Source: Minisyncoccota bacterium (GTDB lineage Bacteria; Patescibacteriota; Minisyncoccia; Phycocordibacterales; UBA12079). Taken from it: a stretch of DNA of 64,000 nucleotides. This document shows positions 1 through 64,000 of the stretch, piece by piece. The stretch lies in contig JAGLLX010000010.1 of the NCBI GenBank assembly GCA_023140255.1, positions 19,774 to 83,773 on the forward strand, written 5' to 3'. Positions within the stretch are counted from its first letter, which is position 1. Every line of letters starts with the position of its first letter. The position numbers were made by a program, and so were the translations under genes. The notes under the pieces were generated by a model, which ran no database searches, was not told the DNA's origin, and was given only the letters and a program-made list of their open reading frames with translations.

Positions 1-1
1 A

Positions 2-238
2 ATTGGTCCAAATTATGGACAATTAAAAGATATTGATGAAAGACTAGAGGCTCATACTCAAAATCTAGGAGAATTAAAGGAACTAAGAAGTCAACTTCAA
101 TATTCTAGCGACCAAACTTTACTTGATGAACAAATTCAAGTAATGGAAGAAATCCAAACTGAATTAGAAGATGCAGTTGGAGAAGAACAAAGAGGGTTCT
201 CTCTATTCGGTTGGTTAAATAAACTGTTTAGAAAATAA
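2..238 (+). CDS. hypothetical protein, C-terminal fragment (5' end outside window)
   Basis: Open frame from the window edge to TAA at 236-238, coiled-coil-like sequence ending ...GFSLFGWLNKLFRK. A hairpin plus T-run follows at 262-290. Confidence 0.4.
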   Translation: MGPNYGQLKDIDERLEAHTQNLGELKELRSQLQYSSDQTLLDEQIQVMEEIQTELEDAVGEEQRGFSLFGWLNKLFRK

Positions 239-261
239 AAACAATTAAATTTCTAAATTTA

Positions 262-290
262 AAAAACACTGTTTCAACAGTGTTTTTTAT
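262..290 (+). terminator. rho-independent terminator
   Basis: aacactg-tttcaa-cagtgtt stem-loop followed by TTTTT. Confidence 0.6.
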
Positions 291-622
291 TTATCAACAT
301 AATCCCTCTTTAAACTTTTATTATTTACTTTTTAGTATATAAAACATTATATTTAATAGACTATAAACTAAATTATTATGGCAAAAAGAAAAACTGACTT
401 AAATAAGAAAAGTAATTTTCAAAAAACTTAAAAACTCACATAAATTTATATGAGTTTTTGTTTATTCCCCTGTATTTTACACTCTATCATTCTATAAAAT
501 GATAGAATAGAATATATTAAAAAGTTATCCTTTTTTTTAATTTGCTATTTAATATTATGAATGTACTATAGATAACAGGTAGTTTTTTGTAAAAAATTAA
601 AAGTAAACAAGGAGGTTTAAAA

Positions 623-925
623 ATGGCGTCAGAAGATATCCCTTCTCAAAAAAAAGTTAAATCTGTTTTTAAACAATTAACGAGAACAACTGCTTGGGAA
701 AGTATCTGCAGAGCAACAGATAAACAAGGTTTATATCTTTGGATAATTAGATTAAAACAAAAAGAAGGTTTTGTTACATATTCATATCTACGACGAGGCA
801 ATTTCCCTGAAGGAAGATCATTAGACACTGTAATTCATATTTCTATTTTTGATGCCCAAGGAGATATTAAAGAAAAGCGTTTAGTAGCAAAACTCAAACA
901 AGGAAAATGGAAAATTACTCCTTAA
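623..925 (+). CDS. hypothetical small protein (100 aa)
   Basis: Strong SD: aaacaaggaggtttaaaa then ATG. Flanked by related repeats at about 480-510 and 973-1000. Confidence 0.55.
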   Translation: MASEDIPSQKKVKSVFKQLTRTTAWESICRATDKQGLYLWIIRLKQKEGFVTYSYLRRGNFPEGRSLDTVIHISIFDAQGDIKEKRLVAKLKQGKWKITP

Positions 926-1145
926 AAAGTCCGTTCAATAGAAAACTGTTTCTACTTGAGCGGTTTTCTTTTTTTATTCTATAGAATGATAGAATGTAAA
1001 ATACCAAAAAAAAATTTACATTTACATCCAAAGAGATTCTCTTTGGATGATTAGTTGAGTTAACTGACAATATTTCACTTGTTGGTTGAGTAAGCAAAGA
1101 AAAACCATTACTATTACGAAGTTTAACTGCTCCATACTTAGACAT
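915..1145 (-). CDS. hypothetical small protein (76 aa), uncertain
   Basis: Very strong SD on the minus strand (aaaaaagggggattaa then ATG at 1145). The ORF contains an internal perfect hairpin (1029-1050) and runs through a repeat copy, so it may be shorter or non-coding. Confidence 0.3.
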   Translation of the reverse strand: MSKYGAVKLRNSNGFSLLTQPTSEILSVNSTNHPKRISLDVNVNFFLVFYILSFYRIKKENRSSRNSFLLNGLFKE

Positions 1146-1340
1146 TTAATCCCCCTTTTTTCTCTTTTTATTATTTTGTTATTTATTTTTTAGAAAATAC
1201 AATTGATTTTCTTACTTTCTACTTTATACCATACTATAGCTAACTGTATATGTAAAGGGTTTTTAAATGACTTTTTAAAATTAAATTTATGATATAATCT
1301 TTACTATTAGAATTAATATTAAAATAATTTAAAAACTTTT

Positions 1341-2249
1341 ATGAAAAATACAATTATTACACTTATAATCATTATTGTTCTTGGTTTTGGAGGGTATTTA
1401 ATTTTTAAAAACTCAGGTTCAGACTCAAGTACAACTCAATACCAAAATATAGACTTAATACAAGATACAGATCAAGCCACAACAACTCCTACAACAAAAG
1501 AAAATAAAGAGATGACTGTTATAGGGAAATCTGTTGAGGGACGAGATATTACAGCCTACCATTATGGTGAAGGAGACACTGAAATTCTATTTATTGGAGG
1601 AACACACGGAGGATATGGTTGGGCTACTTCCCTTTTAGCTTACGAAACAATTGATTCTCTAAAACTAGACTCAAGTATAGACCCCGCTAAAATAAAGGTA
1701 ACTGTTATTCCTAGTCTAAACCCAGATGGGTTAAATAAAATTGTTGGAACTTCAGAACGATTTGAATTAGCAGACGCTCCTGAAAAAAGTGTAGACACAA
1801 CTGAAGGCCGTTTCAACGCAAATGAAGTTGATTTGAATAGAAACTTTGATTGTAATTGGAAAACTACTAGTAAATGGCAAAACAAAACTGTTAGTGGTGG
1901 AACTGAAGCCTTTTCTGAACCAGAAGCTCAAGCTATTAAAAATTATGTAGAAGAAAATAAACCAGCAGCTGTTATTGTTTGGTATAGTGCTGCTGGAGGA
2001 GTTTTTGCTTCAAGTTGTTATAATGGTGTCTCAGAAGAAACAAGTACTCTTACAAGTATTTATGCTGACGCATCAGGTTACCCAAAATATGAAAAATTTG
2101 ATTATTATGCAATAACTGGAGATATGGTTAATTGGTTAGCTAAAAAAGATATTCCAGCCATCAGTGTTCTTCTTAGCACTCATAATGATATTGATTGGGA
2201 TAAAAATGAAGCTGGAATTAAGGCTGTTATAAAACATTACATCAAATAA
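1341..2249 (+). CDS. membrane-anchored M14-like peptidase domain protein (paralog A, likely inactive)
   Basis: N-terminal TM helix. Carries the DLNRNFD substrate-binding motif typical of the M14 / gamma-D-Glu-meso-DAP peptidase family. Has HGGYGW in place of the HxxE zinc site and VWYS where paralog B has FWHS. Confidence 0.6.
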   Translation: MKNTIITLIIIIVLGFGGYLIFKNSGSDSSTTQYQNIDLIQDTDQATTTPTTKENKEMTVIGKSVEGRDITAYHYGEGDTEILFIGGTHGGYGWATSLLAYETIDSLKLDSSIDPAKIKVTVIPSLNPDGLNKIVGTSERFELADAPEKSVDTTEGRFNANEVDLNRNFDCNWKTTSKWQNKTVSGGTEAFSEPEAQAIKNYVEENKPAAVIVWYSAAGGVFASSCYNGVSEETSTLTSIYADASGYPKYEKFDYYAITGDMVNWLAKKDIPAISVLLSTHNDIDWDKNEAGIKAVIKHYIK

Positions 2250-3118
2250 TGAATCAACTTTTTACTAAACGAAGAATTGGAGCAATTACTCTATTTACCT
2301 TATTTTGTATAGGCTTATTTACTTTTTATATTTTCTTGAAGACTAATGTAGAAGAAATTCCCTTAGATAATTCTCCAAAATATGAAATAGTTGGATCATC
2401 AGTAGAGGGACGAAAAATTGAAGCTTACACATTTGGAAATGGAGAAACTCAGCTTCTTTTTGTTGGAGGAATACATGGAGGCTATGAATGGAATTCTGTT
2501 TTACTTGCACACAAGGTTATAGATTATCTTAAAATCAATTCTGAAATAATTCCCGAAAATATAAATGTAACAATAATCCCCTCTGCTAACCCAGATGGAA
2601 TATTTAAAATAACCCAAAAAGAAGGATTATTTACAGCAATGGATATGCCTGAAAGTGAAGATACGGTTCAGGGTCGTTTTAATGCAAACGAAGTTGATTT
2701 GAATAGAAATTTTGATTGTAAATGGCAACCTGAAAGTACTTGGCGAAACAAAGTGGTTAGTGCCGGAACTTCCCCGTTCTCTGAACCGGAAGCTCAAGCT
2801 ATCCGAGATTTTGTTTTAGAAAATAATCCTCAAGCTGTTATCTTCTGGCACAGCCAAGCCAATACTGTTTATGCATCAGAATGTGAAAATGGAGTTCTCC
2901 CTGAAACTCTTGATATTATGAATGCTTATGCAAAAGCTTCTGGCTATAAGTCTGTGGATTCATTTGATGCTTACGAAGTAACTGGCGATGCAGAAGGTTG
3001 GCTAGCTTCAATTAATATTCCTGCTATTACAGTAGAACTTAAGACTCATGAATCAATTGATTGGACACAAAATTTAGCAGGTATCAATGCCCTTTTTGAA
3101 TATTATAACTCAAACTAA
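2249..3118 (+). CDS. membrane-anchored M14-like peptidase domain protein (paralog B)
   Basis: Tandem paralog of the previous gene with a TAATG stop/start overlap. Has IHGGYEW, DLNRNFD and FWHS, so the predicted zinc ligands are present. Confidence 0.6.
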   Translation: MNQLFTKRRIGAITLFTLFCIGLFTFYIFLKTNVEEIPLDNSPKYEIVGSSVEGRKIEAYTFGNGETQLLFVGGIHGGYEWNSVLLAHKVIDYLKINSEIIPENINVTIIPSANPDGIFKITQKEGLFTAMDMPESEDTVQGRFNANEVDLNRNFDCKWQPESTWRNKVVSAGTSPFSEPEAQAIRDFVLENNPQAVIFWHSQANTVYASECENGVLPETLDIMNAYAKASGYKSVDSFDAYEVTGDAEGWLASINIPAITVELKTHESIDWTQNLAGINALFEYYNSN

Positions 3119-3254
3119 AATTTTATTTAGCTAAAAACCGTCCACAGAAAACCGTTTCTGTTTGAACGGTTTTCTTATTCTTTTAAAAATATGTTATCAT
3201 AGAAATTCCTTATTTTTAAAAAATAAAATTACTATTAATTTAACTAATTAAATT

Positions 3255-4397
3255 ATGCAAAAAAAATTTACACCCTTATTATTCCTAATGTCTTTAGGCG
3301 CTGGAGGCTTGGCTATCTCAGGCTTTTCATTTTTAAACTATACAATAAACCATGGTGAGGGTCTTGTTTATATAACTCAAATGTTGAATTTAAATTCAAC
3401 ATTTTTAGAACTTTTATTTTATAGAATGGCTGAAATAATAATGGTAGTGTTTACTCTTATCCATTTTTACTTAACTATCTATTTATTAAGAATCTATATT
3501 CCGTGGCTGAAAAGTGAAGAACATAAAATTATTAAAAACAACCCTTTAGAAAACTCTTCATTAGTTACTCCTTTTATCTCATTAATAATGACTATGAATG
3601 TATTTTTAGCGGTTATAAGATACTTTATTCCTGCGGCTGCTGAAAATTTACAAGTATTTATGTTTTCAGGTTTTATTGTTTGGTTATTATTATGGCTAGC
3701 TCTTATGAAAATAGAAATTTCTCTTCTTAAAATTTCATTTTCAAAAAGTTTTGATATCAGTAAAATTAATTTTGGATGGCTCCTGCACCCTTTTGCTTTA
3801 AGCATGTTAACTGTTACGGGTATGGGAATAGCAGCTTTGGCACAAGATTATGTTCTTGCAAGTACAGCTATGTTCCTATCACTTATCTCTGGAACTATGG
3901 GATTATTTTTACTAACAGTAAAATTAATTACATTATTTAAAAGCCACATTACAGCTCCTGGTCTTCCTGAAAAGCAATTTTTACCTAGTTTTTTGATTAT
4001 TGTTCCTAATATTACCCTTTTTGCTATTAGTTTTTTTAGATTTGGTCATTATTTAGAAAATAAAATGCATTTTGAAATGGGTTCTTATTTTATAATAGTA
4101 ATACTTATAAGCTTTGCTTTTGAAATATGGTATATGGCATTTGGAATTACTTTACTTAAAGACTACTTTAAGAAAGAAATGAGAGAAGAATTCCATATTT
4201 CTCAATGGGGATTCATTTGTCCTTTTGTAGCTTTTTCTGTTCTAGCTACTTTTGTACATAATTTATTTATCCCTTCTATCTATTTTAGTATACTAATAAT
4301 ATTAGTAATGCTATTTACATCAATTTTATTTTTCTATCTTTTAAATCGTCATTTAAAATGTGTTAAAAATAAAAAAATTAAATTTGAATGTGTATAA
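3255..4397 (+). CDS. polytopic integral membrane protein (about 10 TM), function unknown
   Basis: Highly hydrophobic 380 aa protein. No motif recognised with confidence. Confidence 0.55.
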   Translation: MQKKFTPLLFLMSLGAGGLAISGFSFLNYTINHGEGLVYITQMLNLNSTFLELLFYRMAEIIMVVFTLIHFYLTIYLLRIYIPWLKSEEHKIIKNNPLENSSLVTPFISLIMTMNVFLAVIRYFIPAAAENLQVFMFSGFIVWLLLWLALMKIEISLLKISFSKSFDISKINFGWLLHPFALSMLTVTGMGIAALAQDYVLASTAMFLSLISGTMGLFLLTVKLITLFKSHITAPGLPEKQFLPSFLIIVPNITLFAISFFRFGHYLENKMHFEMGSYFIIVILISFAFEIWYMAFGITLLKDYFKKEMREEFHISQWGFICPFVAFSVLATFVHNLFIPSIYFSILIILVMLFTSILFFYLLNRHLKCVKNKKIKFECV

Positions 4398-4439
4398 TAA
4401 ATTAGAATTTAAAGACAATTAAAGTTATAATTAAAAACA

Positions 4440-4877
4440 ATGGAATTAACCGAAAATAAAAAAACTCCTCTTAAAAAAGCGGTGTTTAAAACAATTCAAT
4501 CATTTAAAATCTCTCTTCCTATTATCATAGGGGTTCTTCTTTTAGTTAATTTAATAAATGTTCACGCAAAAGATTATTACATGAAATTATTTACTGGAAA
4601 TTTAATGTGGGATTCCCTGATTGGAACCTTAGCAGGAAGTATTTCCTTAGGGATTCCTTTAACCAGTTACGTTATCGGAGGAGAATTATTAAAAGAAGGA
4701 ATCTCTTTAATCGCTATTACTGCTTTTATTTTAAGTTGGACTACTGTTGGAATAGCTATGTTGCCTTTAGAAATAAAATTTATGGGAAAACGCTTTGCTT
4801 TTGTCAGAAATTCAGTTAATTTTGTTTTTGCAATTATTATTTCTATTTTGGTTATTTTAACTCTTTCTATTTTATAA
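4440..4877 (+). CDS. predicted permease, subunit 1 of a split two-gene permease
   Basis: Hydrophobic 145 aa protein. Its stop overlaps the start of the next hydrophobic ORF (ATGA at 4877), resembling split DUF318-type permeases (family assignment tentative). Confidence 0.45.
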   Translation: MELTENKKTPLKKAVFKTIQSFKISLPIIIGVLLLVNLINVHAKDYYMKLFTGNLMWDSLIGTLAGSISLGIPLTSYVIGGELLKEGISLIAITAFILSWTTVGIAMLPLEIKFMGKRFAFVRNSVNFVFAIIISILVILTLSIL

Positions 4878-5389
4878 TGAATAAATTACTCGCAAAAAAT
4901 AAACAAAAAGGTGTAACTAAATTTCTAATGGCTGTTTTTGTAATTTATTTAGGAGCTGCTTTATATGATTTCTCTATTGTGAAAGAAGCCTTTTTTGACT
5001 TTTTAGCAATGTTCATACAAATGATACCAATATTAGCTTTTGTTTTTGTACTAATGGCTATAGTCAATTTTTACTTTACTCCAGAAAGAATAAAAAAACA
5101 TTTAGGAGAAAGCTCGGGAATTAAAGGGTGGATTTATACAATGCTCTCAGGAATTATTATCTCTGGTCACGCCTACATCTTTTTCCCATTACTTAAAGAT
5201 TTAAAAGATCATGGAATGAAAGACTCTTTGTTAGCTGTATTTTTATATAGTAAAAATATAAAGATTCCATTTTTACCAGTAATGGTTTATTATTTTGGAC
5301 TAAGCTTTACTATCGTATTAACTATTTATACTGCTATATTCTCAATTTTAAACGGGTTTGTCGTAGAATGGTTAGTAAAACGAAAATAA
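4877..5389 (+). CDS. predicted permease, subunit 2
   Basis: Hydrophobic 170 aa protein translationally coupled to 4440-4877. Confidence 0.45.
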   Translation: MNKLLAKNKQKGVTKFLMAVFVIYLGAALYDFSIVKEAFFDFLAMFIQMIPILAFVFVLMAIVNFYFTPERIKKHLGESSGIKGWIYTMLSGIIISGHAYIFFPLLKDLKDHGMKDSLLAVFLYSKNIKIPFLPVMVYYFGLSFTIVLTIYTAIFSILNGFVVEWLVKRK

Positions 5390-5446
5390 GAATTCTCTTG
5401 CTTATCAACCTAAAATCATATATAATCTGCTCTATAAAAAAATATT

Positions 5447-5605
5447 ATGTCACAAGATAGATTAATTAAATTAGCTTGTCAGGATTGTAAAAGAATCAAT
5501 TATTGGTCAAGTAAAAATAAGAAGTTAGTTGTTGATAAAATTGAACTCAACAAATATTGTAAATGGTGTAGAAAACACACTGTTCATAAAGAAACTAAAA
5601 AGTAA
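5447..5605 (+). CDS. rpmG: 50S ribosomal protein L33
   Basis: 52 aa translation [52 protein letters not shown] with the Cys4 L33 signature. Not in the ORF track because it is shorter than 60 aa. Confidence 0.85.
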
Positions 5606-5623
5606 ACTTATTTTTTAAGGAGG

Positions 5624-5652
5624 CGATGAGTTTTTACTCATCGTCTTTTTTT
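5624..5652 (+). terminator. rho-independent terminator after rpmG
   Basis: cgatgagt-tttt-actcatcg followed by TCTTTTTTT. Confidence 0.65.
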
Positions 5653-5697
5653 ATAGAATAATTTAGAAAAATTTGATAAAATAGGTTCAGTCAATAA

Positions 5698-5771
5698 GGG
5701 TCCATAGTTTAGTTGGTAAAACAACGGTCTCCAAAACCGTCAACCGAGGTTCGAGTCCTCGTGGACCCGCA
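5698..5771 (+). tRNA. tRNA-Trp (anticodon CCA)
   Basis: Full cloverleaf: acceptor GGGTCCA/TGGACCC, D arm GTTT..AAAC, anticodon stem ACGGT/ACCGT with loop CTCCAAA, T arm CGAGG-TTCGAGT-CCTCG. No encoded CCA. Confidence 0.9.
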
Positions 5772-5940
5772 ATAATGAAAATCATCCAATTTCATATTGA
5801 GTGATTTTTATTATCTATGATTCTAATAGGACTCGAACGGTGATAGGAAAAGGACTAAATTCCTTTTCCGAGCCGCGACCAGCAGTACTTAGTAAAATTA
5901 GAGTGAACTTTGTGAACAAATAATTTTACTTAGTAACTGT

Positions 5941-5964
5941 GGGTCGAGTCCTCGTGGACCCGCA
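5941..5964 (+). repeat. direct copy of the tRNA-Trp 3' end (23/24 nt identical to 5748-5771)
   Basis: GGGTCGAGTCCTCGTGGACCCGCA versus GGTTCGAGTCCTCGTGGACCCGCA, 193 bp downstream. A hairpin terminator follows. Confidence 0.8.
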
Positions 5965-5977
5965 AAAAGACATTTAA

Positions 5978-6001
5978 CCCCAAATGATAATTTGGGGTTT
6001 T
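5978..6001 (+). terminator. rho-independent terminator
   Basis: ccccaaat-gata-atttgggg followed by TTT. Confidence 0.6.
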
Positions 6002-6037
6002 AGTATTTTATAATCTTTATTTAATCTTAAGTTTTAA

Positions 6038-6079
6038 ATATTATATGCTGGTATTCTGCAGAATACCAGCATATAATAT
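6038..6079. promoter_or_regulatory. perfect 42-bp palindrome overlapping a -10-like TATAAT, 15 bp upstream of the ArsR-family gene
   Basis: AATATTATATGCTGGTATTCTGCAGAATACCAGCATATAATATT. Verified base by base as its own reverse complement. Candidate operator. Confidence 0.6.
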
Positions 6080-6093
6080 GATATAATTTAAAC

Positions 6094-6381
6094 ATGTATA
6101 AATATAAAAATAAAAAAACATATAGACAATTAGAAAGATTAGTCAAAGGATTTGCTAATCATAGAAGAATACAAGTAATGGAATTATTAAAAAAGAAACC
6201 TGAATTATCAGTTATAGAAATAGCAGAAGAATTAAGTGTTAATGTTAAAACAATATCTGATCATATAAAAAAATTAGCCATGTCAGGGTTAATTTTAAAA
6301 AGGAATGAATTACAATCAGTCAGGCACAAACTAACAAAAAACGGGGAACAAATTCTTAAGTTCTTGAGAACTTTAACATAA
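6094..6381 (+). CDS. ArsR/SmtB-family winged-helix transcriptional regulator
   Basis: HRRIQVMELLKKKPELSVIEIAEELSVNVKTISDHIKKLAMSGLI matches the ArsR HTH region. Confidence 0.7.
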   Translation: MYKYKNKKTYRQLERLVKGFANHRRIQVMELLKKKPELSVIEIAEELSVNVKTISDHIKKLAMSGLILKRNELQSVRHKLTKNGEQILKFLRTLT

Positions 6382-6468
6382 ATATTTAAACCCTTTACTT
6401 TACATTAATATTATTATATGATATTTCTAGTTGTTATTTTTGATAAAAATATATAAAGGAGGTAGAAA

Positions 6469-6903
6469 ATGAAAAAAAGAAGGGAAATAGAAGTACTGCA
6501 AAAAGGACGTTCTTTCAAAGTGGAAGGGAGTTTTAAATTTGCTGTGCAAATTCCAGACAACGCTATTGGGTGTAGTGGCTCTCGTTGCTCAAATTGTGAC
6601 AATAAAGAAGTATATTGTCATCAAATATGTAAAGAATGTGGACTACCTTTTGTTGGTCCTTTTGGCCTTCCCCAACTACCTATTTGGGAAAGCATGAGCT
6701 TCAGCAAAAGGAAAGCTCTTGTACTAAAAATCTTTAAGCACAAGAAGAATAGAGGCCGAATGGAATATATAGGAATTAGATTTATTCCAATGACCCCTCG
6801 GGAACTACTACGAATAGAAACTCTGGACGAAAAAGGAGCCGAATCATTCCTTTGTGTCCATGGAGTATCTCCTGGGAACATGAAGAACATTCTTCATGCT
6901 TAA
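6469..6903 (+). CDS. hypothetical Cys-rich protein (144 aa)
   Basis: Strong SD (aaaggaggtagaaa then ATG). N-terminal cysteine cluster CSGSRCSNCDNKEVYCHQICKECG. Possibly co-transcribed with the ArsR-like gene. Confidence 0.55.
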   Translation: MKKRREIEVLQKGRSFKVEGSFKFAVQIPDNAIGCSGSRCSNCDNKEVYCHQICKECGLPFVGPFGLPQLPIWESMSFSKRKALVLKIFKHKKNRGRMEYIGIRFIPMTPRELLRIETLDEKGAESFLCVHGVSPGNMKNILHA

Positions 6904-6906
6904 GTG

Positions 6907-6940
6907 ACCACAACAAAGATCATCTGTTGTGGTCTTTGTT
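6907..6940. terminator. bidirectional hairpin terminator between convergent genes
   Basis: accacaaca-aagatcatc-tgttgtggt. Confidence 0.55.
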
Positions 6941-6947
6941 ACCTCTA

Positions 6948-8567
6948 CTAAATAAATAATTTAACTAAACGAATGTCCTCCCAAGAAATATTATTTGGAA
7001 GGGCTTTTTTAATTGGACTTAATTTATCTCCGCCAACTTTTTTCCAAACCTTAAGTATTTCATCAAAATTTAATAAATCATCTTTTATATATTCAAAACT
7101 AACTCGTTTCTTCCCTTTCTCTTCAGCTAATTTTTCTAAATGACCAACTATTGTAGAAATAGTTAAATTTCGTTCTCTAGCAATATCCTCTATCATCATT
7201 TCTTTAATAATCATTTCTTTAGTAATATCAAAAGTTGAAATTTTTTCTTCTACATAATTTTCGACAACTGAGGCATCAACAAAATCTTTTTGAACTTCTT
7301 TTATATTTCCTTCTGCTTTTAAACGGAAAACAGCTCTTTCAGATTCTTTTTTTAATTCTAAATCAAAATCTAAAATCTCATCGTTCACTTGCAACGCAGT
7401 ATTATTTATTCCCTTTAAATATAATCCATTAAGTGATCTAACTCGAGAAAGAGCTACATAGCCCATTCCTGCTACAAAAGACTTAGAAAGATCAATTTCA
7501 GCTAAATCAAGACTCATTCCTTGGCTTTTATGAATAGTAATCGCCCATGCTAAACGCAAAGGAACTTGAATAATTTTGGCTTTTTGCTTTCCTTCTTCAT
7601 CAATATGCCAAAACTCATCTTCTACCAAAATTTCTTTACCTCTATAAGTTTTTACGACTGGCTGTCCATTACTAAAATCAATAATTGTTCCAAGAGTCCC
7701 ATTTACATAGCCTTTTTCAAAATTATTTTTTATGAACATCACCACAGCTCCTTTTTTTAAATGTAATTCTTCTTGAGCCAAACAACTTTTTTTTAAAGAA
7801 TCTACTAATCTTTTAGTTCCTGTGTCTTTCATTTTATAAATAACAGCAGGAGCTTTAATTTTATTTAGTTCTTGCAGATTCAAAGAATCAACATCTCTAT
7901 TATGTGTATATAGTTTTGTGGGTGTAAATTTAAATTCAGAATATTTTTGTCTTCCTTTTAATACTTCCCAAGTATTTTCGTCCACCCGACTATCTCTTAT
8001 TTCATTTAAAATTTTCAATAAGGAATCATTTTCTTCTTGTCTATATTGTTCTTCTAAATAACAAATATTTAAATCCATATTTGTCCAAATATTTGATTTA
8101 TAAGCAAAATTCATTTCTCCGTCAGCTTTGTTTATAGGAGGTAATTGGAAAAAATCTCCACACAAAATAATCTGCATTCCTCCAAAAGGGTAATCATTGT
8201 GTTTAAACGCCCTACAAATAATATCAATCGCATCTAACTGAAAAGAATGGAGCATTGAAATCTCATCAATAATCAAAACTTGAGTATATTTAAACCTTCT
8301 CTTCAAATACTTTTTTTCTAATAAAGAATCTATATCTAAAGCTGATAATTTATCTTTAATTCCTAAACCAGACCAAGAATGAATAGTCACGCCATTCATA
8401 TGAGTAGCCGCAATTCCAGTAGAAGCCGTTACCCCCACCGGCACGGATTTTTCTTTGAGAAAATTAATATATTGATTAAGTAAATAAGTTTTCCCTGATC
8501 CAGCAGGACCTGTTAAAAAAACATTTTTACCCATTTTTAAAATTTCCAAAGCTTCAGACTGCAACAT
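6948..8567 (-). CDS. PIF1/RecD-like ATP-dependent DNA helicase with a C-terminal extension
   Basis: Walker A GPAGSGKTY, Walker B LIIDE and the QLPP motif of PIF1-type helicases. Confidence 0.65.
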   Translation of the reverse strand: MLQSEALEILKMGKNVFLTGPAGSGKTYLLNQYINFLKEKSVPVGVTASTGIAATHMNGVTIHSWSGLGIKDKLSALDIDSLLEKKYLKRRFKYTQVLIIDEISMLHSFQLDAIDIICRAFKHNDYPFGGMQIILCGDFFQLPPINKADGEMNFAYKSNIWTNMDLNICYLEEQYRQEENDSLLKILNEIRDSRVDENTWEVLKGRQKYSEFKFTPTKLYTHNRDVDSLNLQELNKIKAPAVIYKMKDTGTKRLVDSLKKSCLAQEELHLKKGAVVMFIKNNFEKGYVNGTLGTIIDFSNGQPVVKTYRGKEILVEDEFWHIDEEGKQKAKIIQVPLRLAWAITIHKSQGMSLDLAEIDLSKSFVAGMGYVALSRVRSLNGLYLKGINNTALQVNDEILDFDLELKKESERAVFRLKAEGNIKEVQKDFVDASVVENYVEEKISTFDITKEMIIKEMMIEDIARERNLTISTIVGHLEKLAEEKGKKRVSFEYIKDDLLNFDEILKVWKKVGGDKLSPIKKALPNNISWEDIRLVKLFI

Positions 8568-8727
8568 AATGAAAACATTATAGCATAAATAGATATTATG
8601 GATTATAATTAAAGAATATTAAATAATTAATTAATTTTATATATGAAGCGAGCATATAATTACGGCATTCGGATTATATAAAAATAAATATTAACATAAT
8701 CATTTTTATAAATCCTCATTTGAAATT

Positions 8728-9777
8728 ATGAAAGAAAAAATAGCAATTATTTCAGTACTAGTTAATTTATTTCTAGCAATTGGAAAAACAATAATAGGTC
8801 TTATCATTGGTTCAGCCTCAGTTCTTGCAGAAGGAATTCACTCAGGAATGGACGTTTTTTCATCAGCAATAAGTTACGTTGGAATTAAAACTGCAAAGAA
8901 ACCTGTTGATGAAAAACACCCCTATGGTTATTATAAATTTGAAGTTTTATCTGGTTTAGTTATAACAGGCTTTTTATTTATAGCAGGACTGTGGATGATT
9001 TATGAATCATACCAAAGCTTTATTGATCCAGAAATTTTATCAATGAGTTATATGGCAATAGCTATAATGCTTGCTTCAATAATATTGAATGAAATTATGG
9101 CTCGTCTTAAAATTCATTATGGTAAGAAAGAAAACTCATTAAGCCTTCTTTCTGACGGAGTACATGACAAAGTTGATGTTTATGCTTCAATTGCAGTTTT
9201 GATAGGAATTGTTTTAATGCCTTATTGGATTTATGTTGATTCAATATTAGCATTTTTAATAGGACTTTATATTATTAAAGAATCTTTTGAATTAGGAAAA
9301 GAAGCTGTTGATTCCCTCCTTGATGTTTCTGCTGGAAAAGAAATTGAAGACGAAATTAAAGCTATTGCTAAAAAATTAAATACAGAAATAAGTTCTCTGA
9401 AAACACAGCAACGAGGATCAGCAGTGACTGCTAATTTTGAAATAAACCTTCCTAATAATTTAAACTTAGAAGAAGCCACGAAAAAATCAAACGCTCTGAG
9501 AGAAAAACTTATAGAAAAGATAAGGAGTTTAGAATATGTAGTCATTCAAATTACTAGTCATGAAGTAGAAACTGGCTACTTCAAATCAGGTCTTATGGAA
9601 GATGTTAACTGGAAAAGAAAAAGTCGGTTTGAAGGAATAATCCCACAAGCCGAAGGGAAAGGTCCAGAGGGTTATTGTGCCTGCCCTAAATGTAGTTATA
9701 AAATAGCCCATGAAAAAGGAACTCCTTGTGCTGAATTAAAATGCCCAACTTGTGGAGTAACTTTAGAACGAGAATAG
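8728..9777 (+). CDS. cation diffusion facilitator (CDF) family divalent-metal efflux transporter with a C-terminal zinc-ribbon-like tail
   Basis: TM region with the HxxxD-type CDF signature (GIHSGMDVFSS ... DGVHDKVD). C-terminus CACPKCSYK...CPTCG. Confidence 0.75.
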   Translation: MKEKIAIISVLVNLFLAIGKTIIGLIIGSASVLAEGIHSGMDVFSSAISYVGIKTAKKPVDEKHPYGYYKFEVLSGLVITGFLFIAGLWMIYESYQSFIDPEILSMSYMAIAIMLASIILNEIMARLKIHYGKKENSLSLLSDGVHDKVDVYASIAVLIGIVLMPYWIYVDSILAFLIGLYIIKESFELGKEAVDSLLDVSAGKEIEDEIKAIAKKLNTEISSLKTQQRGSAVTANFEINLPNNLNLEEATKKSNALREKLIEKIRSLEYVVIQITSHEVETGYFKSGLMEDVNWKRKSRFEGIIPQAEGKGPEGYCACPKCSYKIAHEKGTPCAELKCPTCGVTLERE

Positions 9778-9805
9778 AAACACTAAGTCATTTAAACATA
9801 AAAAC

Positions 9806-9840
9806 AAACGGATTTTGGCAAAGCCAAAATCCGTTTTAAT
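9806..9840 (+). terminator. rho-independent terminator
   Basis: aaacggattttggc-aaa-gccaaaatccgttt followed by T's. Confidence 0.65.
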
Positions 9841-9854
9841 TCTTAAATCCTAAA

Positions 9855-9874
9855 CCTGCCTGCCGGCAGGCAGG
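9855..9874. repeat. GC-rich palindromic repeat, copy A (CCTGCCTGCCGGCAGGCAGG)
   Basis: Perfect 20-bp GC palindrome in an AT-rich intergenic region between convergent genes. Related copies at 45871-45892 and 63458-63497. Confidence 0.6.
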
Positions 9875-9888
9875 CCTTAAATCTTTTT

Positions 9889-11625
9889 TTACATTTCCTC
9901 TATTGTTTCAATTCCGAGTAAAGTTAAACCATTTTTTAATACTTGAGCTGTTCCTTCTGAAAGAGCTAGTCGAATAGCCTTTTCTTCTTCTGAAGCTTTT
10001 ATCACGGGACAATTTGCATAAAAAGTATTAAATCTTTGAGCTAATTCATAAAGATAATTACACATAGTATACGGAGCAACCTCCACACCTGATTGATATG
10101 TTTTCTGAGGATAACGAGTTAACCATTTCAATAAACTCAATTCCCACTCATTCATTTCCAAATCACTTGGAAGTCGGATTTCCAAGGATTTTGATTTTCT
10201 TAAAATAGCTTGAGCTCGGACATAAGCATACAAAATATAAGGTCCTGAATATCCTTCAAAATCAACAAATTTTTCAGGATCATAATTTACATCCTTATTA
10301 AAATCATGAGAAAGAATTAAGAATTTCAATCCAGCCAAAGCTACCACCCTAGAAATTTCTTCTTTTTTTTCTGTATCATAATCTTTTAATTCTGCAATTT
10401 TAGTTCTAGCTACTTTTAAAGATTCTTCTAAAATATCTGTCCCTTTAATATTTTTACCTGAACGTGAACTTGTTTTCTTTCCGTTCATCAATAACCATCC
10501 AAAAGAAGTGTGAAAATATTTATCTTTAAATTTCTCATCTAAAGTTTCTAAAATTTTTATGACTGCTTTAAAGTGATCTACTTGTTCTACCCCTGTTAAA
10601 GTTAAATTTAAAAACAAATCTGGATAATCTTCAAATTTTTGATAGCCTAAAGCAATATCTTTAGCTAAATAAGTTGGATTATCTTCGCTAGTTTTCATAA
10701 CCCAAGTTACTAAGCCATCTTTTTCTCCTTCATAAATAATTGCTCCTTGAGATTCTACAAAAATCTTTTTTGAATTTTCTTCAACTATTTTTTTAGCACT
10801 TTCATATACCTGAGATTCTGGATATTGTTTGTCGTAAGCTACTCCTAAATCAGCAAAAATAGCTTTTTGATGTTCTAAACTCATCTTTTTTATTCTTTCA
10901 TATAATTCAGTCGCTTCTGTTTTATTTTTTTGATAAATATCAATATTTATCTTCCTGATAGCCTTTTCATTTTCATCAAAAGCCTGTGTAGCATACACAT
11001 AAGCTTCTGTAATAAATTCCATTTTTTTATGTTTATCCCAAGATTCAAAATCTTCAAGTAATCCTTTTTGTTGAACACCCCAAGTAGTCTTAGCTGTATG
11101 CATTCCTATATCTCCATAATAATTTGTTTTAACTACTTCATAACCTAAGTTTTCAAATAATTTACAAACACTCAAACCTGAAATTGTTCCTTTTATATGC
11201 CCAACAGTGAAAGCTTTATGTGTATTTGGCTGACCAAACTCAAGCATTATTTTTTTATCTTCAGCTAATTCAAAAGTCCCATAATCTTCTTTCTGTTCTA
11301 AAATATTTTCTAATTCAGAAATATAATAATCATTTTTTATTTTGAAGTTTATAAATCCTGGGGCAATAGCTTCAACTTTTTCTAGTAAATCTGGTAGGTT
11401 GATTTTTTTAGCAATATTTTGAGCAATTTCTAAAGGGTTTTCTTTTAAAACTCCAGCCAAAGCCATAGCTACATTAGTAGCATAATCTCCGTGAGATTCT
11501 TCTGCAGGATGTTCTATTACAAAATTAACCTTATTTTCAATAATTTTAGATACTTCTTGATGTAATAATTCTTTTATTGGATCAATTGAAACCTTTTCTT
11601 TTTTTAGTATTTCTTGTATTTTCAT
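9889..11625 (-). CDS. argS: arginine--tRNA ligase
   Basis: N-terminal HGDYATNVAMALA motif of the ArgRS N domain. Class I HIGH-like PNTHKAFTVGHIKG. DALR-type C-terminus ending in M. Confidence 0.75.
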   Translation of the reverse strand: MKIQEILKKEKVSIDPIKELLHQEVSKIIENKVNFVIEHPAEESHGDYATNVAMALAGVLKENPLEIAQNIAKKINLPDLLEKVEAIAPGFINFKIKNDYYISELENILEQKEDYGTFELAEDKKIMLEFGQPNTHKAFTVGHIKGTISGLSVCKLFENLGYEVVKTNYYGDIGMHTAKTTWGVQQKGLLEDFESWDKHKKMEFITEAYVYATQAFDENEKAIRKINIDIYQKNKTEATELYERIKKMSLEHQKAIFADLGVAYDKQYPESQVYESAKKIVEENSKKIFVESQGAIIYEGEKDGLVTWVMKTSEDNPTYLAKDIALGYQKFEDYPDLFLNLTLTGVEQVDHFKAVIKILETLDEKFKDKYFHTSFGWLLMNGKKTSSRSGKNIKGTDILEESLKVARTKIAELKDYDTEKKEEISRVVALAGLKFLILSHDFNKDVNYDPEKFVDFEGYSGPYILYAYVRAQAILRKSKSLEIRLPSDLEMNEWELSLLKWLTRYPQKTYQSGVEVAPYTMCNYLYELAQRFNTFYANCPVIKASEEEKAIRLALSEGTAQVLKNGLTLLGIETIEEM

Positions 11626-11653
11626 TAATATTATAATAACATAAAATTATAAT

Positions 11654-11947
11654 ATGGATAAATTATTTCAAAGGAAAATAGAAGACTTCAAATGTCAAAA
11701 TTGTGGTGCAGAAGTTAAAGGGGATGGTTACACCAATCACTGCCCTAATTGTTTATGGAGCAAACATGTTGATATAAACCCAGGAGACAGAGCCTCTAAT
11801 TGCAAAAGATTGATGGAACCAATTGAAATAGAAAAAAAAGCTGATGAAATTATAATTACCCATAAATGTTTAGAATGCGGACACATAAAGAAAAATAAAA
11901 GCACTCCTAATGATAACTATGATAAAATTTTAGAGATAATTAATTAA
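11654..11947 (+). CDS. RNHCP zinc-ribbon domain protein
   Basis: CQNCGAEVKGDGYTNHCPNCLWSKHVD matches the RNHCP motif. Confidence 0.6.
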   Translation: MDKLFQRKIEDFKCQNCGAEVKGDGYTNHCPNCLWSKHVDINPGDRASNCKRLMEPIEIEKKADEIIITHKCLECGHIKKNKSTPNDNYDKILEIIN

Positions 11948-11950
11948 AAA

Positions 11951-11978
11951 GCACGGCTCAGTTGAGCCGTGCTTTGTG
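11951..11978. terminator. bidirectional hairpin terminator
   Basis: aaagcacggctca-gt-tgagccgtgcttt. Confidence 0.6.
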
Positions 11979-11983
11979 TTTAT

Positions 11984-13774
11984 TTAATTTCTATTATGTT
12001 TTTTTCTCTCAGTCTCAGTTAAATATTTTTTTCGTAAACGAATATCTGTTGGAGTAACTTCTAAGTATTCATCATCTTTCATTAAACCAATAGCTTTTTC
12101 AAGAGAAATATCTAAAGGAGGAGAAACTTTTGTAGCATCATCTGAACCAGAAGCTCTCATATTAGTTAATTGTTTTCCTTTAGTTGGGTTAACAATCATC
12201 TCTTCCCCACTAGCTACATTTCCAATTATCATTCCTTCATAAACTTCTGTATTTGTTTCTATATATAGAACACCTCGTTCTTGTAAATTAGCCAAAGAAA
12301 AACCTAAAGCTTTACCTCCAGCCATTGAAGTCATTGAACCTAATTTAGTTTTAACCACTTCTCCAGCATAAGCTCTAAATTCTAAAAACAATGAAGTCAA
12401 AACCCCCTCTCCTTTAGTATCAACAATAAATTCATTTCTATACCCCAAAAGACCTCTAGTAGGAATTTCGAAAACCATTTTAGTTTCCCCATTCTTATTT
12501 TTCATATCATTTAAAATTCCTTTTCTCTCTCCCATTTTTTTCATAACTGTCCCAGAGGAATCATCAGGTACAATAATAGTTGTTTCTTCAAACGGCTCAA
12601 CTTTTTTTCCATCCACTTCTTTTATAATTACTTCTGGCTGAGAAACTGTTAATTCAAATCCTTCTCTTCTCATATTTTCAATTAACACAGCAAGGTGCAA
12701 TTCTCCTCTTCCATATATTTTATATCTTCCATCTACTCCACTAAAATCTACTTTCAAACCAACATTAACTTCTAATTCTTTTTCTAATCTTTCTTTAATT
12801 TGTCTAGAAGTTAATAATTTTCCAACCTTTCCTGCAAAAGGAGAATTATTTACAAACATAAATAAAGAAATTGTTGGCTCATCTATTGTAATTTCTGAAA
12901 GAGTTTCTGTCTCTTCACTATCTACCAAAGTATGACTAATGAAAATATCAGGGATTCCAGCAATCATAACAATATCTCCTGCTACTGCTTCTTTAGTTTC
13001 TTTTCTAGTTAATCCTTCAAAAGTAAATAATTTAGTTATCTTTCCGTTAAAAGATTCTCCTTTAGAATTTTTTATGAAAATCTGTTGTCCATCTTTCAAA
13101 GTTCCTTCGTAAATACGACAAACACCCATTCTTCCTAAGAAATTATTATAATCAAGGTTAAAGACCTGCGCCTTTAAAGGATTATTATTTAAAGATTCAT
13201 CTGAAGCTAAAGGAACTTTTTCCAAAATTAAATCTAACAACGGAGTTAAATCTTTCATCTCATCCTCCATTTTTAATTTTGCTAAACCTTCTCTTCCCAC
13301 AGTATAAATAGTTTCAAAATTTAATTGTTCATCACTTGCTTCTAAATCTAGAAATAATTCGTAAACATCTTCCTTTACTCTTTTTACATCTGAAGCTGGT
13401 TTATCTATTTTATTTATAACTAAAATTGGTTTTAAATTTAATTCTAAAGACTTCTTTAATACAAATTTAGTTTGAGGCATTGGTCCTTCTACAGCATCAA
13501 CAACTAAAAGAACTGAGTCAACAGATCTTAAAACTCGTTCTACTTCTGAACCAAAATCAGCATGACCAGGAGTATCCAAAATATTAATTTTAGTATCTTT
13601 ATATAAGACAGAGGTATTTTTTGAATAAATAGTAATTCCTCTTTCTTTTTCTATATCATTAGAGTCCATAGAAACTCCTTCAGCCACCATATTAGTTTGA
13701 GATAATAAGGCATCTGTTAAAGCTGTTTTTCCATGGTCTACATGGGCTATGATTGCTATGTTTCGTATATCCAT
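11984..13774 (-). CDS. typA: translational GTPase TypA/BipA
   Basis: IRNIAIIAHVDHGKTALTDALL G1 motif and EF-G-like domain order. Confidence 0.9.
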   Translation of the reverse strand: MDIRNIAIIAHVDHGKTALTDALLSQTNMVAEGVSMDSNDIEKERGITIYSKNTSVLYKDTKINILDTPGHADFGSEVERVLRSVDSVLLVVDAVEGPMPQTKFVLKKSLELNLKPILVINKIDKPASDVKRVKEDVYELFLDLEASDEQLNFETIYTVGREGLAKLKMEDEMKDLTPLLDLILEKVPLASDESLNNNPLKAQVFNLDYNNFLGRMGVCRIYEGTLKDGQQIFIKNSKGESFNGKITKLFTFEGLTRKETKEAVAGDIVMIAGIPDIFISHTLVDSEETETLSEITIDEPTISLFMFVNNSPFAGKVGKLLTSRQIKERLEKELEVNVGLKVDFSGVDGRYKIYGRGELHLAVLIENMRREGFELTVSQPEVIIKEVDGKKVEPFEETTIIVPDDSSGTVMKKMGERKGILNDMKNKNGETKMVFEIPTRGLLGYRNEFIVDTKGEGVLTSLFLEFRAYAGEVVKTKLGSMTSMAGGKALGFSLANLQERGVLYIETNTEVYEGMIIGNVASGEEMIVNPTKGKQLTNMRASGSDDATKVSPPLDISLEKAIGLMKDDEYLEVTPTDIRLRKKYLTETERKKHNRN

Positions 13775-13872
13775 ATTTTTTTAATTTAACTCAGATATTC
13801 TACCTTTTTTCAGGATTTAAACAAGTCTAATAACTCCTTTCGCTATATATCAAATAAAAGCTCTTATTTTGA

Positions 13873-13901
13873 TTGACATGAGTAATCGGAAATGTTACTA
13901 T
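13873..13901 (+). promoter_or_regulatory. sigma70-like promoter of cspA (TTGACA, 17 nt spacer, TACTAT) giving a roughly 140-nt 5' UTR
   Basis: Consensus -35 hexamer and a near-consensus -10 hexamer with 17-nt spacing. Long leaders are typical of cold-shock genes. Confidence 0.5.
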
Positions 13902-14040
13902 AACAGGAATCAAATCGTAGCTGTAAGAGATTCAAAGTCGAGTTTTATCATACACTATTTTGTATTTGACGAAATTACTTTAAGTTATATCTCATAATTT
14001 AAAGTGACTTATTAGCAACATAGTTTCTCTTATAGAAGAT

Positions 14041-14241
14041 ATGCAAAAAGGAAAAATCGCTCGTTTAACAGATCGTGGATTTGGATTCATTTCTCAAGAC
14101 GGTGAAGAAAAAGACCTTTTCTTTCACTCAAATGAGTTAAAAGAAGTTCAATTTAACGACCTTAGAGAAGGAGATGAGTTAACTTTTGAAGTAGCTGAAG
14201 GTCCTAAAGGGCTTAACGCTGTGAACATTAGTAAAGCTTAA
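14041..14241 (+). CDS. cspA: cold-shock protein (CspA family)
   Basis: KGKIARLTDRGFGFISQDGEEKDLFFH carries the RNP1/RNP2 motifs. Confidence 0.85.
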   Translation: MQKGKIARLTDRGFGFISQDGEEKDLFFHSNELKEVQFNDLREGDELTFEVAEGPKGLNAVNISKA

Positions 14242-14255
14242 ATCCGATTAAATAA

Positions 14256-14282
14256 AAAACACCGCTTCGGCGGTGTTTTTTA
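14256..14282 (+). terminator. rho-independent terminator
   Basis: aaacaccgc-ttcg-gcggtgttt followed by TTTT. Confidence 0.7.
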
Positions 14283-14344
14283 TATATCTCTATGTTATAA
14301 TTTTAACAGAATTAACAATACTAATTTATCTTTTAATTATAATT

Positions 14345-15985
14345 ATGAAAAAATTACTAAAAAATAAAAAAATACTTTTTAGTGCGATAGGAGTAATATT
14401 AATAATTGTTTTAAGTGTTTATTTTTTCACAAAAGATCAAAAAGAAGAATATAATTTCAGCTTAGCTGAAAGAACTGACTTAGTTCAAGAAATTAGCGCC
14501 ACAGGAAGAATTAAAGCAGTTGACGATATAGACTTAGCATTTGAAAAAAGTGGGCGTATAAATAATATTTATATAGAAGTTGGAGATAAAGTTTATAAAG
14601 GGCAAATATTAGCTGAACTAGAAAAAGCAGAAATTTTTGCTGAATTATCTCAAGCCAGAGCTGGGGTGGCTAGTGCCGAAGCAAAACTTATTCAACTTGA
14701 AGCTTTATTAGAAAAAGAAAAAAATACTTTAGAAACTCTTCAAATAGGAACTCGTGAAGAGGAAATTTTAATATATGAATCAAAGGTAGAAAACGCAGAA
14801 GTTGTTTACGAAGCTTCTATTCAAAATCTTATAGATAAAATTGGAGACTCTTATACAAAATCAGATGATGCAATTAGAAATAAGATAGATCCCCTATTTA
14901 GTAGTCCTAGAGGAACAAGTCCTCAAATAATTTTTGCGGTAAATGATTCTCAATTAGAAAACAATATTGAATGGGCTCGTTTTTTAATTGAACAGAAATT
15001 GAATTTTTGGAGTACTAGTCTACAAAATATTAATGAAAACTTACCCGAAGAAAAATTAGACGAAAGCAAAGACAACTTAAACCAAATAAAACTTTTCCTA
15101 GAAGACATGGCTCTGGCTATTAACGGACTTTCTGTTAATTCAGAATTTTCTCAAACTATAATAGACAGTTACAAAACTGATATTTACACAGCTAGAACTA
15201 ATATTAATACTGCTATTACCAACCTGTCTACAGCTATAGAAAAACTTAATACAGCTAACACTTCCCTTTTAATTAGCCAAAACGAATTAGCTCTTAAAAA
15301 ATCAGGTAGTACTTTTGAAGAAATAAGTTCTCAGAAAGCCATAATTGAACAAGCCGAAGCTAATATTATTTCTCAAAAAGCAGAAATAGATTTGAAAGAA
15401 TCCGCTGTCCAAGCTTCTCTAGCAAAATTATCTAAAAATACTTTAAGATCTCCTATTAACGGAATAATCACTAACCAAAAAACCCAAGTAGGAGTAATTA
15501 CTTCTCCTGGAGAAATTATTATATCTGTTATTTCTGAAAATGACTTAGAGATTGAAACAAATATAGTAGAAGCAGATATTGCTTATCTAAAAATTGGAAA
15601 TAAAGCTAAACTTTCTTTAGATGCTTATGGAGAAGATGTTATTTTTGATGCAGTGGTAATTAAAATAGATCCTGCCGCGAACCTAATAGAAGGAGTGGCT
15701 AATTATAAAACGACTCTAGGATTTACTGAAACATATGAAAAAATAAAAGCAGGAATGACTGCTGATTTGGATATAATCACAATGGAATTAAAAAATGTAA
15801 TAGCTATTCCCTATCGAGCAATTATTTTTAAAAGTGGAACTGAAAAATTAGTAAGAGTATTAAAAGACAATAATCAAATAGATGAAGTGTCTGTTAAAAT
15901 TGGAATTGTTGGAAACGGGTCTTTGGTTGAAATCATTTCAGGAATAAACGAAGGAGACAAAGTTGTTACTTCTATAAAAAAGTAA
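14345..15985 (+). CDS. efflux transporter periplasmic adaptor subunit (HlyD/MacA family)
   Basis: N-terminal TM anchor, long coiled coil and a C-terminal beta-barrel region. The start is trimmed to the MKKLLKNKK methionine because the longer ORF-track start would overlap the cspA terminator. Confidence 0.7.
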   Translation: MKKLLKNKKILFSAIGVILIIVLSVYFFTKDQKEEYNFSLAERTDLVQEISATGRIKAVDDIDLAFEKSGRINNIYIEVGDKVYKGQILAELEKAEIFAELSQARAGVASAEAKLIQLEALLEKEKNTLETLQIGTREEEILIYESKVENAEVVYEASIQNLIDKIGDSYTKSDDAIRNKIDPLFSSPRGTSPQIIFAVNDSQLENNIEWARFLIEQKLNFWSTSLQNINENLPEEKLDESKDNLNQIKLFLEDMALAINGLSVNSEFSQTIIDSYKTDIYTARTNINTAITNLSTAIEKLNTANTSLLISQNELALKKSGSTFEEISSQKAIIEQAEANIISQKAEIDLKESAVQASLAKLSKNTLRSPINGIITNQKTQVGVITSPGEIIISVISENDLEIETNIVEADIAYLKIGNKAKLSLDAYGEDVIFDAVVIKIDPAANLIEGVANYKTTLGFTETYEKIKAGMTADLDIITMELKNVIAIPYRAIIFKSGTEKLVRVLKDNNQIDEVSVKIGIVGNGSLVEIISGINEGDKVVTSIKK

Positions 15986-16063
15986 TAACTCATTAAAACA
16001 TTAAAACAAAAAAATTTGCAAAGCAAATCTTTTCTAATAACCTAAATATCTAATAACTAAACC

Positions 16064-16777
16064 ATGAACTTAATTGAAATAAAAAATTTAAAAAGAACTT
16101 TTGGAGAAGAGATTAAAACCTATGCTTTAAAAAATGCAACTTTTACAGTCAAACAAGGAGAATTTATCGCTATTATGGGTTCTTCTGGTTCAGGGAAATC
16201 TACTCTAATGCATATTTTAGGACTTTTAGACAGAGCAACTAAAGGTGATTTTTTATTTGAAGAAAGAGATGTTTCAAAATTAGACGATGATGAACTAGCT
16301 ACTTTAAGAAATGAAGAAATTGGATTTGTTTTTCAATCTTTTAATTTATTACCAAGAACCACTGTTTTGGATAATGTTACTCTCCCTTTAATTTATTCTC
16401 AAAAAAGAGTTTCTACCTTAAGTCGAGCTAAAGAAGTTTTAGAAAGTGTAGGCCTAAGCCATAGACTTAATCATTATACAAATCAAATTTCAGGCGGAGA
16501 AAAACAAAGAGTAGCTGTCGCCCGAGCTTTAGTAAATAGACCTTCTATTATTTTTGCGGACGAACCTACAGGAAATCTAGATTCAAAATCAGGAGCTCAA
16601 ATTATGAAAATATTACAAAAATTAAATGATGAAGGAAAAACTGTTATATTAGTAACTCACGAAACTTATACAGCTGAATGTGCAAAAAGAATTTTAACAA
16701 TGAAAGATGGAGAAATAGTAAGTGATGAAATAACAAAAAATCAAAGAAGAGTACATACTGAAGACTTAATTAAATAA
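16064..16777 (+). CDS. ABC transporter ATP-binding protein (MacB/LolD-like)
   Basis: Walker A GSSGSGKST, ABC signature LSGGEKQR and Walker B IIFADEPT. Confidence 0.85.
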   Translation: MNLIEIKNLKRTFGEEIKTYALKNATFTVKQGEFIAIMGSSGSGKSTLMHILGLLDRATKGDFLFEERDVSKLDDDELATLRNEEIGFVFQSFNLLPRTTVLDNVTLPLIYSQKRVSTLSRAKEVLESVGLSHRLNHYTNQISGGEKQRVAVARALVNRPSIIFADEPTGNLDSKSGAQIMKILQKLNDEGKTVILVTHETYTAECAKRILTMKDGEIVSDEITKNQRRVHTEDLIK

Positions 16778-16815
16778 TGTGATATTCAGTGGCTAATTTT
16801 TGATAACCATTCGTT

Positions 16816-18066
16816 ATGATTAAGACTTTAAAGCAATCAGTTAAAATAGCTACCAGTTCCCTTTTGAGTAATAAAATTCAAAGCCTTTTAACTATGCTAG
16901 GAATTATTATTGGAGTAGCTTCAGTTATAGTTATTATGTCTATCGGGTCTGGGGCTCAATCTTTAATTCTGTCAGAAATTCAAAACTTAGGAACAAACTT
17001 AATTGCCATTATTCCTGGTCACGGAGATGAAGAAGACGCTTTCTCTATGCTAAGCGGTTTTGCTGTTACTACTTTAACTTACGATGATGCTCTAGCCTTA
17101 AGAGAAAATAAAAATATTCCAAACATAATGGCTGTAGCTGCATATAGTAAAGGGTTTGGAACAGCTGAATGGAAATCAAAAACTTATAGTACTTCTTTAA
17201 CAGGAACTACAGCTAGCCATCTTGAAGTAATGGGTGGAGATGTAAAAGAAGGTCGTTTCTTTAACTCTGAAGAAGAAAAAAGATTTTCTAGAATAGCTGT
17301 TTTAGGATCCGATGTTAAGGACGAACTCTTAGGTCAATCAGATGCAATTGGTCAAAAAATTAAAATCAATGATTATATTTTTGATGTTATAGGAGTGATG
17401 GAAGAAAGAGGAGTTGTCGTTATGGAAGATTATGATGACCAAATTTTTATTCCCATAAAAACAGTTCAAAGAATGATGGGGGTTGATTATGTTGGGTTTA
17501 TTAGGTCCAAAGTTTACTCGGAAGAAAATATTTCTCAAACGGAAGAAAATATTAAAATAATATTAAGAGAAGAACACAGTATTAAAGACCAAAGTGGCAA
17601 GAATGATGACTTTATGGTTAAAAATACAGCTCAAGCTCTTGATATGATTACTGAAATTACCAATTCATTAAGATACTTCTTAGCTATTATGGCAGGTCTC
17701 TCTTTGATTGTTGGAGGAATTGGAATCATGAATATTATGTTTATTTCAGTTACAGAAAGAACAAGAGAAGTCGGACTGAGGAAAGCCCTAGGGGCAAAAA
17801 ATAGTAATGTTCTAGGACAATTTTTAGTAGAAGCTATCTTCATTACTCTTATTGGTGGAATTAGTGGAATAATATTAGGAGTTATAATTTCATCTTTTAT
17901 TGCAATTGGAGCTCATCTTTTAGGCTATGAATGGAATCTTATAATTTCTTTAGGTTCTGTTATTTTAGCTTTAGTTGTTTCTGCTGGAGTTGGATTATTT
18001 TTCGGATTTTATCCAGCTTATAAAGCAAGTAAACTTGACCCAATAACAGCCTTACGATATGAATAA
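16816..18066 (+). CDS. ABC transporter permease (FtsX/MacB family)
   Basis: N-terminal TM helix, large periplasmic domain and a C-terminal 3-TM FtsX domain. Confidence 0.8.
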   Translation: MIKTLKQSVKIATSSLLSNKIQSLLTMLGIIIGVASVIVIMSIGSGAQSLILSEIQNLGTNLIAIIPGHGDEEDAFSMLSGFAVTTLTYDDALALRENKNIPNIMAVAAYSKGFGTAEWKSKTYSTSLTGTTASHLEVMGGDVKEGRFFNSEEEKRFSRIAVLGSDVKDELLGQSDAIGQKIKINDYIFDVIGVMEERGVVVMEDYDDQIFIPIKTVQRMMGVDYVGFIRSKVYSEENISQTEENIKIILREEHSIKDQSGKNDDFMVKNTAQALDMITEITNSLRYFLAIMAGLSLIVGGIGIMNIMFISVTERTREVGLRKALGAKNSNVLGQFLVEAIFITLIGGISGIILGVIISSFIAIGAHLLGYEWNLIISLGSVILALVVSAGVGLFFGFYPAYKASKLDPITALRYE

Positions 18067-18083
18067 AACCTTTAACTAATATT

Positions 18084-19388
18084 ATGAAATCTTTTTTTGC
18101 AACAATTAAATCATCTTTTAAATTAGCCTTTATTTCTTTCAGTGCTAATAAATTACGAACCTCTTTAGCTGTTCTAGGAGTAACTATTGGTATCTCTAGT
18201 ATTATTGTAGTTTTTTCAGCAGGAGAAGGAATTAAAGGAATTGTTTTAAACCAAGTTGAATCATTTGGATCTGATACCATACAGGTTGAAATTAAAGTTC
18301 CCACTAGTAAAAAGGGTTTAGCTAGTGAAGCCCAAAGCGCAGCTGCGCTTATGCAAGGAGCTCAAGTAACAACTCTAAGTTTAGATGATTTAGAAGATGT
18401 TAAAAAATTACCTAATATTATTGATGCTTATGGTGTTTACATGGGACAAGAAACTGTGTCTTACTATAATGAAATTTATAATACTTACACATGGTCAACT
18501 AATAGTTCTTTTATAAATATAGACTCAACAGAATTAGCTTATGGAAGATTTTTTACAAAAGCAGAAAATAATTCTTTAGCCACAGTAGCTATTTTAGGTT
18601 CTAAAATTAAAGAAAAATTATTTGGTGACAATGACCCTATTGGAAAAACAATTAAAATACACAATGTTAGATTTAAAATAATAGGAGTGGTGGAAGAAAG
18701 AGGAGCTTTGATGTCTTTTGATTTTGATGACTTTATTTATGTCCCAATTAAAACCATGCATAAAAAAGTTTTAGGAATAGACTTCTTACATAATATTATT
18801 ATACAAATTGAAGATACTTCTCTTATAGAAGAAACCCTTGAAGAAACTAGAATTGTTTTAAGAAACAATCATGATATCAGTCCCCCCGAAGAAGATTTTG
18901 AAGGTTGGATGGATACAGGAACAGATGATTTCAGAGTTATGGCAATGACTGAAATTTTAGAAATGTTTGATACAATGTCTGCTGTTTTAACTTGGTTGAT
19001 GCTTGTAATTGTAGCCATTTCATTAGTAGTTGGTGGAATCAGTGTTATGAATGTCATGTATGTAATTGTAAACGAAAGAACATCTGAAATAGGTCTAAGA
19101 AAAGCTGTTGGAGCAAACTATAAAGATATCATGCTTCAATTCTTAACAGAATCAATTTTAATAACTTTCACAGGAGGAATTGTAGGAAGCATTTTAGGTT
19201 CTGTTATTTCTTTAGTAATTGCTATTGGAGCGAATTCTTCAGGAATTGATTGGAATTTTGTTTTACCTTTTAAAGCTTTTCTAATAGCAGGATTATTTTC
19301 TTTGATTTTTGGAATTTTATTTGGAACTACCCCAGCTCGAAAAGCTGCTCAAATGAATCCCATTCAAGCACTGATTCACGAAAATTAA
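18084..19388 (+). CDS. ABC transporter permease (FtsX/MacB family), second copy
   Basis: Same architecture as 16816-18066. Confidence 0.8.
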   Translation: MKSFFATIKSSFKLAFISFSANKLRTSLAVLGVTIGISSIIVVFSAGEGIKGIVLNQVESFGSDTIQVEIKVPTSKKGLASEAQSAAALMQGAQVTTLSLDDLEDVKKLPNIIDAYGVYMGQETVSYYNEIYNTYTWSTNSSFINIDSTELAYGRFFTKAENNSLATVAILGSKIKEKLFGDNDPIGKTIKIHNVRFKIIGVVEERGALMSFDFDDFIYVPIKTMHKKVLGIDFLHNIIIQIEDTSLIEETLEETRIVLRNNHDISPPEEDFEGWMDTGTDDFRVMAMTEILEMFDTMSAVLTWLMLVIVAISLVVGGISVMNVMYVIVNERTSEIGLRKAVGANYKDIMLQFLTESILITFTGGIVGSILGSVISLVIAIGANSSGIDWNFVLPFKAFLIAGLFSLIFGILFGTTPARKAAQMNPIQALIHEN

Positions 19389-19458
19389 ATTTTTATTTAT
19401 CCACTAAATAAAAAAAGAAAAAGAATATTTTTGATATAATTATTAATGAAAAAATAAA

Positions 19459-20748
19459 ATGTTTTCTTATTCTTTAAAAAATAAATTGATATTTACTATT
19501 GTTGGTATAGTTTCTGTTTTAGGGTTAATTGCTACCTATACGGTTTTTTCATATTCTAAAAATATCTTATACGAAAACGAAAAAGAATCTCTCCTTTTAA
19601 TAGCAACTGAACAAGCTCAACAAGTTTCAATACTATTAAAACAATCTACTGATTTATCTGAAATCATTTCTCAACAAGAATTTATTTTAGATTATCTAAA
19701 TGATTCTGAAAAAGAATTTCAAGATTTAAAAATTCTGGAGAAACTTAAAACATACAATATAAATAATATTTATTCCTCTATTTATTTAATGGACTTAAAA
19801 GGAACTACGTTAGTTTCCACTGCTGAATCATTTGTATCAAAAAATTATTCATTTAGAGAATATTTTAAAGGAGCTCTTCAAGGAGAAAATTTTACTGATA
19901 TTTCTGTTGGAGCAACTTCAAAAGAATTAGGTTATTATTTTTCTACTCCTGTTAGGAATACAAAGTCTAAGATTATAGGAGTCTTAGTTTTAAAAATGAA
20001 ACCAGAAGTTATAGATAATTTAATTATTAATCCTTATATTGAAAGTAACCGTAATAAATTAGATCTATTAGCTGTAATAGACAATCATAGTGTAATTTTC
20101 CATTCAAATCATGAAAATCAATTATTCAAAAGTATCGCTGATCTTAACCCTTTAGTTTTATCAGAAATATCTGAGCAACAAAGATTTGCTGATTACAAAA
20201 TAAGTCCTTTAAACTATAGTATTACGTTAGAAGAAATTAAAGAAGCTGAAAAATTTTTATCAACAAAAATCTTTAATAAAATATCAAAAGAAAATTTCTT
20301 ATTAAATATCGTTAAGATACAAGGTTATCCCTTTTGTATGGTAGTTATAGAAAATGAAAATAAATTAATTACCTCAGCTCTAGATATTTCCTATAACTTA
20401 GGAATTTTTGTATTACTTTCTGTTATCTTAGCATCGTTTTTTGTTAATTTTATAGTAAGAAACCTTACAAAACCTTTAATTGAATTAAATAGTGTAGTTA
20501 AAAAAGCAAGTGATGGAGACTTAGGACAAAGAGTTTTAATTAGTTCAAAAGATGATATCGGAATTTTAGGAAATAACTTTAATAAATTAATAGAAAAATT
20601 ACAAAAAAACTTAAAAGAAGTTGAGGCAAAAGTTTCCCTAAGAACTAAACAATTAGAAAAAACAAACCAAGCCATGACAGGAAGAGAACTAAAAATGATT
20701 GAATTAAAAAAAGAAATGAATGAATTAAAAAATAAAGAGAAATTATAA
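19459..20748 (+). CDS. membrane sensor-like protein: periplasmic Cache-like domain + HAMP + short coiled coil, no output domain
   Basis: Two TM segments flank an extracytoplasmic domain. HAMP region LIELNSVVKKASDGDLGQRVLISSKDDIGILGNNFNKLIEKL. Ends after a coiled coil with no kinase or methyl-accepting domain. Confidence 0.6.
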   Translation: MFSYSLKNKLIFTIVGIVSVLGLIATYTVFSYSKNILYENEKESLLLIATEQAQQVSILLKQSTDLSEIISQQEFILDYLNDSEKEFQDLKILEKLKTYNINNIYSSIYLMDLKGTTLVSTAESFVSKNYSFREYFKGALQGENFTDISVGATSKELGYYFSTPVRNTKSKIIGVLVLKMKPEVIDNLIINPYIESNRNKLDLLAVIDNHSVIFHSNHENQLFKSIADLNPLVLSEISEQQRFADYKISPLNYSITLEEIKEAEKFLSTKIFNKISKENFLLNIVKIQGYPFCMVVIENENKLITSALDISYNLGIFVLLSVILASFFVNFIVRNLTKPLIELNSVVKKASDGDLGQRVLISSKDDIGILGNNFNKLIEKLQKNLKEVEAKVSLRTKQLEKTNQAMTGRELKMIELKKEMNELKNKEKL

Positions 20749-20768
20749 ATTAAGACCAAAAAATAATT

Positions 20769-21188
20769 ATGTTATTAAATTGGAAAAAAGAATATAGTGT
20801 AAATGTTAAAGAAATAGATGCACAACATAAAAAACTTATTGAAATGATAAACGAGCTTTATGAAATTATAAATAATAAAAACGAAAATCTACAAAAAGAG
20901 TTTACTAGAGTAGTAGGTGAACTAGAAGAGTATAAAAATTATCATTTTTCTACTGAAGAAAAATATTTTCATCAATTTAATTATGAAAATACAGAGGACC
21001 ATATAGCAAAACATATTGCATTTGGGAAAAAAATAGAAGAATTTAAAGAACATTTATCTAACCCTAATGAAAATTATCCGCAAATTTGCTTTGATTTATT
21101 AGATTATTTGGAAGATTGGTTTTTTGCACACCTAATAGGTGATGATAAAAAATATACTAAAACATTTAATGAAAATGGACTTTTTTAA
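20769..21188 (+). CDS. hemerythrin-like metal-binding protein
   Basis: W..EYSVNVKEIDAQHKKLIEMINEL ... HF..EE..F ... H...FG ... DWFFAHL matches the hemerythrin HHE His pattern. Confidence 0.7.
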   Translation: MLLNWKKEYSVNVKEIDAQHKKLIEMINELYEIINNKNENLQKEFTRVVGELEEYKNYHFSTEEKYFHQFNYENTEDHIAKHIAFGKKIEEFKEHLSNPNENYPQICFDLLDYLEDWFFAHLIGDDKKYTKTFNENGLF

Positions 21189-21191
21189 AAA

Positions 21192-21353
21192 ATGAATCCT
21201 GTTAGATGTTTAGAGAAAATAATAAATTTATTTAAATATAAAAACGGGACCAAAAACATTATTAGTTTAATTTAAAATTATTTACTTTTTGTAAATTATG
21301 AGGGACTTGTCCCGTTAGAGATAATTTACTAGAGGTAAATTATCTCTAACGGG
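21192..21353 (+). promoter_or_regulatory. leader element copy 1: mini-ORF plus inverted repeat abutting the kinase start codon
   Basis: Mini-ORF 21192-21275 (27 aa, MNPVRCLEKIINLFKYKNGTKNIISLI). Then hairpin ATTATTTAC-TTTTT-GTAAATTAT. Then perfect inverted repeat CCCGTTAGAGATAATTTAC-tagag-GTAAATTATCTCTAACGGG ending immediately before the kinase ATG at 21354. Confidence 0.6.
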
Positions 21354-23615
21354 ATGAAAATAAAAACAAAAATAATTTTACCAATAATTTTAGTGGCTGT
21401 AATTGTATTATCAACAGCAACTTTTTATTCATATTTTTTTAATGTCAATACTTTAAATACATCAATTGGGGAACACCTAAATACAACTGTGTCTTCAAGG
21501 TCTCATCATATTGATACTTTTATAGAAGAATTAATAGGAAAAATAAAAATAGCAGCCACGCAAGAAAACTTGACCAACGAAAAACTAGAAAAAATAAAAA
21601 ATTCTAACAGAGAATTTTCAGAAGTGTTCTTGGTAAATCTTGATAAAAAAATAATTAAATCTTCAAGACAAGAGTCTATAGGCTTAGATTGTTCTATTAA
21701 TGATTATCTTGTTAATAAAAAAGATAATGTTTATATGAGAGATGCTTATATTTCTAAAATAAACGAAGAACCATCCATTGCTATTGCTATTTCTCACAAC
21801 AAAGACATATTAATCATTAGGATTAATTTGGAAATTTTAAATGATGTGACTACAAACAAAACAGGATTAGGAAATACTGGTGAAGTATATTTAATTAATA
21901 GTGCTGGGTATACCATTACTCCCCTACAATTTAGTGAAGACACTTTTTTGAAAACAAAAATAGAATCTAAAAATGCTAAGAGTTGTTTAGACACACTAAA
22001 AAACGAAACTGAACATACTGAATATAGAGGAGGGTCTGCAATATATACAAATTATAAAAAAATTGAAGTTATGGGCTCTTACCATCCCTTAAGTATAATG
22101 AACTGGTGTATCTTAGCTGAAATTGATAAATCAGAAGCATTAGCTCCAACAAAAAACTTATTAAAATTCTCTATTATAAGAATTTTGATTATCTTATTTA
22201 TATTTTTTATACTTACTTATTTGATAGCCAGAACTATTAGCAAGCCAATTATTATATTAAGCCAAGGGACAAAAATAATTAAGAACGGTAACTTAGACCA
22301 CAAGGTTGGAACCAATTCAAAAGATGAAATTGGAAGTTTATCAAGAGATTTTGATGAAATGACCGTTGCAATTAAAAAATCACAAATAGAAATTGACAAA
22401 AAAGTTAAAGAGCAGACAAGGGAAATAATAGAAAAACAAAAAGATATTGAAAATCAACAAGAAGCTATCCTAAATGTACTAGAAGATGTAGAAAATGAAA
22501 AAAAGAAAACAGAAATTGAACGAGATAAAATAGACGCTATTCTTCATAGTATTGGTGATGGAGTTTTTGTAGTTGATAAAGATAAAAAAATTACTATTTT
22601 TAATAATATTGCTGAACAAATATCAGGATTTAACAAAGAAGATGTGTTAGGAAAAAACTATCTAGATATTTTGAAATTTATTCATGAAAAAGACAGAACT
22701 CCTAATAATGATTTTATTGAAAAAGCTTTTTCTTTAGGGAAAATTCAAATGATGAAGAACCATACTTTACTTATTAAAAAAGATAAAAGTGAAGTTCCTG
22801 TAGCCGACAGTTCTGCTCCAATAAAAGATAGTGCTGGAAATATAATTGGATGTATCGTTGTTTTCAGAGACGCGACAGCTGAAAGAAAAGCTGAACAAAT
22901 AAAATCAGATTTCGTGTCTATCGCCTCTCACCAACTAAGAACTCCTTTAACGGGAATTCAGTGGGTAACAGAAAGACTGTTAAAACATTCAACTGCTTTG
23001 CCAGAAAAAGAGCAGCAATATATTAAAGATATTAACCTTTCTTCCAAAAGACTATCCACCCTTGTAGACAGTCTATTAAATGTTTCTAGAATTGAAGGAG
23101 GAAAAATAACTATAAAGCCTGAAAAAATAGAGTTGATTGATTTTATTAAAAGCTATCTAACAGAGACTAATCCTTTAACAGAAGCAAAAAATATTAGTTT
23201 AAAATTTAATACACACCCAGAAAATTTAGAAATATTGACTGATCGTTCAGGTATAAGAAATATTGTTCAGTCCTTAGTCTCCAATGCGATTGAATACACA
23301 CCTGAAAATGGAAATATAGAAGTTTCTGTTGAGGACAATGTAGAAAAAGATTCTTTCTTGTTTAAAATAAAAGATACAGGGATAGGAATTCCTTCGAAAA
23401 ACCAAGCCACTATTTTTGATAAATTTACTCGAGGAGAAAATGCCCAGCAAGTTAAAACTGATGGAACAGGATTCGGATTATACATTACAAAACAAACAGT
23501 TGATTTATTAGGCGGAAAAATAAGATTTGAATCTATTGAAAACGAAGGAACAACTTTCTTTGTAACCTTACCTAAAATATCCAAAGCTAAAGAAGGCGGA
23601 AAAAGTTTTGTATAA
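21354..23615 (+). CDS. sensor histidine kinase (Cache-like extracytoplasmic domain, HAMP, PAS, HisKA, HATPase_c)
   Basis: H-box SHQLRTPLTGI. N/G1/G2 boxes in NAIEYTPENGNIEV ... DTGIGIP ... GTGFGLYI. Confidence 0.85.
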   Translation: MKIKTKIILPIILVAVIVLSTATFYSYFFNVNTLNTSIGEHLNTTVSSRSHHIDTFIEELIGKIKIAATQENLTNEKLEKIKNSNREFSEVFLVNLDKKIIKSSRQESIGLDCSINDYLVNKKDNVYMRDAYISKINEEPSIAIAISHNKDILIIRINLEILNDVTTNKTGLGNTGEVYLINSAGYTITPLQFSEDTFLKTKIESKNAKSCLDTLKNETEHTEYRGGSAIYTNYKKIEVMGSYHPLSIMNWCILAEIDKSEALAPTKNLLKFSIIRILIILFIFFILTYLIARTISKPIIILSQGTKIIKNGNLDHKVGTNSKDEIGSLSRDFDEMTVAIKKSQIEIDKKVKEQTREIIEKQKDIENQQEAILNVLEDVENEKKKTEIERDKIDAILHSIGDGVFVVDKDKKITIFNNIAEQISGFNKEDVLGKNYLDILKFIHEKDRTPNNDFIEKAFSLGKIQMMKNHTLLIKKDKSEVPVADSSAPIKDSAGNIIGCIVVFRDATAERKAEQIKSDFVSIASHQLRTPLTGIQWVTERLLKHSTALPEKEQQYIKDINLSSKRLSTLVDSLLNVSRIEGGKITIKPEKIELIDFIKSYLTETNPLTEAKNISLKFNTHPENLEILTDRSGIRNIVQSLVSNAIEYTPENGNIEVSVEDNVEKDSFLFKIKDTGIGIPSKNQATIFDKFTRGENAQQVKTDGTGFGLYITKQTVDLLGGKIRFESIENEGTTFFVTLPKISKAKEGGKSFV

Positions 23616-23669
23616 TAAAAAGAATAAATTTGATATAATATTAACAATTATTAATTAAAGAAAAATAAC

Positions 23670-24083
23670 ATGGCAGATATAAAAATAGTATTAGTGGAAG
23701 ATGATGAAATCTTATCTAAAGTAATTAAAGAAGAGCTAGAAGAAGCTGATTTTAAAGTTTATTTAGCTACTGACGGAGAAAAAGGCCTTGAATTGGCTCA
23801 GGAGAAAAAACCTGATTTAGTTTTATTAGATTTAATGCTTCCAAAAATGCACGGATTTGAGGTTTTAGAAAATCTTAAGAAATCACCTGAAACTGAAGAC
23901 ACTCCAGTTATAATTTTAACTATGTTAGGATCTGATGATGATATTAAAAAAGGACTTAAATTAGGAGCAAGTGATTATATTGTTAAATCACAACATGCTG
24001 TAGGAGAAATAATAGACGAAGTAAAGAAGTTCTTTGCAAATGAAAGCCACCCAGAACAAAATAAAATAAAAGAAAAAAAATAA
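23670..24083 (+). CDS. response regulator, receiver domain only (CheY-like)
   Basis: VEDDE ... DLVLLDLMLPKMHGFEVL ... KLGASDYIVK, no output domain. Confidence 0.8.
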   Translation: MADIKIVLVEDDEILSKVIKEELEEADFKVYLATDGEKGLELAQEKKPDLVLLDLMLPKMHGFEVLENLKKSPETEDTPVIILTMLGSDDDIKKGLKLGASDYIVKSQHAVGEIIDEVKKFFANESHPEQNKIKEKK

Positions 24084-24116
24084 GTTAAATTTTTTTTCTT
24101 TTATATTTTACTTTTT

Positions 24117-26567
24117 ATGATGTTTTTTAAAAAAATTATAATAATATCTATATTTTTTTTATTAAGTTTTTTTCCTATTGTCAAAATATTTGCTGATACA
24201 ACAACTTATAATTTTTCAGGAGTGAATACAGGGAACGATGGAATAAACGAAAATCCAATTGTCATAGAACACGATTCTGATATTTTTCCATGGACAACCT
24301 TGGCTGAACAAAATGATTCAGCTAATCCCACTGACGTTGAATATGTGAATATATCTACAGATAATACATCTCAATGGGCAACTGACGACCCTGGGAGAAA
24401 GGATGAAATGGCAATAACTTATAAATTTTTTATTCAAGAAACTATAAGTGATATTTCTAATATTCAGATAAAATGGAACGGAAATACAGACGGGACTTCC
24501 TCCAGTAATCATTCTGTTTGGTTAAGAAAAGACGGCCTAGATGAATTCGGAGGAATAAATACTTGGGTGCAACTAGGGACTTCTCTCTCTATTCCTCAAG
24601 ATATTGATACTGATTTAATTAGAAATTTAACTACTGATTTTGCTACTTATATTAATGCTTCTACAGGACAATTTGAATTTGTTATTACAACAGATAGAGA
24701 ATCAGAAGATATGCGGACAAATTATATTGAAATTATTACTACTTATACTGTAATCCCTCCAGCTGACACAACTCCTCCATCAGCAATTTTAGATTTAAGT
24801 TCTTCAAACGCAACAACTAATTCAATTGATTTATCTTGGACAGCCGTTGGAGATGACAACTTAACGGGATTAGCCTCAAGTTATGATATTAGATATGCAA
24901 TTTCTCCAATTACAGAATCAAATTGGTCTTCTGCTACTCAAGTTTCTGGAGAACCTTCTCCTTCTATAGGAGGGTCTTCTGAATTAATGACTGTTTCGGG
25001 ACTTAACTCTAATACTACATATTATTTCGCAATTAAGACTTCTGATGAGGTTCCTAATGAATCAATAATTTCCAACGTTCCATCAGAAACAACAAACACA
25101 ATTCCACCTATTCCTGACACTACCCCACCATCTGATATTTCAGACTTAGCAAGTTTTGGAGCAACAACTAGTTCAATTGAATTAAATTGGACAGCCGTTG
25201 GAGATGACAACTTAACGGGATTAGCCTCAAGTTATGATATTAGATATGCAATTTCTCCAATTACAGAATCAAATTGGTCTTCTGCTACTCAAGTTTCTGG
25301 AGAACCTTCTCCTTCTATAGGAGGGTCTTCTGAATTAATGACTGTTTCGGGACTAAACCCAGATACTCTTTATCACTTTGCAATTAAAAGTTCTGACGAA
25401 GTCCCCAACGAATCAGAGATTTCAAATGCAACCAGTCTTAGCACAGATGACACTCCTCTAGTTTCAGATACTACCCCACCATCTGATATCTCTGACCTAA
25501 GCCCTTCAAACGCAACAACTAATTCAATTGATTTATCTTGGACAGCCGTTGGAGATGACAACTTAACGGGATTAGCCTCAAGTTATGATGTCAGATATTC
25601 AACAACTGCTGTTACAGAATCTAGTTGGTCTTCTGCTACCTTAGCTATTGGGGAGCCCAATCCATCTTCCCCAGGAAGTTCTGAATCTTTTAGTATTACA
25701 AATATTCCTTCTGAGACTACATATTATTTTGCCATTAAAACTTCCGATGAATCAAATAATCAATCAACAATTTCGAATATTCCTTCTTTAAGTACTTTAG
25801 CAGAATCCAGTGTATCTATTCCTACAAATGTATCAGGAGGAGTCTCCGCAACTAGTGTAATTTTTTCCGGACTAGCTTATCCTAATAGTAAAATTATAGT
25901 AAGGTTCAAAGACTCAGTTAACCCTCTTTATAATAATGTTCCTCTTTCAACTTATTCAATTTCTAGTTCTGGAGAATTTTATGTAAGCTACGCAGCTTTA
26001 CTAAGTGGAGCATATTTTTTCACTCTACAAGCACAAGATAAAGACAACCAAAAAACAGATGTTCTTTCTTTCAATGTAGATTTTCGTACAGATAAAAAGT
26101 TAATGGTAGAAGATATTTTCTTTAGTCCAACTATAAGTTTTAATCAAGATTTATTACGTTTAAGTGATGCTTTAGAAATTCATGGATATTCATCCCCAAA
26201 TTCCAAAATAAAATTAGAAATAGATGATATAATATTAAATGAAACTATTTCTGATAAAATTGGTTATTATTCATTTGAATTCAGCCCCGGAGATTTTACC
26301 TTAGGAGTTCATTACGCTAGAGTTAGCCAAAACAAAGATGATAGAGAAAGCAATTACACTTCTCCACGAAGTTTTAAAGTAACTTCTTTAACATACCCTC
26401 GAGCAGATTTTAATAGAGATAATTCCGTTGATGTTACTGATTGGAGTGTTTTCTTATACCGCTGGGGAGATATGGAAAATAATTTACGAAATGAAATTGA
26501 CTTAGACTCTAATGGGATAATTGACATTGGTGACTTTAGTATATTTTTAAAAGCAATTAAATTATAA
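24117..26567 (+). CDS. secreted protein with three tandem Fn3-like repeats and a C-terminal dockerin-like module
   Basis: Signal/TM at the N-terminus. Three roughly 117-aa repeats (TTPPSDISDL...WTAVGDDNLTGLASSYDIRY...YYFAIK). C-terminal DFNRDNSVDVTDWSVF...DLDSNGIIDIGDFSIF matches the duplicated calcium-binding dockerin repeat pattern. Confidence 0.65.
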   Translation: MMFFKKIIIISIFFLLSFFPIVKIFADTTTYNFSGVNTGNDGINENPIVIEHDSDIFPWTTLAEQNDSANPTDVEYVNISTDNTSQWATDDPGRKDEMAITYKFFIQETISDISNIQIKWNGNTDGTSSSNHSVWLRKDGLDEFGGINTWVQLGTSLSIPQDIDTDLIRNLTTDFATYINASTGQFEFVITTDRESEDMRTNYIEIITTYTVIPPADTTPPSAILDLSSSNATTNSIDLSWTAVGDDNLTGLASSYDIRYAISPITESNWSSATQVSGEPSPSIGGSSELMTVSGLNSNTTYYFAIKTSDEVPNESIISNVPSETTNTIPPIPDTTPPSDISDLASFGATTSSIELNWTAVGDDNLTGLASSYDIRYAISPITESNWSSATQVSGEPSPSIGGSSELMTVSGLNPDTLYHFAIKSSDEVPNESEISNATSLSTDDTPLVSDTTPPSDISDLSPSNATTNSIDLSWTAVGDDNLTGLASSYDVRYSTTAVTESSWSSATLAIGEPNPSSPGSSESFSITNIPSETTYYFAIKTSDESNNQSTISNIPSLSTLAESSVSIPTNVSGGVSATSVIFSGLAYPNSKIIVRFKDSVNPLYNNVPLSTYSISSSGEFYVSYAALLSGAYFFTLQAQDKDNQKTDVLSFNVDFRTDKKLMVEDIFFSPTISFNQDLLRLSDALEIHGYSSPNSKIKLEIDDIILNETISDKIGYYSFEFSPGDFTLGVHYARVSQNKDDRESNYTSPRSFKVTSLTYPRADFNRDNSVDVTDWSVFLYRWGDMENNLRNEIDLDSNGIIDIGDFSIFLKAIKL
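24765..25818 (+). repeat. intragenic tandem DNA repeat, about 351 bp x 3
   Basis: Units start at about 24765, 25116 and 25467. About 165 bp is identical between units 1 and 2 (24837-25001 versus 25189-25353). Unit 3 is more diverged. Confidence 0.8.
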
Positions 26568-26631
26568 TTTAAACATTAACTTAACATCATTTTTATTACA
26601 AATTAATTAATAACAAATCTTCTATATTATT

Positions 26632-28362
26632 ATGAAAAAAATATTTTTCTCCATCATATTTGCCACAGTCTTGCTTGTTTCTGCAAACATAACAGAAGCA
26701 GCTACTTTATATCTCTTGCCTGAATATAAAAACATTGATATTGGACAAGAATTTTTTGTAGATGTTAAAGTTAATTCTGAAAACGACTTCATCAATGCCG
26801 TTCAATCAACTATTTCTTTTCCTTCTAACATTATTGAAATAGTGGATGTAAGTAAACACAATTCTGTTTTTAATTTTTGGATAGATGAACCTGATGTAGA
26901 AGAAAATAAAATAATCTTCATAGGAGGGACTGCTAAAGGAGTTTCGGGAGACTCTTTGCAAGTACTCCGTATATTGTGTAAATCTATTGGTGCTGGAACA
27001 GCTAGTATAGACATATCGGAATCAGTCATAACTGCTAATGATGGAAAAGGAACTAATATTTTATCTACTATAGAAAAAACAGATATTGAAGTCGGTACAG
27101 CAACAATTACATCTAATAATTCTGTAAAAACAAAACCAGAAGAAATTCCTATAATTATCCCTCAAGAAATACAAAGAGAAGCTGTTTTTGCCTCTGACGC
27201 TCCTGAAAAACCAATTGTGAGTGTTCCTTTATATCCTGACCAAGAACTTTGGTATAACCACCAAGGAGAAACTATTGTTTTATGGGAGGTGCCTGATGAT
27301 ATTACTAAAGTAGCAGTTTCCTTAAATTCTAACCCTAATTCAGAACTCAATACTTCAGAAGATGGACTATTCACAGGGAAGACTTTTGGAGTATTAGATG
27401 AAGGAATTTACTTTGCACATGTTCAGTTTAAAAACAACAAAGGCTGGGGAGAAATTACTCATTATAAAATATCTCTAGATACCAGTTCACCGATAGCTTT
27501 TGAAGCAAATATTAGTTCTTTTGCCTCTACTGATCCTATTCCTGAAATAAGTTTTATTAATCAAGACACTTTGTCTGGGTTTTCTCATGCATTAATATTC
27601 ATAGACGGAGAAAAAGTATTAAAAACAGAAGAATCTAAAATATTACTCCCTGCTCAAAAACCAGGTTCACATCTTTTGGTAGTACAAATTTTTGATAAAG
27701 CAGGAAATAGTATAGAAGATGATTTAAATTTTGAAATAATTCCATTGAAAATTCCTAGTGTGAGTTTCTTTACTGACAAAATTTCTCAAGGAGAAAATAT
27801 TTTTGTTTCAGGAACTTCCATTTCTAATTCCTTTGTTGATATTAAAATACAAAGAGAAGATATAATAGAATTTTTAGGGTCTACAGAAGTAGATAATACA
27901 GGGAAATGGAGTTTAGTGATTGATAAATTACTAGCCAAAGGAAATTATACTTTCAGTGTTTCTGCACGAAATCAACAAGGAGCCATTAGTTTTAATAGTG
28001 AAATTACTGAAATTAGAGTAACAGCTCCAACTATTTTATCTATTGGTTTAATTGACTTAGGATGGTTTGATATTTTTATTATAATTATTCTACTTCTAGT
28101 AATAGGCGGAAGTATAGGAACTTGGTATTATTTCTCTCAAAAAGAAATGGAGGAGGCTTATAAAATTATAGATAACAGAGATGTAAAAAAAATGAGTAAA
28201 TTACTAAATGATGATATAATTTTAATAGAGAAAGAAGTTAAAAGTGAAAAGAAAATACCAGCTAAAACCAAATCCTCAATAAAATCTAAGATAACTAAAA
28301 TAAAGACAAATATTAAAAAGATGGATAAGTATTTAGGTATTGAAATTAGTAAATCAAAATAA
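26632..28362 (+). CDS. membrane-anchored cell-surface protein with an N-terminal cohesin-like domain
   Basis: Signal peptide. ATLYLLPEYKNIDIGQEFFVDVKVNSENDFINAVQSTISFPSNIIEIVDV... resembles the cohesin domain pattern seen in CPR 'cohesin domain protein' annotations. Beta-rich repeats follow, then a C-terminal TM helix (IFIIIILLLVIGGSIG) and a K-rich tail. Confidence 0.6.
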   Translation: MKKIFFSIIFATVLLVSANITEAATLYLLPEYKNIDIGQEFFVDVKVNSENDFINAVQSTISFPSNIIEIVDVSKHNSVFNFWIDEPDVEENKIIFIGGTAKGVSGDSLQVLRILCKSIGAGTASIDISESVITANDGKGTNILSTIEKTDIEVGTATITSNNSVKTKPEEIPIIIPQEIQREAVFASDAPEKPIVSVPLYPDQELWYNHQGETIVLWEVPDDITKVAVSLNSNPNSELNTSEDGLFTGKTFGVLDEGIYFAHVQFKNNKGWGEITHYKISLDTSSPIAFEANISSFASTDPIPEISFINQDTLSGFSHALIFIDGEKVLKTEESKILLPAQKPGSHLLVVQIFDKAGNSIEDDLNFEIIPLKIPSVSFFTDKISQGENIFVSGTSISNSFVDIKIQREDIIEFLGSTEVDNTGKWSLVIDKLLAKGNYTFSVSARNQQGAISFNSEITEIRVTAPTILSIGLIDLGWFDIFIIIILLLVIGGSIGTWYYFSQKEMEEAYKIIDNRDVKKMSKLLNDDIILIEKEVKSEKKIPAKTKSSIKSKITKIKTNIKKMDKYLGIEISKSK

Positions 28363-28395
28363 AAAAATTAATAATTTAAAAAAATATTACATACC

Positions 28396-28770
28396 ATGGA
28401 AAAATCAGTATTAATTATAGAAGATGAAAAAATTTTATCTAATACGATAAAAGATGAATTAGAAGATGAAGGGTTAGTTGTGTTACAAGCTTTTGATGGA
28501 GAAGAAGGTTTAAAAATGACAAAAGAAGTTAAGCCTGACATTATTTTATTAGATATAATAATGCCTAAACTTGATGGAATAGAAACCTTAAAAGCAATAA
28601 AAGCTGATTCAACAATAAAAAATATCCCCGTCGTTATCTTAACAGTTCATGGTGATTTAGAAAAAATAACTAATACTATTGCGCTGGGAGCAAAAGCATA
28701 TTTTATTAAAGACCAACAAAGTCCTTCTGAAATAAGCGCCGCTATTAAAAATATTTTACATATTTCTTAA
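28396..28770 (+). CDS. response regulator, receiver domain only
   Basis: IEDEK ... DIILLDIIMPKLDGIETL ... LGAKAYFIK. Confidence 0.8.
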   Translation: MEKSVLIIEDEKILSNTIKDELEDEGLVVLQAFDGEEGLKMTKEVKPDIILLDIIMPKLDGIETLKAIKADSTIKNIPVVILTVHGDLEKITNTIALGAKAYFIKDQQSPSEISAAIKNILHIS

Positions 28771-28782
28771 TATCTAAAAATT

Positions 28783-28816
28783 AAAAGAGCGACGAGCTTT
28801 AGCTCGTCGCTCTTTT
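28783..28816. terminator. bidirectional hairpin terminator
   Basis: aaaagagcgacgagc-ttta-gctcgtcgctctttt. Confidence 0.7.
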
Positions 28817-28836
28817 AATTTAAAATCTTATTGTTG

Positions 28837-29664
28837 CTACTGTTGATTTAAAAAACCTTTTGCTTTCTTTAATTGGTCTTTAATCATACTGTCTAAAGGT
28901 TTAAATCCGTTCGCAGGTTTAGGTTTCTCTAAAAGATCACAGCTATCATCCCATTCTTCTTCCCAAGGTTGTAGACACGCTTCTTTAGCTTCACACCAAA
29001 GATAACCTGCTGATCCAATACAACCATGTTCATCTTTGTCTCCTCCAACTCTTTGTTCTTCACGAACTTCTTTTATATCCTCTCTTACATTTGCAACATC
29101 TTCTCTTCTGTCTTTATTTAATTCAGCTAATTCTTCTTTAGCTTCTTCGTCTCCGTCTTTAATTTTTTGAATTAAACCAGCTCTTTCCTCGTTAAATTCT
29201 TGTATTTTTTGCTTTCGTTCTTCTATCTTAGCCTTTTGTTCAGTTAATCTTTCCTGAAGCTTTTCTGCAACTTCTGATTTTTTAGCCTCTGCTTTTTCTA
29301 CAAATGATTCTGCTTTTGCAATCATTCGTTCAGCTTTTGCCTGAGCCTCTTCTGTATCAGCACTCTGGGCAAAAGCTTCAGCTAACTCCATTCTTCTATC
29401 AGCAAAAGCTAAGGCCTTTTCTACTCTTTTTTCTGGATTAAAAGTAAAAGTCATAGAAAAACTTTCTTTTACCCCTATCCACCATAAACCTATATTTGAA
29501 GGAACTTTAACCTCTTCTAATTCTTCTTCTAATATTAATTCTGGTACAGGCATACCTTCATCATAAACTACAGGATCAACTGGCATTTCATCTTCAGCTT
29601 GAACTGTTATAGCCCCTAAAAAAGCCATAGAAAAAATCATTGTGTATAATAATATTTTTTTCAT
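28837..29664 (-). CDS. secreted coiled-coil protein with a C-terminal Cys-containing domain
   Basis: Signal peptide, long E/K/A-rich coiled coil, C-terminal HGCIGSAGYLWCEAKEACLQPWEEEWDDSCD. Preceded by leader element copy 2. Confidence 0.6.
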   Translation of the reverse strand: MKKILLYTMIFSMAFLGAITVQAEDEMPVDPVVYDEGMPVPELILEEELEEVKVPSNIGLWWIGVKESFSMTFTFNPEKRVEKALAFADRRMELAEAFAQSADTEEAQAKAERMIAKAESFVEKAEAKKSEVAEKLQERLTEQKAKIEERKQKIQEFNEERAGLIQKIKDGDEEAKEELAELNKDRREDVANVREDIKEVREEQRVGGDKDEHGCIGSAGYLWCEAKEACLQPWEEEWDDSCDLLEKPKPANGFKPLDSMIKDQLKKAKGFLNQQ

Positions 29665-29764
29665 CCCGTTAGAGATAATCTGCTTTTGACAGATAATCTT
29701 AAGTTAACTAATAATTTTTTATTCCCGTTTTATTTATTCTTTCTAAATCTCTAACGGGATTCAT
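29665..29764 (-). promoter_or_regulatory. leader element copy 2 (minus strand): mini-ORF MNPVRDLERINKTGIKNY (29708-29764) plus the inverted-repeat arm abutting the gene ATG
   Basis: Minus-strand reading: ATGAATCCCGTTAGAGAT ... ATTATCTCTAACGGG then ATG (gene start at 29664). The upstream arm is the first six codons of the mini-ORF. Confidence 0.6.
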
Positions 29765-29849
29765 CTTTTTGTTATCCAATCATCTTTAATGATTGATTAT
29801 AAATTAATAACTATATACATATTATTTTACACCATTTTATTAAAAAACT

Positions 29850-29882
29850 AAACAGGTCAAATATGACCCGTTTAGTTTTTAC
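29850..29882. terminator. hairpin terminator
   Basis: aaactaaacaggtc-aaatat-gacccgtttagttt. Confidence 0.55.
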
Positions 29883-29908
29883 TATTTTTTGCTTTTTTAT
29901 ACTATTTT

Positions 29909-30133
29909 CTATTGCTCATCTACATCATCATAAGAATCTAGGTCATCTTCATCATTGCCTTCTTCTTTTTCTTTTGCTTTTTCTTCAGTATCATTTAAAT
30001 CTTCTTCTACAAGACCCTCTTCTACTGAGTCATCAACAACATCTTCTTCTAAAGAATCTTCTGAGATTGCTCCTCCGTTGATGATGTCATCATCTGTAGG
30101 AACAACTTCACTATTATTTAATTCATTATCCAT
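29909..30133 (-). CDS. hypothetical highly acidic small protein (74 aa, D/E-rich)
   Basis: Terminator downstream. The plus-strand ORFs over the same DNA are low-complexity mirrors. Confidence 0.4.
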   Translation of the reverse strand: MDNELNNSEVVPTDDDIINGGAISEDSLEEDVVDDSVEEGLVEEDLNDTEEKAKEKEEGNDEDDLDSYDDVDEQ

Positions 30134-30289
30134 AATTTTATTTTATTTTATTTAAAATTAAGCTACTTAATAATTTACATTGATTATTTTATAATCTATC
30201 TTTTGAAATTTCAAGATTTATCTGTGGATAATCATAACAAATTAAAAACTTCGTTCAGACCAAAAATCTGAACGAAGCTAATATTTTTT

Positions 30290-30781
30290 TCACTTTTTTA
30301 AAAAAAGCATCGCTGATCCTACAAATAACAGCAATAACCCTCCAAACTGTACCCAACTAAAAGGAAACGCTGGAAAAACTGTAGGAAACATTTTTCCACA
30401 AATCCACGAAAAAATATAAACTAGAGAATTTCCTACCCCTACTACAGCAAAAGGGATAGCAGGGTTAGATACTGCTTTTTCTCCAACAGTACTCATAGCT
30501 TGCACTAGCAAAATATTTGAAGGTCCTCCAATAACAAGTCCTAAGCAAAAAATAAAAAGGCAAGCTTTAAAAGGGGTTACATACCTAATTAATGGAATTG
30601 ATGAAATACTAGCCATAACTAACATGGACAAAAAACACCCCAAAAACCAAAAAATAAAATAGGAATCAGGTGTTAGTCCTTGTCTTTCAAGAACAGGCAT
30701 ACAAATCAACATCAATATCAACCCTAAAAGTGAAACTCCTGTCTTTAATTGCCAAGACCAATTTATTGCGAAAGATAACAT
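30290..30781 (-). CDS. small polytopic membrane protein co-transcribed with tgt; candidate queuosine-precursor transporter (speculative)
   Basis: Five to six TM helices, 163 aa, an 89-bp gap after tgt on the same strand, and a hairpin terminator at 30243-30275. The function is inferred from context only. Confidence 0.45.
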   Translation of the reverse strand: MLSFAINWSWQLKTGVSLLGLILMLICMPVLERQGLTPDSYFIFWFLGCFLSMLVMASISSIPLIRYVTPFKACLFIFCLGLVIGGPSNILLVQAMSTVGEKAVSNPAIPFAVVGVGNSLVYIFSWICGKMFPTVFPAFPFSWVQFGGLLLLFVGSAMLFLKK

Positions 30782-30870
30782 TTTCTCCTCCTTTTTTATA
30801 AACTTTAAATAATTAAAAAATAAACATCTAAAATAGATAATACCTTAAATTAACTTATAAATAAAGATCA

Positions 30871-32082
30871 TCACTTTTTACTATATCCCTTTAAAAACTC
30901 TTCTTTAAATTCAAAAAAATTATCATCCAAAATTGACTGACGAATTTTTTCAACCAAGTTTACAATAAAATATAAATTATGAATTGAAGCTAAAGTTCCT
31001 GCTAGCATTTCTTTTGATCTAAATAAATGTGATAAATAAGCTTTCGTATAATTCTGACAAACATAACAATCACAACTTTCATCTATTTTTGAAAGATCAA
31101 TTTTATACTTAGCATTTAAAATATTTATTTTTCCACTCTTAGTATATAAAGTTCCATTTCTAGCAATCCGAGTAGGAGCAACACAGTCAAATAAATCTAC
31201 CCCATTTTGGATTCCTCCAAAAAGATCTTCTGGTTCCCCTATTCCTAATAAATGCCGAGGTTTTTCTTCCGGTAAAATTGTATTTACCCAAGCTACTGCA
31301 GTGTTCATATCTTCTTTATCAAAAGACCCTCCTATCCCAAACCCATCAAAATCCATCTGTGAAATTACCTTAGCTGATTCTTTTCTTAAGTCCTCAAATC
31401 GCCCTCCCTGAACTATCCCAAATAAAGCTTGTTGCTTTTGTGTAGTCTCTGAAATTCCTAGTTTTTTGTGCTGATTTAAGCTTCTTTCAGCCCAACGATG
31501 AGTTCTATCCATAGCCTCCTTCTGATAGCCAAAATTGGCTTGTGGAGAGGTGCACTCATCAAAAGCAAAGATTATATCAGCCCCTATATTATGCTGTATT
31601 TCGATTGATTTTTCAGGTGTAAAGCGATGTTTAGATCCATCTAAAACAGACCGAAAATCAACCCCATCTTCATCAATTTTTACCAATTTCCCTGACTTAG
31701 CTGTTGGAGAGCTAAGAGTTTCGTTTTCTTCAGTTTTTTGAGCTATTTTGGTAACAGAAGTCCCCCAAGCATCCCCTAATGAAAAAACTTGAAAACCTCC
31801 CGAATCAGTCATTGTGGGTCCTTTCCAATTCATAAATTTAGCAAAACCACCTGCTTTTTTAATTAATTCATCTCCGGGTTGTAAATATAAGTGATAAGTA
31901 TTAGCCAAAACAACTTGAGAACCTATCTCTTTTATTTGTTCAGGTGTCAAAGCTTTTACAGTTGCCTTAGTTCCTACATTTACAAAAGCAGGGGTATTAA
32001 TATTCCCTGAAGGAGTTTTCAAAACACCAACTCTAGCTAATTCATTTTTTAATTTTTTTTCTATTTTAAATTCCATATTCAA
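30871..32082 (-). CDS. tgt: queuine tRNA-ribosyltransferase
   Basis: VLANTYHLYLQPG, DSGGFQV, zinc site CDCYVCQNYTKAYLSHLF. Confidence 0.9.
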   Translation of the reverse strand: MNMEFKIEKKLKNELARVGVLKTPSGNINTPAFVNVGTKATVKALTPEQIKEIGSQVVLANTYHLYLQPGDELIKKAGGFAKFMNWKGPTMTDSGGFQVFSLGDAWGTSVTKIAQKTEENETLSSPTAKSGKLVKIDEDGVDFRSVLDGSKHRFTPEKSIEIQHNIGADIIFAFDECTSPQANFGYQKEAMDRTHRWAERSLNQHKKLGISETTQKQQALFGIVQGGRFEDLRKESAKVISQMDFDGFGIGGSFDKEDMNTAVAWVNTILPEEKPRHLLGIGEPEDLFGGIQNGVDLFDCVAPTRIARNGTLYTKSGKINILNAKYKIDLSKIDESCDCYVCQNYTKAYLSHLFRSKEMLAGTLASIHNLYFIVNLVEKIRQSILDDNFFEFKEEFLKGYSKK

Positions 32083-32257
32083 TTTATTTTTACTTATTGA
32101 AACTAATGATATATCATTTAATATTTTTTATAAAGCCAGTTTTATTAAATTACTTTTTTTTAATAAATATCAATAAAAAAGGAGCGCTCATCCAAAAGAT
32201 GACCGCTCTGTTTATAAAAATTAAATTAAGACAACCCCAATTCTTTTTTAGGAAATA

Positions 32258-32452
32258 TTATACACGAACAACTTTAACCTTTTTCTTTTTCTTACTATTT
32301 GAGGTTTCCCTTAGCCCTATCTTTAAAGCCTCTTTCTCGTTATTAAACGAAAAAGCTCGTTCTTGTTTATGCCCCCAAAACCAAAGACCTAATATTTTTA
32401 CCAACCATTGTGTCCCTTTTTTTAAGGTTCTACAAACAATATATTTTTCCAT
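32258..32452 (-). CDS. hypothetical small basic protein (64 aa)
   Basis: SD aagagg 6 nt upstream of the ATG. Strong terminator at about 32181-32213 on the same strand (gagcggtcatc-ttttg-gatgagcgctc then T-run). Confidence 0.4.
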   Translation of the reverse strand: MEKYIVCRTLKKGTQWLVKILGLWFWGHKQERAFSFNNEKEALKIGLRETSNSKKKKKVKVVRV

Positions 32453-32542
32453 AATAGCACCTCTTTTTTAGAAAAATTATAAAAAGATAATAATAAACAA
32501 TCTAATTATTATTTTATATGTATTTTCTAAAATAACAAGCAT

Positions 32543-33544
32543 TTATAAACTGAAATCACTTAAAGAATACAATTCTTCATCATTTTCATCTTCAGATTGT
32601 GTAGCTGTAAAAGTATTGTCATTCTCACTTAACATTTCTTCTCTTTCATTTTTAATAAAATCAGGATTGTTTTTTTCAAAATTATTTAAAATTATATTTG
32701 CATCATTTTCGACAGCTATTTCATTTTTTAGAATACCAACTATTTTTTTAATATCATCATTAGTAAAGAAATCAATAACTAATTTTCCTCCTGTCTTTTT
32801 CTTTTCTATTTGAACCCTAGTTCCTAATGACTCTGCCAAAGTTTCTTCAAACTCCATTAATTCTGGATCAATAGCAAAATCTTTTTTTCTAACTTTATCA
32901 TAAGCAATTCTTCTCGCTATTTTTTCAGAGTCTCTAACTGACATCTTTTTATAAATGATCTCTTTATATAATGTCATTTGTTCTTGAGGACGATCTTTTA
33001 GCATTAAAATTGGTCTTGTATGCCCTTCAAGAATTTGTCCACTAGCAACAGCTTCCATAATTTCCTCAGGTAAAGCTAAAAGTCTCATTGTATTAGTTAC
33101 ATATTCACGACTTTTTCCCACCTTCTTTCCAATATCAATATGTTTTAAACTGAATTCTTCAATCAACCTCTCAAATGCTTTCGCTCTATCAATAGGGTTT
33201 AAATCTTCTCTTTGTAAATTTTCAATGATAGCTAACTCTAATCTCAAAGCATCGTCTCCTTCATCATCATGAATAATCACAGGGACCTGTGCTAAACCTG
33301 CTAATTTAGAAGCTCTTAATCTTCTTTCTCCAGCAATTAATTCATAAACAGTAGTTAATCCCCCATCCTCCTTTTGTTCTTCTCTACGAGTAACTACTAA
33401 AGGTTGCAATACACCGTATTGCCTAATTGATTCTGATAAAGAATTTAATTTTAGATGATCAAATTCTCGTCTTGGTTGAAAAGGGTTAGGGTTTATTTTT
33501 TCTACTTCTATCCAGTAAATGGAACTATCTTTTTGGTATGACAT
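32543..33544 (-). CDS. parB: ParB/Spo0J-family partition protein with an acidic C-terminal tail
   Basis: LQPLVVTRRE...YELIAGERRLRASKLAGLAQVPVII matches the ParB box region. Confidence 0.8.
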   Translation of the reverse strand: MSYQKDSSIYWIEVEKINPNPFQPRREFDHLKLNSLSESIRQYGVLQPLVVTRREEQKEDGGLTTVYELIAGERRLRASKLAGLAQVPVIIHDDEGDDALRLELAIIENLQREDLNPIDRAKAFERLIEEFSLKHIDIGKKVGKSREYVTNTMRLLALPEEIMEAVASGQILEGHTRPILMLKDRPQEQMTLYKEIIYKKMSVRDSEKIARRIAYDKVRKKDFAIDPELMEFEETLAESLGTRVQIEKKKTGGKLVIDFFTNDDIKKIVGILKNEIAVENDANIILNNFEKNNPDFIKNEREEMLSENDNTFTATQSEDENDEELYSLSDFSL

Positions 33545-33656
33545 GTTTAGTTATTAAATTATATATTATGTCTTTTATTTTAACATAAAAATTAAATTAT
33601 TGAAAAAAAAGGTTAATTACTCTATAATACTAAAATAGATTTAATTAATTGTGCCT

Positions 33657-33740
33657 GCCGGAGTGGCGGAATTGGTAGACGCGCACGACTCAAAATCGTG
33701 TAGGGCAACCTGTGAGAGTTCGATTCTCTCCTCCGGCACA
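33657..33740 (+). tRNA. tRNA-Leu (anticodon CAA), type II
   Basis: Acceptor GCCGGAG/CTCCGGC, anticodon stem CACGA/TCGTG with loop CTCAAAA, long variable arm, T arm GAGAG-TTCGATT-CTCTC. Confidence 0.85.
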
Positions 33741-33919
33741 TAAAACAAAGAACCCAAAGCATTTAGCTTTGGGTAATTTTGTTTTAGTGTTGAGGAGTAA
33801 ATCGAAACGAACGAAGTATATTTTCCGTAATGAAGTGAAGGAAAATACGAGTGAGCGGGGTCGCGAGTTCTTAACGAAGACGAGTCTGCAAGGCGAAGTC
33901 TGAGTTTAGAACTGGAGAC

Positions 33920-33944
33920 CGATTCTCTCCTCCGGCACATAAAA
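33920..33944 (+). repeat. direct copy of the tRNA-Leu 3' end plus trailer (25/25 nt identical to 33721-33745)
   Basis: CGATTCTCTCCTCCGGCACATAAAA repeated 199 bp downstream. Confidence 0.8.
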
Positions 33945-33949
33945 TAATA

Positions 33950-34430
33950 CTTATCCAAAAAAGCTTGACAAATATTTTAGATATGTTATTTTTATGTACA
34001 GTTGTATCTTTTGTGGAAGTAAAGAATTTGTTGGGCTGTCTGACAAATATCTTAATTTCACATCCAAAAAGGAGAAAGGCTATGAAAAAGCTCTGGAAAT
34101 CAACAGCAAACCCGCCCGGGTCAACAAGCAAATCTTTTAAAATAATTTTTGATTCCGCCGCCCCCGGTCACGGACCCGATACCGCCACCCAAAAACGAGA
34201 ATGACGGCGATAATCCGGTCCAGCACCGATCCTTCCTCCAACGATGGAGTCGATACGGATCGGTGCTTGCAGTAAAAGGTTTTGGTGGAGTCCTAATATT
34301 AAGAGGATGTGGAAGCCAGAGTCTTGGGAGAAACGAGTATTCACCCTCTCCCAAAAATGAATGTATGTCGTAGTAGCCGACCAAAAAAAGTTACTATCCG
34401 GTGACATTAATCTGTCACCCAACCCCTCAG
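33950..34430. other. GC-rich anomalous segment, probably a non-coding structured element, unassigned
   Basis: Locally very GC-rich tracts (for example GATTCCGCCGCCCCCGGTCACGGACCCGATACCGCCACCC) in a roughly 30% GC genome. Overlapping ORFs in all six frames with nonsense translations. Internal 10-bp stems such as gcaccgatcc...ggatcggtgc. Ends at a GC-rich terminator. Confidence 0.3.
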
Positions 34431-34466
34431 GGGCGCCCAATCATAATTGGGGCGCCCCTTTTTTAT
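34431..34466 (+). terminator. GC-rich rho-independent terminator
   Basis: aggggcgcccaat-cat-aattggggcgcccc followed by TTTTTT. Confidence 0.7.
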
Positions 34467-34631
34467 ATTTAAAATGTCGGCTACCATATAGCCAGCATTC
34501 AATATTTTGGGGTTTTACTATTCCAGTTAACTGGAATAGTAAAGACCAAAATACTAAACTTCTCACAGAAATAAACAAAATTTAAATTTGTTCATACTAA
34601 AAACTAATTACTATAAACTAACTTACTGAAG

Positions 34632-34706
34632 TGAGCCACCTGTCAGATTCGAACTGACGACCTACGGTTTACAAAACCGTTGCTCTACCAACTGAGCTAA
34701 GGTGGC
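34632..34706 (-). tRNA. tRNA-Thr (anticodon TGT)
   Basis: Minus strand: GCCACCT-TA-GCTC-AGTTGGTAGA-GC-A-ACGGT-TTTGTAA-ACCGT-AGGTC-GTCAG-TTCGAAT-CTGAC-AGGTGGC-T. Confidence 0.85.
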
Positions 34707-34882
34707 TTGATGTTTAATTATGTTATCATATTTTCAATAAATCTAAAACCGTTGCTCCGCCTATTTCCTATCTCGCTATCGCTCGATAACGGAAATTTTT
34801 TCTTTTAGAAAAATCGGATGAAAAACAAGTAGGTTTGTTTTTCCTTCAACTGCCCGTCCAAGACGGGTCAGCCTTGGGCTGA

Positions 34883-34922
34883 AGCTAAGATGGCTTGGTG
34901 TTTAATTATATTATCATATTTT
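34883..34922 (-). repeat. direct copy of the tRNA-Thr 5' end plus about 26 nt of its upstream (promoter-side) sequence (about 36/40 identical to 34695-34734)
   Basis: AGCTAAGATGGCTTGGTGTTTAATTATATTATCATATTTT versus AGCTAAGGTGGCTTGATGTTTAATTATGTTATCATATTTT, 188 bp away. Confidence 0.75.
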
Positions 34923-34937
34923 TCTAGAAATTCAATA

Positions 34938-35324
34938 CTAAAATCTTAGTTCATCTCTATCCTCTAAAGCCTTATTTTTATGTTCTTCTATATTTTTTAA
35001 ATAATCTGAATTAGGTGCCGCAATTTTTTGTTTATATAATTTATCAATCTGATTATTAGTTCTTTTAATTATTTTATTTTTAAGTAAAATAACTTTTCTT
35101 TTAATTTTAAATAAAAATTCTGTTCCCTCCAATAGCAATAAAATCAAAAGTTTTTTTAAATATTTTCTCAATAAAAGAAATAATTTTTCAAAAAAATCAT
35201 CGCTTCTTTGCATAAATCCAGAACTTACAAAATTCATCCAAAATTTTAATCTAGACCCTTTGAAAATAAGCATCAAACAAACAAGAATCCCTGATATTAA
35301 TATACTTACTATTAAATAAATCAT
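34938..35324 (-). CDS. hypothetical small membrane protein
   Basis: N-terminal TM helix followed by a K-rich region. Lies upstream of tsf on the same strand. Confidence 0.4.
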   Translation of the reverse strand: MIYLIVSILISGILVCLMLIFKGSRLKFWMNFVSSGFMQRSDDFFEKLFLLLRKYLKKLLILLLLEGTEFLFKIKRKVILLKNKIIKRTNNQIDKLYKQKIAAPNSDYLKNIEEHKNKALEDRDELRF

Positions 35325-35352
35325 ATGATCTTTTTATAGTTTTTGGGCTTAA

Positions 35353-35934
35353 TTAAATTGAAAAACGTACAAAATTTCCAATTTCAATTTTTTCCCCAAA
35401 TTTTTGAGTTCCTTCTTGGATTAAAGTAGCAATTGTTTTACTAGGATCTTTAATGAACTCTTGTTCTAGTAAAATTTTACTTTTAAAATGAGCGTCTAAT
35501 TTTCCTTCTAAAATCTTTGCTTGCATTTCTTCTGGCTTATCAGCAACTTCTGTTTGAAAAACTTCAATAGCTTTTGCTCTAGCTTCTTCTGAAATCTCTT
35601 CTTTTTTCAAGAATAAAGGAGCTGTAGCCGTAATTTGCATAGCAATATCATAAGCTAAAGCTTGAAAATCTTCATTTTTAGCTACAAAATCTGTCTCACA
35701 TAATAATTCTATCATTGAACCAGCAGAACCGCCAGTATGAATATAAGATTTCACAATTCCTGAACCAAGATTTCTACCTGATTTCTTTTCTGCTATTTGT
35801 TTAGATTGTTTACTAAGTAAAATAACTGCTTTTTCCATATCACCACCTGCTTCTTCCAAAGCTTTCTTACACTGCATAACAGAAATACCTGTTTTATCTC
35901 TTAATTCCTTTACTTGTTCTGTTGTTATTTGCAT
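35353..35934 (-). CDS. tsf: elongation factor Ts (short form)
   Basis: MQITTEQVKELRDKTGISVMQCKKALEEAGGDMEKAV matches the UBA-like N-terminus of EF-Ts. Confidence 0.9.
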   Translation of the reverse strand: MQITTEQVKELRDKTGISVMQCKKALEEAGGDMEKAVILLSKQSKQIAEKKSGRNLGSGIVKSYIHTGGSAGSMIELLCETDFVAKNEDFQALAYDIAMQITATAPLFLKKEEISEEARAKAIEVFQTEVADKPEEMQAKILEGKLDAHFKSKILLEQEFIKDPSKTIATLIQEGTQKFGEKIEIGNFVRFSI

Positions 35935-35992
35935 ATTAATTTATAGTTAATAAAAGAAAAATCGCTCTACGATTTTTCTTTATTTTAATGTT

Positions 35993-36724
35993 TTAATTTT
36001 CTAGTGTTTTAATGTCTTTAGCTTTACATACAGAAGCTATTTCTCCTGCGAAAAATTCAATACTTTCCTTGGATGAATCATTAGCTAAAATAGGATAATC
36101 TATATCTCTAATATTGCAATCTGAATTAGCCAAAGCAATAACAGGAATATTTTTCAGAATAGCTTCTTTAACAGCGATTGCTTCATGTTTTGGATCTATA
36201 ACAAACAAAGCTGCGGGTAATGTTTTCATATTAGAAATTCCTAAGAACTTTCTTTCTAATTTTGCAATCTGTTTATCAATTTGCAATCTTTCTTTTTTAG
36301 TATATTTTACTAATTCTCCCTTCTCTCTTTCATCAGTTAATTTTAAAAGTAATTCAACTCTTTTCTTAGTCATATCAAAATTAGTCAAAGCTCCTCCTAC
36401 CCAACGATTATAAACAACTGGCATTCCTACTCCTTCAGCAATTGTTTGTAATATATTTTTTGACTCACTTTTAGAACCAACAAAAAGAATTTGAGCTCCT
36501 GCTTTTTCAAATAAAGATTTAACAAATTCTTTTGTCTCTTCTAAAGAAGAATATGTTTTTTCTAAATCAAAAATTTCAACACCGTTTTTAGCACCAAAAA
36601 TAAAAGGCTTCACAGAAGGATGTCTTTTTGTCCGAGTATATGCATAATGAGCCCCTACTTCAAACATTTTTTCTATTTGAGCTATATCTTTTATTTCATT
36701 AGTTTTTTCAGTTTTCATACCCAA
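35993..36724 (-). CDS. rpsB: 30S ribosomal protein S2
   Basis: FEVGAHYAYTRTKRHPSVKPFIFGAKNGVEIFDL. Confidence 0.9.
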   Translation of the reverse strand: MGMKTEKTNEIKDIAQIEKMFEVGAHYAYTRTKRHPSVKPFIFGAKNGVEIFDLEKTYSSLEETKEFVKSLFEKAGAQILFVGSKSESKNILQTIAEGVGMPVVYNRWVGGALTNFDMTKKRVELLLKLTDEREKGELVKYTKKERLQIDKQIAKLERKFLGISNMKTLPAALFVIDPKHEAIAVKEAILKNIPVIALANSDCNIRDIDYPILANDSSKESIEFFAGEIASVCKAKDIKTLEN

Positions 36725-36769
36725 GAGTTTAGCAAATTACAGTTATTTTGTAAACCTAAATATAATAAA

Positions 36770-37666
36770 TTAAGCTTTATTTATTAAATCACCCAACTCC
36801 CCATCTTCAATGACCTTATTTATATCCCTAATTTCAACCCCAGAACGATGATCCTTAATCATTTGGTAGGGATGAAATACATAGGAACGTATTTGATTTC
36901 CCCATTCTATACTTGTAATTTTGCTTATTTTTGAGATATCTTCTTTTTCTAATTGTTCTTCTTTTAATTTTTTATAAAGCTTAGCTTCTAAAATACTCAT
37001 AGCTTTTTCTTTATTGGCATTCTGAGTTCTTTCTGAATCTATACGCACAGAAATATCTGATGAAATATGTACCAATCTAACAGCAGTGTCTCTTTTATTT
37101 ACATTTTGTCCTCCTGGACCACTAGATCTTGAAAATTCTACCTTCAAGTCATCATCCTCTATTTTTACTTCTCCAATTTTCTTAAATTTAGGAATTACTT
37201 CCACCATTGAAAAAGAAGTATGTCTTTTTTGGTTAGCATTAAAGGGAGATAACCTGACTAAACGATGCACACCCGATTCGTTTTTTAGTTCTCCATAAGC
37301 CCCATTCCCTTTCACTTCAAAAGTAATATTTCTAAAACCACCATGTTCATTTTCATTCTTGTGTAATAAAAAAATTTTCCAACCTTGGTTTTCAGCAAAT
37401 TTATAATACATTTTATATAGAATCTTAGAAAAATCTTCTGCATCTAAACCACCAGCACCAGAAAAAATAGTTATGATAGCATTTCCTATATCATATTTAT
37501 CTTTTCCTTCAATTTCAGCTTTTTTCTCTTGAATCTGTTGAAGGACTGACTGAGCCCGTTCTTTATCTTGCCAAAAATCCCCCTTCAACATTTCTTTTTC
37601 TAGAATTTCTAATTCTTTTTTTAGATCTTTCTCTTTTTCCATAAACCTTATTATAGCAAAAACCAA
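36770..37666 (-). CDS. prfB: peptide chain release factor 2, no programmed frameshift
   Basis: SPF tripeptide (RLSPFNANQKRHTSF) and the GGQ motif (SGPGGQNVNK). The true start may be the MEKEKDLKK methionine. The upstream sequence is a tRNA, so there is no frameshift leader. Confidence 0.85.
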   Translation of the reverse strand: MVFAIIRFMEKEKDLKKELEILEKEMLKGDFWQDKERAQSVLQQIQEKKAEIEGKDKYDIGNAIITIFSGAGGLDAEDFSKILYKMYYKFAENQGWKIFLLHKNENEHGGFRNITFEVKGNGAYGELKNESGVHRLVRLSPFNANQKRHTSFSMVEVIPKFKKIGEVKIEDDDLKVEFSRSSGPGGQNVNKRDTAVRLVHISSDISVRIDSERTQNANKEKAMSILEAKLYKKLKEEQLEKEDISKISKITSIEWGNQIRSYVFHPYQMIKDHRSGVEIRDINKVIEDGELGDLINKA

Positions 37667-37697
37667 AGCAATTGGCTTTGGTTTTTTAAAATATTTG

Positions 37698-37773
37698 TGT
37701 GCGAATGGTAGGACTCGAACCTACGACCTCGTCATTATCAGTGACGCGCTCTAACCACCTGAGCTACACTCGC
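37698..37773 (-). tRNA. tRNA-Ile (anticodon GAT)
   Basis: Minus strand: GCGAGTG-TA-GCTC-AGGTGGTTAGA-GC-G-CGTCA-CTGATAA-TGACG-AGGTC-GTAGG-TTCGAGT-CCTAC-CATTCGC-A. Confidence 0.85.
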
Positions 37774-37837
37774 ATTAAAACCTGCTTGTATATCCCACCG
37801 ATTATATACTATTTTTTAAAAAAATTCTAGACACTTT

Positions 37838-38065
37838 CTATCCTATAAACTCAAATCTTTCTATCTCTTTCCCTTCAATATTTTTAGTTCCGATAAAATC
37901 TTCAAACGGTCTAGCCCAAATAGCATCAGAGCCAAATTCTTCTGAATCATAGAGAGCTTTGTAAATAACTAACTTCTCTAAAGATTCACTATGATTAGCA
38001 ACCCCAATTACTTCATATTCTCCTCCCTTAAAATGTCTATATTTTCCTAATTTTAAATCTTCCAT
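37838..38065 (-). CDS. DUF1653-like small protein
   Basis: GKYRHFKGGEYEVIGVANHSE...LVIYKALY resembles the DUF1653 core. Its stop overlaps the thrS start. Confidence 0.45.
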   Translation of the reverse strand: MEDLKLGKYRHFKGGEYEVIGVANHSESLEKLVIYKALYDSEEFGSDAIWARPFEDFIGTKNIEGKEIERFEFIG

Positions 38066-39834
38066 TATTTTTTATTTTCTTTATTAAATTTATCAAATAA
38101 TTCTTCTAGAGAAATTTGAACTGAGTCTTCCCCATCCCTAGATTCTAAGGTCATTTTATTATTTTTAATATCATCATCTCCAACAATTACAAAGTAGGGA
38201 ACTCTCTCGTTTTTTGCTTCCCTAACTTTTTTACCAAAATTATTATCTGATCTATCTATCTCAACTCTAAAATCTTCTTTCCTCAATTCTTCAAAAATAT
38301 TCTGAGCATATTCATTATGTTCATCAGCTACTGGAATAATTTTCACCTGAGTAGGCGCAAGCCAAAATGGAAAATTTCCTCCGTAATGTTCAATAAGGAT
38401 TGCGACAAATCTTTCCAGTGAACCTAATAAAGCTCTATGAATCATAATCGGCCGTTCCTTCCCCTCTTTACCTTGATAAGTCATATCAAATTTTTCAGGC
38501 AAATTAAAATCAAGTTGAATTGTAGTTAATTGCCATTCTCTTCCAATTGAATCCTTAACTTTCAAATCAATAGCTGGTCCATAGAATTTAGCTCCTCCTT
38601 CTTCCACTTCATTAGGAATATTAAATTCTTTAATTATTTCTGTAATTACTTTTTCAGATGAACTCCAAATTTCATCAGTTCCTAAATATTTATCTAATTT
38701 TGGATCTCTGGTAGCAATATATGCTTTTATAGATTCTTTTTTAAATCCAAAAATTTCTAGAATATCTATTGTAAATTGTAATACTTCTCTATATTCATCA
38801 ACAAATTGATCTTGCCTACAAATAATATGAGCATCGTCTTGAGTAAAACCTCTTACTCTAAGCATTCCTGCTAATTCTCCAGATTTTTCATATCTATAAA
38901 CAGCACCTAGTTCGTTCCAACGAAATGGGAAATCTCGCCAAGACCTTGGTCTAAATTTATATATTTCAACATGAAAAGGGCAATTCATTGGTTTAATATA
39001 ATATTGTTCACCATCAACATCCATAGGTGAATACATCATTTCTTTAAAATTCTTTAAATGACCTGATGTTTCCCATAATTCAGATCTTCCAATATGAGGT
39101 GTATAAACTGCGTCATAACCTCGTTGTCTATGAAATTTCCGCCAAAAAGACTCTATTACTTCTCTTGTTTTAGATAATTTAGGATGCCATAAAATTAAAC
39201 CTGCTCCAACTTTTTGACTAATACTAAAATAATCTAATTCTTTTCCTAATTTTCTATGATCTCGTTTCTTAGCTTCTTCCATCATTTTTTCATATTCCTT
39301 TAATTCTTCAGGGTTTTCAAAAGCTACCCCATAAATTCTTTGAAGCATTTTATTTTTTTCATCACCCTTCCAGTAAGCTCCAGCAATTGTAGTTAATTTA
39401 AATGCTTTAGGATTAATTTTTCCAGTAGATTCCAAATGAAAACCACTGCACATATTAATAAAATCTCCTTGTTGATAAAAAGAAATTTCTGTTTCTCCTT
39501 TTTCCTTTAATTCTTTAGCTAACTCAAGAGTATAAGTATATTTTTTATCTTTTAAAAGATTAATCCCTTCTTCAATAGGTAAAACTTTTTTCTCAATAGG
39601 TAAATCTTTATTGATAATTTTTATCATTTCCCTATTAATTGTTTTTAAATCTTTATCTGTAATTTGTGATTCTGCATCAAAATCATGATAAAAACCATTT
39701 TCAATAACTGGTCCAACTGCAGGGATAGCACCATGCAGTTGTTCTAAAGCTTGCATTAAAATATGCGCTAAAGTATGGCGCATTTGCTCTAAATTTTCAT
39801 TTTGTTTTTCTTCCATCAATTTATTATATAACAC
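38065..39834 (-). CDS. thrS: threonine--tRNA ligase (lacks the N-terminal TGS extension)
   Basis: Class II motifs including HRALLGSLERFVAILIEHYGGNFPFWLAP, and a C-terminal anticodon-binding domain. Confidence 0.9.
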   Translation of the reverse strand: MLYNKLMEEKQNENLEQMRHTLAHILMQALEQLHGAIPAVGPVIENGFYHDFDAESQITDKDLKTINREMIKIINKDLPIEKKVLPIEEGINLLKDKKYTYTLELAKELKEKGETEISFYQQGDFINMCSGFHLESTGKINPKAFKLTTIAGAYWKGDEKNKMLQRIYGVAFENPEELKEYEKMMEEAKKRDHRKLGKELDYFSISQKVGAGLILWHPKLSKTREVIESFWRKFHRQRGYDAVYTPHIGRSELWETSGHLKNFKEMMYSPMDVDGEQYYIKPMNCPFHVEIYKFRPRSWRDFPFRWNELGAVYRYEKSGELAGMLRVRGFTQDDAHIICRQDQFVDEYREVLQFTIDILEIFGFKKESIKAYIATRDPKLDKYLGTDEIWSSSEKVITEIIKEFNIPNEVEEGGAKFYGPAIDLKVKDSIGREWQLTTIQLDFNLPEKFDMTYQGKEGKERPIMIHRALLGSLERFVAILIEHYGGNFPFWLAPTQVKIIPVADEHNEYAQNIFEELRKEDFRVEIDRSDNNFGKKVREAKNERVPYFVIVGDDDIKNNKMTLESRDGEDSVQISLEELFDKFNKENKK

Positions 39835-39929
39835 AAAACAAAAAAAACAACTAACTCTGTTACTCTCAAAAAGGGCGAGGCTACAGCCTCGCTCTCTTAA
39901 ATCATAAACCTTATCTCTTAAATCTTTTT

Positions 39930-42218
39930 CTAAATTTCACAAAGACCGGCTACACAAGCCAACTCTTTTGAACCTTCTGTTTCATCTTCTTGCTCATAAG
40001 TAACGATCTTTGAAAAATCTACTCCTTTAAATCTCTTTAACATTTCTTCATAAGTTTTTAAATCTGTTTCTTTGAAAGGAGCTAATTGATAAACAAAATC
40101 ATTTCTTGGCAAGAAAGATAAACCTCCAACAATATCCCAATTACGGTAAACCCATTCAGCGACTTCTATCCACTCACTATCACTAACAGAAACGGTTACT
40201 GAAGGGTTGTGTTCTGTGTAGTAGACTTTAACCATTTCCCAATGTTTTAATTGGTCCATAGCAGTCAAATCATTCTTAAATACTTTTACGTCTGAAGGAG
40301 CCTTAACTGGAAATTCAAATACATAAGTAGTAGCATTTTCCTTTGATTGACCATTTTCAGGCTGATAAGGAACCCCTTGATCTTTCAACATTTTAAATAA
40401 TGAATCTGTAGATGAAATTCTAACTCTCCTAATATAATATTTTGAATGTCTTGGGTGCATTCCTGAAGCACAATCCACTAATTGTGACACTGTTCCTGAA
40501 GGTTTAACACAAGTAGTACTGGTAGCAGGATTAATTCCGAATCTCTTTGAGTATTTTTGATTTGCACTAATTACTCTATTTTTTATTTTGTCTAAAACTT
40601 TTGGATCTTGTACTGTTTGGCAATCCCAATGTCCTGTTATAGAAACACCTAAGAGTCTTTCATCTTCACAATTCTTTTGCCAATCTTTAGATAAATAACC
40701 AAAATGAGTTAAAGTTGCTTGATAAGTTCCTAATAATGTTGCTATTTCTGCCTTTTCTAACAATGTTTTTTCAGTATCTTCAGAACGAGCTACTAACTCA
40801 CTTAAATTACAAAATTGTTTTGATCTAAGATTAATTTCCCCACAAGGATTCACTCCAAAATCTTCCATATGATCTTTAAAAATTTCTCTTCTTCTTTCTG
40901 GTAATTGTTGCTCTAGAGAACTTCTATTAAAAATACCTCTTTCTCCAGCTCCACTTTTCATTAAAGCTACCCACTCATCCATGAACTCAGCTGCGCTTGG
41001 TTTTTCATTATAAGCAGTAGAGTTATTAGCCATTGTTCGTTGATTATTGTTTAAATAAAATTGTCCACTTTTAGCAAACCTCATTTCATTATCATCTAAA
41101 TCAGAAAGAGAAATTAAAGCAGTTCTTCTTACTCCCCCAGCAACAACTACTTCTCCAATTTTACAAACAATATCGTGTACGTCTAAATTACTTAATCTCT
41201 TACCATGCATTTTTAGAACTCTTTCTCTAGTAAAATCAATTAAGTTTTTCAAAGGATCTGGTCCTGAACTTTTTCCTCCCATTGTTACTAATTTTGAGCC
41301 TTCTGGTCTTAACTGAGAAAAATCAAATCGTACATCTTCACCATCAAACCAAGCCTTTAAACCATGTACAAAAGCATCTGCCCATCCTTCTTTAGAATCA
41401 GCAATTACATAAGTCTTTCTCATTTTTAATTTACCGTTATGAATCTTAATTTGTGGAAGTTTTTGTACGTTATAACTTTCAGCACTAAAACCTACTCCAC
41501 AACCACACATTGATAAATACATAATTTCTCCAAAGTCTTGTAATTTTGACGGAGCAATATAAGAGCAATTATAAGCTGTTGCATTACATCTACGAGCAGC
41601 TTTTCCAGCACTCCAAAATAACCTCATGGAAGGCATTGATTTTTGATTTAAAATAAATTCTCTTACTTTTTTATATTCAGCTGGTTTTAATTTATTTCCT
41701 AAGTTCTCTTTCATAAAGTCCATATATCTATCAACAGTTTCTATCCAAGTTTCTCTTCTTCCTTCTCCTTCTATCCACTTTGAATAAGAACGATAATAAA
41801 TAAATTCAGCTAAAGGATTCTTAAAATATTTTTTACCTTCTTCAACTAAATTTTTTACTTTTTCTGGAACCTTTACTCCTAAATCTCTTAACTTAGCCCT
41901 TTCTTGCCTGTATAGAATATATCCTTTTGATGTCTTAACATAATCATTTTGAATTAATTCAGATTCAACTGAGTCTTGAACACCCTCTACATTAGGAATA
42001 AAATTTTTATATCTTTTAGAAATTTTTACCAAATCTAAATAAACTTTGTTTGCAAGTAATTCAGCTTCTCTTTCTGAACCTTCGTCTGAAGCTAACATTG
42101 CTTTGTAAACAGCGTTTACAATCTTATCTAAATTAAAATCTATTACTGAACCATCTCTTTTTTGAATTTTTTTCACCAAATTAAGTTTTTTTGCTCCCTT
42201 TTTTATTGTTTTTGACAT
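39930..42218 (-). CDS. nrdJ: ribonucleotide reductase, class II (adenosylcobalamin-dependent) with an N-terminal ATP-cone
   Basis: ATP-cone (VIKRDGSVIDFNLDKI), active-site NPCGEI, C-terminal cysteine pair. No nrdB-like gene adjacent. Confidence 0.65.
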   Translation of the reverse strand: MSKTIKKGAKKLNLVKKIQKRDGSVIDFNLDKIVNAVYKAMLASDEGSEREAELLANKVYLDLVKISKRYKNFIPNVEGVQDSVESELIQNDYVKTSKGYILYRQERAKLRDLGVKVPEKVKNLVEEGKKYFKNPLAEFIYYRSYSKWIEGEGRRETWIETVDRYMDFMKENLGNKLKPAEYKKVREFILNQKSMPSMRLFWSAGKAARRCNATAYNCSYIAPSKLQDFGEIMYLSMCGCGVGFSAESYNVQKLPQIKIHNGKLKMRKTYVIADSKEGWADAFVHGLKAWFDGEDVRFDFSQLRPEGSKLVTMGGKSSGPDPLKNLIDFTRERVLKMHGKRLSNLDVHDIVCKIGEVVVAGGVRRTALISLSDLDDNEMRFAKSGQFYLNNNQRTMANNSTAYNEKPSAAEFMDEWVALMKSGAGERGIFNRSSLEQQLPERRREIFKDHMEDFGVNPCGEINLRSKQFCNLSELVARSEDTEKTLLEKAEIATLLGTYQATLTHFGYLSKDWQKNCEDERLLGVSITGHWDCQTVQDPKVLDKIKNRVISANQKYSKRFGINPATSTTCVKPSGTVSQLVDCASGMHPRHSKYYIRRVRISSTDSLFKMLKDQGVPYQPENGQSKENATTYVFEFPVKAPSDVKVFKNDLTAMDQLKHWEMVKVYYTEHNPSVTVSVSDSEWIEVAEWVYRNWDIVGGLSFLPRNDFVYQLAPFKETDLKTYEEMLKRFKGVDFSKIVTYEQEDETEGSKELACVAGLCEI

Positions 42219-42444
42219 ATTCTTTACAGTTTTTACTAAAATTTAATAATTTTTAATTTCTTTCCCTATTTTACATTAAGATAACCAAAAATAGCTGTGG
42301 ATAAACCAAGACGATACATCTAACTAAAAAAGTAAAGTTTTATACCAAAAAACACCTTATTCTTGCCACTTTTTAGTATTTTTTATATAAAAACAAGCTT
42401 TTATTAATAAATAAAAGCTTGTTTTTAAATCTTATCTTGAATTT

Positions 42445-43110
42445 TTAGAAATCAGAAACCATCTTCCAATATTTATAAAATACCTTATTTATTTTCTTTA
42501 TTTTTACTGAAATATTAGGTTTACTTATTTCTGAATATTTATTAAAATAATAATTCCAAATTTCTTCTTTACCAGGATTTTTAAGTAAGAATTTTACATG
42601 TTTCCAATGAAAATCTTGTAAAAAAATTAATATTGTTGGATTTTCTTTTTCTTTATAATTATCCAAAACCCATTGTAAATTATTTGCCATAATTCTTTCG
42701 CGTAAATATATCTGTACCCACCAAACCCAATTTTTCTTTACACAAGGATAAGTGTATCTCCATACGTCTAACAACTCTCCAGTAAGTTCATTGGGAGCAT
42801 CCACTGAATACACTAAAATCTGATGATTTTTTTTCCATAAACTTGCTATATTCTTCCACATTATAGTATCTGATTTAACCCAAGGAGAAATCTTTAAGAT
42901 ATGCTTTGGAAATTCCTTAATTCTGTCATTTACCATTTTTTGAGGCTTTTTTAAAGCATCGTAATTATTAAAAGATAAATTAGGTGTTTTGTTATTATTT
43001 GGATATTCCAAAATTATGATATCTGGTTTATGTTTTAAAACAGCATTAGCTTGACGCAAATCAAGAGCATCTATTTCTTTACAATTAAATTGAATATATC
43101 TTGGTTTCAT
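42445..43110 (-). CDS. hypothetical Trp-rich protein (221 aa)
   Basis: ORF with a terminator hairpin at about 42380-42440. No recognised motif. Confidence 0.5.
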   Translation of the reverse strand: MKPRYIQFNCKEIDALDLRQANAVLKHKPDIIILEYPNNNKTPNLSFNNYDALKKPQKMVNDRIKEFPKHILKISPWVKSDTIMWKNIASLWKKNHQILVYSVDAPNELTGELLDVWRYTYPCVKKNWVWWVQIYLRERIMANNLQWVLDNYKEKENPTILIFLQDFHWKHVKFLLKNPGKEEIWNYYFNKYSEISKPNISVKIKKINKVFYKYWKMVSDF

Positions 43111-43125
43111 AAAAATTTATATTAA

Positions 43126-43212
43126 TGCGGAAGAGACAGGATTCGAACCTGCGGTGCCGTAAGGCACACACGCTTTCCAAGCGAGCACTTTAAACCACTC
43201 AGTCACTCTTCC
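43126..43212 (-). tRNA. tRNA-Ser (anticodon GGA), type II
   Basis: Minus strand: GGAAGAG-TG-ACT-GAGTGGTTTAA-AGT-G-CTCGC-TTGGAAA-GCGTG, long variable arm, GCAGG-TTCGAAT-CCTGT-CTCTTCC-G. One T-T mismatch in the anticodon stem. Confidence 0.75.
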
Positions 43213-43257
43213 AATTTTAACGGCTATAATATCATAGCCGTTAAATTTTAACCCTTT

Positions 43258-43641
43258 TTATCGCCTCCCTGCTTCTAGAATAGGAAGTCCTGCTTCTGTT
43301 GGAACATAAATTACTTGCATCTCATTTGTTTGCAAACCATTTATCCAAAGATATCTCAAATATTCTTCGTTCCCTTCTAAAGAACCAGCTACAATATCAT
43401 TAGCTTCAGCTACACCCTTAGCTCTTTCAACTTCTGCTTCTGCTTCTAAAATTGCAGATTCTTTTTTAGCTCTTGCTTCTTCCACGGCAATTTGACGAGA
43501 CCACTCAGCCTCTTTAAATAAAGCCTTTCCGTTTAATTCTTTTGTCCATACCTTATATTGGGGAACTGCCCAAAGCAAAAGTAAAACAAAGACAACAATA
43601 GCCCCAATCCCAAATATAGATAAATTTTTTGTATTATGCAT
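43258..43641 (-). CDS. small membrane protein with an SPFH/band-7-like C-terminal region
   Basis: N-terminal TM helix. QIAVEEARAKKESAILEAEAEVERAKGVAEANDI resembles the HflC/stomatin tail. Confidence 0.4.
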   Translation of the reverse strand: MHNTKNLSIFGIGAIVVFVLLLLWAVPQYKVWTKELNGKALFKEAEWSRQIAVEEARAKKESAILEAEAEVERAKGVAEANDIVAGSLEGNEEYLRYLWINGLQTNEMQVIYVPTEAGLPILEAGRR

Positions 43642-43674
43642 AATATTTTTTATTAATTAATAAATAAATTCAAC

Positions 43675-44331
43675 TTAAAGTATTCTTTGTTCATAAATAT
43701 CTTTTTCATTATCATAAACAACTATTGTGTTTTTTCCAAATTCATTCTTAGCTTTATACATTGCTCTGTCCGCTCTTTCAACTAAATTAATAATATCCTT
43801 TTCATTTTCTATACAAGTATCTATAATATTTGTAACACCAAAACTTGCACTTAATTTTTGGCTTTTTATATTTAATAAATTAATTTTTTTCCTTATTTTT
43901 TCAGCAATTTTAACAGCTTTCTCTGAATCAACTCCTACTAATCCAATTATAAACTCATCTCCTCCCCATCTAGAGATAACATCAAACTTTCTTACGGAAG
44001 ATTTGAATACTTCTGCCATCATTATCAGAGCTTTATCTCCATAGCTATGACCATAATTATCATTAATAACCTTTAAGTCATCAACATCAATAAAAATTAA
44101 TGAAAAAGCTTCTATAGTAATTTTCCTTTTATCTATTTTGTTTCTTCTTTTACAACCTTCATCAATAATCTTACTTATTTCTAACATAAAACCATGCCTA
44201 TTATAAAGCAAAGTCAAATAATCTCTTTGATATAAAGAGGAAATTTCTTTTATTGTTTGATCCTTTTTTAAAATTATTTTTTTAAGATCTTTAATTTTTT
44301 CTTCTAATTTTTTTGATGTATTATTTTCCAT
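43675..44331 (-). CDS. GGDEF-domain diguanylate cyclase (standalone)
   Basis: RWGGDEFIIGL active-site motif and LIFIDVDDLKVINDNYGH. Confidence 0.8.
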   Translation of the reverse strand: MENNTSKKLEEKIKDLKKIILKKDQTIKEISSLYQRDYLTLLYNRHGFMLEISKIIDEGCKRRNKIDKRKITIEAFSLIFIDVDDLKVINDNYGHSYGDKALIMMAEVFKSSVRKFDVISRWGGDEFIIGLVGVDSEKAVKIAEKIRKKINLLNIKSQKLSASFGVTNIIDTCIENEKDIINLVERADRAMYKAKNEFGKNTIVVYDNEKDIYEQRIL

Positions 44332-44342
44332 TTTAAATTTAT

Positions 44343-45239
44343 CTATCTTCTCCCTAATAAAGCGTCTATTCTTTCTTCTGTAGGAGGATGGGTCATAAAC
44401 ATTTTAGATAATAATCCTGTCTTTCTTCTTTTTTTATATGGATTAGAAATAAACATATGAGCAGTAGCTCGAGAAGCTTTTTTCATAGAAATTCCACTAG
44501 AAGAAATCTTTTCTAAAGCACTCGCTAATCCAGAAGGATTATGAGTTAAAGCCGCTCCCGAAGCATCAGCCAAAAATTCTCTTTTTCTTGAAATAGCTAA
44601 TTGAATAATCATTGCTATAAATGGAGAAAAAATTGCTAAAATTACCCCAATAAGCATCATCACACCTCCTGCCTGATTATCATTATCTCTACCTCCTAAA
44701 CTTCTAAAAAATAAAGACCTCAAAAAGAAATCTGATAATAAAGACACAAAACCAACCAAAACTACAACAATTGTTGCAATCAAAATATCATTATTCTGAA
44801 TATGAGAAAGTTCATGAGCAAGCACTCCTTCTAGTTCTCTTTGGTCTAAGACATTTAATAACCCTTGCGTTACTGCTACAGCTGAATTTTTAGCATTTCT
44901 ACCTGTCGCAAAAGCATTAAGAGAAGCATCATTCATTATATAAATTTTAGGAATTGGTAAATAAGCTTGCCGAGACAATCTTTCAACAGTATCAAAAAGA
45001 TTTCTGTTCTCTTCTCTTTTTATTTGCTTAGCTCCAGACATTTTTAAAACAATTTTATCTGAAAACCAATATGAAAAAATGTTCATTAAAAGAGAAAAAC
45101 CAACTGCAAAATATAAAATATTTCGGCTATCCATTAATTCAGAAAAAAACCATCCAACACCAATTACAACGACTAAAAATAGTGACATCAGCAGATATGT
45201 TTTTCTAATATTTTTTGATTTTTGAGCTTGGATATTCAT
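44343..45239 (-). CDS. htpX: M48-family zinc metalloprotease HtpX-like
   Basis: HELSHIQNND (HExxH) and TM helices. The start is trimmed to the MNIQAQ methionine because the longer ORF-track N-terminus reads through the adjacent tRNA-Leu gene. Confidence 0.8.
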   Translation of the reverse strand: MNIQAQKSKNIRKTYLLMSLFLVVVIGVGWFFSELMDSRNILYFAVGFSLLMNIFSYWFSDKIVLKMSGAKQIKREENRNLFDTVERLSRQAYLPIPKIYIMNDASLNAFATGRNAKNSAVAVTQGLLNVLDQRELEGVLAHELSHIQNNDILIATIVVVLVGFVSLLSDFFLRSLFFRSLGGRDNDNQAGGVMMLIGVILAIFSPFIAMIIQLAISRKREFLADASGAALTHNPSGLASALEKISSSGISMKKASRATAHMFISNPYKKRRKTGLLSKMFMTHPPTEERIDALLGRR

Positions 45240-45241
45240 TG

Positions 45242-45323
45242 TGCCGAGGGGGAGACTTGAACTCCCACGGATTGCTCCACTAGTTCCTAAGACTAGCGCG
45301 TCTACCAATTTCGCCACCTCGGC
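45242..45323 (-). tRNA. tRNA-Leu (anticodon TAG), type II
   Basis: Minus strand: GCCGAGG-TG-GCG-AAATTGGTAGA-CGC-G-CTAGT-CTTAGGA-ACTAG, long variable arm, GGGAG-TTCAAGT-CTCCC-CCTCGGC-A. Confidence 0.85.
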
Positions 45324-45479
45324 ATGCACAATATGTATGTATTATCTATTATGGAATTCTACCAAAAAACTTGTTAAAATACTACTTTCTAATAAAAACT
45401 TGCTTTTTAAAGGGTTTTTTTGTATTCTAAATTTAGATATCTTTTAATTTTAATATAATGTAGAGAAAAGGAGTTAAAA

Positions 45480-45689
45480 ATGGAAACCACAAAAGTTAGA
45501 TTCGTAGGTGGAGCACTGATTATAAACTCAAACGAAGGAGAAGCAGACCTTGCTTATGTGCGAGAAAAAGCAAGAATCAAAATTGCAGCAAGAGAAATTC
45601 CCAAATTCAATGCCAGTCCTCCAGTCCCAGAAACTGACGCAGCTTATATTAAACCTGCTGAAGTTCAAGGTCCACCCAGTGGAATTTAA
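45480..45689 (+). CDS. hypothetical small protein (69 aa)
   Basis: SD aaaaggagttaaaa then ATG. Terminator at about 45705-45740 (ctcccgaca-ttttt-gtcgggag then T-run). Confidence 0.45.
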   Translation: METTKVRFVGGALIINSNEGEADLAYVREKARIKIAAREIPKFNASPPVPETDAAYIKPAEVQGPPSGI

Positions 45690-45858
45690 TTAATTTTTTT
45701 CGCTCTTCATCCCCCTCCCGACATTTTTGTCGGGAGATTTTTTATAAAAAATTTGATTTTGATAAAAATGAAATACAATTTATTTATTATGATATTATTG
45801 ATAATATCATAATAAGAAATAACAGCTTAAAATAAAATTAAATATCAAATCTAGTTAC

Positions 45859-45900
45859 TATTCCAATTAACCTGCCTTTGCCGGCAGGCAGGCTGGAATA
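45859..45900. repeat. GC-rich palindromic repeat, copy B
   Basis: TATTCCAATTAACCTGCCTTTGCCGGCAGGCAGGCTGGAATA. The core is copy A with TT inserted. Sits between convergent genes. Confidence 0.6.
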
Positions 45901-45949
45901 ATAACTCTAAAATTTTTAATTCCAAAAAATCTTACGAAACTTTTTTTGT

Positions 45950-47011
45950 TTAAACTCCCTCTCCTTTTAATTCTTCAATTAGTTTTTTAGCTTTACTAGA
46001 TAATTTATTAGGTAATTTTATATTTATGGTTATAAGTAAATTTCCTCTTCTTCTTTCAGAAATAGGAACACCTTTATCTTTTACTCTTAAAATTTCTCCA
46101 TGGCTCACTCCTTTTGGTATCTTAACCTTTATTTTTCCATCTAATGTTTCTACACTGTATTCAGACCCTAACAAAGCATCTGTTAATTTAACTCCTAAAT
46201 CCATAATTAAATCACTCCCTTGTTTTTTAAAAACAGAATGAGCTTTAACATAAACCTTAATATATAAATCTCCAGGATTTCCGTCTACAATGGCTTCACC
46301 AGCTCCCGTTAAACGAATCATTTCTCCATTATTTATTCCAGCTGGAATTTTTATTTCAAATTCTTCTCGTTTCTTTAAAATACCTACCCCTCGACATTCT
46401 TTACATTTTTCTTTAGGAATTTTACCCTTACCATTACATTTTTCACAAGCTCTTACTGTTGAAAAGGATCCTAGAAAAGATTGTTTTGTCTCGTGTATTT
46501 TCCCATTTCCTGCACAAGCTGAGCAAGTTTCCATAGCAGAACTTTTTTTTGCTCCTGTTCCAGAACAAAAAGAACAAGTAGAATTTTTAGTCAAAACTAT
46601 TTTTCTTTCAACTCCAAAAATTGCTTCAGCAAATGAAATTTCAATATCAACAGAAATGTCAGAACCCCTTTTTACTCTATTTCTAGCTCCTCCAAAAATA
46701 TCTCCAAATATATCCCCTAAATCAAATTCAAAGCCTTGTCCTCCTTGCCCCTGACCAAAGCCACCAAAACCGCCAAAACCTCCTTGAGAACCCCCGTTCC
46801 CTCCAAATGCTTGTCCATAGGTGTCATATTCTGCTCTTTTTTTGTCATCAGACAAAACAGCATAGGCTTCACTAGCTTCTTTAAATTTAGCCTCGTCACC
46901 ATTAGCCTTATCAGGATGATATTTATGAGCCAATTTATGAAAAGCTTTTTTTACTTCAGTTTTAGAAGCCTTTTTTTCTATCCCTAAAATTTTATAATAA
47001 TCTTTTGACAT
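45950..47011 (-). CDS. dnaJ: molecular chaperone DnaJ
   Basis: J domain (DYYKILGIEKKASKTEVKKAFHKLAHKYHPDK), G/F-rich region, four CxxCxGxG repeats. Confidence 0.9.
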   Translation of the reverse strand: MSKDYYKILGIEKKASKTEVKKAFHKLAHKYHPDKANGDEAKFKEASEAYAVLSDDKKRAEYDTYGQAFGGNGGSQGGFGGFGGFGQGQGGQGFEFDLGDIFGDIFGGARNRVKRGSDISVDIEISFAEAIFGVERKIVLTKNSTCSFCSGTGAKKSSAMETCSACAGNGKIHETKQSFLGSFSTVRACEKCNGKGKIPKEKCKECRGVGILKKREEFEIKIPAGINNGEMIRLTGAGEAIVDGNPGDLYIKVYVKAHSVFKKQGSDLIMDLGVKLTDALLGSEYSVETLDGKIKVKIPKGVSHGEILRVKDKGVPISERRRGNLLITINIKLPNKLSSKAKKLIEELKGEGV

Positions 47012-47025
47012 TATTTTAATTAATT

Positions 47026-48978
47026 TTACTCAGTTTTTGGAGCATCTCCATTTTCCTTATCTCCTTCAGAATTTTCATCTGTAGATTCATATTCAGCATC
47101 ACGAACATTTCCCTCTTTATTATCTTCGGAGGTGCTTTCTCCTTCAGCAGGAGCTTGTTTCGCTTGTTCTTCTTGCATTTTTTTCATCACCTCTTCTCCA
47201 ATTTTTTGCATTGAAGTTGAAAGTTCATCTGTTGCTTTTTTAATTGCATCAATATCAGAACCATCTTTTACTTTCTTTAATTCTTCCACCTTAACATTTA
47301 CATCATTTTTAATCTCTTCTGAAACTTTCTCTTCATTTTCTTTTATTGATTTTTCTGCTGTATGAATAAATTGTTCTGCTGTATTTTTTATTTCTATTTC
47401 TTCTTTTTTCTTTTTATCTTCATCAGCATGTAATTCAGCATCTTTTTTCATTTTTTCAACATCTTCATCTGTTAAACCAGAAGAAGCTTCAATTTTAACT
47501 GACTGTTCCTTTCCGCTAGCTTTATCAATAGCTTTTACATTTAAAATTCCATTAGCATCAATATCAAAAGAAACTTCTACTTGTGGGATACCTCTAGGAG
47601 CAGGAGTAATTCCTTCTAAAATAAATCTCCCCAAGCTTTTATTATCAATTGCTAAAGATCTTTCTCCTTGAGTAATATGAATTTCTACAGACGGTTGATT
47701 ATCTACTGCTGTAGAAAAAATTTGAGATTTTGAAGTTGGAATAGTTGTATTCTTTTCAATTAATTTTGTAGCCACTCCTCCCATTGTTTCTATTCCTAAA
47801 GACAAAGGAATAACATCTAACAAAAGAACATCCTTAACATCTCCTTGTAAAATACCTGCTTGGATAGCGGCTCCATCAGCTACAACCTCATCAGGGTTAA
47901 TAGACTGATTTGGTTCTTTATTAAATAATTTTTTTACAGCATCTTTAATTGCTGGCATTCTAGTTTGCCCTCCTACTAAGATAACTTCGTCTATATCAGA
48001 AATTTCAAAAGGTGAAGCTTCAACAGCTCGCTTTGTAATTTCAATTGATTTTTGAATATATTCATCGGCTAATTCCTCTAACTTAGCTCTAGTCATTTTT
48101 AAAAGAAGATGTTTCGGTCCGTCTTCTCCAGAAGTAATAAACGGAATATTGATTTCTGTATCTTGAGCAGTAGAAAGTTCTAATTTAGCTTTTTCAGCTG
48201 ATTCATCTAATCTTTGTAATGCTAAAGTATCTCCACTAATATCAATACCTGAGTCTTTCTTAAATTCAGCAATAATCCATTGAATAACTTTTTGATCAAT
48301 ATCCCTTCCTCCCATATGAGAATCTCCATCAGTTGATTTAACTTCAACAGTATCGTTAGATACCTCTAAAACAGAAACATCAAATGTTCCTCCGCCAAAA
48401 TCAAAAACTACAATTTGTTGATCATTATTTTTATTAAAACCATAAGATAAAGCTGCTGCTGTTGGTTCGTTTATAATTCTTTTTACCTCTAATCCAGCAA
48501 TTTTACCTGCATCTTTAGTAGCTTGCCTTTGTGAATCATTAAAATATGCAGGAACAGTAATAACTGCTTCTGTAATAGATTCCCCTATTTTAGCTTCTGC
48601 GTCAGCTTTTAATTTTGAGATAATCATAGCTGAAATTTCTTCAGGTCTATAATTTTTATCGCCCATTTTTATTTCAACCCCTCCTGTAGCAGATTTTGAA
48701 ATTTCAAAAGGAGCAGTCTCTTTATCTTTATCTAATTCTTTATCTTCAAATTTATGACCAACAAACCTTTTAATTCCAGAAACTGTATTTTGAGGATTTG
48801 TTACTGCTTGTCTTCTAGCTAATTGCCCTACCAACCTTTCTCCTGTTTTAGAGATAGCCACTACAGAAGGAGTCGTTCTTGACCCTTCAGCATTTTCTAA
48901 AATTTTTGCTTCTCCTCCTTCAATTATTGCCATTGCGGAGTTAGTTGTTCCTAAATCAATTCCTAAAATTTTTGACAT
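47026..48978 (-). CDS. dnaK: molecular chaperone DnaK (Hsp70)
   Basis: [15 protein letters not shown] and DLGGGTFD signatures. Confidence 0.95.
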
Positions 48979-49004
48979 AATATTTATTTAATTAATTTCT
49001 AATT

Positions 49005-49664
49005 TTATTGACCTACTTTAACCCTAGCTTCTCTTATTACTTTGTTATTAAGGATATACCCTTTCTGAACTACTTCTACTATTATATTCTCAGATTTTTT
49101 TTCGTCAACTTTTACTTCCTCAACCGCTATATGAAATTCTGGATTAAACTCTTCTTTCAATGGATCTATCTGTTTTACTCCATTTGCTTCTAATACTGAA
49201 AATAACTGCGAATAAATGTGCTTAACTCCCTGAGACCATTCTTTTAGATTTTTATCTAATTCATCTATATTTTTTAAAGCCATCTCAAAAGAATCTAGAA
49301 CAGGAATTATCTGTAAAATTAAATCAGTATTGGAATATTTTAATAATTCAACTCTTTGTTCCTCAAATTCTTTCCTAGCATTTACTAAATCAGCTTTAGC
49401 TCTTTGCCAACCATCTAAATATTCTTGTTTTTCTGCTATCGCTAATTTTAGTTTTTCTCTTAATTTATTAGTATCTTTATCTCCAAAAGAACTATTTATT
49501 TCTTCTTCACTATCAATAATAAAATCTTCACCATCTTCATTTGTAAATAGTTCTTTCTTCCCGTCTCCTCGACGGGTCACCGATGAGGCGACTTCTTCTG
49601 TTTCTATAACAAAATCATCTTCTATATTATTTATATCTTTTTTTTCTTCGTTATTTTTTGACAT
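49005..49664 (-). CDS. grpE: nucleotide exchange factor GrpE
   Basis: GWQRAKADLVNARKEFEEQ ... ILQIIPVLDSFEMAL. Confidence 0.85.
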   Translation of the reverse strand: MSKNNEEKKDINNIEDDFVIETEEVASSVTRRGDGKKELFTNEDGEDFIIDSEEEINSSFGDKDTNKLREKLKLAIAEKQEYLDGWQRAKADLVNARKEFEEQRVELLKYSNTDLILQIIPVLDSFEMALKNIDELDKNLKEWSQGVKHIYSQLFSVLEANGVKQIDPLKEEFNPEFHIAVEEVKVDEKKSENIIVEVVQKGYILNNKVIREARVKVGQ

Positions 49665-49726
49665 AATATCTAAAGGGCAGGGCGAAGCCCCGCCCTTTAT
49701 AATTAATTAAGAAAAAATTAAATTAA

Positions 49727-50137
49727 TTATCGTTTATTCCATTGTGGAGCTCTTCTCGCTTTCTTCAAACCAAATTTCTTTCTCTCTTTCATTCTAGGAT
49801 CTCTTCTCAAAAATCCTTCTTTTTTAAGATCTTTTTTAAATTCTTCGTCTATCTTTAATAAAATTCTAGCAATTCCATGTCTTACAGCCTCAGCTTGTGC
49901 ATGAATTCCTCCCCCTTTAACCAATATAGAAACAGAAAACTTAGCATCTAATTTAACAGTATTAAAAGCATCTTTTACGATAGCCTGCAATTCTTCTGTA
50001 GGAAAATAATCAGATAACTTAGCATCGTTAACAATATAAGAACTTTTCCCAGCCTCAGTTAATCTTACTCGAGCAGTAGCTGTTTTTCTTCTTCCTATCG
50101 CTTCAATATATTTTTTTGATTTTGTTTTTGTAGCCAT
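49727..50137 (-). CDS. rpsI: 30S ribosomal protein S9
   Basis: C-terminal KKFGLKKARRAPQWNKR. Confidence 0.9.
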   Translation of the reverse strand: MATKTKSKKYIEAIGRRKTATARVRLTEAGKSSYIVNDAKLSDYFPTEELQAIVKDAFNTVKLDAKFSVSILVKGGGIHAQAEAVRHGIARILLKIDEEFKKDLKKEGFLRRDPRMKERKKFGLKKARRAPQWNKR

Positions 50138-50148
50138 TTATCTAATCT

Positions 50149-50493
50149 CTATTCATTAATTATTAAATTTTTCATTATTAACGGACGAAGTTTATTTCCT
50201 GGAAGCATTCCGTAAACGGCTTTTCTTAAAACTTCAGTATAACCTTTGTCAGCAATAACTTTTTCCATATTTTCAACCTTTCTTCCTCCTGGAAAACCTG
50301 AATATCTTTGATATTCTTTTTGCTTCATTTTCTTTTTAGCAATATCTAATTTTGAAGCGTTGCTTACATTTACTTTTACGTCAACTACTTGATTTTTAGT
50401 AAAATCAGGTTTATTTTTCCCCATTAACAAAATTGCTATTTTAGTAGCTAATCTTCCTAACTTTTCTCCTGTTGCATCTAAATTATATTCCAT
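50149..50493 (-). CDS. rplM: 50S ribosomal protein L13 (short form)
   Basis: DATGEKLGRLATKIAILLMGKNKPDF ... YSGFPGG. Confidence 0.8.
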   Translation of the reverse strand: MEYNLDATGEKLGRLATKIAILLMGKNKPDFTKNQVVDVKVNVSNASKLDIAKKKMKQKEYQRYSGFPGGRKVENMEKVIADKGYTEVLRKAVYGMLPGNKLRPLIMKNLIINE

Positions 50494-50503
50494 AATAATA
50501 TTA

Positions 50504-50860
50504 TTAAACTAATTCTATCTGAGCCATAGAGCTTCCATCTCCCTGTCTAGGAGTTAATTTTGTAATACGAGTATAACCTCCACTTCTTTCTTTATATTTT
50601 GTTGCTAACTCTGTAGTTAATTTTTTAACTATATCTAAATTTTCACTTCCTAATCTAGCTCTCAATAATCTTTTTGTAAAAATAGAATCTTTTTTCCCTC
50701 TTGTAATTAATTTTTCTACATAGGGTCTTAATTCTTTAGCTTTAGCTTCTGTTGTTTTTATACTTTTCTTATCTAAAAGAGACACAGCTAAAGACGCTAA
50801 CAAAGCTTTTCTTTGTTTCCTTACTCTCCCAAATTTTCTATTAGTATTATGATGTCTCAT
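50504..50860 (-). CDS. rplQ: 50S ribosomal protein L17
   Basis: MRHHNTNRKFGRVRKQRKALLASLAVSLL. Confidence 0.9.
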   Translation of the reverse strand: MRHHNTNRKFGRVRKQRKALLASLAVSLLDKKSIKTTEAKAKELRPYVEKLITRGKKDSIFTKRLLRARLGSENLDIVKKLTTELATKYKERSGGYTRITKLTPRQGDGSSMAQIELV

Positions 50861-50872
50861 GATAATTAAATT

Positions 50873-51847
50873 TTATTTTTGTTTTAACATAATTCCGAAA
50901 TTACTCAAAGCTCTCTTCACTTCTTGAATTCCTTTTGCTCCTAACCCCTCTAAAGCTAACAAGTCATCTTCTGTTTTCTTAATTAACCCACCAACTGTTC
51001 TAATACTTGCTTCTGACAAAGCATTAGATGTTCTTAGTGATAGATTTAAAGAATCAACTCTTGTCTTTAAGAAATCAGTATCCATTTCTTCTTTAGTTTC
51101 CTTATCGTCTTTAGTAACTTGCTGTTTTTCTTCTTCTGAAATTTCAATATTTTCTTCTTCAAAGCCAACAATAGCAGATAATTGTTTAATCATTATTTCA
51201 ATAGATTTTTCTAAAGCTTCCTGAGGTAGAATTGTTCCATCTGTTTCTATAAAAATAGATAGTCGGTTAAAGTCTGTTTTATCTCCTACTCTCATATTTT
51301 CAACTTCATAACTTACTCGTCTAATAGGAGTAAAAGAAGCATCTAAAATAATCATTCCTATATTTGTTCTTTCTTCGGCCTGATCTTCCTTACTAATATA
51401 TCCCAAACCTTTCTTCACTGTGATCTTCATATCCAAAGAACTTTTAGCACTAGTTAAAGTAGCTATTTCTAATTCAGGATTCATTATTTCTACCTGTCCG
51501 TTTTTATCAATATCCTTAGCAATAACTGTTTTTACTCCACCAACTTTTAAAGTTAAAATTTGCGGTTCATCTGTTAATAACTTAATTCTTAATTTTTTAA
51601 TATTCAATAAAATTCTAATTACATCCTCTTTAATTCCATCAATTGTAGAAAATTCATGTTCTACACCTTCTATTTCAACAGAAGTAACAGATGTTCCAGG
51701 CAAAGAAGATAAAATTATTCTTCTTAAAGAATTTCCTAAAGTATGCCCATACCCAGGATATAAGCCATCAATTTGATAAAAACCTTTAAAACCCTCATCT
51801 TTGATGATTTTAGGCTTTGATGGTAATAAGATATTGTATTCAGACAT
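50873..51847 (-). CDS. rpoA: DNA-directed RNA polymerase subunit alpha
   Basis: GYGHTLGNSLRRILLSSLPG and a C-terminal alphaCTD. Confidence 0.9.
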   Translation of the reverse strand: MSEYNILLPSKPKIIKDEGFKGFYQIDGLYPGYGHTLGNSLRRIILSSLPGTSVTSVEIEGVEHEFSTIDGIKEDVIRILLNIKKLRIKLLTDEPQILTLKVGGVKTVIAKDIDKNGQVEIMNPELEIATLTSAKSSLDMKITVKKGLGYISKEDQAEERTNIGMIILDASFTPIRRVSYEVENMRVGDKTDFNRLSIFIETDGTILPQEALEKSIEIMIKQLSAIVGFEEENIEISEEEKQQVTKDDKETKEEMDTDFLKTRVDSLNLSLRTSNALSEASIRTVGGLIKKTEDDLLALEGLGAKGIQEVKRALSNFGIMLKQK

Positions 51848-51930
51848 AATAATTTAGCTTTTAATTATTAATTATTAAAAAATTATAATAATAGTTCATT
51901 ATAATACATCATTTTAGGCATTTTTACAAA

Positions 51931-52542
51931 TTAACGCCCATAAAATTCTAAAATAATTTTAAAATCAAATATTTCTTGACTTTCTAATTTAGGTTCACCG
52001 ATAACTTTCCCTTCTTTTTTCTTAATGTCAAAACTTAACCAATTAACTGAAGTTGTATTTTTTATTTTATCCTGCAAATCAGTAAAAACAGCTTTTTCTT
52101 GACTTCCTTTTCTAATCTCTATTTTATCACCTACTTTAGTTTTATATGAAGCAACAGATAACTTTTTTCCATTTACAACAATATGCCCATGAGAAACTAA
52201 TTGTCTCGCCATAGCTCTAGTAGGAGCTAATCCTAATCGATATATAACATTATCTAATCTTGATTCTAGTCTATTATATAAAAAATCAGCAGGACTTTTA
52301 GCTTTTTGAGCCATAGCTTCTTTAACATATCTAGATAATTGTTTTTCTCTAATACCATAAGAAAAACGTAATTTTTGTTTTTCAATCAACTGTAAACCAT
52401 ACTGAGAAGGCATCTTCTTTCTTTTTTGTGTTCTATTTCCACTTTTTCTTGCTTCAGATAAAGCGTATTTTTGAGTTTGTGTCTTTTCAAAAAGACTCGC
52501 CCCCAACCTTCTACATAATTTATATTTTGTTTTTATAATCAT
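51931..52542 (-). CDS. rpsD: 30S ribosomal protein S4
   Basis: YKLCRRLG ... S4 RNA-binding domain (RLDNVIYRLGLAPTRAMARQLVSHGHIVVNGKK). Confidence 0.9.
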   Translation of the reverse strand: MIIKTKYKLCRRLGASLFEKTQTQKYALSEARKSGNRTQKRKKMPSQYGLQLIEKQKLRFSYGIREKQLSRYVKEAMAQKAKSPADFLYNRLESRLDNVIYRLGLAPTRAMARQLVSHGHIVVNGKKLSVASYKTKVGDKIEIRKGSQEKAVFTDLQDKIKNTTSVNWLSFDIKKKEGKVIGEPKLESQEIFDFKIILEFYGR

Positions 52543-52567
52543 AAAATTAGTTTTTCTTTTTTAACTT

Positions 52568-53011
52568 TTATACTCTTCTTGGTTTTTTTGGTCTTGGCCC
52601 ATTATGTGGAATGGGAGTCTTATCTTTAATTGAATCAATATGGATTCCTTTTGAAATAAAACCTCTAATAGAAGATTCTCGTCCTGCGCCAACTCCTTTA
52701 ACAATAATATCAACTGTCTTCACTCCCATAGATTTAGCCATTTCTCCAATTAATTCTCCAATTTTAGCAGCTGCAAAAGGAGTTCCTTTTTTAGCACCTT
52801 TAAAACCTAAAGCTCCACTTGAAGAAGTGCAAATTAAATTACCAGTTAAATCTGTCAAAGAAACAATCGTATTATTATAAGTAGATCTAATATGTAAAAT
52901 CCCTGAGTCTAATTTTCTTTTAGCTCCTTTATTTAAAAAACGTGATTTTAAAGCATTCTTTTTTGAATCACCTATTTTCCCTGTCTTTTTTATAATTCTT
53001 TTTTTTCCCAT
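52568..53011 (-). CDS. rpsK: 30S ribosomal protein S11
   Basis: ILHIRSTYNNTIVSLTDLTGN ... PIPHNGPRPKKPRRV. Confidence 0.9.
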   Translation of the reverse strand: MGKKRIIKKTGKIGDSKKNALKSRFLNKGAKRKLDSGILHIRSTYNNTIVSLTDLTGNLICTSSSGALGFKGAKKGTPFAAAKIGELIGEMAKSMGVKTVDIIVKGVGAGRESSIRGFISKGIHIDSIKDKTPIPHNGPRPKKPRRV

Positions 53012-53025
53012 AAAAATTTTATTTA

Positions 53026-53400
53026 TTATTTCTTTTCTTTATTTCTACCAGAACCCATTGTTTTCTTTTTCCCTCTTAATGTTCTAGCATTAGTTCTAGT
53101 TCTTTGACCTCGACAAGGTAAATTTTTAGTATGTCTAGAACCTCTGTATGACTTAATATCAATTAATCTTTTGATATTTCCACTTATCTCTCTTTTTAAA
53201 TTTCCTTCTAATTTATGTCCTTCTACAATATCTCTAATCTTTTTTTCTTCATCAGTACTTAAATCTTTTGATTTTTTTCCATAATCAACTTTAGCATCAT
53301 CTAAAATTTTATGAGCAAGGGATCTACCCACACCGTATAAAACAGTTAGTCCTATTTCTAATCTTTTTTCATCGGGGATTGTAATTCCTGAAATTCTCAT
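53026..53400 (-). CDS. rpsM: 30S ribosomal protein S13
   Basis: MRISGITIPDEKRLEIGLTVLYGVGRSLA. Confidence 0.9.
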   Translation of the reverse strand: MRISGITIPDEKRLEIGLTVLYGVGRSLAHKILDDAKVDYGKKSKDLSTDEEKKIRDIVEGHKLEGNLKREISGNIKRLIDIKSYRGSRHTKNLPCRGQRTRTNARTLRGKKKTMGSGRNKEKK

Positions 53401-53435
53401 ATAATTTATATACTATATTATGTTTTTTAATTAAT

Positions 53436-53549
53436 TTATCTTTGTCGTTGTTTATGTCTTGGGTTTTCACAAATAACACAAACCCGCCCTTTTCTTCGAA
53501 CGACCTTACATTTCACACATTGTTTTTTAACTGATGATTTTATTTTCAT
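53436..53549 (-). CDS. rpmJ: 50S ribosomal protein L36
   Basis: 37 aa [37 protein letters not shown]. Not in the ORF track because it is shorter than 60 aa. Confidence 0.85.
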
Positions 53550-53592
53550 ACTTTTAATATTCTAAACAAGTTAAACTTATTTATATCTAAGA

Positions 53593-53823
53593 TTATTTTA
53601 ATCTTTGGACGATTCTTCCTCTACCTCCATAAGAATCCACCTTGATTTTTACTTTATCTCCTACTAACACTTTAATTCTGTGAATTCTCATTTTACCAGA
53701 CAAATAAACTAATTGAACTTCTATTTCTCCAGTATCTTTATTCTCAACTTCCGCATTAAAAAGAGTGTTGGGCAGAGCCTCAATAATAATCCCTTCTACA
53801 AATTGTTCTTCTTTATTTTCCAT
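53593..53823 (-). CDS. infA: translation initiation factor IF-1
   Basis: S1-like fold, EGIIIEALPNTLFNAEVENKDTGEIEVQLVYLSGKMR. Confidence 0.9.
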   Translation of the reverse strand: MENKEEQFVEGIIIEALPNTLFNAEVENKDTGEIEVQLVYLSGKMRIHRIKVLVGDKVKIKVDSYGGRGRIVQRLK

Positions 53824-53908
53824 TATTTAAACAACGAAGGTTATTCTAACAAAAACCTTCTTTTTTTTCAAGTATTTTTATACAAAAATCTTTTTAATAA
53901 AAATTAAG

Positions 53909-55159
53909 CTAATCTGAGACGATTTCTATCTTCCCTGTACTTCTAGGAAAAGAATTTTTCCAGAAAGGTTTGATAACAATGTCTGCAGAATCAATACTTG
54001 GATATCTAGACAATATTTCATTTGTACTCTCTTTTGATTTCCCTACAAAGTCATTTTTTAAAGCTTCTTCGTCAAAAATCCACTCAAAATTACATTCTCC
54101 TTTTAGAGAAAAAACAAATCTATTTTCAACCCATGGTTCTACATCAGCTTTGTTTTTTATTTCAAAATTTAAATTCTCTAAATTAGAAATCACTAAATCA
54201 GCTCCATCATAGTCATCTATAATATTTTCAGCCACATATTTACTTAAATTATTTTTGTTAAAAATAATTGCATAAACATTAGCCTTTACTTCTACACCAA
54301 CATTATCTCCCATATCTTTAGTTCCCAAAAACTTAGTTTCTGAAAAAATACCATCTTCATACAAAACGAAACCTTCTGGAATTTGAGTTTTGATCTCTTC
54401 TGTTAATTCATTAACCAATTTACCCCCTAATTGAATCTTAACATTCTCAACATCAGTCTCAGAAGCAATTTTCTTTACTCCTTTATAACCACCACTCATA
54501 ACAGTCGTTGAACGAGCATAAAATTTATCAAACCTATCTGTCCCTTCAAAACCAGGGACAACAAAATCTTTTAATTCAATGTTGAATTTTTCTCCCGGCT
54601 GATCAGCATAAACAGTCACTTCTATACTTCCAGGAATAATTTTTCCTGTAGAGTCTTTTTCTTGTCCAGGAACAACTATTGAATTTTGAATTCTAAAAAT
54701 TAGACCTTCTGGAGTTTCAAAACGAGTATTTTTAATTAATCTTTGATTTTCAGAACTATAATTATTAAAAATAATTATTTCACCACTCGCTTTCTCTTCT
54801 ACACTCTCTTCTCCTGTTGCATTTATTGATTCTGTAACTGTCTTATCTAACATTATGATATCAAAAGGAATTCCCCCTGTTTCATTACTAGAAACAGCTA
54901 TAAAACTGGCATCAGTCCTTTTTGTAAGTTGTCTAGAAACAACGTTTATTACAACACTGGAAGAAACCAAGAAAACAAACCCAGAAAACGCAATTATTCC
55001 TATAATGATTAAAACAAGTATCTTTTTCCCAAAAGACATCTTCTTTTTTTCTATTTTTATATTAGTTATTGGATTTCGGCCTCTGCCTTTTCCATTAGGC
55101 ACAGGGATATCATGTATTGTTTTTTTAGGAGGCGTCACATCTTGTAATTTTTTATTCAT
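53909..55159 (-). CDS. hypothetical membrane-anchored extracytoplasmic protein (416 aa)
   Basis: Basic N-terminus and a single TM helix (ILVLIIIGIIAFSGFVFLV). No recognised domain. Confidence 0.5.
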   Translation of the reverse strand: MNKKLQDVTPPKKTIHDIPVPNGKGRGRNPITNIKIEKKKMSFGKKILVLIIIGIIAFSGFVFLVSSSVVINVVSRQLTKRTDASFIAVSSNETGGIPFDIIMLDKTVTESINATGEESVEEKASGEIIIFNNYSSENQRLIKNTRFETPEGLIFRIQNSIVVPGQEKDSTGKIIPGSIEVTVYADQPGEKFNIELKDFVVPGFEGTDRFDKFYARSTTVMSGGYKGVKKIASETDVENVKIQLGGKLVNELTEEIKTQIPEGFVLYEDGIFSETKFLGTKDMGDNVGVEVKANVYAIIFNKNNLSKYVAENIIDDYDGADLVISNLENLNFEIKNKADVEPWVENRFVFSLKGECNFEWIFDEEALKNDFVGKSKESTNEILSRYPSIDSADIVIKPFWKNSFPRSTGKIEIVSD

Positions 55160-55237
55160 ATTAATTAAGATTTGTTAAAGATTAAGGTTTTTTCTTTTTA
55201 TTCTCACATTTTACCATAAAAAACAAAAAGTATATAT

Positions 55238-57082
55238 CTATTTTTCTAATATAGCCTTGATTCTTCGCACTCCAGCACTAGAACTTTCTTCTTTGATAAT
55301 TTTTAATTTACCTAATTCTCCTGTATTTTTAACATGAGGACCTGAACAAAGCTCTTGAGAAAAATCTCCAATTTTATAAACTTTTACAATATCACCATAT
55401 TTATCAGTAAAAATCCCTGAAGCTCCTTGATTTTTAGCTTCTTCTATTGGCATTTCGTTACATTCAACAGAAATATTTTGTTTAATCACTTCATTAACTA
55501 TCTTTTCAACTTCAGTTTTCTGCTCATCAGTTAATTTTTCATCCCAAGAAAAATCAAATCTTAATCTATCCGCTGTAATATTTGAACCTTTTTGAATTAC
55601 ATTTTGACTTAAAACTTTTTGCAAAGCAGCTAAAAGTAAATGAGCGGCTGTATGTAAATGAGTAGTTTCCTCAGAATCATCAGCTAAACCAGATTTAAAT
55701 TTTCCAACAGAAGCTGTTCGTGAAAGTTCCTGATGCTCTTTCATCTTTTCTTCAAATTCTTTTTTCTTTTCTTTATAAAAAGAACTAAACATTCCGTCTT
55801 CATCAACTAAAAATCCTCTATTTTTTATTTCTTCAATTATCATCTCAAAAGGGAAACCATAAGTTTGGAAAAGGTTGAAAAAATCTTTTCCACTAATATC
55901 AAGTAATTTTGTTTTTTCTAATGGAATATTTGAAATTAAACGATTCAATTCACGAAGCCCTTTCTCCAAAGTTTTAGAAAACTGAATCTCTTCTTTATCT
56001 AATTGTTCTAAAACAAAATCCAAGTTCCTTTCTAACTCTAGGTAAATATCTTTATAAACATCAACCACCTCCTTAGCAACTTCTTTTAACCACAATTCTT
56101 GACTAATTTCTAACTGCTTTCCATAACGAATAGCTCGACGAAGTAACCTTCTTACAATATAACCTTGATCAGTATTTGAAGGAGTAAGCCCTCTATCGTC
56201 TCCTATAATAAGAACAGAAGCTTTAATGTGGTCAGCAATTACTCGCATTGCTTTAGTTACGTCTTCTGATTCTCCATACTTCTTCCCAGACAACTCTTCT
56301 ATTTTAGAGATTACATTTGTCCAAAGTTCTGTCTTATAATTATCATCTAATCCTTGCATTACTGCTGTCACTCTTTCAAGTCCAAAACCAGTATCTACAT
56401 TCTGTGAGGCTAACTTTTCAAAAACACCCTCTTCATTTTTATTAAATTCCATAAAAACATTATTCCAAACTTCCACCCACAAATCATTATCATCATTAAA
56501 TGACTGAGGAATTTTATCAATATCCCCTACCCAATAAAAAATTTCTGAATCAGGGCCACAAGGTCCTGTCTCTCCTGCAGGCCCCCACCAATTAGCATCC
56601 TTGTCTAATTTAGCGATTCTATCTTCTGGAATCCCCTCTTTTACAAAAATTTCTTTCCAAATATCATAAGCTTCTTGATCAAAGGAAGCTACCTCATCTC
56701 CTTTAAAAACAGACACAGCAAATCTCTTTGGGTCTAAAGCTAACCAATCATGAGAAGTTAAAAATTCCCAACTCCATTCTAAAGATTCTTTTTTAAAATA
56801 ATCACCTAATGACCAATTCCCCATCATCTCAAAAAAAGTATGATGAGTTGTATCACCCACTTCTTCAATATCAGTTGTTCTAATACATTTTTGAGCATCT
56901 ACTAAACGAGTTCCTTTTGGATGTTTTTCCCCCATTAAGTAAGGAATAAGCGGGTGCATACCTGCAGTTGTAAACAATACCGTTGGATCATTTTCAGGAA
57001 TAATAGACGCACTAGAAATAATTGAGTGTTTTTTTGTTTCAAAAAATTCTAAATATTTTTGTCTAAGTTCTTTCGCTAACAT
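55238..57082 (-). CDS. alaS: alanine--tRNA ligase, truncated form (catalytic + editing domains, no C-terminal region)
   Basis: HHTFFEMMGNWSLGDYFKKE and the WGPAGETGPCGPDSEIF class II core. 614 aa against about 870 in typical AlaRS. Confidence 0.85.
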   Translation of the reverse strand: MLAKELRQKYLEFFETKKHSIISSASIIPENDPTVLFTTAGMHPLIPYLMGEKHPKGTRLVDAQKCIRTTDIEEVGDTTHHTFFEMMGNWSLGDYFKKESLEWSWEFLTSHDWLALDPKRFAVSVFKGDEVASFDQEAYDIWKEIFVKEGIPEDRIAKLDKDANWWGPAGETGPCGPDSEIFYWVGDIDKIPQSFNDDNDLWVEVWNNVFMEFNKNEEGVFEKLASQNVDTGFGLERVTAVMQGLDDNYKTELWTNVISKIEELSGKKYGESEDVTKAMRVIADHIKASVLIIGDDRGLTPSNTDQGYIVRRLLRRAIRYGKQLEISQELWLKEVAKEVVDVYKDIYLELERNLDFVLEQLDKEEIQFSKTLEKGLRELNRLISNIPLEKTKLLDISGKDFFNLFQTYGFPFEMIIEEIKNRGFLVDEDGMFSSFYKEKKKEFEEKMKEHQELSRTASVGKFKSGLADDSEETTHLHTAAHLLLAALQKVLSQNVIQKGSNITADRLRFDFSWDEKLTDEQKTEVEKIVNEVIKQNISVECNEMPIEEAKNQGASGIFTDKYGDIVKVYKIGDFSQELCSGPHVKNTGELGKLKIIKEESSSAGVRRIKAILEK

Positions 57083-57120
57083 AATAATTTTAATTAAAAA
57101 ATAATAAATAACTAATTATA

Positions 57121-57142
57121 GGGTTGCAGAAGCAACCCTTAT
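57121..57142 (-). terminator. hairpin terminator downstream of the UDG gene
   Basis: agggttgc-agaa-gcaaccct. Confidence 0.5.
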
Positions 57143-57226
57143 GGCAATAGCGATTTTCTCAATTAAATTAATATTCATTAATATGAGTATACATTAAGGA
57201 TTAGAAAAAATATAGTTAATTTATTT

Positions 57227-57817
57227 TTACTTATTTTCTAAAATCTTAAAATCTTTTTTAAGATCATCACGACTAAATGAGTTATATAATGCCACGGCGG
57301 GATGAAGTAAAGGAACAATTTTTATTGCCCCATAAGAAGTTTTAACCTCAAAAGATTTTCCTCTCATTTTTCCAATAGTTTCAATTTCTAAATCTAAATT
57401 AAATTTTTTCATTATATATTCTGCAGAATACCTACCCAAAGTTGCAATAATTTTAGGTTGAATAATTTCTATTTGCCTATCTAAAAAAGGCCCATAAATT
57501 TCAATTTCTTCTTCAGACGGGTCTCGATTAGCAGTTGGTCTGTCTTTAACTATGTTTGTAATATAAATATCTTCCCTTTTTAAATTAATTGAACTTAAAA
57601 GTTCATCTAAAACCCTCCCTGAAGCTCCACAAAAAGGCTGTCCTGTTTGAGCTTCATTTTTTCCAGGAGCTTCTCCCACAAACATAATTTTTGCATTATG
57701 ATCCCCTGCTCCAATGACAGGAAAAACTTTGTTTTTAATTCTTTCTGTATACAAAGGAGATTTTTTAAGATTTAAAATTTCATCCTTTATTTGTTTCATT
57801 TGTTCTGTTTTATTCAT
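57227..57817 (-). CDS. uracil-DNA glycosylase, family 4
   Basis: GEAPGKNEAQTGQPFCGASGRVLDELL motif. Preceded by leader element copy 3. Confidence 0.8.
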   Translation of the reverse strand: MNKTEQMKQIKDEILNLKKSPLYTERIKNKVFPVIGAGDHNAKIMFVGEAPGKNEAQTGQPFCGASGRVLDELLSSINLKREDIYITNIVKDRPTANRDPSEEEIEIYGPFLDRQIEIIQPKIIATLGRYSAEYIMKKFNLDLEIETIGKMRGKSFEVKTSYGAIKIVPLLHPAVALYNSFSRDDLKKDFKILENK

Positions 57818-57901
57818 CCCGTTAGAGATAATTTACAAAAAGTAAATAATCTTAATTTAATTGATAATTTTTAACCCCGCCAAATCTCTAACGAGATTCA
57901 T
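57818..57901 (-). promoter_or_regulatory. leader element copy 3 (minus strand): mini-ORF MNLVRDLAGLKIIN (57857-57901) plus hairpin plus the arm abutting the UDG ATG
   Basis: Minus-strand reading: ATGAATCTCGTTAGAGAT ... ATTATTTAC-TTTTT-GTAAATTATCTCTAACGGG then ATG (57817). Confidence 0.6.
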
Positions 57902-57905
57902 AATT

Positions 57906-58604
57906 TTAATTTTCTGGAACTATTTGTGAAATATGTTCTAAAATCATTTTAACTGAAGGAGAACGGTCATTTAGATAAGAACGACATTTATTAATTTCTG
58001 AAAAAATACTTTCTATATCATAATCTGAAAATTTTATTTTTGAATCATTTTTATATACTTCATATAAAACCCTTTCCAAATTATTTAAAAATTGAATTGC
58101 TCCAACTTTATCTGCTTTGTCCTTTGTTGTTTTAGGTAAAAATTCTTTAACTAAATCAAATCTTTGTGAAAGATTTGATTTCAAAAAATTTTCTACTATA
58201 TCTCCATAATTTAAATTATTATTTTCAAATTTAATTATTTGAAGACGAGACTTAAGAGTGGCAAGAAGATTTTCAGAAGATTGAATTATTAAAAATATAT
58301 AAACATTCTCTGTTGGTTCTTCAAACATTTTTAATAATGAATTCTGAGCTTCATTGGTAATAAAATTTGTTTGAATAATTATAATTTGTTTATCCCCTGT
58401 AATAGATTTTTTGGATTGAAAATCTTTTATAATCTTTCCATCGTCAATTCCAAAAGTAACAAAATCCCTCAAGTATAAATCAGGATTAGAGGAAACCTGA
58501 AAATTTAATTCTTTTTCTAAAAAAAATAAAAGATCTTGTAAAATTAAATCCTTTTCTCCTTCCAAAAGATAAGCATGATGTAAATTATTTTTATTTAAAA
58601 ACAT
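57906..58604 (-). CDS. holB: DNA polymerase III delta-prime-like subunit (degenerate ATPase)
   Basis: HAYLLEG ... LLKMFEEPTENVYIFLI ... LATLKSRLQ arrangement of clamp-loader delta-prime. Walker A degenerate. Confidence 0.55.
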   Translation of the reverse strand: MFLNKNNLHHAYLLEGEKDLILQDLLFFLEKELNFQVSSNPDLYLRDFVTFGIDDGKIIKDFQSKKSITGDKQIIIIQTNFITNEAQNSLLKMFEEPTENVYIFLIIQSSENLLATLKSRLQIIKFENNNLNYGDIVENFLKSNLSQRFDLVKEFLPKTTKDKADKVGAIQFLNNLERVLYEVYKNDSKIKFSDYDIESIFSEINKCRSYLNDRSPSVKMILEHISQIVPEN

Positions 58605-58685
58605 GATAAATTAATCAAAAGTTAGGAAAATTCTCTGGAAATTTTTTAACTTTAACTTTATAGACTTTATGAACTTTTGACTTCA

Positions 58686-59702
58686 TTAGTACTTCTTTAA
58701 AATAACACTCTTTCTATACACATCTAAATGCTTCAAAGCTATTCCGGTTCCTTTTGATACACAATAAAAAGAATCTTTTGCTAAATAAGCTTTTACTCCT
58801 GTTCTTCTATGGACTAATTCTGGTAAATTTCTTAATAACGAAGACCCACCTGTCATAATTATACCTCCTTGGACAATATCAGCTGATAATTCTGGAGGAG
58901 TTTCTTGAAAAACAGTCTTAATTGCTTTAATAATTTCTCTTAATTCTTTACTTAAAGCTTTAGCAACTTCATTTGTTTTTACTTCAATAGTTCTTGGTAA
59001 TCCAGAAATGAAATCCCTTCCTCTTATATCCATTGATAATTCTTCTTCAAGAGGTAAAGCTGAACCAATTTTTATTTTTATTTCTTCTGCTGTCTTATCT
59101 CCTATTGATAAATTATATTTTCTTTTAACAAAATCAATAATAGCATTATTTATTTTATCTCCTGCACACTTAACAGAAGTAGAGGCTACAATTCCCCCTA
59201 AAGAAATAACAGCTACATCAATTGTTCCTCCGCCGATATCAACAATCATATGTCCCCCTGCTTCCTCAATAGCTACCCCAGCTCCAATGGCTGCCAAGAT
59301 AGGTTCTTTAACTACAAAAGCTTTTTTAGCACCAGCTTTTATAGTTGCTTCAACTACCGCCCGCCTTTCTGTTGATGTAATTCCTGCTGGAACAGAAATA
59401 ATCACTTCTGGCTTAAAGAAATTCCATTTACCCAAAGCTTTATTAATATAATAACGAAGCATCACTTCAGTAACTTTATAATCTGCAATTACTCCGTCTT
59501 TCATAGGTCTATAAGTAATAACACTTTCCGGAGTTCTCCCTATCATTTTTTTTGCATTAATTCCAACTGCTAAAATTCTGTTATCAATTTCTGATACAGA
59601 CACAACAGAGGGTTCATTTAAAACAACCCCTTTTTTCGGATCAAATATTAAGGTATTAGCTGTTCCTAAATCTATTCCTAATTTTTTTGTAAAAAATGAC
59701 AT
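58686..59702 (-). CDS. mreB: rod shape-determining protein MreB
   Basis: LGIDLGTANTLIF ... actin-fold motifs (DIGGGT). Confidence 0.9.
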   Translation of the reverse strand: MSFFTKKLGIDLGTANTLIFDPKKGVVLNEPSVVSVSEIDNRILAVGINAKKMIGRTPESVITYRPMKDGVIADYKVTEVMLRYYINKALGKWNFFKPEVIISVPAGITSTERRAVVEATIKAGAKKAFVVKEPILAAIGAGVAIEEAGGHMIVDIGGGTIDVAVISLGGIVASTSVKCAGDKINNAIIDFVKRKYNLSIGDKTAEEIKIKIGSALPLEEELSMDIRGRDFISGLPRTIEVKTNEVAKALSKELREIIKAIKTVFQETPPELSADIVQGGIIMTGGSSLLRNLPELVHRRTGVKAYLAKDSFYCVSKGTGIALKHLDVYRKSVILKKY

Positions 59703-59707
59703 AATAT

Positions 59708-61018
59708 TTATTCTTTTACTCTTTTAATGTCTGCTCCTATTTTGAATAATCTTTTTTCTATTGACCCATACCCCCTATCAATATAATAAACATTAGTTAT
59801 AATAGATTCTTTTTCTGCTACTAAGGCTGCGATTACAAAAGCAAAACCTGTTCTAATATCTGGGCCTTCTAGCTCACAACCTTTTAGCTGTTTAGGTCCT
59901 TTAATAGTAGCTCTGTGTGAATCCCACATTTTTATATCTGCTCCCATCTTAACTAAATCACTCGTATAATTCAATCTACCTTCAAAAATAGTTTCAAAAA
60001 CTAAAGATTCACCTTGGGATTGAGTAAGAAATACTACTGTTGGAGATTGTAAATCTGTTGGAAATCCTGGATATTCGTGAGTTTTTATACTAAAAGACTT
60101 GTAGTTCTTTAAATTTTTATTATTTACTTTTAAATAATCTTTTCCAACTTCTATATCTACTCCAGAATCTTTCAACATCTCAATGACTATCTCTAAATGA
60201 CTAGGATTACAATTAGAAATTTCTAAGTCAGAAGCACACAAGGCTCCTAAAATTAAAAACGAGCCTGCTTCCAAACGATCAGGAATGGTTTCATAAACTT
60301 TGTCATTTGCTTCCAACAAAGAACCTCCTTCTATTTCTAAAACAGGGGTTCCTACTCCTTTTATCTTAGCACCACAATCATTTAACCACTCTATCAAAGA
60401 TATTATTTCCGGTTCAATCGCAACATTTTTTAAAATAGTTTTTCCTTCCGCCAAAATTCCTGCCATAATAAAAGTCTCAGTTGCAGTTACACTAGGAATT
60501 TTAAAAAATATCTTTGTTCCTTTTAATTTCCCGTCTTTTGTTTTTATAAAATATTTTCCGTCATTATGTTTAACTTTAGCTCCCATTTTCTCAAAACCTT
60601 CCAAAAATAGATCTATTGGTCGTGCTCCGATAACACAACCTCCTGGATGAGGAAAAATTAATTCTCCAAAACGAGCTAAAATTGGACCAGTAAAAATAAT
60701 AGAAGCTCTCATTCTTTTAGAAGCTTCTTCTTCAATTTCAACACTATTTATTTTTGTTGTATTAATAAAATATTCCCCATCTAATTGTTTTATCATTTCT
60801 ACTCCTAGTCCTTTAAAAATCTCATCTAAACGATTCAAATCTTCAATCAAAGGAACATTTTTAATCTTAAAACCATCTTTGAACAAAACGCTTGAAGCCA
60901 TTACAGGCAAAACAGCATTTTTAGCACCATTAACCCTTATCTTCCCAGATAAAGACTTTTTATTCCCTAATCCTTGTATTATAAATTTATCTCTTTTCAT
61001 CATGACTGAATTAATCAT
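59708..61018 (-). CDS. murA: UDP-N-acetylglucosamine 1-carboxyvinyltransferase
   Basis: KIRVNGAKNAVLPVMAS and the EPSP-synthase-like fold motifs. Confidence 0.9.
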   Translation of the reverse strand: MINSVMMKRDKFIIQGLGNKKSLSGKIRVNGAKNAVLPVMASSVLFKDGFKIKNVPLIEDLNRLDEIFKGLGVEMIKQLDGEYFINTTKINSVEIEEEASKRMRASIIFTGPILARFGELIFPHPGGCVIGARPIDLFLEGFEKMGAKVKHNDGKYFIKTKDGKLKGTKIFFKIPSVTATETFIMAGILAEGKTILKNVAIEPEIISLIEWLNDCGAKIKGVGTPVLEIEGGSLLEANDKVYETIPDRLEAGSFLILGALCASDLEISNCNPSHLEIVIEMLKDSGVDIEVGKDYLKVNNKNLKNYKSFSIKTHEYPGFPTDLQSPTVVFLTQSQGESLVFETIFEGRLNYTSDLVKMGADIKMWDSHRATIKGPKQLKGCELEGPDIRTGFAFVIAALVAEKESIITNVYYIDRGYGSIEKRLFKIGADIKRVKE

Positions 61019-61076
61019 ACGATTTTTTAAAGAAATTTACAATTGATTTTAATTTAAGTAATGGTAGAATTAAAAA

Positions 61077-61721
61077 ATGCAAAAATATAAAAAAGACAAC
61101 AAACAATTATTGTTTATGGGAGTATTAATATTAATTTTAGGAGCTTTACTTTATTCAAATTATAATAAGAAACAAAACGGGTTCTTACAAATAAATAGCT
61201 TGGATGAAACTTTGGTTATTTATATAGATAACAACGAAGAAACTTCAAAAAATGATATTAACCCTGAATTCAAAATTAAAAAAGGAATTCATAGTGTAAT
61301 TGTTTATAAAGAAGGACATTGGCCTTGGACTAAAGAAGTGGAAATTTTAGGCGAAGAAACTCTTGAAATAAACCCTTTCTTTATTTCACAAAACACCAGT
61401 GGTTTTATAATAGAAAAAGCAGATTCTGAATATTGGAACATTTTAGCTATGTTCAGAAAAAATCTTATTTCCGAAGAAGCTTTGAATACAATCTCTTCTA
61501 TAGAAATAAAAGACCAAATAACAGCTATTGATTTTTACAAAAACAGAGAAGATGTTGTTTTAATGGCATTAACTGATGGTATTTATGCTTTGGGGGTTGA
61601 TTACAAAACTGAACAAAATTTACAACCAATTTATAAAGGTAAAAGCCCTAGTTTTGTTAAAAAAGACGATAATAATATTTATATTTTAGATAACAATAAT
61701 TTAATGGAAGTTTCTTATTAA
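61077..61721 (+). CDS. hypothetical membrane-anchored protein
   Basis: N-terminal TM helix. Terminator at 61745-61780. Confidence 0.5.
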   Translation: MQKYKKDNKQLLFMGVLILILGALLYSNYNKKQNGFLQINSLDETLVIYIDNNEETSKNDINPEFKIKKGIHSVIVYKEGHWPWTKEVEILGEETLEINPFFISQNTSGFIIEKADSEYWNILAMFRKNLISEEALNTISSIEIKDQITAIDFYKNREDVVLMALTDGIYALGVDYKTEQNLQPIYKGKSPSFVKKDDNNIYILDNNNLMEVSY

Positions 61722-61866
61722 TAAACAACATTTAGTATTAGATAATTGAGAAAATAGTCGCTAAGCGACTATTTTTTATATTTATTATTTCCTTTTTATC
61801 AACAACATATTAATAAAATGATTAATACTCTAGTATTTTAATGAATATATAGTATATAATTAAATT

Positions 61867-62625
61867 ATGAATATTCTGACAGCAATTCCTATTTATAGAA
61901 ACAAATTTCAAGAACCTGTTTTGTTCTTTACTCAAGAAAATTTTTCTGTAGGTTCTATTATTTTAGCTCCTTATCCACAAACAAAAGGTTCTAAAGAAAA
62001 ACCTGTTTTAATTATAGAAGTAAGTGATTCAAAAAATAAAAAACAGTTTTTAAGAAAAACCAGTATTCAAATAAACAAAAGTACTAATCCTTATGAATTA
62101 CCTTTTCTTTCTGACAAAATTATAAAAGATATAGAACTTAAAACATCTAAAATTAATAAAACTTTGAACTTTTCTTTAGACAAAATTTTTACAAAAGCTA
62201 TTAAAAAAGAGTTAAATAAGACTATAGAAAATTCAGATAAAAGCATCATTGAAAACTATGTTAATAAAATTACTCCTGATTTTATTAGCCAAAAATTAAA
62301 AACATTTCTTCCTAAGAAAAAAGAAACTAAAATCTATACTAGAGGAATCCAAAGTATTGAAAATCTTTTATCTTCCACAAGTACAACAAAGAAAAATTCA
62401 CTTCATTCAGAAAAACATTATTTAATTGCAGAAATACGAGAATATTTTGGAGAAACAAACAAAAAAGGAAAAGGTTCCTTTAGTTTCTATTTAGGATTTT
62501 TTAAAAGAATTCCTGAAAATATTATTTATCAATACTGGTCAGAAGTAAAAGAAAGTCGTAAATCAACCAAAGATCAACAAAAAATCTTTTGGTGGAAAAT
62601 CGGTCAATATTTAAAGAAAAAATAA
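61867..62625 (+). CDS. hypothetical Lys-rich protein
   Basis: ORF with a terminator (aaatggctcatc-taga-tgagccattt) at about 62625-62650. Confidence 0.5.
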   Translation: MNILTAIPIYRNKFQEPVLFFTQENFSVGSIILAPYPQTKGSKEKPVLIIEVSDSKNKKQFLRKTSIQINKSTNPYELPFLSDKIIKDIELKTSKINKTLNFSLDKIFTKAIKKELNKTIENSDKSIIENYVNKITPDFISQKLKTFLPKKKETKIYTRGIQSIENLLSSTSTTKKNSLHSEKHYLIAEIREYFGETNKKGKGSFSFYLGFFKRIPENIIYQYWSEVKESRKSTKDQQKIFWWKIGQYLKKK

Positions 62626-62859
62626 ATGGCTCATCTAGATGAGCCATTTAGTATGGTTTGAAATATAGCTAAATATTGAGCCTACCAATACCAACAAACA
62701 AGTAGCAGAAATATTGTTTAATATCCTTTCTTCTTAATTTTACCTAAAACTTTCTTTATTACTGCAGTTAACTACGATAATTCAAGTTAACTTATACCTA
62801 AATTTCTTATTTCATTATTTTTAGCACTCTCTCTTGAAACACAAACAATATCTTGTTTT

Positions 62860-62879
62860 TAGTTCAATCGATTGAACTA
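62860..62879. promoter_or_regulatory. 20-bp perfect palindrome TAGTTCAATCGATTGAACTA, copy 1 (within the 29-bp direct repeat 62851-62879)
   Basis: Verified as self-reverse-complementary. Located just past the 3' end of the YerC/TrpR-like gene. Confidence 0.6.
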
Positions 62880-62891
62880 ATTTAAGTTTAT

Positions 62892-63299
62892 TTAGTATTT
62901 GTTTAAAAAGTTCCATCTTCCTTTTCCCACAATAGGAGGCATCCCACATTTTAAAACTTTATCTAATCCTTCCCAAAAAGTAACTCTGTTCTTTTTTTGC
63001 TTTATTATTTCTATAATATCTTTATATTTTTCTAAATCAATATCTATAGCAATTCTTTTCACGGTGGCAGGACTTACCTTTAATGCTTTAGAAATTTTAT
63101 ACCAACTTATATTCTCTTGAAGCATAAAAATAATAGCTAATCTTTTTGCTAAAACTATTTTTTCAGAATCCCCTAATAAATCATTTACAAAATTTTTAGT
63201 AGAATTATTTGATTCTAATCTAGTAATAGTATCAATTAATCCAAAATTAATTTGATCAAGAACATTCTTTTTTAATTTTTCTTTTGAAACACGAGCCAT
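62892..63299 (-). CDS. YerC/YecD (Trp-repressor-like) family DNA-binding protein
   Basis: KISKALKVSPATVKRIAID helix-turn-helix and the overall YerC-like length and pattern. Confidence 0.5.
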   Translation of the reverse strand: MARVSKEKLKKNVLDQINFGLIDTITRLESNNSTKNFVNDLLGDSEKIVLAKRLAIIFMLQENISWYKISKALKVSPATVKRIAIDIDLEKYKDIIEIIKQKKNRVTFWEGLDKVLKCGMPPIVGKGRWNFLNKY

Positions 63300-63331
63300 A
63301 AGTGTTTTTTATTAATAAAAAATTATCTATT

Positions 63332-63351
63332 TAGTTCAATCGATTGAACTA
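63332..63351. promoter_or_regulatory. 20-bp palindrome TAGTTCAATCGATTGAACTA, copy 2 (about 35 bp upstream of the gene start)
   Basis: Identical to copy 1. Confidence 0.6.
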
Positions 63352-63395
63352 TTATTATTTTAATTTATGAGATTAGACTTACTATCTCTTGTTTT

Positions 63396-63415
63396 TAGTT
63401 CAATCGATTGAACTA
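63396..63415. promoter_or_regulatory. 20-bp palindrome TAGTTCAATCGATTGAACTA, copy 3 (within the 29-bp direct repeat 63387-63415)
   Basis: TCTTGTTTTTAGTTCAATCGATTGAACTA shared with copy 1. Confidence 0.6.
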
Positions 63416-63457
63416 TTTTAATCATTTTGAACAATTAAAATTTAAATATCGTTCTTT

Positions 63458-63497
63458 ACTCCAATCGACCTACCTTTGCAGGCAGACAGATTGGAGT
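63458..63497. repeat. GC-rich palindromic repeat, copy C (diverged)
   Basis: ACTCCAATCGACCTACCTTTGCAGGCAGACAGATTGGAGT shares the CCTnCCTTTGC(C)GGCAGnCAG core and the flanking CCAAT/ATTGG stem with copy B. Confidence 0.45.
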
Positions 63498-63563
63498 ATT
63501 TTTAACTAATTTATTTTATTTTTTAACGCAACTGAAAAAAATGTTAGGAAATACAAATTAAGT

Positions 63564-64000
63564 TTAGTTGTTTATTTTTTGAATTCGACGAGAATGCCTT
63601 ATTTCTTCAGAAAATGGTGTTTCTAGCCATAACTTAATAGCATCTGTTGCATCCCTATCTGAAATGAATTTAGCTCCTAAAGACAGTATATTTGCGTCAT
63701 TATGTTCTTTAGATAATCTTATAATTTCTAGGTTAGAAGAGTTATAAACAACAGCTCTTACGTTATCAAAACGATTTGCTACCATAGCTTCCCCTTGTCC
63801 AGAAGCACCAAGAATAATTGCTTTATATTCTTCTGAATTTTGAGAAATTTCAAAAGCAACTGGCTTTACAAAATCAGGGTAATCATCTTCTGAATGATAT
63901 TCAAAAGCTCCTTTGTCTTCTATTTCATAATCTAAATCTTTTAAGAATAATTTGATTACTTCTTTTAACTCAAAACCAGCATGGTCTGAAGCTATTAATA
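63564..64000 (-). CDS. rpiB: ribose-5-phosphate isomerase B (RpiB/LacAB family), 5' end outside window
   Basis: The frame continues upstream of the annotated Met to the window edge, reading ...IASDHAGFELKEVIK...ILGASGQGEAMVANRFDNVRAVV...RHSRRIQKI. Confidence 0.8.
   Translation of the reverse strand, partial: LIASDHAGFELKEVIKLFLKDLDYEIEDKGAFEYHSEDDYPDFVKPVAFEISQNSEEYKAIILGASGQGEAMVANRFDNVRAVVYNSSNLEIIRLSKEHNDANILSLGAKFISDRDATDAIKLWLETPFSEEIRHSRRIQKINN

Follow-up and report, generated by a model that had tools for sequence, protein, structure and literature searches.

The 100 bases that directly precede a secreted-protein gene in a Minisyncoccota genome are best read as a MITE-like element that is not autonomous and belongs to a palindrome-bounded selfish family spanning the Patescibacteria, a reading to which we assign a probability of roughly 0.78. 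The element is the second of three copies (copies 1 to 3) in the window, that is, the whole 64,000-nt stretch of DNA analysed here. Copy 2 measures 94 nt from arm to arm (100 bases if the preceding ATGAAT is included), belongs to the group of miniatures termed class A, and carries no nuclease gene. It behaves as an insertion rather than as an ancestral regulatory leader, both because syntenic orthologues of the host genes are without the element and because the repeat that flanks it copies the host's own first bases.

The palindrome and its copies in the window

29759..29764, minus strand: ATGAAT, in which the opening bases of the host gene (ATGAA) are directly repeated and followed by T, doubling as the start of the mini-ORF
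29747..29758, minus strand: 5′ arm CCCGTTAGAGAT, a terminal inverted repeat; the identical arm occurs in more than 60 elements on Patescibacteria contigs
29708..29764, minus strand (29764-29708): 18-codon mini-ORF ATGAATCCCGTTAGAGATTTAGAAAGAATAAATAAAACGGGAATAAAAAATTATTAG, translated as MNPVRDLERINKTGIKNY and a stop; its DNA opens ATGAATCCCGTTAGAGAT and closes TATTAG
29723..29729, minus strand: internal AACGGGA block, which alignment A2 shows to be conserved among class A copies
29707-29665, minus strand: 43-nt gap after the mini-ORF, ending GATTATCTCTAACGGG, with the host ATG directly after
29678..29694, minus strand: subterminal hairpin ATCTGT-CAAAA-GCAGAT, one base before the 3′ arm (from fold and covariation)
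29665..29676, minus strand: 3′ arm ATCTCTAACGGG, adjoining the host start codon
28837..29664, minus strand: host gene of copy 2, a secreted coiled-coil / DUF5667-like protein of 275 aa, start ATG 29664-29662
21192..21353, plus strand: copy 1, a composite before a histidine kinase (21354-23615), in which ATGAAT is followed by an outer 5′ arm of degenerate sequence (21198-21209), an interior resembling class A and a nested palindrome
21311..21353, plus strand: the nested 43-nt palindrome of copy 1, arms 21311-21322 and 21342-21353
57818..57901, minus strand: copy 3, a 78-nt class A element plus ATGAAT, before a uracil-DNA glycosylase (UDG; 57227-57817)

The preliminary description of copy 2 had reported an 18-aa mini-ORF followed, after 43 nt, by the host ATG; both coordinates and translation were confirmed on the minus strand. 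It had also described the arms as palindromic and proposed RNA structure prediction as a check: the two 12-nt arms are exact reverse complements which, with the adjoining AT, form a 14-bp stem, and the MFE of the 121-nt region is -25.2 kcal/mol as against -11.7 ± 2.6 for shuffled sequences (z = -5.2). The A and U of the host start codon lie inside this stem, the 5′ strand of which falls inside the mini-ORF. The internal AACGGGA can pair with the UCCCGUU of the 5′ arm, as a putative alternative pairing, or may be the vestige of an older 3′ arm; in the predicted fold of copy 1 the block that matches it does pair with the 5′ arm.

The further claim, that the copies are homologous along their whole length and constitute a conserved element rather than a chance palindrome, was borne out by the pairwise alignment suggested for it, similarity extending beyond the 12-nt arms. 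When interiors only are compared, the local alignment score of copy 2 is 50 against copy 1 (19.5 ± 3.3 for shuffled sequences) and 39 against copy 3 (15.7 ± 3.0), scores reached by none of 2000 shuffles in either case. The arm plus ATG has six matches in the window at up to three mismatches, where 0.94 are expected and none of 100 shuffles reaches six; ATGAAT plus the arm likewise has six, where 0.05 are expected. These six matches are the two arms of each of the three elements, which lie at ~21.2, 29.7 and 57.9 kb ahead of unrelated genes (histidine kinase, DUF5667-like protein and UDG). The outer arm of copy 1 is degenerate, its nested palindrome forms a perfect 24-bp hairpin, and the same nested architecture recurs at locus L098 with an identical GGGACTTGT junction. 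One short-read contig terminates within copy 3.

Comparison of copies indicates that the arm stem and a covarying hairpin are maintained, with a bias toward G·U pairs on the sense strand. In alignment A2, which contains 18 distinct class A copies, 99.6% of the arm stem is paired, and all four one-sided changes give G·U. In the subterminal hairpin of the same 18 copies, four of six pairs covary, 96% of cells are paired and 16 cells show double changes; the covariation score was reached by 0 of 500 shuffles, and sliding the partners lowers pairing to ~40%. Compensatory double changes are also found in the arms of three elements (two in L010, one in L079). By hand count, 13 one-sided arm transitions leave G·U on the sense strand compared to three that leave A·C (the raw script tally, which includes doubtful pairs, is 16 to 7), a bias that could come partly from strand-biased C-to-T mutation. 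Arms that are invariant, together with a hairpin conserved in structure only, suggest that the arms have a sequence-specific partner and that the active form is a single strand in folded state, either RNA or sense-strand DNA.

The two cores in copy 2 occur in the order GTTAGAG ... CTCTAAC. An integron attC site (R″ RYYYAAC ... R′ GTTRRRY) was considered and rejected: the order of the cores is reversed, and both miss the consensus at one position.

Full-length units, miniatures and their distribution

A scan of one genome per species (596 Gb) with the 17-mer ATTATCTCTAACGGGAT gave matches at 88 loci. Of the 80 locus titles listed (out of the 88), at least 47 belong to Patescibacteria lineages, including Saccharibacteria, Paceibacteria, Nomura-, Yanofsky-, Jorgensen-, Davies-, Moranii-, Nealson- and Taylorbacteria, and several MAGs contain multiple loci (up to five per MAG). 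By our own arithmetic ~70 chance matches are expected for a 17-mer in 596 Gb, which accounts for scattered single matches outside the Patescibacteria; complete two-arm elements are mostly from contigs labelled Patescibacteria. A metagenome scan contributed 17 further class A loci. When arms are paired the elements fall into size classes of 38–124 nt, 180–192 nt and 274–278 nt. The smallest are palindromes of 38–43 nt with almost no interior (21311-21353 in the window, and L098), and tandem and nested copies occur (copy 1 of the window, L098).

The full-length unit (274–278 nt) consists of a single gene, encoding a GIY-YIG nuclease of 86–94 aa of the UPF0213/Slx1 type, and both ends of this protein are encoded in the 12-nt terminal inverted repeats: NPVRD at the N-terminus and LSLTG plus the stop at the C-terminus (MNPVRD... 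...LSLTG-stop). A complete ORF of this kind lies between the arms at L066, L072, L085, L023, L039, L054, L063 and L079, with a GIY-YIG domain (Pfam PF01541) at E = 1.3e-15. The example from L066 (5738-5454) reads MNPVRDNEMHYVYVIRS...YTGVTNDLRKRF...KRYLKNRLKRFLSLTG and a stop; the codons that follow ATG-AAT are the 5′ arm, and the final codons CTA TCT CTA ACG GGA TGA are the 3′ arm. In full-length copies the TGA stop of the nuclease overlaps the host ATG (ATGA). A tblastn search with the nuclease across the 64-kb window gave only an 8-residue, arm-encoded match and no full-length copy.

At E ≤ 1e-8 a protein search gave no fewer than 2,849 clusters of homologues. Among the best 120 clusters the C-terminus is LTG in 114 and FLSLTG in 102, and the N-terminus is M-x-PVRD in at least 83, the others having been called from an internal Met (86 aa). 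Between orthologous insertions at L066, L085 and L072 dN/dS is 0.04–0.10, which is indicative of purifying selection on the nuclease. Lineages of phylum rank have the arms in invariant sequence, while the protein diverges to 48–66% identity. AlphaFold (mean pLDDT 86) models residues 1–9 as a low-confidence coil outside the fold, and thus, going by the model, the structure of the protein would not explain why the 5′ arm is invariant in its nucleotides.

The solved structure closest to the nuclease in sequence is the UPF0213 protein BH0048; by fold, BH0048 and the Slx1 nuclease domain are nearest (TM ~0.6, rmsd ~2 Å, E ~2–4e-3, probability 1.0), I-TevI (E = 2.8) and UvrC being far poorer matches. 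Slx1 is an endonuclease of branched DNA. The nuclease is a bare GIY-YIG catalytic domain with no recognisable DNA-binding module, and we know of no GIY-YIG transposase in bacteria. A phage origin was rejected: 2.9 million viral contigs held one match only.

Miniatures of one group (class B; 115–124 nt) keep the coding sequence from its 5′ end as far as TTACGG (~70 nt), followed by a GG-N5-tetraloop-N5-CC hairpin – the stem sequences of which vary between copies – a T and the 3′ arm. The full-length sequence, as RNA or DNA, forms a long-range helix between the LRKRF codons and the LKRF codons close to the C-terminus, and the class B hairpin is this helix with its ~150-nt loop deleted: comparison with full-length sequences thus shows class B miniatures to be internal deletions of the full-length unit. 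The 180–192 nt forms retain N- and C-terminal codons only.

Class A miniatures (copies 2 and 3 among them) resemble the rest of the family in their arms, their location at a start codon, their flank repeat and a hairpin one base before the 3′ arm; no remnant of the nuclease ORF was detected in their interior beyond the arms. Their 3′ end (ATT plus arm) is the reverse complement of the full-length 5′ end (arm plus AAT), and class A may therefore be a flipped derivative of the full-length unit. The class A interior is ~90% conserved between different genomes, and its orientation relative to the host gene is constant (0 of 22 flipped); of 16 class B copies, two (L001 and L028, different loci) are flipped. 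Conservation of the interior and fixed orientation could reflect a function at the level of the host.

Position at start codons, probable insertion and host expression

In nearly every element one arm adjoins an ATG (rarely GTG) that opens a long ORF, and the other arm is preceded by a copy of the first bases of that ORF plus T. Flank pairs take the form ATGAAT...ATGAA, ATGGAT...ATGGA, ATGCAT...ATGCA, ATGCAAT...ATGCAAG (L039) and ATGAAAT...ATGAAAT (L041). In 46 of the 51 elements with a six-base left flank the two bases after ATG are shared by both sides (permutation p < 5e-5), the matches including seven cases of GA/GA, two of CA/CA and ATGCAA in L039, and in the remaining five the flanks disagree; the left flank has five bases (ATGAT) in five further elements and seven in three. 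This pattern indicates that the flank repeat is derived from the host. It is 4–6 nt long, usually ATGAA or ATGGA, and always begins at the ATG, which is unusual for a target-site duplication: it is either a true target-site duplication, or a duplication of 1–3 bp beside element ends that include AT (ATCCCG...CGGGAT).

Orthologous loci without the element were found for two of the hosts. The copy 2 host has an orthologue in L090 (55% identity) within a syntenic region (ParB – TGT – acidic protein – DUF5667 – response regulator), and its start context reads ...tatttaaaaaatATGAAAACATTATTATATACAATGATT...; the protein begins MKTLLYTMIFS as compared to MKKILLYTMIFS in the window. Because the L090 orthologue starts at the equivalent ATG, the true host start is 29664; the NCBI record GCA_030636105.1 begins the copy 2 host eight codons later, at an internal Met (267 aa). 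For copy 3, the syntenic holB–UDG–alaS loci L109–L113 (84–88% amino-acid identity) are all five without the element, and their UDG starts lie within 1–3 residues of that in the window. Loss of the element from orthologues is also conceivable. A precise empty site at the junction would be expected to read caaaaagATGAAAAAAATATTA. Neither transposition events nor excision products were observed, nor was polymorphism within a population.

The mini-ORF, given the comparison across copies, is a by-product of the duplicated ATGAA plus arm, probably without function of its own. The upstream ORF of 49 miniature copies varies in length between 4 and 39 codons, and only MNPVRD – that is, ATG-AAT plus the arm read in frame – is conserved; where the left flank has 5 or 7 nt, ATG and arm are in different frames. 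In 37 of the 49 more than 20 nt separate the stop from the host ATG, usually 20–100 nt. Tight termination–reinitiation was thus rejected as a general trait of miniatures, and since their stops are mostly far from the host ATG, it is not the general route of host expression.

Sequestration of a Shine–Dalgarno (SD) sequence was also rejected: SD-like motifs precede only 3 of 42 long ORFs in the window, and none lies upstream of either copy 2 ATG. A hexamer matching TATAAT at five or more of six positions is present 5–9 nt upstream of the 5′ ATG of 17 of 48 elements (8 perfect), as against 67 of 402 first ATGs of long ORFs at the same loci (13 perfect; Fisher p = 0.003). Because of this hexamer many host genes look leaderless, which would place the element at the first bases of the transcript. 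From the sequence of the 3′ arm, a ribosome arriving there would, depending on its frame, terminate at a TAA 4 nt before the host ATG, terminate at the overlapping TGA, or continue in frame into the host ORF. A sense-strand promoter inside copy 2, starting the host mRNA in the 3′ arm, was rejected: the scan was negative, and by hand only 4-of-6 hexamers were found.

Together these features are consistent with the following model. Miniatures would be mobilised in trans by the GIY-YIG nuclease, which would recognise the invariant arms and the structure-only hairpin on one strand, most likely in folded single-stranded or cruciform DNA. After insertion the original initiation context of the host, often a leaderless 5′-terminal AUG, would drive the element ORF; in the transcript the 14-bp arm stem would close the insert and bury the host AUG, and translation of the host would then require ribosomes from the upstream AUG to open the stem and initiate again. 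Such coupling would be tight in full-length copies, where the ATGA overlap can hand ribosomes to the host ORF, and loose in miniatures. Candidate routes of host expression are stem melting through upstream-AUG ribosomes with loose re-initiation, processing of the stem, and breathing of the helix.

Alternative explanations and known systems

An extension of the MITE-like reading is offered more tentatively, and we put it at somewhat below even odds: the family would form a hitherto undescribed class of bacterial mobile element, in which a palindrome-bounded gene for a structure-specific, Slx1-like GIY-YIG nuclease and its MITE-like derivatives target the first bases of genes (often leaderless), capture the start codon and promoter of the host, and keep the host expressed by an RNA-level device – the ATGA overlap, or an arm stem that loops out the insert between the two copies of the start codon. 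If true, the element would be a functional analogue of an intron or bypass element, acting at translation initiation.

Could the palindrome instead be primarily a host cis-element at start codons (for RNA processing, as a translation-control helix, or as a protein site), the GIY-YIG gene being a secondary invader that homes into the palindrome centre and the miniatures being targets or exapted elements rather than deletion derivatives? Pseudo-palindromic sites are what homing endonucleases typically recognise; moreover, minimal palindromes of 38–43 nt exist, the arms are invariant where the nuclease drops to 48–66% identity, and the class A interior and hairpin are conserved, covarying, G·U-biased on the sense strand and fixed in orientation. 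However, the host genes are functionally unrelated, syntenic orthologues are wholly without the palindrome, the repeat of the host's first bases points to insertion, class B retains the coding remnants and long-range helix of the full-length unit, and copies occur in tandem and nested: we regard this explanation as unlikely. An element that precedes unrelated genes across many lineages is also difficult to reconcile with a regulatory leader (of the attenuator or ermC type), in which translation of the 18-aa peptide would switch pairing of the 5′ arm between the internal AACGGGA and the 3′ arm and so control the downstream gene. The location of the host AUG in a 14-bp stem, with the 5′ strand of that stem inside the mini-ORF, and a class A-conserved internal CGGGA block that could pair with the 5′ arm, fit such a switch. 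The preliminary description had called copy 2 a leader element; a gene-specific leader with a meaningful peptide is not supported: hosts are unrelated, the peptide is variable (beyond the arm-encoded MNPVRD it is unconserved, it differs in length and in some copies it is out of frame), orthologues lack the element, and elsewhere the same arms bound a nuclease. Furthermore, copy 2 contains no terminator or U-tract, the sole terminator-like site lying upstream at 29855-29868; an Rfam 15 scan of the whole window at gathering score found tRNAs only, and a permissive scan of 29600-29830 nothing below E = 1; and the scarcity of SD motifs (3 of 42 genes) makes this an improbable context for SD sequestration. 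A leader of this kind is highly unlikely.

An inverton, in which an invertase would recombine the arms and turn an internal promoter around, so that the downstream surface protein is phase-varied, is the explanation to which we give least credence, and we consider it barely plausible. Inverted repeats do surround a short segment upstream of a secreted protein, and two class B copies are flipped relative to the host gene, but all 22 class A copies share one orientation and inversion would destroy the frame of the nuclease ORF that lies between the same arms. Copy 2 contains an antisense promoter-like TTGACA-18-AATAAT (11 of 12 matches), but this site is placed where the hairpin loop varies, lacks conservation across the family, and is one of two promoter-like sites in the region where 2.7 are expected from shuffles. 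Hosts, moreover, include housekeeping enzymes (UDG).

If the MITE-like reading is correct, thousands of proteins that in Patescibacteria carry the annotation "GIY-YIG nuclease family protein" (or the misnomer "excinuclease ABC subunit C") would be the coding part of a selfish element. The family would account for abundant short repeats that break assemblies and for mis-set start codons (the copy 2 host, eight codons short in the NCBI record, being an example), would connect a lone Slx1-like nuclease with palindromic DNA, and would serve as a marker of horizontal exchange among ultra-small bacteria. It would also constitute a natural experiment, in which SD-poor, leaderless-rich genomes tolerate a structured insert of 80–280 nt between promoter and ORF. 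To our knowledge this would be the first bacterial repeat family that targets and duplicates start codons. The family is apparently undescribed so far: we found no description in the literature of a palindrome-bounded GIY-YIG element in Patescibacteria, and the nearest report concerns GIY-YIG ORFs within non-intron insertions of CPR rRNA genes (PMC11270868).

Among known systems, bacterial MITEs (the Correia elements of Neisseria, the pneumococcal RUP) resemble the miniatures in size (40–200 bp), in terminal inverted repeats that fold into a long stem, in short flanking direct repeats, in the many copies that are co-transcribed with neighbours, and in ends common to a longer coding relative. 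Copy 2 is shorter than ~500 bp, has no transposase coding capacity, is bounded by terminal inverted repeats, and belongs to a family with multiple copies and filled and empty sites; its partner, with identical ends and under purifying selection, encodes the GIY-YIG nuclease, for which the role of transposase is putative. The differences are that the coding relative is a lone GIY-YIG domain rather than a DDE transposase, that insertion is exactly at the start codon, and that the flank repeat is the start codon plus 1–3 nt rather than a fixed TA or a duplication of 8–9 bp. The REPIN–RAYT system is similar in that a small nuclease gene is bounded by inverted copies of a palindromic unit, which is dispersed as gene-less hairpin doublets, forms a strand-specific hairpin and persists over long periods in lineages. 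Here, however, the enzyme is GIY-YIG/Slx1-like and not an HUH Y1 tyrosine transposase, the elements are at the 5′ end of genes (at the start codon) whereas REPINs occupy 3′ intergenic regions, and the arms are translated as part of the enzyme.

The free-standing GIY-YIG homing endonucleases of T4-like phages (Seg proteins, mobE; PMC2988022) are likewise small selfish genes wedged between host genes, which use host transcription and have their translation influenced by local hairpins. Seg proteins and I-TevI have a separate DNA-binding domain and one cognate homing site, whereas the enzyme considered here is of the 86–94 aa Slx1/UPF0213 type, bounded by inverted repeats and placed before many unrelated genes; neither a separate DNA-binding domain nor a single site was found, and the GIY-YIG domain is confined to the full-length relatives, copy 2 having none. 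IS200/IS605 elements and their miniature derivatives (PATEs) share structure-conserved subterminal hairpins, strand asymmetry, a short specific target and compactness, but have no terminal inverted repeats, make no target duplication and use an HUH transposase. At the level of translation, the closest parallels are stop–start coupling (ATGA) and helix unwinding as in the MS2 coat/replicase and the ermC leader: the stop of the full-length nuclease overlaps the host ATG, and the helix that buries the host AUG has its opposite strand translated. Unlike those cases, the arrangement described here is made by insertion and recurs at unrelated genes, and in miniatures the upstream ORF usually ends 20–100 nt earlier.

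Architecture of composite and miniature elements

Copy 1, which precedes the histidine kinase gene, is a composite:

21192-21353, +, composite element: degenerate outer 5' arm CCTGTTAGATGT, interior of the class A miniature form, GGGACTTGT, nested palindrome

The nested palindrome follows GGGACTTGT and is perfect over its 43 nt, folding into a 24-bp hairpin with an energy of -33.6 kcal/mol. Database locus L098 (minus strand, about 7208-7355) repeats both the GGGACTTGT junction and the nesting. At two further loci (L001 and L070) the 5' flank reads ACTTGT instead of the usual ATGAAT.

In full-length units (L066, 5454-5738, minus strand) a long-range helix pairs the codons of the N-terminal LRKRF motif with those of the C-terminal LKRF. 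Class B miniatures (for example at L046 and L019) are this helix minus roughly 150 nt in between, and what remains upstream of the 3' arm takes the form TTACGG-stem-tetraloop-stem-CCT.

Copy 2, upstream of the DUF5667-like gene, also contains a strong promoter-like site:

29686-29715, +, TTGACA-18-AATAAT (11/12 matches)

The site lies on the antisense strand, is directed away from the host gene and overlaps the variable hairpin loop; it shows no conservation among other element copies.

Translation context and start-codon annotation

Shine-Dalgarno motifs are nearly absent from this genome (3 of 42 long ORFs across the window). Many genes, both in the window and at loci L001-L088, carry TATAAT 5-9 nt upstream of the ATG, an arrangement that suggests leaderless mRNAs. 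The same architecture is commoner at element-bearing starts: at L001-L088 it accompanies 35% of element 5' ATGs vs 17% of the first ATGs of long ORFs (p = 0.003). Every element joins its 3' arm to the host ATG as ATCTCTAACGGGATGA (for example 29662-29676, minus strand), which deals with all three incoming frames: translation either stops at the TAA 4 nt upstream of the host ATG, stops at the TGA overlapping that ATG, or enters the host ORF in frame.

The product of gene 28837-29664 (minus strand) is 267 aa long in NCBI GCA_030636105.1 (DAOVXP010000004.1), where an internal Met is the start, vs 275 aa. The orthologue identifies the ATG adjoining copy 2 as the true start, and such elements are probably a systematic source of miscalled start codons. 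The element-encoded GIY-YIG nuclease is itself frequently mislabeled 'excinuclease ABC subunit C'.

Divergence after insertion and a possible assembly break

Four orthologous loci (L094, L095, L105 and L108) share the same 78-nt element. The left flank is ATGCAT in 4/4, but the host gene begins with ATGCAT in only 1/4 and with ATGAAT in 3/4. Once the element has inserted, the duplicated start regions on its two sides can diverge from each other. A 980 bp short-read contig (L115; Logan SRR13892605) carrying an identical uracil-DNA glycosylase gene begins with TTTTTGTAAATTATCTCTAACGGGATG, within copy 3; an end at this position fits an assembly that broke off at a repeat.

Elements outside Patescibacteria bins

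Contigs binned to non-Patescibacteria MAGs also carry complete or near-complete elements:

L019, Desulfosalsimonadaceae MAG: at least two complete copies and a third 3' arm
L030, Pseudomonadota-binned contig: complete or near-complete element
L033, Planctomycetales-binned contig: complete or near-complete element
L055, Elusimicrobia-binned contig: complete or near-complete element

Either these bins are contaminated or the elements were transferred horizontally. A GIY-YIG protein is listed in a published survey among the genes predicted to have been donated by Patescibacteria (PMC12455944).

Follow-up and report, generated by a model that had tools for sequence, protein, structure and literature searches.

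Partial tRNA copies in Patescibacteria DNA as probable arms of small, protein-less structured elements with an RtT-like architecture

The partial tRNA copies found at tRNA genes of Patescibacteria are probably the arms of structured, protein-less elements of ~120–200 nt, which resemble the RtT units of E. coli and spread beside gene ends. A unit lies just behind a gene, almost always that of a tRNA, on the same strand and after a short flank and a terminator-like hairpin; its left arm is the reverse complement of the last 9–20 nt of the gene, and its right arm a direct copy of the same end. Because these arms pair with each other and close the structure, the partial tRNA is a structural part as well as a duplicated gene end. 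The starting point was a stretch of 64,000 nt from a Minisyncoccota bacterium (GCA_023140255.1, contig JAGLLX010000010.1, positions 19,774 to 83,773 of the forward strand), the whole of which is referred to as the window hereafter. All of the data come from MAGs and metagenomes, and the loci fetched for comparison are numbered with L.

Fifteen families of short-range direct repeats were found in the window, and the only long pairs among them that are neither coding nor of low complexity are those of tRNA-Leu, tRNA-Thr, and tRNA-Trp (Table 1). The Leu pair, CGATTCTCTCCTCCGGCACATAAAA, is located at 33721–33745 and 33920–33944 (25/25 identical, offset 199), and stretches to 33 nt at 91% identity (33716–33748 vs 33915–33947). 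The Trp pair, TCGAGTCCTCGTGGACCCGCAA at 5751 and 5944, is exact over 22/22 nt (offset 193). In the Thr pair (34695–34734 vs 34883–34922, offset 188), 37 of the 40 nt (93%) are identical, and the likeness reaches ~4 nt deeper into the tRNA when one 1-nt indel is allowed (CTGA-GCT vs CTGAAGCT). Exact repeats of 22–25 nt are far beyond chance. Three other assemblies contain the stretch 33651–34935 (1285 nt) unchanged, and a fourth contains its Leu and Thr parts (L001–L004), which rules out an assembly artefact. The repeat comparison confirmed the three pairs at the places given in a preliminary description of this DNA, in which the Thr identity had been counted as 36/40. The scan of tRNAs for partial copies suggested there was run on the window: three of the six tRNAs have a copy, while no direct or inverted copy of at least 10 nt was found within ~450–500 nt of the Ile, Ser, and Leu-TAG tRNAs. 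The same description had stressed that all copies lie on the right-hand side at a constant spacing of 188–199 bp. The side is correct as to the coordinates, but it is a coincidence of strand, since the Leu and Trp copies are downstream of the 3′ end and the Thr copy is upstream of the 5′ end. The spacing loses its striking character for Leu and Trp, where it is the modular length of an element: most copies have ~52 nt between the tRNA end and the core, and the core itself measures ~115–140 nt.

Table 1. Positions of the features at the three tRNA genes with partial copies (coordinates of the window)
Feature	Position	Strand	Basis
tRNA-Leu(CAA), intact, CCA not encoded	33657..33739	+	ARAGORN; Rfam tRNA 60 bits
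Direct repeat copy 1: T-loop 3′ part, T-stem 3′ strand, acceptor 3′ strand, discriminator, ~9 nt of tRNA-Leu flank	33716..33748	+	Repeat search (D6)
Intrinsic-terminator-like hairpin ACCCAAAGCATTTAGCTTTGGGT and T run, between tRNA-Leu and element	33752..33774	+	Hairpin seen in sequence
Leu left arm GTGTTGAGGAGTAAATCGAA: degenerate reverse complement of tRNA-Leu 3′ end/T-loop; 5′ strand of P1	33787..33806	+	MFE fold pairs with 33920–33939; model alignment
Leu three-way-junction core: GAAACGAACG, P2 hairpin, GAGTGAGCGGGGTCGCGAGTTCTTAA, long P3 hairpin, AACTGGAGAC	33807..33919	+	R1, R2, fold
Leu right arm: second tRNA-Leu 3′ copy, 25 nt exact plus flank; 3′ strand of P1	33920..33947	+	Repeat search, arm table
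tRNA-Trp(CCA), intact	5698..5770	+	ARAGORN; Rfam tRNA
Trp element: left arm AGGACTCGAAC, core, right-arm start	5823..5957	+	R2 match
Trp right arm: 22-nt exact tRNA-Trp 3′ copy	5944..5965	+	Repeat search, arm table
Terminator after Trp right arm	5976–5999		
tRNA-Thr(TGT), intact	34633..34706	-	ARAGORN; Rfam tRNA
Thr proximal copy: partial promoter (-10 region) and tRNA-Thr nt 1–12	34695..34734	-	Repeat search (D5); empty site L032
13-nt direct copy of tRNA-Thr nt 22–34, GAGCAACGGTTTT on the tRNA strand	34745..34757	-	Repeat comparison, fold
Thr insertion core: four or five hairpins, including UUUCCGUUAUCGAGCGAUAGCGAGAUAGGAAA	34758..34882	-	Fold z -3.5
Thr distal copy: original promoter and tRNA-Thr nt 1–12, 37/40 to proximal copy	34883..34922	-	Repeat search; L032 comparison

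The Leu and Trp segments are homologous and form one family. The segments had been described as sharing no obvious similarity; nevertheless, both are matched by a single covariance model, R2, from whose training set the Trp copy was absent. The Leu element scored 33.9 bits (E 4e-8) with the model R1, in whose construction it had no part, and 52.6 bits (E 5.5e-14, for 33792–33932) with R2, and the Trp element scored 26.8 bits with R2 (E 4.8e-6; filters off, whole window). The fold z-scores were -5.1 for Leu and -6.7 for Trp. The Leu core is 77% identical to the core at L009, and the Trp element is 72% identical to unit 2 of L037. No ORF exists inside the elements.

Another feature of these two segments, overlooked in the preliminary description, is an inverted copy of the T-loop and T-stem that pairs with the direct copy. 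It is degenerate in Leu (GAGGAGTAAATCGAA at about 33792–33806), while in Trp the left arm AGGACTCGAAC at 5828–5838 is the reverse complement of nt 52–62 of the tRNA (11 nt). The terminator-like hairpin behind tRNA-Leu is the centre of a long imperfect palindrome composed of the 3′ part of the tRNA and the left arm.

The model R1 was built from seven metagenome or MAG copies (a seven-sequence alignment with model-based realignment), and covariance searching yielded ~20 more copies in low-GC Patescibacteria DNA. The hosts are Leu, Trp, Thr, Tyr, Ser, Pro, Gly, and Gln tRNAs and one topA 3′ end, with the same core lineage occurring behind different tRNAs; the loci other than those anchored by ParB, a small ORF, or a permease were found by the core motif, and are thus a biased sample with regard to tRNA association. 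The general layout is as follows: the tRNA, ~52 nt of flank with a terminator hairpin, the left arm, a three-way-junction core, and a right arm that copies the tRNA 3′ end. The element is always downstream of the tRNA and co-oriented with it. The left arm complements the T-loop and T-stem, from T54 via the 3′ strand of the T-stem and often through the acceptor strand too. The arms match the adjoining tRNA in the Leu(CAA), Leu(GAG), Trp, Thr, Tyr, Ser, Pro, and Gln copies, and the only exception among the copies compared is a large-variant copy behind tRNA-Gly, where no clear match was seen. At a G·U pair of the Gln copy, the left arm is the complement of the 3′ strand and not the 5′ strand of the tRNA. 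The duplicated lengths vary (9, 14, 19, 22, 25, 57, and 88 nt), tandem arrays occur at L012, L028, and L037, and carriage is patchy (2/6 tRNAs in the window and 4/17 in the loci fetched through ParB). Five copies (L020, L025, L012b, L008, and L024) carry an extra hairpin in the left arm, precisely where acceptor and T-stem meet, which results in a tRNA-like shape. Related loci also contained degenerate tRNA copies that lack a core: L008 and L032 have a pseudo-tRNA-Thr, L032 has a 3′ copy of tRNA-Ile as well, and L011 and L025 have 5′-half copies.

The core is conserved across lineages of 31–44% GC, and covariation supports its structure: 91.5% of the alignment cells are paired, as compared with 74.9 ± 1.2% in shuffled and 34–47% in slid controls. 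Double changes are found in 21 of the 28 pairs, and one G·U pair is conserved in 13 of the 16 sequences. The excess of GU/UG pairs (26) over AC/CA pairs (9) in the family alignment indicates that the folding strand is the tRNA-sense strand. A conserved secondary structure had been named in advance as favouring an RNA gene; the covariation and the folds reveal such a structure, and it favours an RNA-like element.

These results bear on the possibility that no common element exists and that the copies reflect chance similarity or plain tandem duplication of tRNA-flanking DNA. The core-less copies in L008, L032, L011, and L025 indicate that the tRNA loci of these genomes are duplication-prone, and the Thr insert has no detectable homolog; both would suit such an origin. 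Against it stand the exact repeats of 22–25 nt, the Trp match obtained outside the training set, and the strong covariation. For Leu and Trp this possibility is already refuted, and on the whole we find it scarcely credible.

The topA copy (L012, 4776–4891), the only case seen at a protein gene, is informative with regard to the arms. The last 19 codons of topA are duplicated there with 10 nucleotide differences, all of which are synonymous. The arms are not tRNA-like, yet they follow the same complementary design, and the complement of the target spans the insertion point (TAGTTTTGGTG vs CACCAAAACTA). An analogy of GTTCGAA to integron attC/R-box sites was rejected, as the topA target does not contain GTTCGAA.

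Comparison with sister genomes, also suggested in the preliminary description, clarified that the elements are gained and lost. The tRNA-Leu site is empty in L007 and L032 and filled in L009, and the tRNA-Thr site is empty in L032. The idea of small tRNA-associated insertions flanked by a duplicated gene end is supported. The DNA past the right arm of L009 is 85% identical to the native flank of L007; this comparison and the topA case point to an incoming gene end that would be element-borne or foreign. In the sister MAG of L037, whose ParB is 90% identical to that of the window, a Leu-type core lies behind tRNA-Trp. It is 75–79% identical to the Leu cores of the window and L009, and it stands in tandem with the ortholog of the Trp element of the window, with a period of 200. 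An 88-nt unit including the terminator and left arm is duplicated at this locus (87/88), which looks like local duplication or gene conversion. A Leu origin of the flank and terminator there was considered and dropped, because the pairwise identities (0.71 vs 0.73) do not discriminate.

From these observations, we infer that the units spread in the form of DNA, inserting or recombining inside the duplicated gene end. The gene would stay intact and keep a complete end, together with its terminator in the 3′ type and its promoter in the 5′ type (Thr). The folded strand, most likely a read-through transcript as with E. coli RtT/RttR, would be under selection. The closing helix, which is tRNA-like, may help processing or stability, and targets may be selected through base pairing of the left arm. 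Transcription of the core is not assured, because in most copies a terminator-like hairpin separates it from the tRNA.

The 178-bp repeats behind E. coli tyrT, called RtT, were already known in the late 1970s, and we know of no report that RtT is mobile. We examined its units on NC_000913; the tyrT-tyrV locus of E. coli, where it follows tRNA-Tyr, is the only place at which RtT (RF00391) was seen in this study. The correspondence in architecture is extensive. The E. coli units lie directly behind the tRNA on the same strand after a ~60-nt spacer, and consist of a T-arm complement (22 nt, 86%), followed by a multibranched core and, at the end, a copy of the 3′ end of the tRNA. In the Rfam consensus, it is exactly the complement arm and the copy arm that pair to close the structure. 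The units are arranged head to tail in both cases, with a period of 178 in E. coli and about 200 in L037. Thus, each part of the RtT architecture is found in the present family: a position behind a tRNA, a closing helix of complement and copy, a multibranched core, and head-to-tail repeats. A hairpin of RtT, CG-AGCGAAAG-CG-AGA, has matching counterparts in the Patescibacteria family (GAGCGnAGCGAA, at the tip of P3) and in the Thr insert (CGAGCGATAGCGAGA). Differences are also clear: the core topology and the conserved junction sequences are unlike those of the Patescibacteria family, which accompanies at least eight species of tRNA and one protein gene, with arms that fit the respective neighbour nearly every time, and most of whose copies have an intrinsic terminator hairpin before the core. 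RF00391 (gathering threshold 45 bits) gave no match at E ≤ 10 on 33500–35000 and 5600–6100 of the window, and none at E ≤ 5 on L019, L027, L028, and L029, whereas the E. coli units, as the positive control, scored 133–137 bits; conversely, model R2 gave only 4–5 bits on the RtT units. The elements are therefore closest to RtT in architecture, with no detectable homology. As to its expression, a passage of PMC3318445 that cites Bosl & Kersten (1991) describes RtT RNA as a processed by-product of the tRNA transcript. Elevated mobilome coverage at E. coli rttR is reported in 10.1101/2024.07.17.603846, and a stringent-response phenotype has also been reported for RtT.

This correspondence raises the alternative that the elements are immobile host ncRNA genes of the RtT type, which arose by local duplication of a tRNA end, are co-transcribed with the tRNA and set free by tRNA-processing enzymes through recognition of the tRNA-like closing helix, and act in tRNA metabolism or stress; presence and absence would then reflect only loss by recombination between direct repeats. 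RttR is a known processed product of the E. coli tyrT operon (PMC3318445; bioRxiv 10.1101/2024.07.17.603846), the strong conservation and covariation of the core and its constant position and orientation would suit such a gene, as would the five tRNA-like left-arm hairpins, and direct repeats make precise loss easy. However, homologous cores sit behind at least eight tRNA species and topA, almost always with matching arms, which excludes independent local duplications. Moreover, a Leu-type core has come to lie behind tRNA-Trp in a close relative, the topA copy keeps the design with no tRNA-like arms, and only some tRNAs carry an element, patchily among close relatives. We regard this alternative as unlikely, and prefer the reading in which the units spread.

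Scars of tyrosine-integrase islands offer another explanation: an island would have integrated at the T-loop and regenerated the gene, and would later have been mostly deleted, leaving attL and attR ~190 bp apart. Islands that integrate at a T-loop sublocation of tRNA genes were reportedly described by Williams in 2002, and the duplicated block seen here, which begins in the T-loop and ends a few nt past the 3′ end, is what they would be expected to leave. It is established that islands restore the gene that they split, and that the displaced fragment marks the island end (Islander, PMC4383910; tRNA fragments, PMC9897764). As in islands and prophages, where the replacement end keeps the target intact and the displaced fragment lies at the far boundary (PMC4383910), a regenerated gene and a displaced fragment are both found here, and the tandem arrays resemble serial accretion at one tRNA. 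However, the ~190 bp hold no ORF and neither an integrase nor its remnant; the elements are 100 times smaller than islands, and a single core family has many targets. With at least eight target tRNAs, an equal number of integrase specificities would have to exist in very small genomes, and random deletion would not leave the same covarying ~115-nt core at ~20 sites. A conserved single-strand structure, with an inverted gene-end copy that pairs with the direct copy, is foreign to att scars, and the searches of IMG/VR, INPHARED phages, and PLSDB plasmids revealed no copy. This origin is thus highly improbable. The serial integration scars of the preliminary description are likewise too weak an account, since the closing helix has the tRNA copy as its 3′ strand: in the older tandem copies L012a/b, which are decayed, the right arm keeps only the paired 8–9 nt.

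A Pfam search of 20 ORFs of the window yielded no recombinase, transposase, reverse transcriptase, or homing endonuclease, and none was recognised by eye in the ORFs beside 11 other copies, which look like ordinary housekeeping genes; the genes flanking the elements are unrelated housekeeping genes. A LAGLIDADG gene behind the sister tRNA-Leu was rejected as a mobiliser, since it occurs with no element in L007, L008, and L032, and the window has the element with no such gene. As for a viral origin, two IMG/VR pattern scans gave 0 and 2 matches, neither of the latter being confirmed by the covariance model, and BLAST gave no copy in the phage and plasmid collections. Rfam, at gathering and permissive thresholds (E ≤ 10 on 33500–35000 and 5600–6100 of the window), returned only tRNAs, which excludes Y RNA, tmRNA, and similar families; a group I intron and the known self-cleaving ribozymes (hammerhead, twister, twister-sister, pistol, hatchet, HDV-like) had no match at E ≤ 10 either. 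A hammerhead reading of GAAA/CUGGAGA was discarded because, on visual inspection, CUGANGA/GAAA are arranged differently from a hammerhead. Priming by tRNA ends, another earlier suggestion, is contradicted by the arms, which copy the genomic flank (CACATAAAA; in left arms too, TTTTGTGCCAGAG in L012b) and not CCA; a mature tRNA acting as a PBS-like primer was rejected for the same reason. Since the flank is present in both arms, the template was the gene or the primary transcript, not the mature tRNA. No description of the element was found in literature searches.

Among known small mobile sequences, MITEs, Correia, RPE, and REP/PATE elements are likewise small, non-coding, repeated, foldable, and patchy between strains. 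Unlike them, the present elements have neither fixed terminal inverted repeats nor a short target-site duplication of fixed length (9–88 nt here); their inverted repeat is target sequence, which changes with the target, and their location beside gene ends is strictly site-specific. Group I introns of Patescibacteria tRNA genes are structured RNA insertions of the same phylum tied to tRNA genes, and the T-loop of tmRNA is a known group I intron site (PMC13011429); here, in contrast, the tRNA is uninterrupted, the element lies outside the mature tRNA, and the ~115-nt core is too small and has no Rfam match.

Guidance by base pairing is known from group II introns (EBS/IBS), IS110 (bridge RNA), and IS200/IS605 (guide tetranucleotide), and the P1 of the 5′ ribozyme of the R2 retrotransposon includes 28S target sequence. 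To our knowledge, none of these duplicates 20–60 nt of its target. The elements resemble them in that a segment is complementary to the target across the insertion point (in tRNAs, T54 onward), and differ in that the arms pair with each other once integrated. As regards guide RNAs such as the IS110 bridge RNA and the TnpB/IscB omega RNA, the segments that match the target lie in the closing helix and not in loops, and no effector was seen beside any copy or among 20 ORFs of the window scanned with Pfam. The likeness serves as a lead. The R2 retrotransposon is co-transcribed with its host gene (PMC3414825). It is possible, though doubtful, that the elements form a new class of protein-less, base-pair-targeted mobile units with the left arm as guide, of which RtT would be a domesticated or fossil relative. 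The folded core would then recruit a trans-acting host enzyme or be itself catalytic, and insertion would regenerate the gene end; the T-loop 9-mer TTCGAGTCC, common to tRNA-Leu and tRNA-Trp, would explain the jump from Leu to Trp in L037.

The Thr segment stands apart. It is a separate 188-bp insertion at the D-loop with a duplicated promoter and 5′ end, and it is not a detectable member of the family. Its bounds were set against the empty site of L032: the proximal copy, part of the functional gene, belongs to the insertion, and the flank upstream of the distal copy is orthologous to the promoter of that sister genome. In the fold, 34745–34757 pairs in a D-stem-like manner with nt 10–14 of the distal copy and closes the insert. 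The insert 34735–34882 gave no match with model R2 at E ≤ 10, and BLAST against all fetched loci gave no homolog. The insert lies upstream of the tRNA and its arms are D-stem strands, which sets it outside the family; the only common feature is the GAGCG..GCGA motif at the tip of the hairpin UUUCCGUUAUCGAGCGAUAGCGAGAUAGGAAA (34772–34784), which occurs once in the window as compared with 0.03 expected. At the D-loop, the insertion follows the gene-end-replacing logic of the family, to which it is only loosely related through this motif. Alternatively, it is possibly an unrelated sequence caught in a partial duplication.

RtT has so far lacked a clear origin or function. The present results reveal that its design, a core closed by the complement and the copy of a tRNA 3′ end, is widespread in an unrelated, genome-reduced phylum, where the elements occur on many tRNAs and a protein gene, are gained and lost between sister genomes, and are able to change target. 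RtT thereby becomes a class member open to comparative genomics instead of a one-off curiosity, and a source is found for the tRNA fragments that confuse tRNA annotation in MAGs. A testable possibility is also raised: very small, nucleic-acid-guided DNA insertion beside essential genes that is harmless to these genes. If true, the reading of the left arm as a guide would account for the 45-year-old oddity of RtT.

Three of the six tRNAs in the window (30% GC), on which ARAGORN and Rfam agree, are accompanied by a partial copy of one of their ends, and the three repeat pairs noted in the preliminary description were confirmed (see the table). For the remaining three tRNAs, no direct or inverted copy of at least 10 nt was found within about 450–500 nt. 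Three other assemblies contain the region 33651–34935 in exactly identical form, and a fourth contains the Leu and Thr parts of it.

Positions and identities of the repeats and associated features (window positions unless a related locus, Lnnn, is named)
Feature	Position (strand)	Offset	Identity or sequence
tRNA-Leu repeat pair		199	25/25; 33 nt at 91% when extended
tRNA-Thr repeat pair		188	37/40
tRNA-Trp repeat pair		193	22/22
Terminator-like hairpin, Leu element	33752-33774		
Left arm, Trp element	5828-5838		AGGACTCGAAC
Family copy at topA 3′ end	L012 4776-4891 (-)		
topA	L012 4924-6597 (-)		
Tandem array	L028 1400-1990 (-)		
Ser(ACT)-type tRNA	L020 2125-2212; L027 197-284		
LAGLIDADG gene	L007 ~600-1240; L008 3173-3808; L009; L032 5204-5794		
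tRNA-Leu partial copy	L014 ~3500-3840		
tRNA-Thr-like copy	L008 2733-2824; L032 4510-4596		
tRNA-Ile-associated copy	L032 ~560-710		
GC-rich unit	33965-34455 (+); L032 4700-5200 (-)		
Palindrome	6038-6079		ATATTATATGCTGGTATTCTGCAGAATACCAGCATATAATAT
Tandem 351-bp repeats	24760-25777		77-91%

On the tRNA strand, the segments behind tRNA-Leu(CAA) and tRNA-Trp(CCA) share one order of parts from 5′ to 3′: a few nucleotides of flank, a terminator-like hairpin, a left arm, a GC-richer core, and the direct copy of the tRNA 3′ end (the right arm). The left arm is the reverse complement of the T-loop and the 3′ strand of the T-stem; in the Leu element this complement is degenerate, yet it extends to the acceptor strand and the flank. 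In the predicted fold, pairing between the arms closes a three-way junction with the hairpins P2 and P3, with z-scores of −5.1 (Leu) and −6.7 (Trp) relative to shuffled sequences. Rfam found only tRNAs on these segments, even at E ≤ 10, and no ORF lies inside any unit of the family.

In all of the related loci collected via the neighbouring ParB gene, tRNA-Leu(CAA) adjoins parB. A homologous element is present in L009, where its arms fit that locus's own, different, tRNA-Leu T-arm, and L012 carries two elements in tandem; behind tRNA-Leu, no element was found in L007, L008, L010, L011, or L013–L016. When metagenomes were scanned for the conserved core motif, eight low-GC loci of the same architecture emerged. 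Six of them have an intact tRNA just upstream (Leu-GAG, Ser-like type-II, Ser-GCT, Trp, Gln, or Gly), while in L028 the units form a tandem array that lacks an intact tRNA. Seven of these copies were used to build a covariance model (R1), which matched the window Leu element with 33.9 bits and revealed additional copies that follow Tyr, Pro, Gly, Thr, and Trp tRNAs. A second model (R2), built from 16 matches with the window Trp sequence left out of the training set, matched the Trp element (26.8 bits, E 4.8e-6) in a search of the whole window with filters off; the same search did not match the Thr insert. The earlier impression that the intervening segments share no similarity is thus wrong for Leu and Trp, since one covariance model matches both.

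Some of the loci contain further peculiarities. The L028 array comprises three family units of two subtypes, whose arms derive from a tRNA with the acceptor GCGGAGA and the T-arm GGCGAG..CTCGCC; that tRNA is intact nowhere on the 2.5-kb contig, and only a fragment ending in CTATCTCCGCA precedes the array. In L020 and L027, a type-II tRNA with a long variable arm, read by ARAGORN as Ser with the anticodon ACT (loop TTACTAA), an unusual decoding identity, adjoins a normal tRNA-Ser(GCT) and has a family element behind it.

In the 16-sequence alignment, which was fitted to the model and is hence biased toward the structure, 91.5% of the cells were paired as compared with 74.9 ± 1.2 after shuffling and 34–47% with slid partners; the slid controls and the out-of-training Trp match mitigate this bias. 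Both-side changes were found in 21 of the 28 pairs. GU/UG pairs outnumber AC/CA pairs (26 vs 9) and the G·U pair at the P3 base is retained in 13 of 16 sequences; therefore, the folding strand is the tRNA-sense strand. The unpaired junction nucleotides GAAAGACGGAAC, GUGAGUCGGGG, and GUGAC are strongly conserved.

Where a copy has an adjacent tRNA, the right arm nearly always reproduces the sequence of this tRNA starting at C56, to which the left arm is complementary; the exception is a large-variant copy behind tRNA-Gly in L023, for which no clear match was found. In the left arm of the Gln copy, the nucleotide opposite U64 is A, whereas the 5′ strand of the tRNA itself has G there; this arm thus derives from the tRNA 3′ strand. 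The arms carry genomic flank, not CCA (CACATAAAA in the Leu element and TTTTGTGCCAGAG in L012b). The tRNA end and the core are 50–53 nt apart in most copies, and this fixed distance together with the core length explains the constant spacing of 190–200 nt. In several copies, the left arm carries an additional hairpin precisely where its acceptor and T-stem parts join, the larger variant (L023 and L028) has an additional 5′ domain, and in L012a/b the right arm has decayed to the 8–9 paired nucleotides.

The elements show clear signs of mobility and retargeting. The comparison of sister genomes that the preliminary description had proposed revealed empty and filled sites: the tRNA-Leu site is empty in L007 and L032 and filled in L009, and the tRNA-Thr site is empty in L032. 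The DNA past the L009 right arm is the ortholog of that directly past tRNA-Leu in L007 (85% vs 76% for the other copy), and runs on into the same promoter and LAGLIDADG ORF as in L007. In topA (DNA topoisomerase I) of L012, the 3′ end carries a family copy, the left arm of which is complementary to CACCAAAACTA, across the duplication boundary. The final 19 topA codons are present in two copies, which differ at 10 nucleotides within 7 codons, and every difference is synonymous (TCA/AGC and CGC/AGA are among them); the copies therefore diverged under coding constraint, i.e. in different lineages. The L009/L007 comparison and topA favour the view that the gene end nearest the gene is att-type and element-borne. 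Local duplication or gene conversion is favoured by L037, a locus from the same MAG as L007 (the L007 ParB is 90% identical to that of the window), where an 88-nt block made up of the tRNA 3′ part, the flank, the terminator, and the left arm occurs twice (87/88). Retargeting is seen at this locus, where two 200-nt units lie behind tRNA-Trp: unit 1 has a core of the Leu type (75–79% identity to those of the Leu elements in the window and L009), and unit 2 is the ortholog of the window Trp element with a decayed right arm. The T-loop string TTCGAGTCC is common to the tRNA-Leu of this lineage and tRNA-Trp, and the inner left arm pairs with it. The terminator similarities did not discriminate between an element-borne gene end and local duplication.

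A homing-endonuclease gene and a candidate for another were also seen at tRNA-Leu. A free-standing LAGLIDADG gene lies directly behind tRNA-Leu(CAA) in four loci, starting 3 nt past it in L008; it is missing in the window, where the Leu right arm abuts DNA matching the end of that ORF in L032. In L014, the full tRNA-Leu gene is preceded, at a distance of about 350 nt, by a copy of its nt 2–36; the small ORF in between is GIY-YIG-like by eye (YIGRT...), and the arrangement would be a homing-endonuclease element likewise duplicating the tRNA 5′ half.

At tRNA-Thr, the promoter in L032 is followed directly by the gene, and the distal Thr copy of the window bears an upstream flank orthologous to that of L032; therefore, the 188 bp between the Thr copies is an insertion into the D-loop region. 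It supplies an additional −10 region and repeats nt 1–12 of the tRNA. On the tRNA strand, the insert folds with z of −3.5 relative to shuffles and is closed by D-stem strands (distal nt 10–14 pair with a 13-nt copy of nt 22–34); one hairpin tip is CGAGCGAUAGCGAGA. The window contains the motif GAGCG-N(1-4)-GCGAR a single time (0.03 expected); its other occurrences are at P3 tips within the family and in each of the four E. coli RtT units. The insert is not a detectable family member, and it has no homolog among the fetched loci. A different insertion, of about 115 nt, occupies the identical D-loop site in L008, again with the promoter and 5′ end duplicated. We read the Thr case as the gene-end-replacing logic of the family acting on the 5′ side, the element responsible being distantly related or unrelated.

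Other tRNA-like copies were found in these loci. Directly past tRNA-Thr in L008 and L032, degenerate second copies start at about nt 6 and keep the T-arm and 3′ end, with the anticodon arm swapped for another hairpin; they are conserved between the two genomes with compensatory changes, and ARAGORN reads the L008 copy as tRNA-Ser(act). A similar copy behind tRNA-Ile in L032 has a 34-nt exact 3′ copy. Between the Leu element and tRNA-Thr of the window lies a GC-rich unit of about 430–490 nt. Its promoter (TTGACA-16-TATTTT at 33965) is strong, as is its terminator (GGGGCGCCC..GGGCGCCCC followed by a T run, ~34426–34455). The unit is conserved in L032 (blocks CTGCAGTAAAAGGTTTTGGTGGAG, compensatory changes in the terminator stem); conservation does not extend to its small ORF, which an RBS precedes. 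Rfam gave no match, and the unit is probably an undescribed ncRNA. The segment between the Trp element terminator and an HTH regulator ORF (by eye) contains a perfect 19-bp palindrome, the loop of which is 4 nt long; it may serve as an operator or as a bidirectional terminator. Finally, three tandem repeats lie within the 816-aa ORF 24117–26567, an fn3/Big-like surface protein.

With regard to the origin, a domain search of 20 window ORFs revealed no recombinase, RT, or endonuclease, the ORFs flanking other copies resemble ordinary housekeeping genes by eye, and no copy was found in IMG/VR, INPHARED, or PLSDB. Islands that target tRNAs restore the gene and leave a displaced fragment (PMC4383910, PMC9897764); the elements share this gene regeneration and displaced fragment, whereas all other defining island features are absent. 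The favoured mechanism would be insertion or recombination at the gene end, assisted by base pairing, and selection may act on the read-through transcript. The preliminary suggestions of small tRNA-targeting insertions with long target duplications and of an RNA gene were each partly right.

The closest counterpart in design is the E. coli tyrT–tyrV locus, which we retrieved and analysed. Its 178-bp RtT repeats (RF00391) score 133–137 bits, and each ends with a tRNA-Tyr 3′ copy. A 22-nt stretch of the unit, 86% complementary to the T-arm, lies about 60 nt past the preceding tRNA or tRNA copy; in the RF00391 consensus, this stretch and the 3′ copy pair, closing a multibranched core with a CG-AGCGAAAG-CG hairpin. 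The design is shared with the window elements, but homology is undetectable in either direction. The window elements are therefore termed RtT-like, with reference to their architecture, rather than members of RF00391. PMC3318445, citing Bosl & Kersten 1991, documents RttR as the RNA product of one repeat unit, and a mobilome study reported elevated coverage of the rttR region under stress, calling its mode of action unknown (10.1101/2024.07.17.603846). A recent survey of Patescibacteria tRNA introns contains no description of these elements (PMC13011429). Overall, the elements add a new and widespread variant to the RtT kind.

Follow-up and report, generated by a model that had tools for sequence, protein, structure and literature searches.

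Dual-function sRNAs are represented by RNAIII/hld of Staphylococcus aureus, SR1/SR1P of Bacillus subtilis and SgrS/SgrT of E. coli. RNAIII is 514 nt long and carries a 26-aa ORF near its 5' end. Here we describe a locus that resembles these RNAs in several ways: it stands alone and spans a few hundred nucleotides, it has its own promoter and terminator and many hairpins, and a short ORF in its 5' half precedes a structured 3' domain. In size and layout it is closest to RNAIII among those named. However, there is no kinship in sequence or in Rfam, the unit comes from a CPR bacterium, and its translation is inferred from sequence. The conserved core is also of another kind: a kink-turn (k-turn) three-helix module in the unit, C-rich target-binding loops in the known sRNAs.

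Type I toxin mRNAs, such as hok, tisB, aapA1 and fst, encode a small hydrophobic membrane toxin and have an overlapping antisense RNA. Like them, the unit would be an mRNA of 300-500 nt with much structure, placed in a variable region; a strong promoter precedes it, a hairpin stands at its 5' end, and long-range pairing surrounds its small ORF. In contrast to these toxins, the peptides of the unit are hydrophilic and rich in Pro, Gly, Thr and Ala, without a membrane helix or hydrophobic stretch, and the consensus promoter scan found no antisense promoter overlapping the unit. On these two grounds a type I toxin-antitoxin system was rejected.

A k-turn is a building block and not a gene family. 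In its published definition, G.A and A.G pairs come 3' of a 3-nt bulge (PMC5061560). The unit has the bulge, the G.A/A.G pairs and the C and NC helices in common with known k-turn RNAs (HmKt-7, SAM-I, lysine, T-box leaders and box C/D; PMC5061560), but it matches no k-turn-containing riboswitch, T-box or snoRNA family. Further, two reports describe how structured ncRNAs are discovered in GC-rich intergenic regions of AT-rich genomes (PMC8632094, PMC11109978). The orphan ncRNAs ROOL, GOLLD, OLE, raiA and HEARO are similar to the unit in that a long GC-rich intergenic island stands in an AT-rich genome, often adjacent to tRNAs and with conserved helices. They differ from it in that the unit is smaller (~465 nt), has a canonical SD-ATG ORF and counts five known members in one narrow clade. 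For none of these five families did Rfam give a match, with the cut-off set at the gathering threshold or relaxed to E<=10.

The locus lies in a 64-kb window, by which we mean the whole stretch of DNA that was analysed. The mean GC of the window is 0.298 (sd 0.051, 200-nt windows), and its maximum is found at 34021-34500, where the peak of 0.52 corresponds to the 99.9th percentile. This is the sole run in the window at GC >=0.44 that exceeds the length of a tRNA. A first-pass annotation of this DNA had described 33950-34466 as GC-enriched relative to surroundings of about 30%. The enrichment is borne out by the sliding-window GC. The initial ~130 nt of this interval (33950-34080) are AT-rich and hold the promoter and the 5' UTR. 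The GC is 0.483 across 34082-34466 and 0.435 across 33950-34466. The same annotation correctly let the segment start after a repeat of the tRNA-Leu 3' end (Table 1), which copies the 3' end and is not split at the anticodon loop. The overlapping reading frames that it saw on both strands are also found, as ORFs of 74-90 aa, none with a Pfam match. In the source assemblies no gene is called in the window unit. Contig DAOVXP010000004.1 of MAG GCA_030636105.1 and scaffold_9 of ENA ERZ23498471 have the same sequence in this region. The GC richness of the unit is explained by its base-paired segments.

Table 1. Features of the unit and its flanks in window coordinates; promoter, ORF and RNA elements are predictions.
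Feature	Position	Strand	Basis or detail
tRNA-Leu(CAA)	33657-33739	+	upstream flank
tRNA-Leu 3'-end repeat, exact, 24 nt	33921-33944		
Promoter	33965-33992	+	-35 TTGACA 33965-33970, 16-nt spacer, extended -10 TGT-TATTTT 33984-33992
5'-proximal hairpin of transcript	34015-34059	+	MFE fold
Shine-Dalgarno AAGGAG	34069-34074	+	7 nt before ATG
Small ORF, 40 codons plus TGA, MKKLWKSTANPPGSTSKSFKIIFDSAAPGHGPDTATQKRE	34082-34204	+	ATG 34082, TGA 34202-34204
Helix GGACCCGATACCGCC / GGCGATAATCCGGTCC around last codons and stop codon	34172-34221	+	MFE and centroid fold
Hairpin P0, GCACCGATCC ... GGATCGGTGC	34223-34266	+	stem strands 34223-34232, 34257-34266
Kink-turn module	34278-34323	+	five-sequence alignment A8
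P1, 5' strand	34278-34285	+	
UGGA	34286-34289	+	
P2 hairpin	34290-34308	+	
3-nt bulge GUG	34309-34311	+	
GAAG	34312-34315	+	
P1, 3' strand (P1')	34316-34323	+	
Hairpin P3, TTGGGAGA ... TCTCCCAA	34324-34354	+	abuts P1'
Hairpin GGTGAC-N8-GTCACC	34400-34419	+	MFE and centroid fold
Intrinsic terminator, stem GGGGCGCCCAAT / ATTGGGGCGCCCC then TTTTTT	34430-34464	+	MFE fold; stem 34430-34458
tRNA-Thr(UGU)	34633-34706	-	downstream flank, convergent

Both strands of the unit fold better than shuffled sequences (z = -4.55 for the + strand and -4.18 for the - strand), so the folding energy alone cannot decide the strand. We assign the unit to the + strand because this is the direction of the promoter, and because a T run is present 3' of the terminator stem on the + strand only. 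The sole promoter-like site on the minus strand, at 33971-33944, points away from the unit.

Homologous units were found in four related MAGs at the same tRNA-Leu/ParB locus. The five units are thus the one in the window, L001, L003 (identical to L016), L061 and L067 (identical to L068), and their host genomes are related, Paceibacteria-like CPR. ParB is 90% identical between the window and L001. The unit is absent at the locus in at least seven other relatives; L002, L048, L052, L064, L066 and L069 have the locus without it, and in L053 and L063 the ParB gene lies in a different neighbourhood.

The promoter is common to all five units. In the window it is near consensus (10/12 matches plus TG in the consensus scan), and transcription is inferred to start near 34000. 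The 26-nt promoter block CTTGACAAATATTTTARATATGYTAT is identical in L001 and L003 and has one mismatch in L061, while in the window it occurs a single time at <=3 mismatches. When metagenomes were scanned for the promoter pattern, 37 contigs were obtained. Their downstream sequences are unrelated, except for one duplicate of L003, so this promoter type is a generic strong CPR promoter and not a marker of the family. It also precedes clearly coding tiny ORFs in other CPR contigs, for instance L027 and L025, where the differences in the 21-aa peptide are synonymous.

At the other end, the GC-rich terminator that had been proposed is present as a stem plus T run, and two pairs of the stem are changed on both sides between the window and L001. 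The hairpin that precedes it (34400-34419) aligns in L001 to GGTAGC-N5-GCTACC. Judged from these signals, the unit is predicted to be transcribed on its own, between this promoter and this terminator.

The size, the GC richness, the own promoter and terminator and the tRNA-gene surroundings would all be typical of a housekeeping RNA, that is, a divergent RNase P RNA, tmRNA, SRP RNA or 6S RNA missed by the Rfam models. We consider this highly improbable. When the entire window was searched with 4227 Rfam families at the gathering threshold, only tRNAs were detected; in 33400-35100, where permissive filters and E<=10 were used, all non-tRNA matches are far below the family thresholds. In a tmRNA, a tRNA-like domain with an acceptor/T arm is combined with a tag frame that has neither SD nor ATG. 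Here neither ARAGORN, run on the window, nor Rfam reports a tmRNA, no tRNA-like 3' end is seen, the unit ends in an intrinsic terminator, and the ORF has a canonical SD plus ATG and 40 codons. RNase P RNA is a universal single-copy RNA with P4 and a CR-I to CR-V core. The RNaseP_bact_a/b models give no match under either of these cut-offs, and the unit is missing at the locus in several close relatives. Further, its nucleotide identity between genomes is only ~50%, against 77-90% amino acid identity for ParB, unlike what would be expected for a universal RNA. For SRP RNA and 6S RNA there is no match at E<=10. The first-pass annotation had rejected tmRNA, RNase P, SRP and rRNA fragments by eye, in agreement with these searches.

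The only sequence block common to the five units is the P1/k-turn/P2/P3 module. In all of them the 3' module has the order P1, UGGA, P2, 3-nt bulge, GAAG, P1', P3. The P1 helix is 95% paired over the five sequences, with five of its eight pairs changed on both sides. When the closing pair of P2 is included, 93% of the cells are paired and 6/9 pairs are changed on both sides, while slid controls reach 27-56% paired. P1 and P2 were recovered independently in both subgroups by RNAalifold.

UGGA stands opposite NNN-GAAG in 5/5 units, with the bulges GUG, GCA, UUC, UUC and UUA. The P2 hairpin, which corresponds to the C helix, is likewise present in 5/5: it is exact in the window and L001, while in L003 and L061 it has a 1-nt bulge (a bulged C). 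Here the L067 unit and the L003 group deviate slightly from the described k-turn RNAs, and the k-turn of L067 is imperfect, with a U.U at the -1 pair plus an extra U. P2 and P3 are hairpins at fixed positions whose sequences differ among the units. For P3 the pairing is UUGGGAGA/UCUCCCAA in the window, UAGGG/CCCUA in L001 and GGUG-UUGAGAAC/GUUCUCAA-CACC in the L003 group, where internal G-C to A-U and A-U to G-U changes occur.

As read from the alignment, the module fits the standard kink-turn consensus, with the bulge, the G.A pairs, the C helix and the NC helix that continues into P1. In HmKt-7 the 3b,3n position is A.G, and this k-turn folds in Mg2+ alone (PMC5061560). The unit also has A.G at 3b,3n, and by analogy (PMC5061560) folding in Mg2+ alone is predicted. 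A strict k-turn-hairpin pattern is rare in background sequence: it gives three matches in 2 x 423 kb, two of them inside the unit. A covariance model of the module (R1) detects only the five units in the 423 kb of fetched loci plus the window; a 24-bit match inside the ThrRS gene (38580-38634) was treated as chance. No L7Ae/YbxF-type domain was found in the ten ORFs scanned at 14-28 kb.

Some other readings of this part were rejected. T-box and known k-turn riboswitches have no Rfam match here, and no gene lies downstream, because the terminator is followed by the convergent tRNA-Thr. The missing downstream gene and T-box match also speak against taking UGGA/GAAG as a T-box 'UGGN', and these motifs were not accepted as SECIS or tRNA-like elements; only the ORF of the window ends in UGA.

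Outside the k-turn, hairpins are kept in place while their sequences differ. The 5' hairpin of the window and L001 retains 17 pairs in RNAalifold, six of them through changes on both sides; in L003, L061 and L067 this place is also taken by a hairpin, but its sequence is another. Reading the alignments, we find the stop codon in the loop of a predicted hairpin in every homologue, again with differing sequence: GGUGC-ACCGUAA-GCACC in L001, CAGGU-AAnnG-ACCUG in L003 and L061, and CGG-GUAAA-CCG in L067. The long stem singled out in the first-pass annotation is P0. At its position L001 has an unrelated hairpin, CCGCTGA...TCAGCGG, immediately 5' of the common GCYTGCAGTAAA linker.

With the window and L001 as input, the RNAalifold consensus contains the 5' hairpin, P1, P2 and the terminator, and its covariation term is -13.5; for the L003 group the consensus contains P1-P4, with 14 pairs changed on both sides. 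These covariation statistics are weak because there are only five sequences, in two tight groups plus L067. The idea of a structured RNA has gained from the comparison, in the form of helices with compensatory changes in the four related genomes.

The 40-aa ORF with its perfect SD, which had been noticed at first pass, is confirmed (Table 1). An ORF is retained in all five units (40, 40, 62, 52 and 51 codons), with GGAG or GGAGG 5-7 nt ahead of the ATG in each. To say that the segment is non-coding, as was then proposed, is probably too strong. Public assemblies annotate the 52- and 62-aa ORFs of two homologues as genes, the strong SD and the ATG followed by A-rich codons are kept in 5/5 units although the surrounding 5' UTR has diverged, and in the closest pair, L003 and L061, the ORF indels keep the frame (3, 30 and 3 nt), whereas no indel beyond the ORF has a length divisible by three. 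Within the L003 group dN/dS is 0.31-0.49. That frames of such length stay open is also unlikely to be due to chance. Taken together, the sORF is probably translated.

The SD and ATG, the indels and the dN/dS of the L003 group argue against a pure ncRNA, in which the SD-ATG frame would be untranslated, or its product functionless, and would be open since GC-rich paired sequence has few stops. This is a possible reading, to which several observations lend weight. The GC3 of the ORFs is 0.40-0.61 (0.45 in the window unit), compared with 0.13-0.20 in the genes of the window, and the ORF uses CCC, GCC and ACC codons that are rare in the genome. Since the GC3 is so far above that of neighbouring genes, the RNA structure dominates the ORF sequence. 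Between the window and L001 dN/dS is 0.88. A frame of this length is open by chance in shuffled sequence with a frequency of 0.07-0.20 per sequence. The best-conserved peptide segment, LAPDP, overlaps one strand of a predicted helix, and the lack of a gene call in the window unit points in the same direction.

Rare codons and poor peptide conservation would also fit a frame that is untranslated or translated only incidentally.

Searches at the protein level return little. Among 5.8 billion proteins searched with a profile of four peptides, and 1.84 billion representatives searched with HMMER, the only relatives found for the ORF peptide are the L003 and L061 peptides, apart from compositional matches. 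In Pfam nothing is below E = 0.02 for the sORF, for any of the six ORFs in the region that reach 60 aa, or for the homologous peptides. Six-frame tblastn among the units shows weak cross-matches in several frames, including that of the sORF, mostly in the promoter-proximal part and with nothing notable in the 3' half.

An ordinary small-protein gene, in which the 40-62-aa peptide is the sole product that matters and the hairpins serve only mRNA stability, would explain the mRNA-like order of promoter, SD, ATG, stop and terminator, as well as the promoter type shared with the tiny 21-aa coding ORFs. We regard this as unlikely. The peptide is barely conserved between groups (23-28% identity), and codon usage is opposite to that of native genes. 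Further, conservation of the 3' region past the stop, ~260 nt long in the window, equals or exceeds that of the ORF, and its P1/k-turn/P2/P3 module has compensatory changes.

The locus is a variable hot spot. A LAGLIDADG gene of 196 aa lies immediately upstream of the unit in L001, L003 and L067, a GIY-YIG gene is found at the corresponding place in L066, and fragments of tRNA-Leu and tRNA-Thr flank the unit. Together with the patchy distribution among close relatives, this would suit a non-functional remnant, either a decaying piece of a mobile element (such as an intron-like or homing-endonuclease-associated RNA) or an acquired GC-rich fragment. We judge such an origin quite unlikely, and the degraded mobile element and HGT fragment suggested at first pass are not favoured. 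The promoter is of native type, the terminator has compensatory changes, and the unit sits at one locus in five genomes. The promoter, SD, ORF, helices and terminator are intact in the five diverged copies with compensatory substitutions, which argues for purifying selection and not decay. Unit and endonuclease also turn up without each other: the window and L061 have just the unit, L002 and L069 just the endonuclease. A blastn search in distant mode against phage and plasmid collections gave no match. Group I and group II introns have a ribozyme core and are inserted in a host gene with flanking exons. The unit has no match to either at E<=10, is intergenic without exon context and has its own promoter and terminator, and both were rejected.

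The best reading is that the unit is accessory, strain-variable and lineage-restricted. Given the variable hot spot beside homing-endonuclease genes, it may have a history as a mobile cassette; between loci with and without the unit no clean insertion boundaries were found, the flanks being too diverged. The hot spot between tRNA-Leu(CAA) and tRNA-Thr(UGU), with its homing-endonuclease genes, tRNA fragments, tRNA-like repeats and small cassettes gained or lost between close relatives, bears on how accessory functions come and go in reduced genomes.

The explanation that we prefer, with roughly even confidence, is that the + strand unit at about 34000-34464 gives a highly paired RNA of ~465 nt that is also the mRNA for a 40-residue peptide. 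A strong promoter would drive this transcript, whose fold would be the main selected feature. The fold would impose GC-rich, rare codons on the sORF and enclose its stop codon in a hairpin. The functional core would be the kink-turn module, which could either bind a protein or act as the hinge of a compact tertiary fold, while the 5' hairpin and the terminator would stabilise the transcript. Ribosomes translating the sORF would have to melt the distal helices to finish, so that translation would be coupled to the fold. Of the novel ncRNA proposed at first pass, the structured RNA of an undescribed family is upheld, but it probably carries a translated ORF. On the comparisons made here the unit represents a new RNA family.

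CPR (Patescibacteria) have tiny genomes with many genes of unknown function, and to our knowledge almost none of their regulatory RNAs have been studied experimentally. The unit is a concrete candidate for an RNA function specific to its lineage, missed by Rfam and, in the window unit, by gene calling. The family is narrow, with five known copies, and the practical value of the finding is moderate.

A wider and rather doubtful proposal is that an undescribed, CPR-specific class of RNPs or riboregulators has its first member in the unit. Such a class would have a k-turn three-helix core, folding gated by translation through a mini-ORF whose stop lies in a helix, and a promoter-to-terminator cassette that moves in tRNA-linked hot spots with free-standing homing endonucleases. 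If this were true, the GC-rich mini-ORF units L025, L027 and L031 would join a wider, unrecognised layer of small structured coding RNAs in reduced genomes. A relation of the window peptide to those of L025 and L031 (PP...SF.KIIF...HG) is suggested by eye only; lacking nucleotide or covariance-model support, it is not claimed here. The L025, L027 and L031 units are small, GC-rich and run from promoter to terminator, and they have the same promoter in otherwise unrelated CPR contigs.

The window is AT-rich, with a mean GC of 0.298 (sd 0.051 in 200-nt windows). Sliding windows of this size confirm the GC-rich island that the first-pass annotation had described between tRNA-Leu and tRNA-Thr: 34021-34500 is the top stretch, peaking at 0.52 (99.9th percentile), and the only other windows with GC of 0.44 or more cover one tRNA and one coding stretch. 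The annotation had counted all of 33950-34466 as GC-rich, which holds for the island but not for the first ~130 nt, an AT-rich promoter and 5' UTR. The long stem, the SD with its ATG and the terminator claimed for the segment are all present.

About 465 nt downstream of a near-consensus promoter there is a 13-bp GC stem, followed by a T run on the plus strand only. Together they show this GC-rich gene, hereafter the unit, to be a putative autonomous promoter-to-terminator transcription unit, and its strand is assigned from them. Folding energy was not used, as both strands fold better than shuffled sequences (z = -4.55 for plus, -4.18 for minus).

In the depositors' gene calls the interval is empty. 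Rfam 15 gives six tRNAs and nothing else at gathering thresholds, and no meaningful match at E<=10 over 33400-35100; ARAGORN finds no tmRNA, and no frame of the segment matches Pfam. The rejection by eye of tmRNA, RNase P RNA and SRP RNA is thus upheld. Further, in those membership tests that could be run, the unit did not qualify as a tmRNA, RNase P RNA, SRP RNA, 6S RNA, intron, T-box, known large ncRNA or type I toxin. Beside these results, a divergent housekeeping RNA is hardly credible.

Syntenic loci were fetched through relatives of ParB and then through a LAGLIDADG protein, which gave four more distinct copies, all at the same locus and five in total. They form two subgroups, the window with L001 and L003 with L061 and L067, between which nucleotide identity is only ~50%. 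This is far below the expectation from the flanking tRNAs and ParB, indicating that the unit evolves quickly. The unit is not present in the same interval, the one examined, of six other loci (L002, L048, L052, L064, L066, L069); the distribution shown among relatives thus appears patchy at this locus. In L053 and L063 the upstream neighbour of ParB differs.

The neighbouring genes in the window are chromosomal housekeeping genes (ParB, queuine tRNA-ribosyltransferase, EF-Ts, S2, release factor, ThrRS, ribonucleotide reductase). ParB and the entire 1381-nt interval match contigs of the 'Candidatus Pacebacteria' MAG GCA_030636105.1 and same-project ENA assemblies at 100% identity, and the nearest species-level relatives are Paceibacterota/Patescibacteria MAGs. 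Judged by these identities the host is a CPR bacterium; a phage or plasmid origin was rejected on the same ParB identity and the housekeeping neighbours, and no phage or plasmid record matched. That the unit itself is a decaying mobile or HGT remnant is very unlikely. Comparison of the loci found no repeats or boundaries marking it as a mobile element.

The promoter, with most of its spacer, is common to all five copies, as are a 5' hairpin of varying sequence, further hairpins and the terminator. For the window and L001, RNAalifold keeps 17 pairs of the 5' hairpin, 6 via changes on both sides, and two compensatory pairs in the terminators. The sole sequence block common to all five units lies ~80-100 nt past the stop codon of a short frame. 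It consists, in order, of an A-rich linker, helix P1 (8 bp), UGGA, the P2 hairpin, a 3-nt bulge, GAAG, P1' and the P3 hairpin, which begins at the base right after P1'. In an alignment of the five sequences (A8), pairing reaches 93% over P1 and the closing pair of P2, and six of the nine pairs have changed on both sides (G-C/A-U, U-A/C-G, G-C/U-A). No column shuffle attained the observed score, and with the partners slid by 1-3 columns 27-56% were paired. P1 and P2 are recovered by RNAalifold in each subgroup separately. P2 pairs UCCU with AGGA in the window, GCUC with GAGC in L001 and CCUGG with CCAGG in L003, L061 and L067; P3 differs in sequence among groups, and inside the L003 group it has pairs that change from G-C to A-U and from A-U to G-U.

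The internal loop has the features that define a standard kink-turn: three bulged nucleotides and, 3' of them, G.A and A.G pairs. At the 3b,3n position it has A.G; H. marismortui Kt-7 has the same combination, for which protein-independent folding in Mg2+ has been reported (PMC5061560). Deviations are a bulged C in the C helix of L003 and L061 and a U.U at the -1 pair in L067. A strict search for k-turn hairpins in 2 x 423 kb of related DNA gave three matches, two of them in the unit, and a covariance model of the module matches the five units only. These comparisons show conserved helices and a k-turn consensus in the predicted RNA, and with double-sided pair changes across five units and no Rfam family, the earlier suggestion of a structured, possibly novel RNA is borne out. 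A weak 24-bit match of the model (E about 0.003) inside the ThrRS coding sequence is regarded as chance.

The short frame (sORF) has 40, 40, 62, 52 and 51 codons in the five units, each time with GGAG or GGAGG 5-7 nt ahead of the ATG, then A-rich codons. Translation is favoured by the SD and ATG being kept although the 5' UTR has diverged, and by a dN/dS of 0.31-0.49 within the L003 group. Between L003 and L061, indels inside the frame are of 3, 30 and 3 nt with the stop codon retained, and outside it of 5, 5, 2, 2, 4, 3, 1 and 1 nt. The chance of each frame remaining open in shuffled sequence is only 7-20%, and in two assemblies the 52- and 62-aa products are annotated by gene prediction. The frame is therefore probably translated, and the earlier label "non-coding" probably goes too far. 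However, dN/dS between the window and L001 is 0.88, which counts against translation or against the peptide as main constraint; a pure ncRNA is unlikely, yet retains some weight.

Four further points count against translation, or at least against the peptide as main constraint: GC3 is 0.40-0.61 (0.13-0.20 in nine window genes), codons avoided by the genome are used (CCC, GCC, ACC), peptide identity across subgroups is 23-28%, and the most conserved peptide segment overlaps a strand of a predicted helix. Pro, Gly, Thr and Ala are abundant in the peptides, which are hydrophilic; among 5.8 billion and 1.84 billion proteins, two homologues and no other relatives were found. In all five units the stop codon lies in a hairpin loop, the hairpin differing by lineage. 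We conclude that RNA structure is the dominant selective constraint on the unit, even with a translated frame; a plain small-protein gene is quite improbable.

We classify the unit as a new family within an already known general kind, the orphan small RNAs that are structured and have a mini-ORF embedded in them; five copies of it were found, in one narrow lineage. The RNA is probably real, and it is conserved and unannotated, in a clade where characterised RNAs are scarce. Its layout is closest to RNAIII and similar dual-function sRNAs, but it has no homology to them and no known targets, and the k-turn forming its conserved core is a generic building block, not a family. The folded 3' module may be the part by which the RNA acts, either binding a protein as a k-turn or forming the hinge of a compact fold with P1 and P3 stacked, and the 5' hairpin and terminator may stabilise the transcript. 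Ribosomes on the sORF would have to melt the helices that surround its stop codon, and translation could thereby be linked to how available the 3' domain is.

Positions of features in the window and in related loci (L numbers: loci or contigs fetched from related genomes or metagenomes)
Feature	Locus	Position	Strand	Remark
tRNA-Leu(CAA)	window	33657-33739	+	left flank of GC segment
24-nt repeat	window	33722-33745, 33921-33944		
between repeats	window	33746-33920		
promoter	window	33965-33992	+	TTGACA, 16-nt spacer, TGT-TATTTT
unit	window	~34000-34464	+	
sORF	window	34082-34204	+	SD AAGGAG, 34069-34074
k-turn module	window	34278-34323, with P3 34324-34354		
palindrome	window	34514-34543		TTTACTATTCCAGTTAACTGGAATAGTAAA
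tRNA-Thr(UGU)	window	34633-34706	-	right flank, convergent
tRNA-Thr partial copy	window	~34745-34922	-	
tRNA-Thr partial copy	L067	~3880-4080		
tRNA-Thr partial copy	L069	~4170-4400		
k-turn model match	window	38580-38634	-	in ThrRS
unit copy	L001			ParB 90% identical to window
unit copy	L003			= L016, identical; ParB 77%
unit copy	L061			ParB 78%
unit copy	L067			= L068, identical
LAGLIDADG gene	L001	625-1215	-	
LAGLIDADG gene	L002	5212-5763	-	
LAGLIDADG gene	L003	903-1493	-	
LAGLIDADG gene	L067	2096-2686	+	
LAGLIDADG gene	L069	3001-3678	+	
GIY-YIG ORF	L066	2935-3174	-	in LAGLIDADG spot
tRNA-like repeats	L048	1-300		
tRNA-like repeats	L052	3500-3590		
tRNA-like repeats	L069	3720-4080		
tRNA-like repeats	L061			
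tRNA-like repeats	L002	4733-4824		
mini-units	L025	within 1-1660	-	three units
mini-unit	L027	2373-2720		
mini-unit	L031	1041-1640		
tiny unit	L061	~2100-2250	-	48 aa
tiny unit	L067	~3330-3420		13 aa

The tRNA-Leu to tRNA-Thr interval is a variable hot spot. In five loci a free-standing 196-aa LAGLIDADG gene (Pfam PF14528), one of a family with >1000 CPR proteins at E<=1e-20, follows tRNA-Leu(CAA) directly on its 3' side, and it lies directly 5' of the unit promoter wherever both occur; the window has neither this gene nor a GIY-YIG gene at that spot. The protein is 82% identical between L001 and L003, and is thus better conserved than the unit. The unit occurs without the gene in the window and L061, the gene without the unit in L002 and L069. 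The rest of the interval holds tRNA fragments, tRNA-like repeats and palindromes.

The exact 24-nt direct repeat comprises the tRNA-Leu(CAA) 3' end and 5 trailing bases, and the 175 nt between its copies hold the terminator-like hairpin of the tRNA and an apparent T-arm copy with an insertion. This arrangement, also seen in L003, looks like an att-type or gene-conversion scar; in L048 and L061 tRNA-Leu is inverted. On the other side, the upstream region and 5' acceptor/D-arm of tRNA-Thr occur in a second copy with a D-loop insert of ~50-125 nt. This copy stops at GAGCAACGGTTTT, which is the 5' strand of the anticodon stem; relatives retain the layout with a different insert sequence. In five loci, but not in the window, tRNA-Thr is fused to between one and four tandem tRNA-like repeats. 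They have the T-arm and 3' acceptor strand of tRNA-Thr and an aberrant anticodon arm (GAAAGC...GCTTTC), and one of them is 'tRNA-Ser(act)' according to ARAGORN. The perfect 30-nt palindrome between the unit terminator and tRNA-Thr, with similar ones in L048, may terminate transcription in both directions or bind a protein. In L061, a long MITE-like element with inverted repeats (ggattgcttc...gaagcaatcc) occurs on both sides of the variable interval, once ~100-200 nt upstream of ParB and again ~1400-1600 nt further along.

The promoter block TTGACAAATATTTTAGATATGCTATACT also heads promoter-to-terminator mini-units in other CPR contigs, whose 5' UTRs are long and whose tiny ORFs are GC-rich. The frame for a 21-aa peptide of L027 and L025 (MK..VG.CRAGPV.GNT.I) is truly coding, because the differences are synonymous; for the peptides of L025 and L031 (..APP...SF.KIIF..HG), a resemblance to that of the window is visible by eye only. 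Directly behind the GC-rich unit, L061 and L067 carry a further tiny unit with its own promoter-like site, SD and an ORF starting MTRIKKPNLNSG.
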